A stretch of 32,000 bases of DNA, from the NCBI RefSeq assembly GCF_001462395.1, contig NZ_LNTB01000002.1, positions 1 to 32,000 of the forward strand. The letters are read 5' to 3'. The notes below the pieces were generated by a model. It saw only the letters and a program-made list of their open reading frames with translations, was not told the origin of the DNA and did no database searches. The stretch comes from Pyrodictium occultum (GTDB lineage: Archaea; Thermoproteota; Thermoprotei_A; Sulfolobales; Pyrodictiaceae). Positions 1-32,000 of this stretch are shown one piece after another; position 1 is the stretch's first letter, and each line of letters opens with the position of its first letter. Both the position numbers and the translations under genes were made by a program.

Positions 1-35
1 GCAGCGCGGGTGAACGTGAACCGGTAGGCAGGGCC

Positions 36-401
36 TTAGGGGCTCACTATCTCCGCGTCCACGGGTATGAGGTGCTCCTCCACGGTGTCCTCTAGTTTAG
101 AGACGCGGCGCTTGAGGCCGTGTATGCTGCTGTTCAGCCTGTAGAGCTCGCCCTCCACGTAGGCCCGGTACTCCTGGAACTCGCGGCGCAGCTCCTCAAG
201 CTCGTGGAGCACCTGGAGGAGCGCCTGTGTCGTCTCCTCCTGCTGGCGGCGCCTCTTCTCCTCCTTCTCGCGGCGGTACCTCTCCAGCCCCTCCCGTATC
301 ATCATCTTTATCAAGTCCGTTATCTGTATCCCCATCTCGCTGGCATACTCCTTTAGCTCGCTGTAGACAGCCTCCGGCAGTGACAGATGTACTGTCGGCA
401 C
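36..401 (-). CDS. Ribbon-helix-helix (CopG/Arc/MetJ-type) DNA-binding protein with a long C-terminal coiled coil, 121 aa
   Basis: ORF track, with a GTG start at 399-401. The N-terminus TVHLSLPEAVYSELKEYASEMGIQITDLIKMMIREGLERY has the strand-helix-helix pattern of RHH regulators. Residues ~45-110 are E/R/L-rich and heptad-like. Confidence 0.6.
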   Translation of the reverse strand: MPTVHLSLPEAVYSELKEYASEMGIQITDLIKMMIREGLERYRREKEEKRRRQQEETTQALLQVLHELEELRREFQEYRAYVEGELYRLNSSIHGLKRRVSKLEDTVEEHLIPVDAEIVSP

Positions 402-425
402 TGTCTCGGCCCACGTATACTCGGT

Positions 426-515
426 ACAAGAGCCCTCTATTTAAGCCGAACGCGCCGTGTCCGGCTCTTGTGAGAGTTCTCTAGTAATACTCTCCACGGT
501 AATCTTCTACTAGAG
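426..515. promoter_or_regulatory. Divergent promoter/operator region between the two RHH genes
   Basis: A perfect 9-bp inverted repeat, ACAAGAGCC (426-434) / GGCTCTTGT (463-471), brackets a TATA-like TATTTAAG (438-445; TTAAATA on the minus strand, ~40 nt from the minus-gene start). A second perfect 8-bp inverted repeat is CTCTAGTA (479-486) / TACTAGAG (508-515). A further TACTAGGA copy lies at ~525-532. Confidence 0.4.
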
Positions 516-564
516 GCTTCCCCATACTAGGAGAAGCCTGGTGGGGGTTGGGGGCGGTCCCAGG

Positions 565-738
565 ATGCGTGTCGTGACCTTCAAGGTGGATGAGGAGCTG
601 CTCGAGAAGCTGGATAGCTTTGCACGGCTGAAGGGCGTGACCCGGAGCGAAGTGATAAGGAAGGCGATAGAGCTGTACCTGAGGCTTGAGGACTACAAGG
701 TGCAGCCGCAGCCCAAGATAGTGAAGCTGATGAGCTAG
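565..738 (+). CDS. Small ribbon-helix-helix (CopG-family) transcriptional regulator, ~57 aa
   Basis: The ORF track gives 541-738. The ATG at 565 gives MRVVTFKVDEELLEKLDSFARLKGVTRSEVIRKAIELYL, a textbook RHH strand-helix-helix. The GTG at 541 is an alternative start. Confidence 0.65.
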   Translation: MRVVTFKVDEELLEKLDSFARLKGVTRSEVIRKAIELYLRLEDYKVQPQPKIVKLMS

Positions 739-779
739 CGCCGCGGAGCAGCCGGGCTACTCCACGTGCCCCACAACTC

Positions 780-784
780 TTTTT
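780..784 (+). terminator. T5 tract 42 nt downstream of the RHH stop codon (archaeal oligo-T terminator candidate)
   Basis: CAACTCTTTTTGG seen directly. Oligo-T tracts act as archaeal termination signals (established knowledge). Confidence 0.3.
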
Positions 785-821
785 GGAGGCCCATCAAGCC
801 TCTCCTCCGAGGGGCATCCCC

Positions 822-1711
822 CTAGGCCCCGGAGGCCGAGGGGTAGCGGGCCCCGTACTCGCAGCTCCTGCATGGCGGCCTTCGGGGCCTGGGTGGCGGG
901 CTCTGGGAGGCCAGCCGGTCCGCCACGCCGGGGAGGATCTTCTCCTCGAACCAGGAGGCCAGCTCCCAGGGGTCCAGCCTCTCCCTCAGCGCAGTGGCGC
1001 CGGTGGCGTCGCGGACGAGGAGCACGGCCTCCTCCACGGGCCAGCGCTCGGAGAGGATCCAGGCGTAGGCTGCGAGCTGCGCCCTGGCGGCCCAGTAGCC
1101 GCGGCCCCTGCGGAGCATCGCCCGGGGCCTAGAGGTGGTCTTCACCTCGACCACCCGCAGCCCCGCGGGGCTCCACTCGAGGGCGTCGGGCACGCCTATC
1201 ACCGTGTAGCCCCGGCTCCTCGGCCTGCGGGCCATGAGGGGCCACTCCTCCCTCCAGTAGTACTCGACGGGGTCCTCGGCCTCCATGTAGCGGTGGAGCT
1301 GCCTCTCGTAGGCCGCGGGGTCTATGAGCCCCAGGACCGGGATGACCCCTCGCGGTGGAGCCTCTGCATCTCCCCCGCGCCGCCCCTGGCCAGCCTCTTC
1401 GCCAGCACTGCGCCCCCCAGCGCCTCCCGAGCAACCTCCTCCAGGTCCTCGCCGTGGAGGAGCCTCCCGCGTATGATCCCGGCGAAGCTGTCCTTAGCCA
1501 GCTCAGCCGACCAGAGGATGGCTAGGCCCCTCCAGGCCTCCTCCGCTAGATCCCCGGGGCTCAGCCAGCCTGCGTTGAAGAGGCTTGTAGCATGCCAGGC
1601 CTTCAGGCTGCACCAGTACCAGGAGCCTATACTGCTAGCCGCCACCACCGGGGGCCCGCGGCTCCGGGCGAGCCTCCCCACCAGCACGAGCACCCTGTCG
1701 AGGCATATCAA
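822..1711 (-). pseudogene. Cas4-like / RecB-family PD-(D/E)XK nuclease (DUF83-type), split into two frames (1322-1711 and 822-1286)
   Basis: The upstream ORF carries the N-terminal Cys context (SWYWCSLKAW) and GRLLHGE. The downstream ORF carries GVPDALEW, VVEVKTT (D...ExK), AQLAAYAW (QhxxY) and a C-terminal CRSCEYGARY. The downstream frame stays open upstream to beyond ~1390. Adding one G to the GGGG run at ~1346-1349 joins ...EMQRLHREG to VIPVLGLIDPAAYERQLHRYMEAEDP. Confidence 0.55.
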
Positions 1712-1909
1712 GCCTCAGCCCAGGCTCGGCCTCTAGCCCCTCCCAGGGGTAGTAGTCTCTACGCCCCAGAAAGGGGGAGGGAGGCCCCGGGCCTCAGGCA
1801 GCCACCGGGGGCCGTGCCGGAGGCCTGGGGCCGCGGCTAGGGGGAGGGCTGCGAGGAGAACATGGGCTGGGCTAGCCGCGGGGCTGGAGGCAGGGCAGGG
1901 GCTCGGGGG

Positions 1910-2371
1910 CTACTTCTCCTTCTTGAGGCTTGATGTCTCTACCACTAGGACGTCCACCTTATGGCTTATGGACACTACCTTGTTGGAGACGCTGCCCATT
2001 ATTAGCCTCCTAAGCCCGCTTAGGCCGCGGCGGCCGACCACTATCAGGTCGCAGTCATTGCTCTCGGCGAAACTTACAAGCTCGTCAGCGGGGTCGCCTA
2101 TCAGTAGCACGGGCTCCACGTCCTCGAGGCCGGACGTCTCCTTTATCTCCTTGACGAGTTTCTCGAGGCTCTGCCTGGCTGGCTGCACCAGCTCCTCCAC
2201 GACGGGCTGCTCCGGGATCACCATCTCGCCGAGGAACACCGCGGGCGGAGGCACCACGGTGGCTACGCGGAGCCTGGCGCCCAGCAGCTTGGCCAGCTTC
2301 ACCGCCTTGTCCACGGCTAGCCGGCTGGCCGGGCTCCCGTCATAGCCCACCACTATGCACGTGTAGACCAA
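1910..2371 (-). CDS. Universal stress protein (UspA family), 153 aa
   Basis: IVVGYDGSPASRLAVDKAVKLA ... DLIVVGRRGLSGLRRLIMGSVSNKVVSISHKVDVLVV matches the Usp ATP-binding G-2x-G-9x-G(S/T) pattern. Confidence 0.85.
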   Translation of the reverse strand: MVYTCIVVGYDGSPASRLAVDKAVKLAKLLGARLRVATVVPPPAVFLGEMVIPEQPVVEELVQPARQSLEKLVKEIKETSGLEDVEPVLLIGDPADELVSFAESNDCDLIVVGRRGLSGLRRLIMGSVSNKVVSISHKVDVLVVETSSLKKEK

Positions 2372-2455
2372 GCCCCTACACCATCATCCCTATAGGCGAT
2401 AGGGGTTAAACAAGGCTATCCTCCGGGCACCCCTTAGCACCTTGGGGCGTACTGG

Positions 2456-3418
2456 TTGGCTGGCCTGGAGGAGGCGTGGCGGCTGCTCGACTCAGCGCGC
2501 AGGGTCCACGTGGTGAGCCATATAGACCTTGACGGCCTCGCCGCGGCTGCGCTGCTGCTACGCTGGGCCCGGCGCCGCGGGCTCGAGGCGGTCCACAGCG
2601 TTGCTGGCGCCCGGGGCCTCTACCGGGTCCTCCGCCGCGGGCTCCAGGAGGCGGCGGGGAGGCCCGGCACCCTGGTGGTCGTCGCCGACCTGTCCCCGAG
2701 AAGCCGCTCCGAGGCGGAGGCGGTGGCGGCGCTGCTCCGCTGGGGCCAGAGGCTGGCCTGGATAGACCACCATGAATGGCCCCCGGGCGCCCGGGAGGCG
2801 CTTGAGCGTGCTGGGGCTGTGGTGGTTCACGACCGGTCCCACGTGACGGCTGAGATAGCGTGCTGCGTCGCCCGCTGCGGCGGCGAGGACCTGGAGCTCG
2901 TGGAGATAGCCAGGGCCGATGACAGCTGCTCCGAGGACCCCCGCGGCCTGGCGGAGCGGTGGAGGCTCGTCCTCCGCCATCTGGACTGGGAGGGCCTCCG
3001 GAGGGCGGCGGAGGCGCTGGCGGAGGGCGACCTGTGGCCCGACTGGGCTAGGAGGATCTACGAGGCCGAGGCGCCCCGCTACTACGAGGAGATAAGGAGG
3101 AGCACCAGGGTGGACCGCTACGAGATCAGCGGCGTCCGGGTGGCGGTCGTCACTCCCCCGCCCAGGGCAAGTGGCTGCGACGTCCAGCGCCTGGGCCTCG
3201 TCCCCGGCCCTGGGGAGGTCGATGTCGCCGTGATCCTCTACCCCCGGGGGCTCAGCATAAGGACCTGGGGGAAACTGAGGGCCGACTGCATCGCCTCCAG
3301 GCTGGGCGGCGGAGGCCACAGCCACGTGGCGGGTGCCCCGAGGCCGAGCACCAGCATGGGCCCGGCCCAGGTGGCGAGGATGGTGGCCAACGCGGCCGCC
3401 GGGTGCAGGGGCCTTTGA
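2456..3418 (+). CDS. DHH/DHHA1-family phosphoesterase (NrnA/RecJ-like fold), 320 aa
   Basis: TTG start. Motifs are HIDLDG (DxD), VVVADLS, WIDHHEW (DHH), ARADD, and the DHHA1 motif RLGGGGHSHVAGA (GGGH). Confidence 0.8.
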   Translation: MAGLEEAWRLLDSARRVHVVSHIDLDGLAAAALLLRWARRRGLEAVHSVAGARGLYRVLRRGLQEAAGRPGTLVVVADLSPRSRSEAEAVAALLRWGQRLAWIDHHEWPPGAREALERAGAVVVHDRSHVTAEIACCVARCGGEDLELVEIARADDSCSEDPRGLAERWRLVLRHLDWEGLRRAAEALAEGDLWPDWARRIYEAEAPRYYEEIRRSTRVDRYEISGVRVAVVTPPPRASGCDVQRLGLVPGPGEVDVAVILYPRGLSIRTWGKLRADCIASRLGGGGHSHVAGAPRPSTSMGPAQVARMVANAAAGCRGL

Positions 3419-3471
3419 AACGCTGAAATAGAGCCGGGGGCCTCGGCGAGCCTACCTCGGGGGCCTGGGCC

Positions 3472-3990
3472 TTGGCTAGGCGGATACTGTTCCTAGTCGG
3501 CCCCGAGTTCGAGGATATCGAGCTCTACTACCCGCTCTACAGGCTCCAGGAGGAGGGCTATGAGACCCTGGTCGCGGGGCCCAGCCGGGACACCCTGCCG
3601 GGGAAGAGGGGGTATAGCGTCAAGCCCGACCTGGTCTTCGAGGAGGTGGACCCCCGCGAGTACGTGGGCCTCGTCCTCCCCGGCGGTAGGGGCCCCGAGA
3701 GGATAAGGAACAACGAGCACGTGAAGAGGATAGCTAGGAGCTTCTTCGAGGACGAGAGGCCGGTCGCGGCCATATGCCACGGGCCGCAGATACTCATCAG
3801 CGCCGGCGTGCTCCGCGGCCGCCGGGCCACGAGCTACCCCGGGATAAAGGACGACGTGATAAACGCTGGCGCCGAGTGGCTGGACCAGCCCGTGGTGGTT
3901 GACGGAAACCTCGTCACCGCCAGGGTGCCGCCCGACATGCCTGCCTGGATGAGGGAGTACATCCGGCTGCTGAAGTCCCGGGGCTACTAG
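3472..3990 (+). CDS. pfpI: PfpI/DJ-1-family intracellular protease or deglycase, 172 aa
   Basis: RILFLVGPEFEDIELYYPLYRLQEEG ... PVAAICHGPQILISAGVLRGRRATSYPGIKDDVINAGAEW ... VVDGNLVTAR. The nucleophile-elbow Cys-His (ICHGP) is typical of the PfpI/PH1704 family. Confidence 0.9.
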   Translation: MARRILFLVGPEFEDIELYYPLYRLQEEGYETLVAGPSRDTLPGKRGYSVKPDLVFEEVDPREYVGLVLPGGRGPERIRNNEHVKRIARSFFEDERPVAAICHGPQILISAGVLRGRRATSYPGIKDDVINAGAEWLDQPVVVDGNLVTARVPPDMPAWMREYIRLLKSRGY

Positions 3991-3998
3991 CGGCCTGG

Positions 3999-4754
3999 TC
4001 ACGGGCCGCAGCGCCGCAGGGCCAGCAGGGCCCCGGCGCCCGCCAGCGCCAGGCCGGCGGCGAGGATGGCGAGGCCCCGGGCCTCGAGCTTCCCCGGCGG
4101 GTTCTCCTCTAGCCTCGCAAGCGCCTTGTCAGCCTCCTGCAGCGCTCCCAGGGCCTGGGCCAGGTCGCGCTCCAGCCTATCCGGCGGCAGCTCCTCGACG
4201 ATCCTGCTCAGGGTGGCGAGGTACTTCTCCGCCTGCCGGTCCAGGCCCTGGAGAGCCTCTATGATCTTGGCCGCCTTGGCGGTGTCCTCCTGGGCCTCCG
4301 CCATGAGGGCTGCTAGGAGCCCGGCGGCCTGCGTGTCGAGCCCCAGCTTGGACCTCAGCAGCACGGCTAGAATGGGGTTCCCGGCGAGCCCGGCCAGCAT
4401 CTTCATGGTCTTGTTGTACCAGCTGCTATGGGTCAGGTTGTAGAACTCCTCTATCGTCGCGGCAGCCTGAGACGCGTTGCCGAGAACCCGCCGGTAATCC
4501 TCGAGGGCGGCCCTGACCCGGGGGAGCTGGCGCGCGAGCTCCCGGTAGCCCTCGAGCAGCCCGCTCTGGTTGAGCTCCCGGAGTACGGCCTGGTACCTCT
4601 CTAGGAGGCCGCGGTACTCCACCGCCTCCTGGTAGAGGTGCTTGTAGCTGCCGGCGGCGTAGTGGTATAGGAGCAGCCCGGCTACCGCTAGCACAACCCC
4701 GGCGCCGATGGCCGCGCCGGCTAGGAGGCATGAGTAAGGCCTTCCCGTGGCCAT
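3999..4754 (-). CDS. Hypothetical membrane protein with hydrophobic segments at both ends and a long helical middle, 251 aa
   Basis: N-terminal CLLAGAAIGAGVVLAVAGLLLYHY and C-terminal GLAILAAGLALAGAGALLALRR hydrophobic helices. The middle is E/L/A/R-rich and helical, with 4 of 6 Asn in N-x-S/T (NQS, NAS, NLT, NKT). The opposite-strand ORFs are S/R/P-rich shadow frames. Confidence 0.6.
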   Translation of the reverse strand: MATGRPYSCLLAGAAIGAGVVLAVAGLLLYHYAAGSYKHLYQEAVEYRGLLERYQAVLRELNQSGLLEGYRELARQLPRVRAALEDYRRVLGNASQAAATIEEFYNLTHSSWYNKTMKMLAGLAGNPILAVLLRSKLGLDTQAAGLLAALMAEAQEDTAKAAKIIEALQGLDRQAEKYLATLSRIVEELPPDRLERDLAQALGALQEADKALARLEENPPGKLEARGLAILAAGLALAGAGALLALRRCGP

Positions 4755-4810
4755 CCCGGCGCCCTCTCTCCGGCCTGTGCCGGGAGATGTGTCCTGTGCG
4801 AGAGGCGGGG

Positions 4811-5926
4811 CTAGTCTAGGGACCGCCTGGCCTCCTCAGCGAGGTAGGCGAGGTTGAGCTCCGTCTCGGGGTCGAACAGCATAACCTTTTCCCTCGGCAC
4901 GACCACGTAGAGTTTTTCCCCGGCCTCCGGCCTCACGTTCGGCGGTGTCACAACCTTCAGGGGGACCCCGGCGGCCGTCAGCGTCACGATGTTCTCCTTG
5001 CCGAGCGGCTCGACCACGTAGACCTCAGCCATGATGCTCAGCGTGTCCTTCACCGGTTCCTGGCTGAGCCTAGCATGCTCTGGCCGGAACGCCACCACTA
5101 CCTCTCTCAGCCCCCTCTTCGCCATCACCCTGGAGTAGTCCTCCCTGGGCGTGAACCATGAGCCCGCGACCTCAACCCTGCCCTCTTCGGCCTTGCCTGG
5201 GAGTATGTTGGCGGGGGGAGAGCCGATGAACCCGGCCACGAACAAGTTGCGCGGCGCATTGTAGACCTCGTCGGGGCTCCCCACCTGCTGCACCCTGCCC
5301 CGGTTAAGCACAACTATCATGTCGGCCATGCTCATGGCCTCCGACTGGTCGTGGGTAACGTATATCGCTGTTATCCCCAGGCTCCTCTGCAGCCTCTTCA
5401 GCTCCGCCCTTATGCGGAGCCGCAGCAGGGCATCTAGGTTGCTGAGGGGCTCGTCTAGGAGCAGGACCTCAGGCTCCTTGACAAGCGCCCGGGCGAGGGC
5501 GACCCTCTGCTGCTGGCCCCCGCTCAGCTGCCCCGGGTACCGGTCGAGAAGCTCCTCTATATGGAGGAGCTTAGCGACCTCATGCACCTTAGCGTCTATC
5601 TTCTCCCGGGGGAGCTTGCGCAGCCTCAACGGGAAGGCTATGTTATCATACACGGTCATGTGTGGGTAGAGCGCATAGTTCTGGAACACCAGGCCCACGT
5701 TGCGCTCCTTCGGCGGCAGGTCGGTCACATCCCGGTCCCCGAAGAATATGCGGCCGCTCGTCGGCTTGTAGATCCCGGCTATCAGGTAGAGTAGCGTCGA
5801 CTTCCCCGCGCCGCTCGGCGCCAACAGCGCGGAGAATCTTCCGTCGGGGAAGATCAGCGACACGTTATCTACCGCCACTACCCGGCCAAACTTCTTTGTC
5901 ACGTTCTCGAGCCGGACCTCCACCAT
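4811..5926 (-). CDS. Sugar ABC transporter ATP-binding subunit (MalK/CUT1-type), 371 aa
   Basis: Walker A APSGAGKST, Q-loop, signature LSGGQQQRV, Walker B LLLDEPLSNLD, H-loop VTHDQ, and a C-terminal MalK-like regulatory/TOBE-type domain. Confidence 0.95.
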   Translation of the reverse strand: MVEVRLENVTKKFGRVVAVDNVSLIFPDGRFSALLAPSGAGKSTLLYLIAGIYKPTSGRIFFGDRDVTDLPPKERNVGLVFQNYALYPHMTVYDNIAFPLRLRKLPREKIDAKVHEVAKLLHIEELLDRYPGQLSGGQQQRVALARALVKEPEVLLLDEPLSNLDALLRLRIRAELKRLQRSLGITAIYVTHDQSEAMSMADMIVVLNRGRVQQVGSPDEVYNAPRNLFVAGFIGSPPANILPGKAEEGRVEVAGSWFTPREDYSRVMAKRGLREVVVAFRPEHARLSQEPVKDTLSIMAEVYVVEPLGKENIVTLTAAGVPLKVVTPPNVRPEAGEKLYVVVPREKVMLFDPETELNLAYLAEEARRSLD

Positions 5927-6874
5927 TCAGCCTTTCACCCCGCCGCTGGCAGCTTCGAGGAGGAGCCTCTGGGTGATGATGAAGAAGACTATGGTGGGTA
6001 GCAGGTAGAGAGTGCCCGCGGCTGCCGCCACGGGCAGGTAGGCTGTCTCTATGTTACCCACCACCTCTTCTATAAAGGTAGCGAGCGTCTTGATGCCCCC
6101 GGTGTAGAGGAACACGTGCACGTATATCAGGTCTTCCCAGCCCGCTAGGAAGGCGAAGATGGAGAGGGCTGCTATCCCCGGCTTGACCTGGGGCAGCACT
6201 ATCTGCCAGAAGGCGCGGAGCCGGGAGGCCCCGTCCACAAGGGCGCTCCACTCGACCTCCCAGGGTATCTTGTCGAAGAACCCCTTCATCAGCCATATGC
6301 TCATGGGTATCTCCAGGGCCGCCCGGGCCAGGATGGTGTAGAGGAAGCGGTACCCCGTAACCGCGTCCCTTGGCACAGCCCCGAGGCTCCAGACGTAGAT
6401 GGCGTAGACCGCTATGATAAGCGCCACTCCCGGGAAAGCGTGCAGCAGGATTATGAGCTCCATGAGCCTGCGCCTCCCCGGGAACCTCATCCTGGAGAAC
6501 GCGTAGCCCGCCATGACGCTCGCCGCGACAACCACGGCGGTGACGCCGAGCGCCACTATGAAGGTGTTGAGCACTATCGCTGCAAGGTAGCGGGCCGTGT
6601 AGAGCCTGCCGGCGGCGGGCTCCAGCCGGCCCTCAAGGAGGAGCCTCCAGTTATCGAGGCTGTAGCGGGCGGTGAATATGTCGGGGCCCGAGAGCATGTG
6701 GTCGGCGAAGCTCGAGAGCACGAGGAGCAGGTAGAGCAGCACCAGGGGGAGGGTGGCCAGGCCCACCGCCAGGCCCAGCACCAGGGTGAGGCGGCGCCTG
6801 GGCAGGGTCTCCACATCCCTGAGCTGGGACCACTCGGCCCCGCTCCTCCGCAGCCTGGGGAGGCGGAGCTGCAC
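5927..6874 (-). CDS. Carbohydrate ABC transporter permease (MalG-like), 315 aa
   Basis: Multi-TM protein with an EAA-type loop (ALVDGASRLRAFWQIVLPQVKPG). It directly abuts the ATPase gene (5926/5927). Confidence 0.9.
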   Translation of the reverse strand: MQLRLPRLRRSGAEWSQLRDVETLPRRRLTLVLGLAVGLATLPLVLLYLLLVLSSFADHMLSGPDIFTARYSLDNWRLLLEGRLEPAAGRLYTARYLAAIVLNTFIVALGVTAVVVAASVMAGYAFSRMRFPGRRRLMELIILLHAFPGVALIIAVYAIYVWSLGAVPRDAVTGYRFLYTILARAALEIPMSIWLMKGFFDKIPWEVEWSALVDGASRLRAFWQIVLPQVKPGIAALSIFAFLAGWEDLIYVHVFLYTGGIKTLATFIEEVVGNIETAYLPVAAAAGTLYLLPTIVFFIITQRLLLEAASGGVKG

Positions 6875-6876
6875 GG

Positions 6877-7815
6877 CTAGATCTCACCCCGCGGCTCCTG
6901 CATCATCCTCTGGAAGCCTAGCAGCCGGAGCGCGGCCAGGCCGAGCACCACGCCCAAGGCCACGAGCAGGGTGGAGGCAGCGGCCGCTAGGCCCTGGTCG
7001 CCGGTGGAGAACGCAGTGTTGAACACGTAGAGGGCCCATGTGCTCCCCCACCACCTGTCCAGGGCACCCCACTCCACCAGCAGGAATATGTGGGCGTAGG
7101 TTGTGACGAGGCTGAGCAGCTGCCAGATGGTAACGTACACCAGGTGCCAGCGGAGCTGGGGAACCAGTATGTGCCTAACCAGCTGCCAGGTGGAGGCCCC
7201 GTCCACCCTCGCGGCTATGATGTGTTCCCTGGGTATGCTGCGGAGCGCGCTGTAGAACACCACCATGCCGAAGCTCACGCCCACCAGGCCGTTGACGAGG
7301 ACCAGTATGGCCCAGTCGCTGTAGGGGAGCAGCGCGGGGTTGGTGCCCCAGTCCACAGGCTTGTCTATAACGCCTAGCCGGAGGAGGATGCTGTTGAGCG
7401 TCCCGGTGCGGTCACCGAGGAAGAAGTAGTACCATATCAGCGAGTACACTGCTATAGGCGTCATGCGGGGAAGCATCCAGGCGAGCCTCGTCGGCAGGGA
7501 GATGCTCTCCTCCATTAGGAAGGCCGCCAGAGCCAGGGCGAGGCCGCCCAGCACGTTGACCAGGAGCGTGAGCGAGACGAACACTATGGTTGTGCGTATG
7601 ATCTTGCCAACGTCCGGGTCGTGGAGGAGCAGGTGGAGGAGCCTCTCGTAGTTGTAGGTAGTGACGCTTCCGAGGTAGCGGTGCAGGTTCCAATCCCTAA
7701 GAGGCGTGAACCCGATGTAGATGGAGAGCATGAGGGGGGCTATGTAGAACACGGCTATGAGGAAGAGGGCGGGCATGAGGAAAAACGCTGCCGGGCCGAG
7801 CCTAGGCCTGGGCAC
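6877..7815 (-). CDS. Carbohydrate ABC transporter permease (MalF-like), 312 aa
   Basis: Multi-TM protein with the EAA loop AARVDGASTWQLVRHILVPQLR. There is a 2-nt gap to the next permease gene. Confidence 0.9.
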   Translation of the reverse strand: MPRPRLGPAAFFLMPALFLIAVFYIAPLMLSIYIGFTPLRDWNLHRYLGSVTTYNYERLLHLLLHDPDVGKIIRTTIVFVSLTLLVNVLGGLALALAAFLMEESISLPTRLAWMLPRMTPIAVYSLIWYYFFLGDRTGTLNSILLRLGVIDKPVDWGTNPALLPYSDWAILVLVNGLVGVSFGMVVFYSALRSIPREHIIAARVDGASTWQLVRHILVPQLRWHLVYVTIWQLLSLVTTYAHIFLLVEWGALDRWWGSTWALYVFNTAFSTGDQGLAAAASTLLVALGVVLGLAALRLLGFQRMMQEPRGEI

Positions 7816-7838
7816 AGCTTCACACCCCTAGGGGGATG

Positions 7839-9608
7839 CTAGGGGAAGCTCCAGTCCCTCGGGATCTCGCCGACAATCTCCACCGTCTTGGAGAGCTCGG
7901 GGTCCGCCTTGATCTTCGATATTATGTAGTTCACGGCCTCCTCGGGGGTCATCTCGCCCCGGAGCACCTTGTCCACGGCGCTGGCGAATATGTCGGCCAG
8001 CCTCGGGTAGTCGGGGTGCATCGGGGTCAGGTGGGTGTACTTCAGCATATTGCTCGCGTTGGCGAGGAACGCCACGTTTATGTCGTTGACGGTAGCCTTG
8101 ACTATATCGGCTATGGAGTTCTTCACCTCGGGGCTCAGGTCTACCTGCAGCTTGGCCAGCTTCTCCACCCACGCCTTGTCTGCTATCAGCTCGGCCGCTG
8201 CCTTCCTCACCGGCAGGTGGGCGCTTATGATGCTGTGTATCGCCACCAGGTCAGGGTCGTCAGCCTTGACTACCAGGAGGAACGCCAGCATGTGGTACAC
8301 GTCCTTGAGCTCGCTGTACCTGGGGTTGTCCTTGCCCGCGTTGCTCGCTATCATCCAGACGAAGGGCTGGCTAAGGGTCACCGGCTTATCACCGGGGTCG
8401 CCGGCTGCGAAGAGGGTATAGTAGAAGTACTTCTTCACCTCCTCGGTGGTCAGCGGCCTCTTCTCGCCGGTCTTCGGGTCCAGGTAGTAGGGCTTAGTCT
8501 GCCACTCCGTCCAGTGCCAGGTGCCGCCTATCCACACCAGCGTCTGGCCGCTGACCACCGCGGGGTGTATCTGCTTGGCCCAGTCCCAGCTCATCATGTC
8601 CTCCGGCAGCAGGTGGTCGCGAGCCATCCGCCACTCGACGTAGAGCCACTTGTAGACGGCCGGCACGTCGAGGACCAGCATGTTCTTCTCGGGGTCGTAG
8701 AGCCTGCCCCCGAAGGCGTAGATGAACTGTATTAGGTCTGGGTGGGCGCTGCCCTTACGGTGCAGCACACCCCACTTGCTGCACCCGCTCTCCACCGCCA
8801 GCTTGGCGTAGCGGTAGATGTCGTGCCAGGTTACCTCGCCCCTCTCTATCTTCTCCGCGAGGCCGGCGAGTATGTCGTTGCCGGTCTTCTCCTTGATGCA
8901 TGCTGCTACGTCGGTGCGCCAGTAGAGGGGCCTAGCCTCGGTGTCCTGCGGCAGGCCGTAGTACCTGCCCTTGTACTGGACGGCTGCGAGCAGGCTGGGG
9001 TAGAAGTCGCCTAGGAGGCTCTTGTACTTCTCCAGGTAGGGGGTTATGTCGAGCAGGTAGCCCTGCTCGGCGAACCTCGCTATGTGCTTGTAGCTGTTAG
9101 CCATTATGTCGGGGTTGGCGTTGCTCTGGAAGGCTGCGGCGAAGTCCTCTGCCAGCTTGTCCCCGCCGCCGCGGCGGAAGTTCTGCTTAACCTCTATCCT
9201 GAAGTCTACGCCGTTCTTCTCTAGTATCTTGTTGAGCCTGTACGCGGCCTCGGCGACGGCGAGGGTCCTCATCACGCTGTTGGGGTCGCCGGCGCCCCAG
9301 ACGGTGAAGGTGGCCTTGTGTATGCCCTGAGCCGCTAGGTAGCGGCCTATAGCTACTATGTCCTCCTCGATGTTGCCGGTGAGTGTTGGCTTGGAGGGCT
9401 TGGCCTGGCCTGCCGTTGCTGCTGGGGAGGATGCGGCGGCTGTAGTCGTGGTGGCCGCGGTGGCCGGCGGCGCTGTGGTGGTTGCCGCGGGCTTGCCTCC
9501 ACGCTGGAGGGTTATGGCGGCTGCTATAGCTATGATAACTATTATTACGACCGCGGCGGCTATGAGGCCTGTGCGCTGAGCCATGGCACCACCACTCCTC
9601 CTGGGCAC
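7839..9608 (-). CDS. Extracellular sugar-binding protein of the ABC operon, membrane-tethered, with a Thr/Ala-rich linker; 589 aa from GTG 9608 or 581 aa from ATG 9584
   Basis: First gene of the operon. N-terminus MAQRTGLIAAAVVIIVIIAIAAAI is followed by ATTTAPPATAATTTTAAASSPAATAG and then a large SBP-like domain. AGGAGG lies ~12 nt upstream of ATG 9584, which favours that start. Confidence 0.85.
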   Translation of the reverse strand: MPRRSGGAMAQRTGLIAAAVVIIVIIAIAAAITLQRGGKPAATTTAPPATAATTTTAAASSPAATAGQAKPSKPTLTGNIEEDIVAIGRYLAAQGIHKATFTVWGAGDPNSVMRTLAVAEAAYRLNKILEKNGVDFRIEVKQNFRRGGGDKLAEDFAAAFQSNANPDIMANSYKHIARFAEQGYLLDITPYLEKYKSLLGDFYPSLLAAVQYKGRYYGLPQDTEARPLYWRTDVAACIKEKTGNDILAGLAEKIERGEVTWHDIYRYAKLAVESGCSKWGVLHRKGSAHPDLIQFIYAFGGRLYDPEKNMLVLDVPAVYKWLYVEWRMARDHLLPEDMMSWDWAKQIHPAVVSGQTLVWIGGTWHWTEWQTKPYYLDPKTGEKRPLTTEEVKKYFYYTLFAAGDPGDKPVTLSQPFVWMIASNAGKDNPRYSELKDVYHMLAFLLVVKADDPDLVAIHSIISAHLPVRKAAAELIADKAWVEKLAKLQVDLSPEVKNSIADIVKATVNDINVAFLANASNMLKYTHLTPMHPDYPRLADIFASAVDKVLRGEMTPEEAVNYIISKIKADPELSKTVEIVGEIPRDWSFP

Positions 9609-9631
9609 GTGAAAACCTCTTCAATTATTTA

Positions 9632-9638
9632 CTATATA
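9632..9638 (-). promoter_or_regulatory. TATA box candidate for the ABC operon (TATATAG on the minus strand)
   Basis: AT-rich stretch CAATTATTTACTATATACT (9622-9640), 25-50 nt upstream of the two candidate starts. Confidence 0.4.
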
Positions 9639-9733
9639 CTGCGTAACAGTTGTTAGCTAAAAGTCTTGCCATTATAGGATGCTGCGGTCTATTGCGGGGG
9701 CTTGGTGGGCGTGGAGAGGGATTAGCCGCTATG

Positions 9734-9740
9734 CTTATAT
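9734..9740 (+). promoter_or_regulatory. TATA box candidate for thrC (CTTATAT)
   Basis: It lies 19-25 nt upstream of the GTG at 9759, which implies a leaderless or near-leaderless transcript, as is common in Crenarchaeota. Confidence 0.45.
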
Positions 9741-9758
9741 CGCGGCCCCGGGTTAGCC

Positions 9759-11039
9759 GTGGGCTTGGCGTGGGAGATTGGATACGAGGCGGGCGATGCG
9801 CTTGGATTCGAGAATGAAGTAGAGCTGCAGTGCGTGGCGTGCGGCGCCAGGTACCCGCCGCACCCGAGGCTGGTCCGCTGCCCCCGCTGCGGCGGCCTCC
9901 TCGATGTCAAGGTCGAGCCCGCGAGGCCTCCATCCTGGAGGCTCTGGGAGCAGCGGAGGCCCGGGGTCTGGAGGTACCGGGAGCTTCTGCCGGCGGTAAG
10001 CGGCGTCAAGCCCGTGAGCATCGGCGAGGGGGCTACCCCGCTGGTGGAGCTCGAGAACATAGGGAGGATGCTGGGCTTCCGGAGGCTCTACGCTAAGAAC
10101 GAGGGCCAGAACCCGACGGGGAGCTTCAAGGACCGCGGCATGACCGTGGCGGTGACGCTGGCTAAGGCGGCCGGCGCCAGGGCTCTCGTGGTGGCGAGCA
10201 CGGGCAACACTGCTGCAAGCGTCTCCGCCTACGGCGCCAGGGCGGGGCTCCGGAGGATAGTGGTGGTGCCCCGCGGGAAGACGGCGCTGGGCAAGCTGGC
10301 TCAGAGCGTGCTCTACGGCGCCGATATAGTGGAGATAGAGGGGAGCTTCGACGACGCGCTGAGGGCCGTGATGGAGGCGGTGGGGAGGGATGCGAGGCTC
10401 TACCCTCTGAACAGCTTCAACCCCTGGAGGCTGGAGGGCCAGAAGACCCTCGCCTACGAGGTTGTCGAGGCGCTTGGAGGGGAGCCGCCCGACTGGGTGG
10501 TGGTCCCAGTGGGCAACGCGGGCAACATATCCGCTATATGGAAGGGGTTCCGGGAGCTCCACCGCCACGGGCTGATAGACAGGCTGCCGAGGATGGCGGG
10601 GGTGCAGGCTGAGGGCGCGGCGCCGCTAGCCAGGGCCTGGAGGAAGGGGCTGAACGAGCCGCTCTTCGTAGACAAGCCGGAGACGAGGGCGACAGCGATA
10701 AGGATAGGGCACCCGGTCAACTGGCCCAAGGCTATGAGGGCAGTGCGGGAGAGCAACGGCGTCTTCACGATGGTGAGTGATAGGGAGATACTCCGGGCCC
10801 AGGCGATGCTGGCGAGGCTGGAGGGCGTCGCCGTGGAGCCTGCCAGCGCGGCGAGCCTGGCGGGCCTCATAAAGCTCGTCGAGGAGGGGGTCATATCAAG
10901 CGACGAGACAGTGGTGATAGTGCTGACGGGCCACGGGCTGAAGGACCCCCAGGCTATGCTGGAGGCGGGGGCCAGGAGGTACGTGGCGGCCGGCGTGGAG
11001 GACGCGGTGAAGCTGGTCACCAGCCTGGCCGGCGGCTAG
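9759..11039 (+). CDS. thrC: Threonine synthase with an N-terminal zinc ribbon, 426 aa
   Basis: PLP-lysine motif NPTGSFKDRGMTVAV, GNTAAS, VPVGNAGNISA. N-terminal CVACG...CPRCGG zinc ribbon. Confidence 0.9.
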   Translation: MGLAWEIGYEAGDALGFENEVELQCVACGARYPPHPRLVRCPRCGGLLDVKVEPARPPSWRLWEQRRPGVWRYRELLPAVSGVKPVSIGEGATPLVELENIGRMLGFRRLYAKNEGQNPTGSFKDRGMTVAVTLAKAAGARALVVASTGNTAASVSAYGARAGLRRIVVVPRGKTALGKLAQSVLYGADIVEIEGSFDDALRAVMEAVGRDARLYPLNSFNPWRLEGQKTLAYEVVEALGGEPPDWVVVPVGNAGNISAIWKGFRELHRHGLIDRLPRMAGVQAEGAAPLARAWRKGLNEPLFVDKPETRATAIRIGHPVNWPKAMRAVRESNGVFTMVSDREILRAQAMLARLEGVAVEPASAASLAGLIKLVEEGVISSDETVVIVLTGHGLKDPQAMLEAGARRYVAAGVEDAVKLVTSLAGG

Positions 11040-11863
11040 CCCCTATTTCTATCCCCTACCTGAGCCGGCCTCTCCTCCACCCTCCTCGCGTAGACGAGGT
11101 AGCCCGTGTGGGCTATCATAGTCGTCTTCGGCCTGAGCGCGTCGCCCCGGGGCTCGTACTCGCGGAGCAGGACCTCGTAGACCCGGGTCTCCGCCCAGCC
11201 GCCGCGGAGATCCATCGCGGATAGGAGCCTCGAGACCTGGTTGACCGCCGGGAGGAAGAAGACGGCGCCGGCGCCGGGGCGGAGGGCGCGGTGTAGCACC
11301 GGTAGCACCGCCCAGGGGTCGGGCATGTCCACCACGGCCGCGTCCAGCCCCTCCTCGTCCACCCCCAGCCTCGCGTCCCGGTGCTTCAGCTCCACGCGGT
11401 CCAGAAGCCCCACCGTCTCCAGGTTCTTTCTGGCGGTCTCCAGCATGTCGCTGCGGACCTCGTAGCTGTAGACCCTGCCGGTGGCTCCCACAGCCTGAGC
11501 GAGGACTATTGTAGTGTAGCCGCTGCCCACCCCTATCTCGAGCACCCGGGCCCCCGGCTTGAGGTCGAGCAGCATGAGTATGAGGCCGTGGTCCTTCGGG
11601 TATATCACCTGGCTCCTCCTGCGCAGCCCCCTTTCCATGTAGTCGACCAGCCGGGGCTGGAGCACCAGCGCCAGGGCCCCGCTGCTCAGCCTCACCCAGG
11701 AGCCGTAGCGGAGCCCCACCAGGTCGTCGTGCCTCACCACGCCCCGGTCGCTGCCCTGCACCCTGCCCCTCTCGACCCGGAACAGGAACCTCCTCCTCTC
11801 ATCCAGGACGAGGAGCACTGGGCAGCCCTCGCACACCACGTCGCGGCAGCACTCGCCCCCCAC
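11036..11863 (-). CDS. trmI: tRNA (adenine-N1)-methyltransferase TrmI/Gcd14 family, 275 aa (start uncertain: GTG 11863 or GTG 11818)
   Basis: SQVIYPKDHGLILMLLDLKPGARVLEIGVGSGYTTIVLAQAV ... YSYEVR ... AAVVDMPDPW matches the TrmI SAM-binding and catalytic motifs. Confidence 0.85.
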   Translation of the reverse strand: MGGECCRDVVCEGCPVLLVLDERRRFLFRVERGRVQGSDRGVVRHDDLVGLRYGSWVRLSSGALALVLQPRLVDYMERGLRRRSQVIYPKDHGLILMLLDLKPGARVLEIGVGSGYTTIVLAQAVGATGRVYSYEVRSDMLETARKNLETVGLLDRVELKHRDARLGVDEEGLDAAVVDMPDPWAVLPVLHRALRPGAGAVFFLPAVNQVSRLLSAMDLRGGWAETRVYEVLLREYEPRGDALRPKTTMIAHTGYLVYARRVEERPAQVGDRNRG

Positions 11864-12190
11864 GGGGATGCACTCCCCGGGGGAGGGCCGCGGGGCTGTA
11901 GAGCCCGCCTATAACGATGTCACGCCGCAGCCCCCGGCCGCCTGGAGGCTATCAGGCTATAGGGCTCCGGGCCCCGGGTAGCCCCCGGGGACGTGATGAA
12001 CGCGCCGGAAGCGAACCCCGGGCCGAGGCGCCACCACGGCGGCGCTGATGGCGTAAGCCGGGTTGGCTGAGGCCCTCCTCCCCGGAGCTCTCGCAGCTGG
12101 AGAAGAGGCGGCGGTGATACATGGTTCTCTACAGCCCCCTAAGCCCCTAGCCCTCCCGCGCGCCTAGTCCCTCCCAGCGGTGAGCTGGCC

Positions 12191-12589
12191 GTGAGCCTCG
12201 GCGTCGAGAAGACCGCCTGCCACAGCCTCGCCCAGGCCGGGCTCCCCCTCGACGGGGCGGCGGAGGCCGCGTGCATACTAGCCTCCAGCGCCGAGGCCGC
12301 CGAGATGGAGGGCGACGTGTGGCTCCGGCTGGGCGAGGAGCTCGTAGCGGAGAGGTTCACCGGCCTGGTCTGCGTAGAGTATGAGAGCGGCCACAGCCTC
12401 GGCCTGGCGGTGGTCGACGGGGTGGTCTTCGGAGCCCACCTGGCGGACCCGGGGGAGGGCCACGCCTGGGGCGAGGCAGCGCTCGACACTGCTGAGGGGC
12501 TCTGGGGCCCCGCCCTCGTGCGCCGCCTCCCCCTCAGCCTGGGGGAGCTGGAGAACCTCACCCCGCGGCTACAGCAGCCCCCGGCCTAG
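12191..12589 (+). CDS. Hypothetical protein, 132 aa
   Basis: GTG start and high third-position GC. Its composition is protein-like (E/L/G/A/V), whereas the antisense ORF 12139-12561 is S/R/P-rich. The pattern FTGLVCVEY...GLAVVDGVVFGAHL...GHAWGEAAL loosely resembles small G-x-L...G-x-A...G-x-x-AL regulatory domains. This is not a secure family call. Confidence 0.45.
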   Translation: MSLGVEKTACHSLAQAGLPLDGAAEAACILASSAEAAEMEGDVWLRLGEELVAERFTGLVCVEYESGHSLGLAVVDGVVFGAHLADPGEGHAWGEAALDTAEGLWGPALVRRLPLSLGELENLTPRLQQPPA

Positions 12590-13438
12590 CCAGGCAAGCC
12601 TCTCCATGAGGTATAGGCGGTGCCCCGGCCTCGGGTGAGGGTTGACCAGGAAGACCACCCCGGGGCCCCTCCTGGGCCTCAGGCCCAGGAGCGCGTCGAG
12701 GTAGGCCCGGGCCACCACTGGCTCCTCTGGAAGCGCGCCCGTCATCCGGTAGAGGGCTGAGATGCTCCAGGCCCCCGCCGCCCGGAGCGAGTATATGTCA
12801 GCCAGGTGCTCCCAGGCCCAGCTGAAGCTCACCCACGCCAGCCCCGCCGCCAGCAGCATAGCCGCCGCCTCGGCGGCCCCCAGAGGCCCCGCCCCGGCCA
12901 GCCTCATAGCGGCCGCTACCAGCCAGGAGGCGAGGAGGGCCACGAGGCCGGCGAGCACCAGCGGGGGGAGGGGCCGAAGGGCCTCCAGGTGCCCAGCCTC
13001 GTGTGCCACCACGGCCCCCGCCTCCTCCGGCCTCAGCCTCTCGTAGAGGCCCCTCGACACGTAGATCCTCCCCAGGGCCGCCACGGTGAAGGCTGTGGGC
13101 AGGCCGGAGGATAGCAGGAAGACCCTGTAGAGCCGGCCGCCAACCCTGTAGACGAGGCTGCCCAGCGTCCTCCTGCCAAGCCTCCAGCTGATAGCCAGGT
13201 ACACAAGGCCCAGGGCCGGCCCAACCATGGCCGCCGCCAGGGGGTCGACACCGCCACCCCCCGCGGCCATGAGCGCCCCCGCCGCCAGCGCGGCGGCCAT
13301 GAGCGCGCGGAGCCTGGCCCACGCCTTCTCGGGGTCGCCGCGGAGCACCAGCACGTATAGCCCGGGGAGGGCTGTGGCGAGCACGATGCCGGCGTAGAAC
13401 GCCGCCCCCGGCAGGGAGGCGTGAGAAGCCCCCGTCAT
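12569..13438 (-). CDS. Integral-membrane zinc metalloprotease, M48/HtpX-like, 289 aa
   Basis: The HExxH motif (VVAHEAGHL) sits between hydrophobic helices. The C-terminal NPHPRPGHRLYLMERL resembles the THPxxxxRI motif of M48 peptidases. Confidence 0.65.
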   Translation of the reverse strand: MTGASHASLPGAAFYAGIVLATALPGLYVLVLRGDPEKAWARLRALMAAALAAGALMAAGGGGVDPLAAAMVGPALGLVYLAISWRLGRRTLGSLVYRVGGRLYRVFLLSSGLPTAFTVAALGRIYVSRGLYERLRPEEAGAVVAHEAGHLEALRPLPPLVLAGLVALLASWLVAAAMRLAGAGPLGAAEAAAMLLAAGLAWVSFSWAWEHLADIYSLRAAGAWSISALYRMTGALPEEPVVARAYLDALLGLRPRRGPGVVFLVNPHPRPGHRLYLMERLAWLGRGLL

Positions 13439-13602
13439 GGCTGATACTCCCGCTGAGGCCTCCTCCCATCCCCCGGCGTGGACGCCCGGGGGCCTCTATA
13501 GTGGCTGCGGCCCAGCCCCCGGCAGCGGGTGAAACCCCTAATAGCCCTCGGCATAGCCCCTTGAGGCGGCAGGGTGAGGCCCTCTCTAGGCGGTGGGGCG
13601 CC

Positions 13603-14121
13603 GTGGCGAGCGAGGGAGCCGGCAGGCTCGAGCAGCGGCTAGAGCGGCTGCTGGCGTCCCTGGACAGGATGAAGAAGCTCCTAGAGGACATAGCCCTGGA
13701 CGAGATGAGTGAGGCAAGGGCCTATGGCGACCTGGCGAGGCTCTGCCACGACGAGGACAGTAGGTGGAACCTCCTCCTAATAGCCATGGATAGCATCGTG
13801 CACAAGGAGATAGCCTGGGCGCTGATACGCGCAGCAAGCGAGATAGAGGTTACGGTGAAGGAGGTGCTGAGCTACAAGCCCAGGCCAGAGGACATGGGCA
13901 GGCTCCTCGGCCTCCTGGAGGCGCACGCTACCATAGAGGACCTGGCCCGCAGCAACTATGAGGGCATAGTGCCGCTGGCCGAGCCGGGCACAACGCTCCG
14001 GAAGCTCGCCGAGCTGCTCACCGAGGAGGAGGCGAAGCACCAGAGGCTGGTAGCGTCCGCCCTCCAGAGGCTCCAGAGGCTGGTAGAGGAGGGCAGGGGG
14101 GCCGGGGAGGCCAGGGGCTAG
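13603..14121 (+). CDS. Ferritin-like / rubrerythrin-fold four-helix protein (putative); start uncertain (track 13501, GTG 13603, ATG 13669)
   Basis: Helical protein with acidic/His pairs spaced as in ferritin-like folds (DEMSEARAY, DSIVHKE, LEAHATIEDL, EEEAKHQRL). The diiron motif is only partly canonical. Confidence 0.45.
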   Translation: MASEGAGRLEQRLERLLASLDRMKKLLEDIALDEMSEARAYGDLARLCHDEDSRWNLLLIAMDSIVHKEIAWALIRAASEIEVTVKEVLSYKPRPEDMGRLLGLLEAHATIEDLARSNYEGIVPLAEPGTTLRKLAELLTEEEAKHQRLVASALQRLQRLVEEGRGAGEARG

Positions 14122-14972
14122 ATGTAGCCCTCCTCGACGCACATCTTCTTCATTACAAGCGCGTCCTGGTCTAGCAGGGGGCTCTCGGAGATCACCACGC
14201 CCTCTATCCCGGTCTCCTTGTAGGCCCTGCAGACTATCCTCCACTCCGGCCCGTACTCGGTCTCGCTCAGCGTGTGGTGCTCCCTCTCGCCGCCCCGCCC
14301 GTACTCTATCCTGCTGAAGTGGGTGTGGAGGGGCTTCACAGCCCAGCTTCCAAGCTCCCTCTCTATCCTCTCTATAACCTCTATGACGTGGTCCAGGCTG
14401 GTTATGTACTTGCCCTCGCTCCTGGCGTATAGGTGGGCCCAGTCGACGGCCGGCCTGCTGAACTCTACCTCCCTGCATATCTCTATCACGTCGTCCAGGC
14501 TCCCCACCTGGCTTGTCTTGCCAGTCGTCTCGGGGGCTAGCCACACCCCCCGGATACCCTCCTGCTTCATCCACTCGACGAGGGGCCGGAGGCTCTCGAT
14601 GGTCTTGCGGAGCGCATCCCTCGGGCTAGGATTGTCCCGGTAGTAGCCAGGGTGGTAGACGACCGCGTAGGCGCCCATCCAGCTCGCCGCCCTCACAGCA
14701 GCCCTAAGCCTCTCAATACTCTTCCTTATGGTCTCCTCGCTGCCAGCGAGGTTTATGTAGTAGGGTGCGTGCATGGACAGTGTTGTCCCGTACTTCTCTG
14801 CCGCCTCCCGTATAGCCCTCGCCTTCTTCTCGCTGATCCGTACCCCGCGCACCGCCTCGTACTCTATAGCCTCGAGCCCCTCCTTGGCCACGTACTCTAT
14901 GGCCTTCACGTAGTCCCCGCTCTTCATGCCCACAGGCTTGCCGGCTGGCCCAAACCTCATCCTACGGCTCAT
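14118..14972 (-). CDS. AP endonuclease family 2 / xylose-isomerase-like TIM-barrel protein (Endonuclease IV-like), ~284 aa
   Basis: MHAPYYINLAG, VVYHPGYY, LAPETTGK, VDWAHLYA, HTHFSRIEYG..GEREHH match the metal-ligand pattern of the Endo IV TIM-barrel family. The track ORF extends to 15080, but the P/G/L-rich extension looks non-coding, so ATG 14972 (MSRRMRFGPAGKP) is preferred. Confidence 0.8.
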   Translation of the reverse strand: MSRRMRFGPAGKPVGMKSGDYVKAIEYVAKEGLEAIEYEAVRGVRISEKKARAIREAAEKYGTTLSMHAPYYINLAGSEETIRKSIERLRAAVRAASWMGAYAVVYHPGYYRDNPSPRDALRKTIESLRPLVEWMKQEGIRGVWLAPETTGKTSQVGSLDDVIEICREVEFSRPAVDWAHLYARSEGKYITSLDHVIEVIERIERELGSWAVKPLHTHFSRIEYGRGGEREHHTLSETEYGPEWRIVCRAYKETGIEGVVISESPLLDQDALVMKKMCVEEGYI

Positions 14973-15151
14973 CCCGGCGACCCTCCACCCCAGGGGCTCC
15001 CACAGGGCTGGTTGAAGAGGCCCGCGGCAGGGAGGCCCTGCGCGGGTCAGCAGAGGGCTCAGCGGGTCCACTCTCTGCATCCCCCGGGGGCAGGCCCCCC
15101 GGGGCTTGAGCCCGCCACACTCTTCACAGCCCTCTCTTCCCGCCTGCCCCT

Positions 15152-16732
15152 CTACCTCCCGAGTATAAGGTAGGATGCGAGACCCATGTAGATAACCGTG
15201 ACCCCTATGTCGGTTATAGTGGTGAGCAGCGGTGACGACAAGGTTGCGGGGTCTATGCCCAGCCTCCTGGCCAGTATGGGGAGGCTTGCGCCTATAACAT
15301 CGGCCATCATGATAACTATGAAGAGTGTGAGCGCTACTACTAGCGAGAGCTTCACCTCGCCCCCGCTCAGGAGGAGCGCGAAGACGAACCCCACGGCCGA
15401 CATAGCTGCTCCTATGAGGGCTGCGGTGGCCACCTCCTTTAGGAGAACATATACTATGTCATGGCGGCTCTTCTCCGATATCTCCCCGAGGGCCAGCGCC
15501 CTGACTATCATCGAGCTGGCCTGGCTCCCGACGTTGCCGCCGGTATCCATCACCAGAGGTATGAAGGCTGCGAGCAGGGCTATGCGGCGTATAACGTCCT
15601 CGTAGCCCTTAATTATGTTGGCTGTCACGCTCTCCACGAGGAATATCATGAGGAGCCACAGTATGCGGCGGCGGAAGAGGTCAAGCACCCTGGCCTTCAG
15701 GTACCTCTCCTTCGGCGCCTCCACGCCTCCGAGCAGGGCTATGTCCTCCGCCGCCTCCTCGGTGAGCACGCCGGCCATGTCCTCTATGGTGATTAGCCCG
15801 AGGAACCTGCCCTCCTGGTCCACCACGGGGAGCCTGCTGATATCGTAGCGGAGCATTATCCTGGCAGCCTCCTCCCTGTCGGCCTCGGGTTCCACAGTTG
15901 CCCTCGGCTTCAGCGCCAGGCTCCCCAGCCTCTCCCCGGGGCCCGCGCGGAGGAGCTGGTCTACGGTGACCAGCCCGAGGAGCCTGCCCTGGCTGTCCAC
16001 AACCACCACTGTGTCCCGCACATCGTGCTCCCCGCTCCGCAGCTCCTGGAGAGCCCGCTGCACGGTGTCGTCGGCCCGGAGCACCGGTACGCTGGTGGTC
16101 ATCACGCCGCCAGCGGTGTCGGGGGGATAGCGGAGCAGCCTCTGCGCCTCCTCGCGGAGGGGCTCCGGGAGCCTCCCGAGGAGCTGGCGGCGCAGCTTCT
16201 CCGGGAGCTTCTGCAGCACATCCACCGTCTCGTCGGGCTCCAGGGCGGCCAGCGCCCTGGCGAGATGGTCGGGGTCCAGGCTCCCAGCTATCTCCTGCGC
16301 CGTGGCCTCGTCGGCCAGCAGCATTATCCTCGCGAGGCTGCTGTGGGAGAGCACGCGGTATATGCGGCGCCGGGCCTCCTCAGGGAGGCGGAGCAGCGCG
16401 TCCAGGAGATCCGGGGGGTCGAGATAGAGCTCCAGAAGGTTCACAAGCCCCGGCTTGTCCTCGAGAAACTCCGCCAGCAGCTCGGCGCCCTCGGGGCCCA
16501 GGTAGGCGGCCTCCACCCGTGCCTCGCCGCCGAGCTGCTCCCTGATCCGCTCAGCCAGCTCCCCGGGCTCAAGCCTCGCATCCACCATGAAGAGTATCCT
16601 CGCCCTCCCGTCCACCCTGTAGCCCAGGCTGGTAGCCACGTTGGCGCCTAGGCTGTGGAGGAGCCCGGATACCCTGGACAGCAGCCCAGGCCTATCCTGG
16701 GTCTCGACGAGCACCAGCAGCCTCCTAGTCAC
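15152..16732 (-). CDS. mgtE: Magnesium transporter MgtE with an extra N-terminal ACT domain, 526 aa
   Basis: ACT-like RRLLVLVETQDRPGLLSRVSGLLHSLGANVATSLGY, then an MgtE N-domain, a CBS pair (VMTTSVPVL..., DISRLPVVDQEGRFLGLITIEDM), and an MgtE membrane domain (PLVMDTGGNVGSQAS). Confidence 0.85.
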   Translation of the reverse strand: MTRRLLVLVETQDRPGLLSRVSGLLHSLGANVATSLGYRVDGRARILFMVDARLEPGELAERIREQLGGEARVEAAYLGPEGAELLAEFLEDKPGLVNLLELYLDPPDLLDALLRLPEEARRRIYRVLSHSSLARIMLLADEATAQEIAGSLDPDHLARALAALEPDETVDVLQKLPEKLRRQLLGRLPEPLREEAQRLLRYPPDTAGGVMTTSVPVLRADDTVQRALQELRSGEHDVRDTVVVVDSQGRLLGLVTVDQLLRAGPGERLGSLALKPRATVEPEADREEAARIMLRYDISRLPVVDQEGRFLGLITIEDMAGVLTEEAAEDIALLGGVEAPKERYLKARVLDLFRRRILWLLMIFLVESVTANIIKGYEDVIRRIALLAAFIPLVMDTGGNVGSQASSMIVRALALGEISEKSRHDIVYVLLKEVATAALIGAAMSAVGFVFALLLSGGEVKLSLVVALTLFIVIMMADVIGASLPILARRLGIDPATLSSPLLTTITDIGVTVIYMGLASYLILGR

Positions 16733-16969
16733 GGTCCCCGACCCCTCCTACCAGCGCCTGCCCCCTTCCCGGCAGCGGCCGGCGGCCCTGGGTAGGCCGC
16801 CGAGGACGCCCCCGACGCCGGAGACCATGGCGCCCGCGAGCCCCCTGGATACCAGCATGGCGCCGGCGGCGCCGCGAACAGCGCTAGCCTAGCCGGGATC
16901 CACGCCACGACGGCCAGCGCTACACCCAAGCGCTCCCCCTCGCCACCCTCACTAGCCCCGGGGCCGCAG

Positions 16970-16996
16970 GGCCGAGGTTAATGACTTAACTCGGCC
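16970..16996. promoter_or_regulatory. Near-perfect palindrome GGCCGAGGTTAA-TGAC-TTAACTCGGCC upstream of pyrH
   Basis: An 11-bp stem with a one-base bulge, centred ~47 nt upstream of the pyrH GTG (17030). It contains the only AT-rich patch (TTAATGACTTAA) of this divergent intergenic region. Confidence 0.25.
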
Positions 16997-17029
16997 CCCG
17001 GGCCGCCATGGACCCCAGGGAGCGCAGCC

Positions 17030-17710
17030 GTGGCGCCGACGGTGGTGGTGAAGATCAGCGGGAAGCACGTGAACCCGGAGAAGCCGGGCATGGTGCGGCG
17101 CTACGCCGAGGTGCTCCGGCTCCTCAGCCGGGAGGGCTACCGGCTCGCCGTAGTGGTGGGCGGGGGCCCCGTGGCCCGGGCCTACATAGCCGCGGCGGAG
17201 GAGGCTGGCGCCGGCAAGGCCTTCCAGGACATGCTGGGGATAGAGGCGGCGCGGCTGAACGCCCGGCTCCTCGCCGCCGTGCTGCAGCCGGAGGCCTACC
17301 CGGAGCCCCCGAGGAGCCTCTGGGAGGCGCTCGAGGCCGCGGCCACGGGGAGGATACTGGTCGCCGGGGGCTTCCAGCCCGGCCAGAGCACCGCGGGGGT
17401 GGCTGCGCTGCTGGCCGAGGCCCTCGGCGCCGAGCTGCTCGTGCTGGCCACGACAGTTGAAGGCGTCTACACCGCGGACCCGAGGAGGAGCCCCGAGGCC
17501 AGGCTCATACCCAGGCTGAGCTACGGGGAGCTGCGCCGGGTCCTCGAGCAGAGCCTTGAGCCCGGCCGCTACGAGCTCCTCGACCCCCTCGCCCTCTCCA
17601 TAGTAGAGCGGAGCAGGATACCCGTCCGCGTGGTGGACGGCTCAGACCCCTGGAACGTGGCCAGAGCCGTCCGGGGCGAGCAGGTGGGGAGCCTCATAGA
17701 GGCCTCCTAG
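17030..17710 (+). CDS. pyrH: Uridylate (UMP) kinase, archaeal type, 226 aa
   Basis: VVVKISGKHV ... LAVVVGGGPVARAYI ... GGFQPGQSTAGVAALLAE ... VEGVYTADPRRSPEARLI follows archaeal PyrH throughout. Confidence 0.9.
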   Translation: MAPTVVVKISGKHVNPEKPGMVRRYAEVLRLLSREGYRLAVVVGGGPVARAYIAAAEEAGAGKAFQDMLGIEAARLNARLLAAVLQPEAYPEPPRSLWEALEAAATGRILVAGGFQPGQSTAGVAALLAEALGAELLVLATTVEGVYTADPRRSPEARLIPRLSYGELRRVLEQSLEPGRYELLDPLALSIVERSRIPVRVVDGSDPWNVARAVRGEQVGSLIEAS

Positions 17711-17855
17711 CGCACCCCGGCGCTACGTCAAACTGCTGACTAGAGGCTGCTGCGGAGAAGAGTGGTGCTGGGAACGGTACCTCCACCCTACTCTCCACAG
17801 GCCTCGACTGCATGAAGAAATGGGGAGGGGCGAGGGCGGCAGCCGGGGCACCCTC

Positions 17856-17897
17856 GGGGCCGCCGGGCGCGGCTACTATAGTGAACCCGGCGGCCCC
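17856..17897. repeat. Perfect 12-bp GC inverted repeat (GGGGCCGCCGGG / CCCGGCGGCCCC) with an 18-nt loop
   Basis: Read directly. It is preceded by a 5-bp stem, GAGGG (17832-17836) / CCCTC (17851-17855). It lies in non-coding tail-to-tail spacer. Confidence 0.7.
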
Positions 17898-17969
17898 ATT
17901 AGTATGCTCTCACTTATCTGGTAGAAGCTCCCTCTTACTTATGCGTAACGCTCTAAGTTATAAGCTAAG

Positions 17970-17978
17970 TTTATATAA
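17970..17978 (+). promoter_or_regulatory. Orphan consensus TATA box TTTATATAA inside an AT-rich island with no downstream protein gene
   Basis: This is the strongest TATA match in the window. It sits between two convergent gene ends. A T5 tract lies at 18097-18101, ~100 nt downstream of the expected start site. Confidence 0.4.
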
Positions 17979-18091
17979 GAAAGTGGGGAGAGCAGGGAAT
18001 AAGGGCGGGAACCCTCCATCTAGCTGAGGTTGTCGTAGTGTAGAGCTTCATGCAGCAATACTGCTCCCTAAGCCCTAGCCTCGGAGACCCC

Positions 18092-19417
18092 CTAGCTTTT
18101 TACCCGCCTGTCGAGGTGCCTCGGGCACTCTATCCTCCCCGCTAGGTCCTCTACCACGTACTCCTGGCCGCGTGGGGCCAGGAAGCTGCAGTCGGGCACG
18201 TCCCTCGAGACCACGGCGCCGGGGTAGATCCAGCTGTAGGCTCCCACCCTCACCCCGGGGAGGAGGGAGACGTTGACCCCGGTCTGCGCGTAGCCGCCTA
18301 TGAAGGCGCCCAGCTTCCTCCTACCGGTGTCGACGCGGCGGCCCTTCAGCGTCATCTTTACAGTGGAGTGGTCGAAGCGCAGGTTGGCCGTGACCGTGCC
18401 GGCGCCGAGGTTGGCGTGCTCCCCCACCACGCTGTCGCCCACGTAGCTGAGGTGGGGGGCCTTAGCGCCTTCCATCAGAATGCTCGCCTTCACCTCCGTG
18501 TGGGCCCCTGCCCTGCTCCCCCGGAGGAGGAAGCTCCAGGGCCGGAGCCTCGCCAGGGGCCCCGCCTCGCCCTCGATCCAGGCGGGGCCCTCGACCACGG
18601 TGCCGCTCCGGACCACGGCCCCGGGCGCCACGTAGACGGGGCCGCGGAGCACGGCGCCGGGCTCGGCCTCCCCCTCCACCAGGGGCTCCCTCCTCGGGCC
18701 CATCCTCTCCCTGAACACCGCCTTGTAGGCTTCTATGACCTCCCAGGGCCTCCCCACGTCCATCCACAGCCAGTCCCCGGTGACGATCCTCACGCACTCC
18801 TCGGCCGCGAGGGCGGTGAGCGCGTCGGTGACCTCCAGCTCTCCCCGGGGGCTCGGCTTCAGCCCCCGGAGCAGCTCCTCGAGCCTCCCGCGGGGGAGGA
18901 GCATCACCCCCGTGCTGACCAGGCTCCCCGGCCTGGCGTCCGCGGGCTTCTCCCGGATCCCCCGCAGGCAGCCCCTCTCGTCGATGTCCACCACCCCGTA
19001 CTCCCAGGACCTCTCGCTCGGCACGGCCGCGAGGGCGGGGGCGCCGGCCCCGGCCACAGCCTCGAGCAGGCCGCGGGAGACGAGGAGGTCCCCGTTGACC
19101 AGCAGCACCTCGTCGACGCCCCGTGGGAGGGCCTCAACCCCCACCCTGGCGGCGTCACCGGTGCCCCGCTGCTCCCGCTGCACAGCGTAGCTGGCGGCGA
19201 GCCCCTTCTCCTCCAGGTGCCTCCTCACCGCCTCACCCGCCCAGCCACCGGCCACGACAACCACTACGCCGTCTACGAGGCCCTGGAGCTGGCGTAGGAG
19301 GCGGCTGAGCAGCGTCTCCCCGCCAGGCAGGGGGAGCAGCGGCTTGGGCCTGGTGGAGGTGAGCGGCCAGAGCCTCTCCCCCCTCCCCGCCGCCAGGACG
19401 ACGGCATACCGAGCCAA
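18092..19417 (-). CDS. Bifunctional sugar-1-phosphate nucleotidylyltransferase / acetyltransferase (GlmU-like, archaeal type), 441 aa
   Basis: N-terminal AVVLAAGRGERLWPLTSTRPKPLLPL (NTP-transferase G-x-G-x-R-L motif). The C-terminal half has left-handed beta-helix hexapeptide repeats. Confidence 0.85.
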   Translation of the reverse strand: MARYAVVLAAGRGERLWPLTSTRPKPLLPLPGGETLLSRLLRQLQGLVDGVVVVVAGGWAGEAVRRHLEEKGLAASYAVQREQRGTGDAARVGVEALPRGVDEVLLVNGDLLVSRGLLEAVAGAGAPALAAVPSERSWEYGVVDIDERGCLRGIREKPADARPGSLVSTGVMLLPRGRLEELLRGLKPSPRGELEVTDALTALAAEECVRIVTGDWLWMDVGRPWEVIEAYKAVFRERMGPRREPLVEGEAEPGAVLRGPVYVAPGAVVRSGTVVEGPAWIEGEAGPLARLRPWSFLLRGSRAGAHTEVKASILMEGAKAPHLSYVGDSVVGEHANLGAGTVTANLRFDHSTVKMTLKGRRVDTGRRKLGAFIGGYAQTGVNVSLLPGVRVGAYSWIYPGAVVSRDVPDCSFLAPRGQEYVVEDLAGRIECPRHLDRRVKS

Positions 19418-19497
19418 GGCCTCCCCCAGCCCCGCCCCCGGGGCGCCACGGTATTAGGGCCTGCCAGCCCCTCCCAGAGCCCGGGGGCCGGGGGGCC

Positions 19498-19731
19498 GTG
19501 GAGAGGGTGCTTGACTACGCCTACGTGGAGGAGCTTGCCCGGCGCCGGCGCCGCGAGGCCGCCCGCCTCTCCGCAGCGCTTCGGCAGCGGGGGGAGGCGC
19601 GCAGGGGCCGCAGGAGCCTCCAGGACAGCCTGCGCCTGGCCATGCTGGCGGTAGAGTCCTCCCAGCTGCTAGTGGAGGTGGTCGAGTGGGGGAGGGCAGG
19701 GGAGAGGCGGGTGCTGAGGCTGAGGAGCTAG
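19498..19731 (+). CDS. Small helical, Arg-rich ORF of 77 aa overlapping the next gene by 46 nt. It is either a separate small gene or the frameshifted N-terminus of the nucleotidyltransferase.
   Basis: GTG start. The sequence is helical (YAYVEELARRRRREAARLSAALRQ...SSQLLVEVVEW). It ends just after a GGGGG/GGG/GGGG-rich stretch (19687-19705). Confidence 0.35.
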   Translation: MERVLDYAYVEELARRRRREAARLSAALRQRGEARRGRRSLQDSLRLAMLAVESSQLLVEVVEWGRAGERRVLRLRS

Positions 19732-20339
19732 CGGCGAGGCTCCTCGAGGAGCTGGCCGGGGAGCTGCTGCCCCGCCTTCGCCTCCAACGGGACGAGACGA
19801 GGCGCTTCCTCCTCCTCCTGGCCTGGCTCAACACGAGGCTGGAGGAGGAGGGGCTCGGCAGGATAATAGTGACAGGGGGCTTCGCGGCCGAGGTCTACAC
19901 GGGCAGGGTCTACCGCACCATGGATGTGGACGTGATAGTGGAGGGCAGGGCGGCCCTCCTGGTCCTGGAGGCCCTCCTGCGCCGCGTGGCGGAGCCCCTG
20001 GCCAGGGGCTACCTGCCCCGCGACGAGGCGCTCGCGGTCAAGTCGGTAGACATCGTGTCGACGGTCTATAGCCGGCCCGCGCCCCCGGTGAAGCTGGTGG
20101 TGGACGGCTACCACGTCTACATCGAGCCGCCGGAGGAGATACTGGTACGCTACCTGGCCGGCTGGAAGCACTGGGGCTCTACGGAGGACCGGGACAAGGC
20201 CCTCTGGATCTACACCGTGTGGAGGGATAGGCTCGACTGGGGCTACCTCGTGAGGCGGGCCCGAGAGGAGGGCGTGGAGGATAAGCTGAGGGAGCTTGCC
20301 GGGCTCGTGGAGCGGGCTAGGAGCCGGCGAGAAGCCTAG
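19686..20339 (+). CDS. Minimal Pol-beta-fold nucleotidyltransferase (archaeal DUF2204 / AbiEii-like pattern), 217 aa
   Basis: IVTGGFAAEVYTGRVYRTMDVDVIV fits hG[GS]-x9-13-DhDh. A third acidic strand is VKSVDIV. The C-terminal helical region PPEEILVRYLAGWKHWGSTEDRDKALWIY is typical of this small NTase class. Confidence 0.65.
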   Translation: MGEGRGEAGAEAEELAARLLEELAGELLPRLRLQRDETRRFLLLLAWLNTRLEEEGLGRIIVTGGFAAEVYTGRVYRTMDVDVIVEGRAALLVLEALLRRVAEPLARGYLPRDEALAVKSVDIVSTVYSRPAPPVKLVVDGYHVYIEPPEEILVRYLAGWKHWGSTEDRDKALWIYTVWRDRLDWGYLVRRAREEGVEDKLRELAGLVERARSRREA

Positions 20340-20979
20340 CAGACCTCTTCACGGTCTCCAGCGCCTCCCGCAGCGTGTCGAGGCTGGGGGCCAGGGATAC
20401 GTGGAGGGCTCGGCGCCCATCGTCGAGCGTGACCCGGCGCACGTCCACGCCCCTGGCGAGGAGCTCCTGGGCCAGCCTCTCCGCCTTGGATAACGCCTCC
20501 TCGCCGCTGTAGAGGGCCCGGTACCTCTTGCCGGCCAGCTCCAGCTCCCGCTCGCGGAGCCTCCCCCGCGACTCGGCGGTGTCGCGGGCCACGAGCCTCC
20601 TGGCCCACCGGTCTCCCGGGTCGTAGACGTGGGCCTCCCCGGGGAGCGGCGAGGCCAGGCGGAGGGTCACCTCCAGCCGGTCCCTCCGCCGCTGGAGGAC
20701 TACCACCGGCAGGTAGAGGAAGACGTGGCTGGGCGGCATGGTGTAGAGGATCCAGGCCCTGCCGGCCCAGGGCCAGTCGAGCCGGTAGACGGCGCGGAAC
20801 CCCACCAGGTAGCCTAGAAGGGTGTAGGTCTTATCCCTCGGCCGGAACACGTCCTCGAGTATGCCTACGACAGCCCTCATACGCATCAACATGCTCCGGC
20901 GGACCTGGAAGAACCAGACCACAGAGGCCGAAGAGAGCGCTATCAGCGTGTAGACTGCCAGCCACCCGGCCGGGCCCAC
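20317..20979 (-). CDS. Hypothetical N-terminally membrane-anchored protein, 220 aa
   Basis: GTG start. One N-terminal TM (WLAVYTLIALSSASVVWFF) is followed by a mixed beta/helical soluble domain. Composition is coding-like and no family was recognised. Confidence 0.6.
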   Translation of the reverse strand: MGPAGWLAVYTLIALSSASVVWFFQVRRSMLMRMRAVVGILEDVFRPRDKTYTLLGYLVGFRAVYRLDWPWAGRAWILYTMPPSHVFLYLPVVVLQRRRDRLEVTLRLASPLPGEAHVYDPGDRWARRLVARDTAESRGRLRERELELAGKRYRALYSGEEALSKAERLAQELLARGVDVRRVTLDDGRRALHVSLAPSLDTLREALETVKRSARLLAGS

Positions 20980-21017
20980 TGGCGGGCCACCGCGGCCCCG
21001 GCGCCCGCGGACCCCCT

Positions 21018-21025
21018 CTTATAAG
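21018..21025. promoter_or_regulatory. Palindromic TATA element CTTATAAG in the divergent spacer between the 220-aa gene and the ESCRT-III gene
   Basis: It lies ~42 nt from the minus-gene GTG (20979) and ~84 nt from the plus-gene ATG (21105). Confidence 0.4.
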
Positions 21026-21104
21026 ACATGAGGCCCGGTGCCACCGGGGCGCCGGGCTTACCCGGTTACTGGGGGCTAGAAGCTATCAACCGGCGCTGAG
21101 AGCC

Positions 21105-21785
21105 ATGGCTAGGGTAGAGGACTTCGCAAAGGCCTGGAACCCGCAGCCCAAGGGCCCCGGCGTCATAGAGAGGATTAAGAACACGATAAACCCCCCGCCC
21201 CCCATGAGGCACAAGCTCGCCCTAGCGCTGTACAAGCTGCGCGTGCAGAACAACAAGCTGGAGTACATCATAGCTAAGATGAAGGAGCGGGACCAGGCGC
21301 TGTTCGAGAAGGTGGTCCAGGCACAGATGGAGAAGGACACCACTAGGGCAGCGATGTACGCCGGCGAGGTAGCAGAGCTGAGGAAGATGATAAAGAGCCT
21401 GCTGGTCGCCAAGTACGCCATAGAGAGGGTGGCCCTGAGGCTAGAGACTGTCATGACTATGGGCGACGTGCTGGTGGGCCTGGCCCCAGTGGTGGGCGTG
21501 ATAAGGGACCTGCGCCGCCACCTCACCGGCCTGGTGCCGGAGATAGGCCTGGAGATGGCCGAGATAGGCGAGATGCTCGAGGGCGTGGTGACAGAGGCAG
21601 GAGAGTTCACCAGCTTCACGGGCGCGCCCACGGTGTACAGCGAGGAGGCCAAGAAGATAATGGAGGAGGCTGCGGCCGTAGCCGAGCAGAGGATGCGGGC
21701 CGAGTTCCCGGAGCTGCCCAGCGCCTTTCCCAGCCCCACCCAGCAGGGCAGCCAGAACCGGAACCAGGACGGTGGCACCAAGTAA
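21105..21785 (+). CDS. ESCRT-III / Snf7-family protein (CdvB paralogue without a winged-helix tail), 226 aa
   Basis: KERDQALFEKVVQAQMEKDTTRAAMYAGEVAELRKMIKSLLVAKYAIERVALRLETVMTMGDV matches the crenarchaeal CdvB core pattern. The tail is Pro-rich (FPELPSAFPSP). Confidence 0.85.
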   Translation: MARVEDFAKAWNPQPKGPGVIERIKNTINPPPPMRHKLALALYKLRVQNNKLEYIIAKMKERDQALFEKVVQAQMEKDTTRAAMYAGEVAELRKMIKSLLVAKYAIERVALRLETVMTMGDVLVGLAPVVGVIRDLRRHLTGLVPEIGLEMAEIGEMLEGVVTEAGEFTSFTGAPTVYSEEAKKIMEEAAAVAEQRMRAEFPELPSAFPSPTQQGSQNRNQDGGTK

Positions 21786-21835
21786 GCCACTCCAGCCCCC
21801 GGGGGCCCGGGGCGCCGCGGGGGCCCGGGCAAGGA

Positions 21836-21840
21836 TTTTT
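21836..21840 (+). terminator. T5 tract after a GC-rich palindromic stretch downstream of the ESCRT-III gene
   Basis: GGGCAAGGATTTTTGCTG lies 50 nt after the stop codon. Confidence 0.35.
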
Positions 21841-21867
21841 GCTGCCCATTCTACCCGCGCCGGCCTC

Positions 21868-22869
21868 CTACCCGCTGCAGCCCCGCCTTACCTCGAGGAT
21901 GTAGTCGCCGAGCTTCTCCACGTCCCCGAGGCTGCTGGGCGCTCTCCCCATGTGGGCTACCAGCGCCATGCTTGGCGGCGGGTCCGCCCGGCACCTTGCC
22001 TCCTCCAGGCGGCTGAGGCTCCTCTCCTCCACCTCCGAGAAGCCTAGGCCCCGGGCCCGCTCCCCCAGCACCCTATTGGCCACGATCATCTTGAGCGCTA
22101 TGCCCAGGCTGGCGAGCTTCCCGGCTATCACCTCCACCTCGTAGACTGGGAGGGGCTCCGGCGTCGCCACAGCTACCACGCTGGTGCGGGCGGGGTCGGT
22201 CATCTCCCTCCGGAGCGCCTCGTAGCGCCCCCTCAGCTCCTCCAGCTTCTTCAGCACCGGGTCGTCGGCCTCCACGGGCCTACCCATGGCGTTTGCTATA
22301 GCGTATTTTATGGAGACTATCTTCTCCCGCAGCTCCCTCAGCCTCTCAACCCAGAAGAGGTGGAGCCCCGGGAGCGAGACCACGCGCAGCGCTATGCCGG
22401 TGGGCGGGGTGTCCACTATGACGATGTCCACGTCCCGGCGCTGATAGAGCTGGCTCAGTATCCGGAGGAAGACCTCCTCCTCGAAACCCGGCGCCTCCCG
22501 GATAACCTCCACAGCCCTCTCGATGCTCAGCGCCTGCAGCCCCGGCATGAGCCTGCGGAGGAGCATCGAGTACTCCTCCGCAACCTTCCTCGCAACCCCC
22601 TCGACCTCGTACTGGACCGCCCTAAGCCCAGGGGCCTTCTCCACCTCCCGGAGCGGCCCGGGGAGCCTGAGGTACTCGAGCAAGTGGCCGGCCGGGTCCA
22701 GGCTCGCCACAAGCACCCGGCGGCCCTGCCTGGACAGCTCGTAGGCCAGCCGTAGCCCTACAGTGGTCTTCCCCACCCCGCCCTTACCCATAACCATTAC
22801 CACGTGGGGGAGCCTCCAGCCCTCCGTATCGAGGCCCTCCACCAGCCAGGGCAAGGCTCTACCACTCAC
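21868..22869 (-). CDS. ArsA/Get3(TRC40)-family P-loop ATPase, single-domain archaeal type, 333 aa
   Basis: Deviant Walker A VMVMGKGGVGKTTVG, LDPAGHL (the family's DPAHSL-type motif) and switch II IVDTPPTG. Confidence 0.9.
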   Translation of the reverse strand: MSGRALPWLVEGLDTEGWRLPHVVMVMGKGGVGKTTVGLRLAYELSRQGRRVLVASLDPAGHLLEYLRLPGPLREVEKAPGLRAVQYEVEGVARKVAEEYSMLLRRLMPGLQALSIERAVEVIREAPGFEEEVFLRILSQLYQRRDVDIVIVDTPPTGIALRVVSLPGLHLFWVERLRELREKIVSIKYAIANAMGRPVEADDPVLKKLEELRGRYEALRREMTDPARTSVVAVATPEPLPVYEVEVIAGKLASLGIALKMIVANRVLGERARGLGFSEVEERSLSRLEEARCRADPPPSMALVAHMGRAPSSLGDVEKLGDYILEVRRGCSG

Positions 22870-23152
22870 CCCCCATCCTGCTGAACAGGTCGGCTATCGC
22901 GTCGGCGCCGCGCCAGGTCCTCTCGAAGAGTATGCGCGTCTCCCCCTCAAGCAGGGGAGCCAGCTCGGCGGCGACCCCCATGGGGGCCAGAGGGAGGCCT
23001 ACGAGGCTGCCGAGAACGAGGCTTAGGAAGGCGTGCTCGAGCTCCAGCAGCTCGAGCTCAAGGACCTCCACGCTCTGCTCGATTAGGGCCTCCTGCATCC
23101 CGGTTATGAATGCTTTAGCCTCGCCCAGGAGCCTGCGGAGGAATCTTAGCAA
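22859..23152 (-). CDS. Small conserved-looking protein of 97 aa, translationally coupled to the ArsA/Get3-type ATPase (11-nt overlap)
   Basis: N-terminal amphipathic/coiled-coil segment (EAKAFITGMQEALIEQSVEVLELELLELEHAF), then a hydrophobic stretch LSLVLGSLVGLPLAPMGVAAELAPLL. No family recognised. Confidence 0.55.
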   Translation of the reverse strand: MLRFLRRLLGEAKAFITGMQEALIEQSVEVLELELLELEHAFLSLVLGSLVGLPLAPMGVAAELAPLLEGETRILFERTWRGADAIADLFSRMGGEW

Positions 23153-23239
23153 GCCGCATCCCCTAGGAGACAGGGGTACGCCGAGAGGGGAGGAAAAAGG
23201 GGGAGTGGGTAGGCTCCCCCAGCCGCCGGGATGTACTGG

Positions 23240-23494
23240 CTAGGCTCTCCTCGCAGCGGCCTCGACCGCCGCCTTCCTGGCCCTCTGCAGCCCCACCACG
23301 TAGAGGTAGATCAGCAGGAAGTCGGCGGCCAGCGATACCAGCACCATGCTGCCGGCGCCAACCTTCTGTATCCACGGGTAATGCGGCAGCACCGCCGCAG
23401 TCCACCATATAAGGGCGGCCGTCACAGTTATCCACAGGAACCAGGCAGGCGCTTGTATCAGCAAGTTGGTCCTGGCATCCCGCTTCCTCAGCAC
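23240..23494 (-). CDS. Small two-TM membrane protein, 84 aa
   Basis: Two clear hydrophobic helices (APAWFLWITVTAALIWWTAAVL and AGSMVLVSLAADFLLIYLYVVGL) with positively charged ends. An A5 run at 23194-23198 (T5 on the minus strand) follows it. Confidence 0.5.
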   Translation of the reverse strand: MLRKRDARTNLLIQAPAWFLWITVTAALIWWTAAVLPHYPWIQKVGAGSMVLVSLAADFLLIYLYVVGLQRARKAAVEAAARRA

Positions 23495-23606
23495 GGCGTA
23501 TACCCACAGCGCGCTGGTGAGCAGCGCCAGGGCCGCGCAGCAGAGCCTCGGACATATTACCGCCGGCGCCCGCGGCCCTAGGGACTTCCCGGCGGCGCCT
23601 GCAAGG

Positions 23607-24839
23607 GTGACCCCCGGGGTGCCTGAGAACAGCTACGTGGTGTACCTCCTCCAGCGCCTCATAGCCGTGCCCACGGTGAATCCTCCCGGCGAGCACTACG
23701 CGGAGATGGCCGGGCTTCTCCGCGAGGAGCTGGAGGCCCTGGGGCTCGAGACCCGGGTGGTCCGCGTCCCGGACGAGGTGGTGGAGAAGCATTACCCCTG
23801 GGCCAGGGGCTACCCCCGCTTCATAGTGCTGGCCAGGCTGGGCGAGGGCAGGCCTGTGCTGCACCTCAACGGCCACTACGACGTGGTGCCGCCGGGGCAG
23901 GGGTGGGCCAGGGACCCCTTCAACCCGGTGGTCGAGAACGGGAGGGTCTACGGCCGCGGCGCCACGGACATGAAGGGCGGGATAGCGGCTGTAATAGCAG
24001 CTATCCGGGGCCTCGTCGAGGAGGGCTGGAGGCCCCGGCGGGGCAGCATAGAGCTGAGCTTCACCCCCGACGAGGAGACCGGGGGAGAGACCGGCGTGAA
24101 ATACATGCTCGACGAGGGCCTGACGCTCCCGGACTACGCCCTGGTGGCTGAGCCGAGCACCACGTCGAGGATATGGATAGGCAGCCGGGGCGCGGTCTGG
24201 ATGAACGTCCACGTCTACGGCAGGCAGGCCCACGGCTCAACCCCCTGGCTCGGCCTCAACGCCTTCGAGGCAATGGTGGAGATAGCCTACAGGCTTATCC
24301 ATGGCTACAAGCCCAGGCTGGCGGAGAGGAGAACAGACCTGCCCATGGACGATCCCAGGGCGGCGCACCCGACGATCACGATCGGAGGGGAGATCGAGGG
24401 GGGAGCCAAGACCAATGTCGTGCCCGGCTACTACCGGTTCAGCATAGACCGCCGCCTCATACCCGGCGAGGACCCCGACGAGGTGGAGAGGGAACTACGG
24501 GACTTCATCATGGAGTCCGCGGCGCCGCTTCTCGAGAAGGGCTACCGGGTAGAGGTCGAGACCACGGGGAAGGCGCCGGCAACCTGGATACCCCCGGACA
24601 ACCCCTTCGTGGAGACCGTGGCGGAGGCTGTCCGGGAGGCGCTGGGCCTGGAGCCCCTCCGCACCATCTGCACTGGCGGCCTCGACACCAGGTACTTCCA
24701 GCAGCGCGGAATCCCCGCCGTGACCTACGGGCCCGGGGCCCCCGGGGCAGCGCACAAGCCGGACGAGTACGTGCCCCTGGAGGAGCTCGAGAACGCTGTG
24801 AAGGTGTACAGGGCCCTTATACGCAGAATACTGGGCTAG
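23607..24839 (+). CDS. M20-family metallopeptidase/deacylase (ArgE/DapE/CPG2-like), ~410 aa
   Basis: LHLNGHYDVVPPG, GRGATDMKGG and SFTPDEETGGETG are the M20 metal-ligand motifs. The track ORF starts at 23466 but overlaps the 84-aa gene, so GTG 23607 (or 23619) is preferred. Confidence 0.85.
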   Translation: MTPGVPENSYVVYLLQRLIAVPTVNPPGEHYAEMAGLLREELEALGLETRVVRVPDEVVEKHYPWARGYPRFIVLARLGEGRPVLHLNGHYDVVPPGQGWARDPFNPVVENGRVYGRGATDMKGGIAAVIAAIRGLVEEGWRPRRGSIELSFTPDEETGGETGVKYMLDEGLTLPDYALVAEPSTTSRIWIGSRGAVWMNVHVYGRQAHGSTPWLGLNAFEAMVEIAYRLIHGYKPRLAERRTDLPMDDPRAAHPTITIGGEIEGGAKTNVVPGYYRFSIDRRLIPGEDPDEVERELRDFIMESAAPLLEKGYRVEVETTGKAPATWIPPDNPFVETVAEAVREALGLEPLRTICTGGLDTRYFQQRGIPAVTYGPGAPGAAHKPDEYVPLEELENAVKVYRALIRRILG

Positions 24840-24848
24840 CAGGCCCCC

Positions 24849-24874
24849 GGGAAGGAGAAAAGGGAAGGAGAAAA
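24849..24874 (-). terminator. Perfect tandem duplication of a 13-mer (GGGAAGGAGAAAA x2), giving a T-rich pyrimidine tract on the minus strand downstream of the MMPL gene
   Basis: Read directly. On the minus strand it reads TTTTCTCCTTCCC twice (with a fifth T), starting 23 nt after the stop at 24898-24900. Confidence 0.4.
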
Positions 24875-24897
24875 AGCGGAGGCAGGGCCCCGCTGCC

Positions 24898-26904
24898 CTA
24901 GTGCTCTATCCTCTTCTTCATCCCCCACGGCCACCACGCGGCCCTGCCCAGCAGCGATATAGCCAGCGGCGTCAGCAGGTAGGACGCCATCAGCCCCGCC
25001 AGGAGCACCGTCGAGGCCAGCGTAAAGCCCATCTCCCTCATACCAGTGTTGCTTGCGGTCATCATCGAGGCGTAGGCGACTGTTACCACCAGCGAGAGGC
25101 CTATTATGAAGAGGCTCACCGCGCCCGCCGCCCTAGCCACCGACTTCTTGGGGTCGCAGCCGGTTAGGTGGCACTCCTCGAGCGCCCTCGCCAGGAAGAA
25201 GCTGTTATAGTCCATGCCTACGCCGAGCACAGCCATCATAGCCACTATGTTGAGGAACCATAGCACGGGCTTCCCGAGCAGGTCCTGGAAAAGCAGTATG
25301 CTCGCCGCTATCCCCATAACCGCGGCGCCTATTATCACCGTGAGCGCTACTACTGCAGCCACGAGGCTGCCGAACACCACTGTGAAGACTAGTATCATTA
25401 GCAGCGCCGCCGCGGGGAGGATGCGGTGGTAGTACAGCTTGTGGAGAAGCTCATCCATCTCCAGTACGCCGTAGGGCGCGCCGCCCACGTAGACGGTGAA
25501 GCCGTGGCTGCTGGCGTAGCTGTGGGCCACCCGGTGTATCTCCTCCACCGCTTCCTGGCCCTCCCGGCTGTAGGGGTCCACGCCGAGTATGACCTGGATA
25601 ACCGCCACCCTGCCGCCGCTGCTTGTGAGCCTCCTGCCGCCGCTGCGCGCTGCCTCCCCGATGCTGACCTTCACTCCGTGGGGCCTGGTGGGGGCTAGGA
25701 CCTTGTAGACGCCGGGCACCTCCGCTATCTTGTCCACCAGTCCATCCAGCATAGCAGCGGTAGAGTTGTCCTCCCACACGCTGTGGGGGAGCACCGCGGC
25801 CACGTAGACCGGGTCCGTTATGCCTGGGGCGAACTCCTCGCTTAGCACGTTGAACGCCTGGAGGGCTGGCGCGCTCTCCGGCAGCATCAGCTTCATGTCA
25901 TGGGTGCCCTTGAAGCTTACGTAGTAGTGGCCGGAAACGATTATCAGCAGGGCGAGGACCGCGAACAGGGGCGCCTCGTAGCGGGTCAGCAGCCTCATCA
26001 CCCTGCTCTCGCGTCCCACGCGCCTCTCCCTGCTCGGCCTCCTCGGCCACCAGAACCAGCGGCGGCCGCCGAGCAGTGCTAGGAGGGCAGGCACCAGGGT
26101 CAGGCTGGCGGCGGCGACGGTTACCGGTATATTCTCGCCCATTCTGCGTAGGAAGCCTACCTCCCAGCCTAGCAGCAGGCTGCCAAAGCCTATGATCACG
26201 GTGAGCGCGCTGGCAACTATGGCGGGGCCGGCACGCCTGAGAGCCCTCCTAGCCGCCTCCCGGGCGTCCTCGAGCTTAGCGTACTCCTCGCGGAACCGGT
26301 GCACCAGGTAGGCGGCGTAGTCCGCGCCCAGGCCCAGCGCCGTGGTTATCATCAGCGCGTGGGTCTGGGAGTCGAGGCTCACTATCCCGTGGCTGGCCGC
26401 CAGGTAGATGATGGCGCCGCCGACCAGGAGGCCCAGGAAGATGCCTACATAGGGCAGTATGACGGCGAACACGCTCTCCAGGATGACCAGCAGCACTATG
26501 AAGGTGCCGATCCCGCTGAACCTGCTAGTCTTCTCGACATCCTCCCTCGCATACTTCTTCACCTGGCTCAGGAGCAGGTCGCTTCCACTAACATATACCT
26601 TGCCATGGGCTATATGCATGCTGTCCAGCAGCTCCTCGACTAGCCTCCCGGCAGCCTCGGTGTTGCCCGCCCTCTCGTCCTGCGTAGAGCCCAGCGGCTC
26701 GCCCATCACGGTGAAGGCGTGGTGGTCCCCGGATACTAGGAGGCCCTCACTACTCCTCAGCAGCTTCGGGTACACGCTGCCGAGCAGCAGCCTCTCCGCC
26801 AGCAGGCGTGCCGCCCCCACCACGCTCGTCTCGTTCCTAGCCGCCTCAACCGCTAGCCTGGCCAGCTCGCCCGGCAGCCAGCTCGGAGGCTTCAGCCCAT
26901 CCAC
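24898..26904 (-). CDS. MMPL/RND-superfamily transporter, portion containing TM2-TM12 (668 aa from GTG; the frame is open further upstream)
   Basis: Two MMPL signature repeats, GLGADYAAYLVHRFREE and GVGMDYNSFFLARALEE. Eleven hydrophobic helices are arranged 5 + 1 + loop + 5. It lacks the family's first TM helix. Confidence 0.85.
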   Translation of the reverse strand: MDGLKPPSWLPGELARLAVEAARNETSVVGAARLLAERLLLGSVYPKLLRSSEGLLVSGDHHAFTVMGEPLGSTQDERAGNTEAAGRLVEELLDSMHIAHGKVYVSGSDLLLSQVKKYAREDVEKTSRFSGIGTFIVLLVILESVFAVILPYVGIFLGLLVGGAIIYLAASHGIVSLDSQTHALMITTALGLGADYAAYLVHRFREEYAKLEDAREAARRALRRAGPAIVASALTVIIGFGSLLLGWEVGFLRRMGENIPVTVAAASLTLVPALLALLGGRRWFWWPRRPSRERRVGRESRVMRLLTRYEAPLFAVLALLIIVSGHYYVSFKGTHDMKLMLPESAPALQAFNVLSEEFAPGITDPVYVAAVLPHSVWEDNSTAAMLDGLVDKIAEVPGVYKVLAPTRPHGVKVSIGEAARSGGRRLTSSGGRVAVIQVILGVDPYSREGQEAVEEIHRVAHSYASSHGFTVYVGGAPYGVLEMDELLHKLYYHRILPAAALLMILVFTVVFGSLVAAVVALTVIIGAAVMGIAASILLFQDLLGKPVLWFLNIVAMMAVLGVGMDYNSFFLARALEECHLTGCDPKKSVARAAGAVSLFIIGLSLVVTVAYASMMTASNTGMREMGFTLASTVLLAGLMASYLLTPLAISLLGRAAWWPWGMKKRIEH

Positions 26905-26981
26905 GCTGATCCTGCCTATGTTCTCCCTTACCCCTTTCTCCAGCAGCTCCTCGACCAGGCTCCACTTCCTCTCCGCGGGGA

Positions 26982-27305
26982 TCAGGGGCCCTCCCTGATC
27001 ACTGTGTCGAGCATCCCCTCCACGGTGCCCGTCATGTTCTCCGGGGTGCGGGCTAGCACCTGGCGGCGCAGCTCCCCGGCCACTATCCTCTTCAACGCCT
27101 CCCTGCTGTGGAGCATCTCCACCAGCTGCTCCGGGGTGAAGGGCAGCCGCTTGCCCTGCTTCTCGACCATCCAGGCCACGGCCTCGGCTGCAAGGGTCTC
27201 GTTGGACGCCAGCAGCCCCTGGGCCCCGGGGTCGTAGCGCCTGAGCGCCTCCACAACCAGCTGGGCCTTCTCGGCGCCCATTCGCCCCGCTGCCTGGCGC
27301 TCCAC
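26982..27305 (-). CDS. ORF fragment of 107 aa, interpreted as part of the MMPL extracellular loop
   Basis: No TM or signal sequence. Both Asn residues are in sequons (NET, NMT). It carries a copy of the DPGAQGLLAS motif. Adding one C to the CCCC run at ~26985-26988 fuses it to the 668-aa ORF (…TVIREGPLIPAERKWSLVEELLEKG…). Confidence 0.6.
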   Translation of the reverse strand: MERQAAGRMGAEKAQLVVEALRRYDPGAQGLLASNETLAAEAVAWMVEKQGKRLPFTPEQLVEMLHSREALKRIVAGELRRQVLARTPENMTGTVEGMLDTVIREGP

Positions 27306-27325
27306 AAGCTCCAGGGCCAGCTCTC

Positions 27326-28114
27326 TCAGCCGGCTAGGCCCCGCCTCGCCCCCGCAACCAGCCTGGCCAGCTCCTTGGGGCTCTTGGCCAGCAGCCCCCG
27401 GGCCTCGGGGTCAGCCTGGAGAACCAGGGGCACTAGGCCGCGGGCCTCAGCGGGGAGCCGCTGCTGGAGCAGCTCCGCCGCCAGCCTGGCTGCCTCCCTG
27501 CGGCCTCCATGCCCCCGGAGCAGCTTCTCCGCGGCCTCCACGGCCCCGGCTGGGGCGCCCAGCTGCTCCAGAAGCCTGGCCGCGGCCTCCATGCTCCTCT
27601 CCGGGCTAGCTGCCAGGGTGCCGTTGGCACCGGGGTCCTCCTCCACGAGGAGCCTTGCCAGTGTGCTGGTGGCGTTGCCGGGGAGCCTCATCCTGGCAGC
27701 GGCCCCGGCCGCCACCGCCTCAGCAGCGTCGAGGGGACGGAGCCTGCCCTCGACCGCTAGCCTTGCCAGCTTCTCGGCGGCGTCTCTCGGCAGGCCTTCC
27801 TCCTCCAGGCTCCCGGCTAGTATGCCCGTGGCGATCTCGTCGGCGTGGCTCGCCACGCTCTCGGCGGCCCGGCTGGCTGCCTCCTGGGCGAGCTGGAGCA
27901 GCCTGAGCTGGCTCTTCACGTGCATGGGCGGGGGCTGGAGGAGGAGCAGGGCCTCGCTAATGTTCATCCCCCTCTTCTCTCTGCTGAGCTCCTCGGCCCA
28001 GTGGCCCGCGAGGACGGGGAGCAGGCTGCGGAGCGTGCCCGGTGTCTGGTTGGCGAGGGCCTCCACTGCCGCCTTCAGCGCGGCCGTGTCGGGGTCGGCT
28101 CCCCCTCTAACCAT
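27326..28114 (-). CDS. ORF fragment of 262 aa, interpreted as part of the MMPL extracellular loop
   Basis: No TM or signal sequence; Ala/Leu/Glu-rich and helical. All 4 Asn are in sequons (NQT, NIS, NAT, NGT). It has two copies of the DP-x-A-x-G-x-LA-x-SP motif. Adding one G to the GGGGG run at ~27346-27350 fuses it to the 107-aa ORF frame. Confidence 0.6.
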   Translation of the reverse strand: MVRGGADPDTAALKAAVEALANQTPGTLRSLLPVLAGHWAEELSREKRGMNISEALLLLQPPPMHVKSQLRLLQLAQEAASRAAESVASHADEIATGILAGSLEEEGLPRDAAEKLARLAVEGRLRPLDAAEAVAAGAAARMRLPGNATSTLARLLVEEDPGANGTLAASPERSMEAAARLLEQLGAPAGAVEAAEKLLRGHGGRREAARLAAELLQQRLPAEARGLVPLVLQADPEARGLLAKSPKELARLVAGARRGLAG

Positions 28115-29120
28115 ATCTGGCTATCCCGCGCCAGGCCTGGATGGCCTCCTTCCTGGGGAGCGGGGCCAACCTCGGGCTCACCTGGGTGAGGTTGGCTACC
28201 CTGGCGTAGGCCTGGTAGCTGCCGTTGTAGAGCTCCAGGTAGTAGTAGGCCCTGCCCAGCTGCCACCACGTGTAGGCTATTAGCTGCATAGTCTGGTTAA
28301 CGGCCGTCCTATTGGAGAGGAGTAGTCTGAGCCTCGAGGCGCTCCGGGACAGGTTATGGTAGAGACTGCTGTACGCCTGGTCCAGCCCGGCCAGCCCCGT
28401 AGCGGTCCCGTTGAGCCTGGCCGCTACCTCTAGCAGGGAGTCTGTGGCGTTCTCAAGGGCGAGGTCTACCCGGGCGAGCCCCTCCATGGTCCGGTTTAGG
28501 GCTGCTGCGAGGCTCAACAGGCTCCTGTAGGCCTCTACATAACCTTTATCGGCCTCCATTAGCCCCCTTACGCTCTGGTTAAGCATTCTCACCTGCCTGC
28601 TAGCGTTCTCCAGCGCCGAGGCGTACGCCTGGTCCAGCTGCTCCAGCATCGCGTAGAGCCTCGCCGCGTTGCCGGCCGACATGTTGACCGCCTGGAGCAT
28701 CGCTTTGTACAGGGACTCGTTCACAGCGGCAAGCATTAGGGGGAGGCTACTGACACCCCTCATGTAGCTGCTTACGCTCTCGTTGAACCTTCTGCCCCAC
28801 TCCACAAGCTTCAGCACAGTCCCGTTATCGTCGAGGTTGACCCCGGTGACAACTATGACCCCGATGCCTCCATGACCGCTCAGAACCCTGCTCATGAGCT
28901 GCTCAGCCTGCCTGGTCTCGCTGCTCGGCGGGAGGCTGTACTGCTGCTCCTTAACCACGCTGCTCAGCCTGGCGAACAGAGGCGCCGCCGCCACGGCCAC
29001 GATTATCCAGATGGCTACAACCGCGAGGGGCCTCCTCGTTATCGCCTCAGCCAGACCCACACTACACACCCACGAGGTATCGGGGCCCGACACATCTCCG
29101 GGGGATAAATCGCTTTCCAT
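28107..29120 (-). CDS. MMPL N-terminal module: TM1 plus the start of a heavily sequon-decorated ectodomain, 337 aa
   Basis: LAEAITRRPLAVVAIWIIVAVAAAPLFARLSSVV is the typical MMPL N-terminus and TM1. The downstream helical region has 14 of 16 Asn in N-x-S/T. Its stop overlaps the next ATG (TATGGTTAG). Confidence 0.75.
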   Translation of the reverse strand: MESDLSPGDVSGPDTSWVCSVGLAEAITRRPLAVVAIWIIVAVAAAPLFARLSSVVKEQQYSLPPSSETRQAEQLMSRVLSGHGGIGVIVVTGVNLDDNGTVLKLVEWGRRFNESVSSYMRGVSSLPLMLAAVNESLYKAMLQAVNMSAGNAARLYAMLEQLDQAYASALENASRQVRMLNQSVRGLMEADKGYVEAYRSLLSLAAALNRTMEGLARVDLALENATDSLLEVAARLNGTATGLAGLDQAYSSLYHNLSRSASRLRLLLSNRTAVNQTMQLIAYTWWQLGRAYYYLELYNGSYQAYARVANLTQVSPRLAPLPRKEAIQAWRGIARYG

Positions 29121-29201
29121 AGACGCTCATAGCCGGGGCCCCGCCCTATCTAGATTAGAGCAGGGGAGCCCCTGCAAGAGTGGAGGGGTGCAGCAAGTAG
29201 G

Positions 29202-29669
29202 ATGGCCAGCCAGGCTCTGGAGATGAGGGCGCGCTACATGGTGTTGCTCCTCCTCGCCGAGGGGCCGAAGACGGGGTACGAGCTGATAAAGAGGATAAGG
29301 AGCGCCCTGGGGGAGGTTGGTGCAGCCGCCAGCCCCGGCACCGTGTACCCGGTGCTCCGCAGCCTGGAGGAGGAGGGCTTCATAGAGGCGAGCGAGGAGC
29401 CCCATGGGGCCAGGCAGAGGAAGGTCTACAGGATAACGAGGAGAGGCCTCGAGCAGCTCCTACGCATGGTCAACCGGGGCCTCCACGTGATAGAGGCGGC
29501 GATAAGGCTCCACATAGACGCCGCCCGGGGCCTAGCCCGGGTCGAGCCGGGCGGGGAGCTGCGGCCGCTCCTAGAGGAGACCGTCGAGAGGCTTGAGAGG
29601 ATAGAGGAGCTCACCGAGAGCCTCATAGAGGCCCTCCGCGGCATCCTGGCCGCTGTGCCTACAGCCTAG
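29202..29669 (+). CDS. PadR-family transcriptional regulator, 155 aa
   Basis: MVLLLLAEGPKTGYELIKRI...GTVYPVLRSLEEEGFIEA...RKVYRITRRGLEQL is the PadR winged-HTH pattern. It is divergent from the MMPL locus. The 8-bp palindrome ATCTAGAT (29149-29156) lies in the shared spacer. Confidence 0.85.
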   Translation: MASQALEMRARYMVLLLLAEGPKTGYELIKRIRSALGEVGAAASPGTVYPVLRSLEEEGFIEASEEPHGARQRKVYRITRRGLEQLLRMVNRGLHVIEAAIRLHIDAARGLARVEPGGELRPLLEETVERLERIEELTESLIEALRGILAAVPTA

Positions 29670-29716
29670 GCCCCGGGGCGCCCCCAGGGAAGGGCGTGCA
29701 TGGAGGCGCAGCCTCA

Positions 29717-30166
29717 TTGCACGAGATGAGTATAGCCCTGGGCATACTCGCGGCGGTCGAGGACGCGTTCCGCAGCACACCCGGGGCGAAGCGGGTGACC
29801 AGGATAAGGCTCCGGGTCGGCGTGCTCAGCCTCATAGACGTCGAGGCCCTCCGCTTCGCGCTCCGCGTAGCCTCCCGCGGCACCCCCGCCGAGGACGCGG
29901 AGATAGAGGTGGAGATGGCTGAGCCCCGGTTCCGCTGCAGGGTCTGCGGCTACGAGTGGAAGCCGAGCAGGGAGGAGACGGAGAGGCTCACGGGCAACCC
30001 AGAGATAAGCACCCTGGTCCACATAGACCCCGACGTCCTGCCCCGGTTCCTCCAGTGCCCCCGCTGCGGGGCCAGGGACGTGGAGGTGGTCCAGGGCACC
30101 GGTGTAATGCTCCACAGCGTCGACATAGAGACCGGGGAGGACGAGGAGCGCGGGGTACAGCTGTAA
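29717..30166 (+). CDS. hypA: Hydrogenase nickel-insertion/maturation factor HypA, ~149 aa
   Basis: TTG 29717 gives the canonical N-terminus M-H-E-M-S-I (the Ni-binding MHE motif). The CRVCG ... CPRCG zinc site has the long archaeal-type spacer. The track ORF starts at 29696. Confidence 0.85.
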   Translation: MHEMSIALGILAAVEDAFRSTPGAKRVTRIRLRVGVLSLIDVEALRFALRVASRGTPAEDAEIEVEMAEPRFRCRVCGYEWKPSREETERLTGNPEISTLVHIDPDVLPRFLQCPRCGARDVEVVQGTGVMLHSVDIETGEDEERGVQL

Positions 30167-30229
30167 TACGGGTTGCGCCCACCGCGACGGGGAGAGCAGC
30201 TTACCCACGCCCAGAGCACAGGCTGGACC

Positions 30230-30508
30230 ATGGAAGGCCTGGAGAAGAGGCGGGCCACAGTCATGAGGACGTCCTCCCGCCCGAGAAGCCGCGCAGGTAA
30301 ACCCACACCCTGGGAGCGCATGGTGGAGGCGGCTGCGGAGAAGCTCCACGCCTCCACCAGGGTCGAGCTGGAGGAGATAGAGCAGAGTATAATAAGCCAT
30401 GGGCCCGGGGCTGAGGCCCCTGCCGCACCCTGGACGCGGGACAGGAGAAGGCGGAGGAGAAGGAGGCTCATCGACGCCGTCCGGGCAGCGGTCCGGCTAG
30501 GCCACTAG
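30230..30508 (+). CDS. Hypothetical small basic protein, ~92 aa (the track ORF starts at 30173)
   Basis: Codon usage (AGG, ATA, GAG, AAG) resembles the neighbouring genes. It has a helical E-rich centre and an R-rich tail (RDRRRRRRRRL). No family recognised. The antisense ORFs here are shadow frames. Confidence 0.35.
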   Translation: MEGLEKRRATVMRTSSRPRSRAGKPTPWERMVEAAAEKLHASTRVELEEIEQSIISHGPGAEAPAAPWTRDRRRRRRRRLIDAVRAAVRLGH

Positions 30509-30785
30509 GAGGCCGCGCCGAAGCTGCGGGGCTCAGCACGGAGCACGGGCTCCCCATCCCCGGCCGTCGGCCCCAATCGCCCTCCTCACAGCCCCGCGGG
30601 GGTGGCCGCCTCAAGCCTCATTAACGCGGCGGCCCCGGGCCGCCACCGCCCCTGGGGCGGCGCCAGGGGCTGTGAATGGACGCCTGGGCCTTAGCTCTTC
30701 CACGGGGTGCTGAGCCTGTGCAACAACGAGCCCCTCGCGCCGCCCGCCGGCACGCCTCTAGCGGCTGGGAGCGGGGAGCACCTGC

Positions 30786-31366
30786 TTGGCGGGAGAGGGC
30801 TACGTCCTACTACTAGGGGCCCAGAGCACGGTGGAGCTGCTCGGCCTCCGCGGGGATCCCGGGGAGCCGCTGGAGCTGTATCGTGCAGCGCTCCGCCGCG
30901 GGGGAGGACGGCTGCTGGAGAGGCTGCGCCGCGGCCTAGAGAGCGGCGCTGTGAGGAGCATAGTCTACCTCGGCGCCGACGGCGCGTTGTCGAGGCTGCT
31001 GAGCCGGGGCGTGGTGGAGGTGTATGGCGCCGTCTCTAGGCTCCGCTGCCCCCGGTGCGGGAGGAGGTGGTGGATAGACGAGGGTGAGCGCTGCCCCCGC
31101 TGCGGCGGGCCAGGCGAGCCGGACTACAGCGAGACGCCGCGCCGCAGGCAGCTGGAGGAGGCCATATACGAGCTGACCACGGCCGAGGCTGTGGCCGTCC
31201 ACGGGCTCGGCGAGCCCCCTCCAGTCCTCGGCTCGGTGCTCGCGCTCGCAGCCTCGAGGTTCACCCGGGTCAGCTCCTCGAGCCGGCACCGGCCCAGCTC
31301 AGGGGCCTGGGGCTCGAGGAGACGGGCGAGACCCTGGAGGAGCTCCTAGCAGGGCTAGCCCCCTAG
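30786..31366 (+). pseudogene. Sir2-family (sirtuin/CobB-like) homologue with substituted catalytic residues and a C-terminal frame break
   Basis: IVYLGADGALSRLLSRGVVEVYGAVSRLRCPRCG aligns without gaps to my recollection of the sirtuin consensus I-T-Q-N-V-D-x-L-H-x-x-A-G-S-x-x-V-I-x-L-H-G-S-x-x-x-x-x-C-x-x-C. Q, N and the catalytic H are replaced by L, G and Y. The second CPRCGG of the zinc ribbon is retained. From ~31259 the family-like C-terminus (VHPGQLLEPAPAQLRGLGLEETGETLEELLAGLAP) continues in the -1 frame to TAG 31364-31366. Confidence 0.55.
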
Positions 31367-32000
31367 CCCCGGGGAGCCGCGGCCCCTCTCCGGTAGACCA
31401 GGAGGCCTGCCGCCAGAACCACCGCCGCCACGGCTGCGAAGCCCAGGGTGAGCGCCGCCGGGCTCATACCCCCGGGGCTCCTGCTGCCCGTAGGGGGCGG
31501 CGCCGCTGCGCTGCCGGCTCCGGCGCTGCTGGCAGCGGCGGGCGGGGTCGCGGACGCCGTACCCGCCCCGGCTGCTGTGGCTGCGCTGCCGGTGCTCCCC
31601 CCGGCCGCTGGCGCGGTGGGGGACGTGGAGGCCATCCCTGCGGTGGTTGCTGTGGCTGTGCCCGTCGTGGTGGTCCCCGTGGGGCTTGCCGTGGCCGCCC
31701 CGGGGCCAGTGCTGCTAGACGCCTGGCCGAACTTCACCGCCGCCAGCTGCCCGGGGGAGGCGAGCCTGACCACGTAGGCCTCTGAGCCTCCAATCCTCTC
31801 CCTGGACGTGTTGACTCCCTGGGGCGCCTCCAGGGGGAGCCGGGAGACGAGGGTTATGTTCAGCCTCTCTAGGCCCAGCCGGCTCCCGAGCAACTCCGCT
31901 ACCGCGTGCACCGCCGCCTCGGCCGACTCGGCGGGGCTGGCGCCAGGCTTGTAGATGCCCAGCCCCTGCACGCGGTAAGCCACAGTCCCGTTGCCGGCCC
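31363..32000 (-). CDS. C-terminal part of a secreted/surface protein with a Thr/Ser/Ala-rich stalk and a C-terminal TM anchor (partial; open to the window edge)
   Basis: There is no stop between 31983 and 32000 in frame. The visible Asn residues are all in sequons (NGT, NIT, NTS). A low-complexity stalk (TGTTTTGTATATTAG...) is followed by ALTLGFAAVAAVVLAAGLLVYRR. Confidence 0.6.
   Translation of the reverse strand, partial: AGNGTVAYRVQGLGIYKPGASPAESAEAAVHAVAELLGSRLGLERLNITLVSRLPLEAPQGVNTSRERIGGSEAYVVRLASPGQLAAVKFGQASSSTGPGAATASPTGTTTTGTATATTAGMASTSPTAPAAGGSTGSAATAAGAGTASATPPAAASSAGAGSAAAPPPTGSRSPGGMSPAALTLGFAAVAAVVLAAGLLVYRRGAAAPRG

Follow-up and report, generated by a model that had tools for sequence, protein, structure and literature searches.

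Probable recent inactivation of an MMPL transporter gene with a very large outer insert in Pyrodictium occultum

MMPL transporters belong to the RND superfamily. Asp–Tyr pairs in TM4 and TM10 form the proton relay of MmpL3-type pumps. In MmpL3 itself, the trehalose monomycolate exporter (PDB 6ajf, 6n40, 7k8b), both periplasmic domains are compact, at ~150 aa, and there is no coiled-coil insert. The nearest solved relatives of the archaeal transporter described here are MmpL4 and MmpL5 (PDB 9gi0, 9rfu, 8zkp, 9dp6), the mycobacterial siderophore and bedaquiline exporters. Periplasmic domain 2 of MmpL5 carries a 196-aa antiparallel hairpin insert, and the insertion forms a trimeric coiled-coil tube of ~13 nm that is needed for efflux (PMC12501195). 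In archaea, Haloferax volcanii HVO_A0467 is an RND/MMPL-domain permease and proposed exporter with large extracytoplasmic domains facing the pseudo-periplasm, and extensive coiled-coil has been noted in BLASTp matches of haloarchaeal permeases and HVO_A0466-type proteins (PMC11349517).

We analysed a 32,000-nucleotide stretch of the genome of Pyrodictium occultum PL19 (the window), in which four minus-strand ORFs over 24898-29120 (GenBank CF15_07990 to CF15_08005) are colinear pieces of a single MMPL/RND gene (Table 1). Ten single proteins of 1,405-1,447 aa match the fused 1,408-aa reading from one end to the other (99% coverage, 46-63% identity), orthologous loci hold one ORF of 1,420-1,520 codons, and a tblastn search with the P. 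abyssi protein as query passes through frames -1, -2, -1 and -3 at the locus. The gene is open in a strain that is 99.5% identical in DNA to PL19, where the intact allele (P0058; Logan DRR667394 contig 57) encodes an uninterrupted 1,417-aa protein in the same synteny. These comparisons bear out an initial annotation, made from the window alone, that had joined the four ORFs into one MMPL gene of about 1,400 aa; its ORF coordinates hold, as do the two MMPL signatures it reported. Very probably, a single ~1,417-codon MMPL (RND superfamily) transporter gene has recently been inactivated in PL19, and the locus is its pseudogene, in which decay is still going on.

Table 1 Features of the locus in the P. 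occultum PL19 window
Feature	Position	Strand	ORF in window	Detail
Fragment 1	28107..29060	-	28107-29120 (337 aa)	GenBank CF15_08005, 317 aa from GTG 29060
Fragment 2	27326..28114	-	27326-28114 (262 aa)	CF15_08000, 262 aa
Fragment 3	26982..27305	-	26982-27305 (107 aa)	107 aa from GTG 27305; GenBank CF15_07995, 99 aa from ATG 27281
Fragment 4	24898..26981	-	24898-26904 (668 aa)	CF15_07990, 668 aa from GTG 26904
Junction 1	28114..28118	-		1-nt insertion (A at ~28116) relative to the intact allele
81-nt deletion	27357..27375	-		position of the surviving 19-nt repeat copy; by comparison with the intact allele
Junction 2	27349..27353	-		one A lost at 27352, from codon AGG
Junction 3	26982..26988	-		one G lost at 26984
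9-nt in-frame deletion in TM6	26107..26118	-		GCC-repeat context; relative to the intact allele
PadR-family regulator	29202..29669	+		CF15_08010, 155 aa, divergently transcribed

Fragment 1 runs from the cytoplasmic N terminus through TM1 and the first β-α-β half of periplasmic domain 1. It also contains the greater part of a long heptad helix, with 14 N-x-S/T sequons. Its true start is likely to be GTG 29060 rather than the ATG at 29120, which opens an upstream extension, because MGLAEAITRRP matches the N termini of homologues and the 317-aa GenBank CDS. Fragment 2, in which no TM segment or signal sequence was found, covers the last stretch of the coiled-coil region together with the helical insert repeats 1 and 2; fragment 3 continues with repeat 3 and a portion of repeat 4. 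The homologous reading of fragment 4 begins at ~26981, upstream of the annotated GTG 26904. Its N-terminal part completes the insert, provides the remaining, second half of periplasmic domain 1 and carries TM2-6, and the rest supplies the cytoplasmic W-F-W-W-P-R loop, TM7, a periplasmic domain 2 of normal size and TM8-12, with both D-Y motifs located in this fragment. No single fragment can make a working pump: beyond TM1, fragment 1 offers only part of the ectodomain; an export signal is missing from fragments 2 and 3; and fragment 4 is without TM1 and contains just one half of periplasmic domain 1.

Among the four ORFs, only the 668-aa ORF matches Pfam MMPL (PF03176; 2.7e-71). The match begins at position 77 of the 333-position profile, so this ORF lacks TM1 and the initial portion of the domain. 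Fragment 4 scores 240.7 bits in two stretches (cut-off 20.5) and the fused protein 237 bits; the intact allele has two MMPL matches. A simple hydropathy scan places TM1 at 32-50 and further clusters at 872-1063 and 1241-1384, with 9 peaks at the strict threshold; this arrangement is compatible with a 1+5+1+5 topology having large loops after TM1 and TM7. Across the family there is no variation in either G-x-DY-x6-R-x-x-EE motif or in the W-F-W-W-P-R loop, and the Asp–Tyr pairs in GADYAAYLVHRFREE and GMDYNSFFLARALEE (D935/Y936 and D1305/Y1306) are invariant in all 11 sequences. The intact protein in relatives would be a 12-TM proton-driven exporter, since TM4 and TM10 retain these pairs, as they do in MmpL3/4/5. 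Over the MMPL core the actII model (TIGR00833) gives 219-233 bits (cut-off 874.7) and the HAE3 model (TIGR00921) 143-150 bits (cut-off 351.9), and protein P0001, at 233 and 143 bits on these two models, scores 54 against a cut-off of 751.85 for HpnN and 97 against 1400 for the MmpL3 subfamily. These NCBIfam scores are far under their cut-offs, placing the family outside every curated MMPL subfamily.

The loop between TM1 and TM2 is 820-870 aa long (~920 aa in a distant Desulfurococcales clade), and ~700 aa of it form an insert that separates the first half of periplasmic domain 1 from the second. An insert of about 800 aa had been proposed at the outset; the TM1-TM2 span of ~820 aa agrees with this, but the insert itself is ~700 aa and the rest is normal periplasmic domain. 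Sequons number 12-26 within the loop versus 0-3 elsewhere, and 23-45 in the distant clade. An AF2 model of residues 1-912 (pLDDT 79 overall, 85-94 in the insert) contains an unbroken helix at 116-250, and the hydrophobic periodicity is exactly 3.5 residues across 19 unbroken heptads (~20 nm). The helical repeats are ~80 aa each and close with DPxAxGxLA, and a repeat HMM finds at least three copies. Searching 1.84 billion proteins with an insert profile returned only 20 clusters, in which every long significant match tested is an MMPL protein, and yielded no independent or cytoplasmic homologues of the middle ORFs; Foldseek found no meaningful structural match (TM-scores ≤0.12). The early view that the middle ORFs belong to one extracytoplasmic insert and have no signal sequence of their own stands, and its description of a helical, sequon-rich giant loop as an unusual architecture is matched by the AF2 helix and by 12-45 sequons across relatives. 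The unusual insert architecture is real and conserved in Desulfurococcales, and the very large, sequon-rich helical outer domain of the intact gene appears to be undescribed so far.

In the intact protein the first periplasmic domain would be split by the ~700-aa insert, with the 19-heptad helix followed by at least three of the ~80-aa repeats. The helix may oligomerise into a stalk that extends beneath the S-layer. Working like the MmpL5 coiled-coil tube, such a stalk could pass an amphiphilic or lipophilic substrate to the outside. A role as stalk or conduit is suggested by this analogy and by the AF2 model, which is of a monomer. The PadR gene flagged in the initial annotation adjoins the MMPL gene in 13 loci. 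In Pyrodictiaceae it lies upstream and is divergently transcribed, in the distant Desulfurococcales clade it follows directly downstream with the same orientation, and this conserved neighbour may control expression of the transporter. Other neighbours are HypA and an M20 peptidase, with CstA additionally present in L024. The neighbouring cstA is also deleted in the window.

Relative to the intact allele, the window has 18 SNPs in 4,254 nt and five lesions (three frameshifts and two in-frame deletions), and it lacks the uninterrupted CDS for the predicted 12-TM protein that is present in relatives. At junction 1 the intact GCC AGT ATG GTT AGA (A-S-M-V-R) has become GCC AGA TAT GGT TAG, the inserted A creating a TAG stop and an overlapping ATG. 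At junction 2 the intact GCG AGG GGC GAG (A-R-G-E) reads GCG GGG GCG, the loss of the A resulting in a GGGGG run and a -1 frameshift. This junction adjoins the 81-nt repeat-mediated deletion: the 19-nt direct repeat GAGGAGCTGGCCAGGCTGG is present as two copies 81 nt apart in the intact allele and as one in the window, where it has A in place of the first G. The loss between the repeats is in-frame and removes 27 codons, including the start of helical repeat 3. At junction 3 the intact GGC CCC GTG ATC CCC (G-P-V-I-P) has become GGC CCC TGA, the loss of a G producing a stop codon and a -1 frameshift. The 9-nt deletion takes T-A-A out of the nearly invariant TM6 segment VAATAxASLTLVPALL.

Several details of the initial annotation change accordingly. 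It had treated two junctions as homopolymer length errors, which prove instead to be the lost A of AGG and the lost G of CCC GTG; its repaired peptides are each off by one residue (AGG for ARG, PLIP for PVIP), and the G-run that it placed at 27346-27350 is that of junction 2 at 27349-27353. For the remaining junction it had offered a gene boundary, a real disruption or recoding, and the inserted A makes this a real disruption, the intact allele being in frame there. The corrected reading has no in-frame stops and 11 private changes at otherwise invariant positions, versus 1-13 in intact homologues. As this count is within the intact range and the reading is free of in-frame stops, inactivation must be recent. 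The window and the intact allele differ by ~10 nonsynonymous versus ~7-8 synonymous changes, and relaxation at the amino-acid level is only weakly visible in the sequence. Such signs would fit either a recent onset of decay or some retained function.

The PL19 gene might be intact and its frameshifts and deletions errors of a draft assembly, which comprises two contigs built with SPAdes and manual superassembly (PMC4767911). Two junctions lie beside short G or C runs, and the corrected reading is wholly open and well conserved, as this explanation would have it. However, the 1.6-Mb genome was sequenced with 22.5 M Illumina MiSeq reads, each 276 nt long (PMC4767911), from which we calculate ~3,900x coverage, and indels are rare with Illumina at such depth. 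Set against the intact allele, no frameshift of the three amounts to a change in run length, and the 19-nt repeat should be too short to collapse in SPAdes with 276-nt reads. Junction 1 recurs in the Logan contig L020 (SRR5453782, an assembly that may not be independent of the PL19 data set), which is 100% identical to the window over 27350-29957. This contig terminates ...GCGGGG, inside the junction-2 G-run, which fits the window allele; its end there could reflect read heterogeneity and counts in favour of an artefact. The 81-nt deletion and the junction-3 G loss recur in a different haplotype from a different sample (L023; ERR15087784; 99.4% identical), which still has the A of junction 2 and carries a private additional G at 27394-27399. 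This frameshift is 40 nt from the window's junction-2 shift and marks a third haplotype, and the nested pattern is as stepwise decay predicts.

Damage is confined to this locus among the genes compared. About 17 other window genes have full-length Pfam coverage, no coding indel was found in other genes across 13 kb of alignable sequence, and the remaining indels relative to L024 fall between genes, or within the remnant of neighbouring cstA or on its border. Assembly error is thus very unlikely. Judged from the sequence data, the deposited sequence is real and the gene is very probably dead in PL19, because the lesions recur in read assemblies and Illumina coverage is ~3,900x. The locus has the disabling lesions of a pseudogene relative to intact close relatives, reproduced in other data and with neighbours unaffected. 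The initial annotation had linked confirmation by reads with the presence of four separate ORFs in relatives as evidence against a single gene; the reads do confirm the sequence, but relatives do not have four separate ORFs.

One archaeal gene, for a fucosidase, is known to use -1 programmed frameshifting, which counts in favour of programmed recoding here through shifts of +1, -1 and -1. So do the stop/start overlap at junction 1 (ATGGTTAG), the coding-like GC3 in all frames and, on our reading of the sequence, the possibility that a P-site slip on GGG (junction 2) or CCC (junction 3) would restore perfect pairing in the -1 frame. All orthologues and the 99.5%-identical allele are nevertheless in frame at all three sites, the shift sites are not conserved (L023 shifts elsewhere), and three shifts of differing sign per mRNA would give a negligible yield. 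If the gene were instead functionally split, with four polypeptides assembling, fragments 2 and 3 would belong outside the cell though they have no export signal. The 81-nt and 9-nt deletions also take out conserved residues, which argues against both recoding and a split gene, and we regard this pair of explanations as extremely improbable.

PL19 has been kept in artificial medium since 1982 (PMC4767911), and the lesions might have been acquired over ~40 years of type-strain cultivation rather than in natural populations; the deletion of neighbouring cstA would likewise fit the loss of functions unneeded in culture. Yet L023, a distinct haplotype, already has two of the lesions, and its assembly is very fragmented (contig number ~2.85 million) and looks like a metagenome. 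In a second Pyrodictium lineage, metagenome assemblies show the same locus reduced to four small fragments, an independent decay of the same gene. Loss in the laboratory is therefore highly unlikely, and a recently inactivated, still decaying pseudogene is the best explanation of the PL19 locus.

The closest solved structures to the transporter that this gene encoded are MmpL4/5 (E 1e-32 to 1e-28), the alignment starting at residue ~821 and taking in everything from the second half of periplasmic domain 1 through the C terminus. Two features of the MmpL4/5 type (cluster I), a domain 2 coiled-coil hairpin and an adjacent MmpS gene, are absent: the TM7-TM8 loop of ~175 aa shows no large insertion when aligned with MmpL4, domain 2 is ordinary in size, and the gene tables of the locus neighbourhood contain no MmpS family gene. 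MmpL3 aligns with the TM2-TM6 region (E ~1e-19) and shares the MMPL core and the Asp–Tyr proton-relay motifs, but its C-terminal cytoplasmic domain is absent from the archaeal protein. The partner of HVO_A0467 is HVO_A0466, a separate, secreted glycoprotein that is fibre-like with an Ig fold; HVO_A0467 itself has no giant internal insert and, unlike the Pyrodictium family, no PadR partner; the insert profile search detected no similarity of haloarchaeal permeases to the insert. Like MmpL4/5, the archaeal protein combines a predicted 12-TM MMPL core and D-Y motifs in TM4 and TM10 with a long α-helical extracytoplasmic insertion inside a periplasmic domain. MmpL4/5 hosts have a mycomembrane, whereas the archaeal host is a monoderm with an S-layer. 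Unlike that of MmpL5, the archaeal insert is ~700 aa long, is located in domain 1, is densely decorated with sequons and consists of one unbroken 135-residue heptad helix together with helical repeats.

The four ORFs at the locus (see the table) are pieces of a single MMPL gene. Only the 668-aa ORF matches Pfam MMPL (PF03176; 2.7e-71), and since the match does not enter the 333-position profile until position 77, this ORF is without TM1 and the beginning of periplasmic domain 1. The two middle ORFs have no family match in Pfam or NCBIfam, and fragments 1-3 give nothing more than weak coiled-coil noise against these collections. When the four ORFs are fused as proposed in the initial annotation, 99% of the resulting 1,408-aa query is covered by ten proteins of 1,405-1,447 aa at 46-63% identity, the top match being a Pyrodictium abyssi 'MMPL family transporter'. 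A multiple alignment of the fusion and its homologues is colinear across all three junctions, and in tblastn the P. abyssi protein traverses window frames -1, -2, -1 and -3 in turn. Taken together, this coverage, colinearity and frame walk show that the reconstruction of one gene of about 1,400 aa is correct.

In a scan of genome contigs the relatives recovered were no more than 51% identical, and neither the window's own genome nor P. abyssi was among them. Orthologous loci that are not truncated by a contig end consist of a single ORF of 1,420-1,520 codons, with the sole exception of a locus that looks broken on a Desulfurococcales metagenome-assembled contig (L008, 5935-9896). There the reading frame closes after 1,184 codons, though the tblastn match runs on; this could be another broken copy or an error in the assembled genome.

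Fragments of the MMPL gene, the adjacent regulator gene and the lesions relative to the intact allele (window coordinates)
Feature	Position	Strand	Size	GenBank entry or sequence change
ORF 1	28107-29120	minus	337 aa	CF15_08005, hypothetical; 317 aa from GTG 29060, a different start from the 337-aa ORF
ORF 2	27326-28114	minus	262 aa	CF15_08000, hypothetical; 262 aa
ORF 3	26982-27305	minus	107 aa	CF15_07995, hypothetical; 99 aa from ATG 27281, a different start from the 107-aa ORF
ORF 4	24898-26904	minus	668 aa	CF15_07990, 'MMPL family transporter'; 668 aa; protein KSW10715.1
PadR gene			155 aa	CF15_08010, PadR; next after the four MMPL pieces
Lesion a	~28116		1 nt	inserted A: AGT ATG GTT AGA -> AGA TAT GGT TAG
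Lesion b	27357-27375		81 nt	deletion between two perfect 19-nt direct repeats (GAGGAGCTGGCCAGGCTGG); 27 codons lost
Lesion c	27349-27353		1 nt	directly after b, AGG codon minus A: GCG AGG GGC -> GCG GGG GC
Lesion d	26984		1 nt	G lost: CCC GTG ATC -> CCC TGA; junction 3
Lesion e	~26110		9 nt	deletion in GCC-repeat context; T-A-A lost from nearly invariant TM6 stretch

Exact sequence matches assign the window to Pyrodictium occultum, for which GenBank lists the pieces as four separate coding sequences. An uninterrupted 1,417-aa allele (P0058) from the Logan assembly of run DRR667394 falls in the same 90%-identity protein cluster, on a 26-kb contig carrying HypA, PadR, MMPL, M20 peptidase and further genes in the order seen in the window. 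Nucleotide alignment with this allele reveals 18 SNPs in 4,254 nt (99.5% identity) plus lesions a-e. Lesion a is the source of both the stop and the overlapping ATG at junction 1, lesion b takes out the start of the third copy of a helical repeat, and lesion c yields the G5 run and the frameshift of junction 2. None of the three frameshifts alters the length of a pre-existing homopolymer. In the 140-nt PadR-MMPL intergenic region (29061-29201) the window and the intact-allele strain also differ by a 1-nt deletion, a T at 29099, which lies 40 nt ahead of where MMPL starts and could affect a promoter or operator.

The initial annotation had repaired two of the junctions by adding one base to a homopolymer; the sequencing-error reading is contradicted by the comparison with the intact allele, by two further contigs and by read depth. 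The PL19 genome was sequenced with 22.5 million 276-nt Illumina MiSeq reads for 1.6 Mb (PMC4767911), figures from which we compute a coverage of ~3,900-fold. A Logan contig from run SRR5453782 (L020) is 100% identical to window 27350-29957; it spans junction 1 and runs into the G run of junction 2 as far as the fourth G. The contig ends there, at window 27350, which may reflect read heterogeneity or a drop in coverage. A Logan contig from another run, ERR15087784 (L023; 99.4% identity to window 26659-27618), shares lesions b (81 nt) and d (the G missing at junction 3) but retains the junction-2 A, with LVARGEAGPSRL in frame there; it carries an additional G in the run at 27395-27399, a separate frameshift 40 nt upstream. 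The three haplotypes thus have nested and private lesions, exactly as expected if the gene decayed step by step once a first hit had inactivated it, and not as expected from sequencing error, and the order in which lesions built up can be read from them. Scans of metagenomes with the junction-2 pattern (4-7 bases) and with protein guidance found no same-species contig.

Poor sequence quality across the whole window was considered and rejected: ~17 other window genes have full-length Pfam coverage, and over the 13 kb alignable with the DRR667394 contig every remaining indel falls between genes, or else inside or at the border of the neighbouring cstA remnant. Phase variation at the short G/C runs was likewise rejected, with a change of run length making up only one of six indel events across haplotypes.

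The stop/start overlap at junction 1 had been left in the initial annotation as a possible gene boundary or recoding site, and the locus as a whole could in principle be a split gene that functions as such or one read by programmed recoding. Either is extremely improbable: orthologues are single ORFs apart from the seemingly broken L008 copy, the near-identical P0058 allele reads in frame through each of the three junction sites, the sister haplotype L023 is frameshifted at another position, and fragments 2 and 3, extracellular by position, have no export signal.

Decay of the gene best explains the locus. The corrected reading is still stop-free. As a measure of relaxed constraint, private substitutions at invariant columns give no signal, the window having 11 and the intact homologues 1-13. 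These two observations indicate that inactivation is recent, and the locus is very likely a real pseudogene, of recent date and with several hits, that derives from an MMPL exporter with a giant insert. CF15_07990 to CF15_08005 should therefore be corrected in GenBank and RefSeq to one dead gene, annotated as a pseudogene. According to the announcement of the P. occultum genome, 3,360 candidate genes were called in 1.6 Mb (PMC4767911). This is about twice the usual density and suggests that many ORFs of this GC-rich genome have been over-called or split, as in the case of the four MMPL coding sequences.

Loss of the MMPL gene is recurrent. In another Pyrodictium lineage, represented by two ENA metagenome assemblies (contigs L025, 6744-8025, and L026, 6744-7857), the same gene has decayed independently to fragments of 86, 127, 110 and 47 aa, within the retained gene order HypA-PadR-[MMPL]-M20-CstA-DUF7990-ArsA. 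A 200-aa P. delaneyi-like protein from a JGI environmental contig (P0031) has ~160 aa of family sequence followed by a tail that looks out of frame, and may be another frameshifted copy. At window 23241-23543, ~1.9 kb is missing relative to the DRR667394 contig, with the junction at ~23530-23543. The missing segment encodes most of a 601-aa CstA transporter (PF02554), of which the last ~300 nt are left in the window; this cstA deletion is a second gene loss, adjoining the MMPL pseudogene. Elsewhere, a 42-nt stretch between nucleotidyl-transferase and amino-acid-kinase genes (17856-17897) has an inverted match to the related contig and is thus palindromic; the two strains differ in it by four small indels.

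Intact members of the family share an unusual architecture. The loop following TM1 spans 820-870 aa in the Pyrodictiaceae proteins and reaches ~920 aa in another, more distant Desulfurococcales clade that aligns over its full length at ~26% identity. N-x-S/T sequons number 12-26 in the Pyrodictiaceae loop versus 0-3 in the rest of the protein, and 23-45 in the distant clade, a concentration that is strong sequence evidence for a predicted extracellular, glycosylated loop. The P. abyssi protein was modelled with AlphaFold2 over residues 1-912 (mean pLDDT 79; 85-94 in the insert). In this model, beta-alpha-beta units at 48-102 and 811-862, the latter directly before TM2, flank ~700 aa, so that periplasmic domain 1 is split into two halves by the insert. 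The initial estimate of an ~800-aa insert consequently holds for the TM1-TM2 loop, with ~700 aa being the insert proper.

The modelled insert opens with one unbroken helix (residues 116-250), ~20 nm long at 0.15 nm per residue, and continues with ~30 shorter helices. Family-averaged hydrophobicity along the long helix repeats sharply every 3.5 residues exactly, keeping a constant register through 19 heptads, and sequon asparagine occupies an outward-facing heptad position. An 87-aa unit profile recurs in at least three tandem copies, each with a terminal DPxAxGxLA. When the insert profile was searched against 1.84 billion representative proteins (E <=0.001), only 20 clusters were recovered, and all long significant matches tested are MMPL proteins of 1,167-1,627 aa with the MMPL core beyond residue 600. 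By this search, no relative of the insert stands alone or is cytoplasmic, and the middle ORFs are likewise without independent or cytoplasmic homologues. Foldseek searches of the PDB with the model retrieved generic long coiled-coil proteins (SMC, dynein; TM-scores <=0.12) and no homologue of the insert. In the MMPL core, the Asp-Tyr motifs of TM4 and TM10 are invariant. The adjacent PadR gene pointed out in the initial annotation is a conserved neighbour, present at 13 loci; it is divergent in the Pyrodictiaceae, whereas in the distant clade it shares the MMPL strand and either overlaps that gene or follows directly downstream.

Genes for detoxification and efflux are commonly under the control of PadR-family regulators, which suggests that expression of the intact MMPL genes may be inducible. 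Intact members would act as proton-driven exporters, with a substrate that is amphiphilic or lipophilic. Since its own chain offers the 19-heptad helix no partner of equal length, this helix probably pairs with its counterparts in other protomers. The paired helices might form a glycosylated stalk reaching into the periplasmic space below the S-layer, a compartment that Pyrodictium possesses (PMC2910488). We offer only as a speculative proposal, and one more likely wrong than right, that the insert builds a PadR-controlled homo-oligomeric stalk or conduit across the pseudo-periplasm to the S-layer, an independently evolved counterpart of the MmpL5 tube. If so, its repeated loss in Pyrodictium would mark a conditionally dispensable surface-exposed machine, and the family would offer a first handle on archaeal MMPL protein function and an instance of convergent solutions for moving hydrophobic cargo over a wide cell envelope.

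By domain and motif tests the reconstructed protein is a member of the MMPL family, although it reaches no cut-off of the curated NCBIfam MMPL subfamilies. Its closest solved structures are MmpL4/5 (E ~1e-32), followed by MmpL3. MmpL5 has a coiled-coil tube of ~13 nm, formed by a 196-aa insert in periplasmic domain 2 and needed for efflux (PMC12501195), which the proposed archaeal stalk would parallel. The archaeal protein differs from MmpL4/5 in the site, size and kind of its insert and has no MmpS partner. The closest published study in archaea is on Haloferax HVO_A0467, whose partner is a separate fibre-like glycoprotein (PMC11349517); a literature search found no paper on archaeal MMPL proteins of the giant-insert type. 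The window locus itself is an ordinary, well-documented pseudogene, but this dead gene points to an unstudied and structurally striking family of archaeal transporters. Envelope-spanning helical extensions on MMPL/RND pumps were recognised in mycobacteria as recently as 2025. In hyperthermophilic archaea the same kind of pump carries a helical insert that is far larger, sits at a different place and is heavily equipped with potential glycosylation sites.
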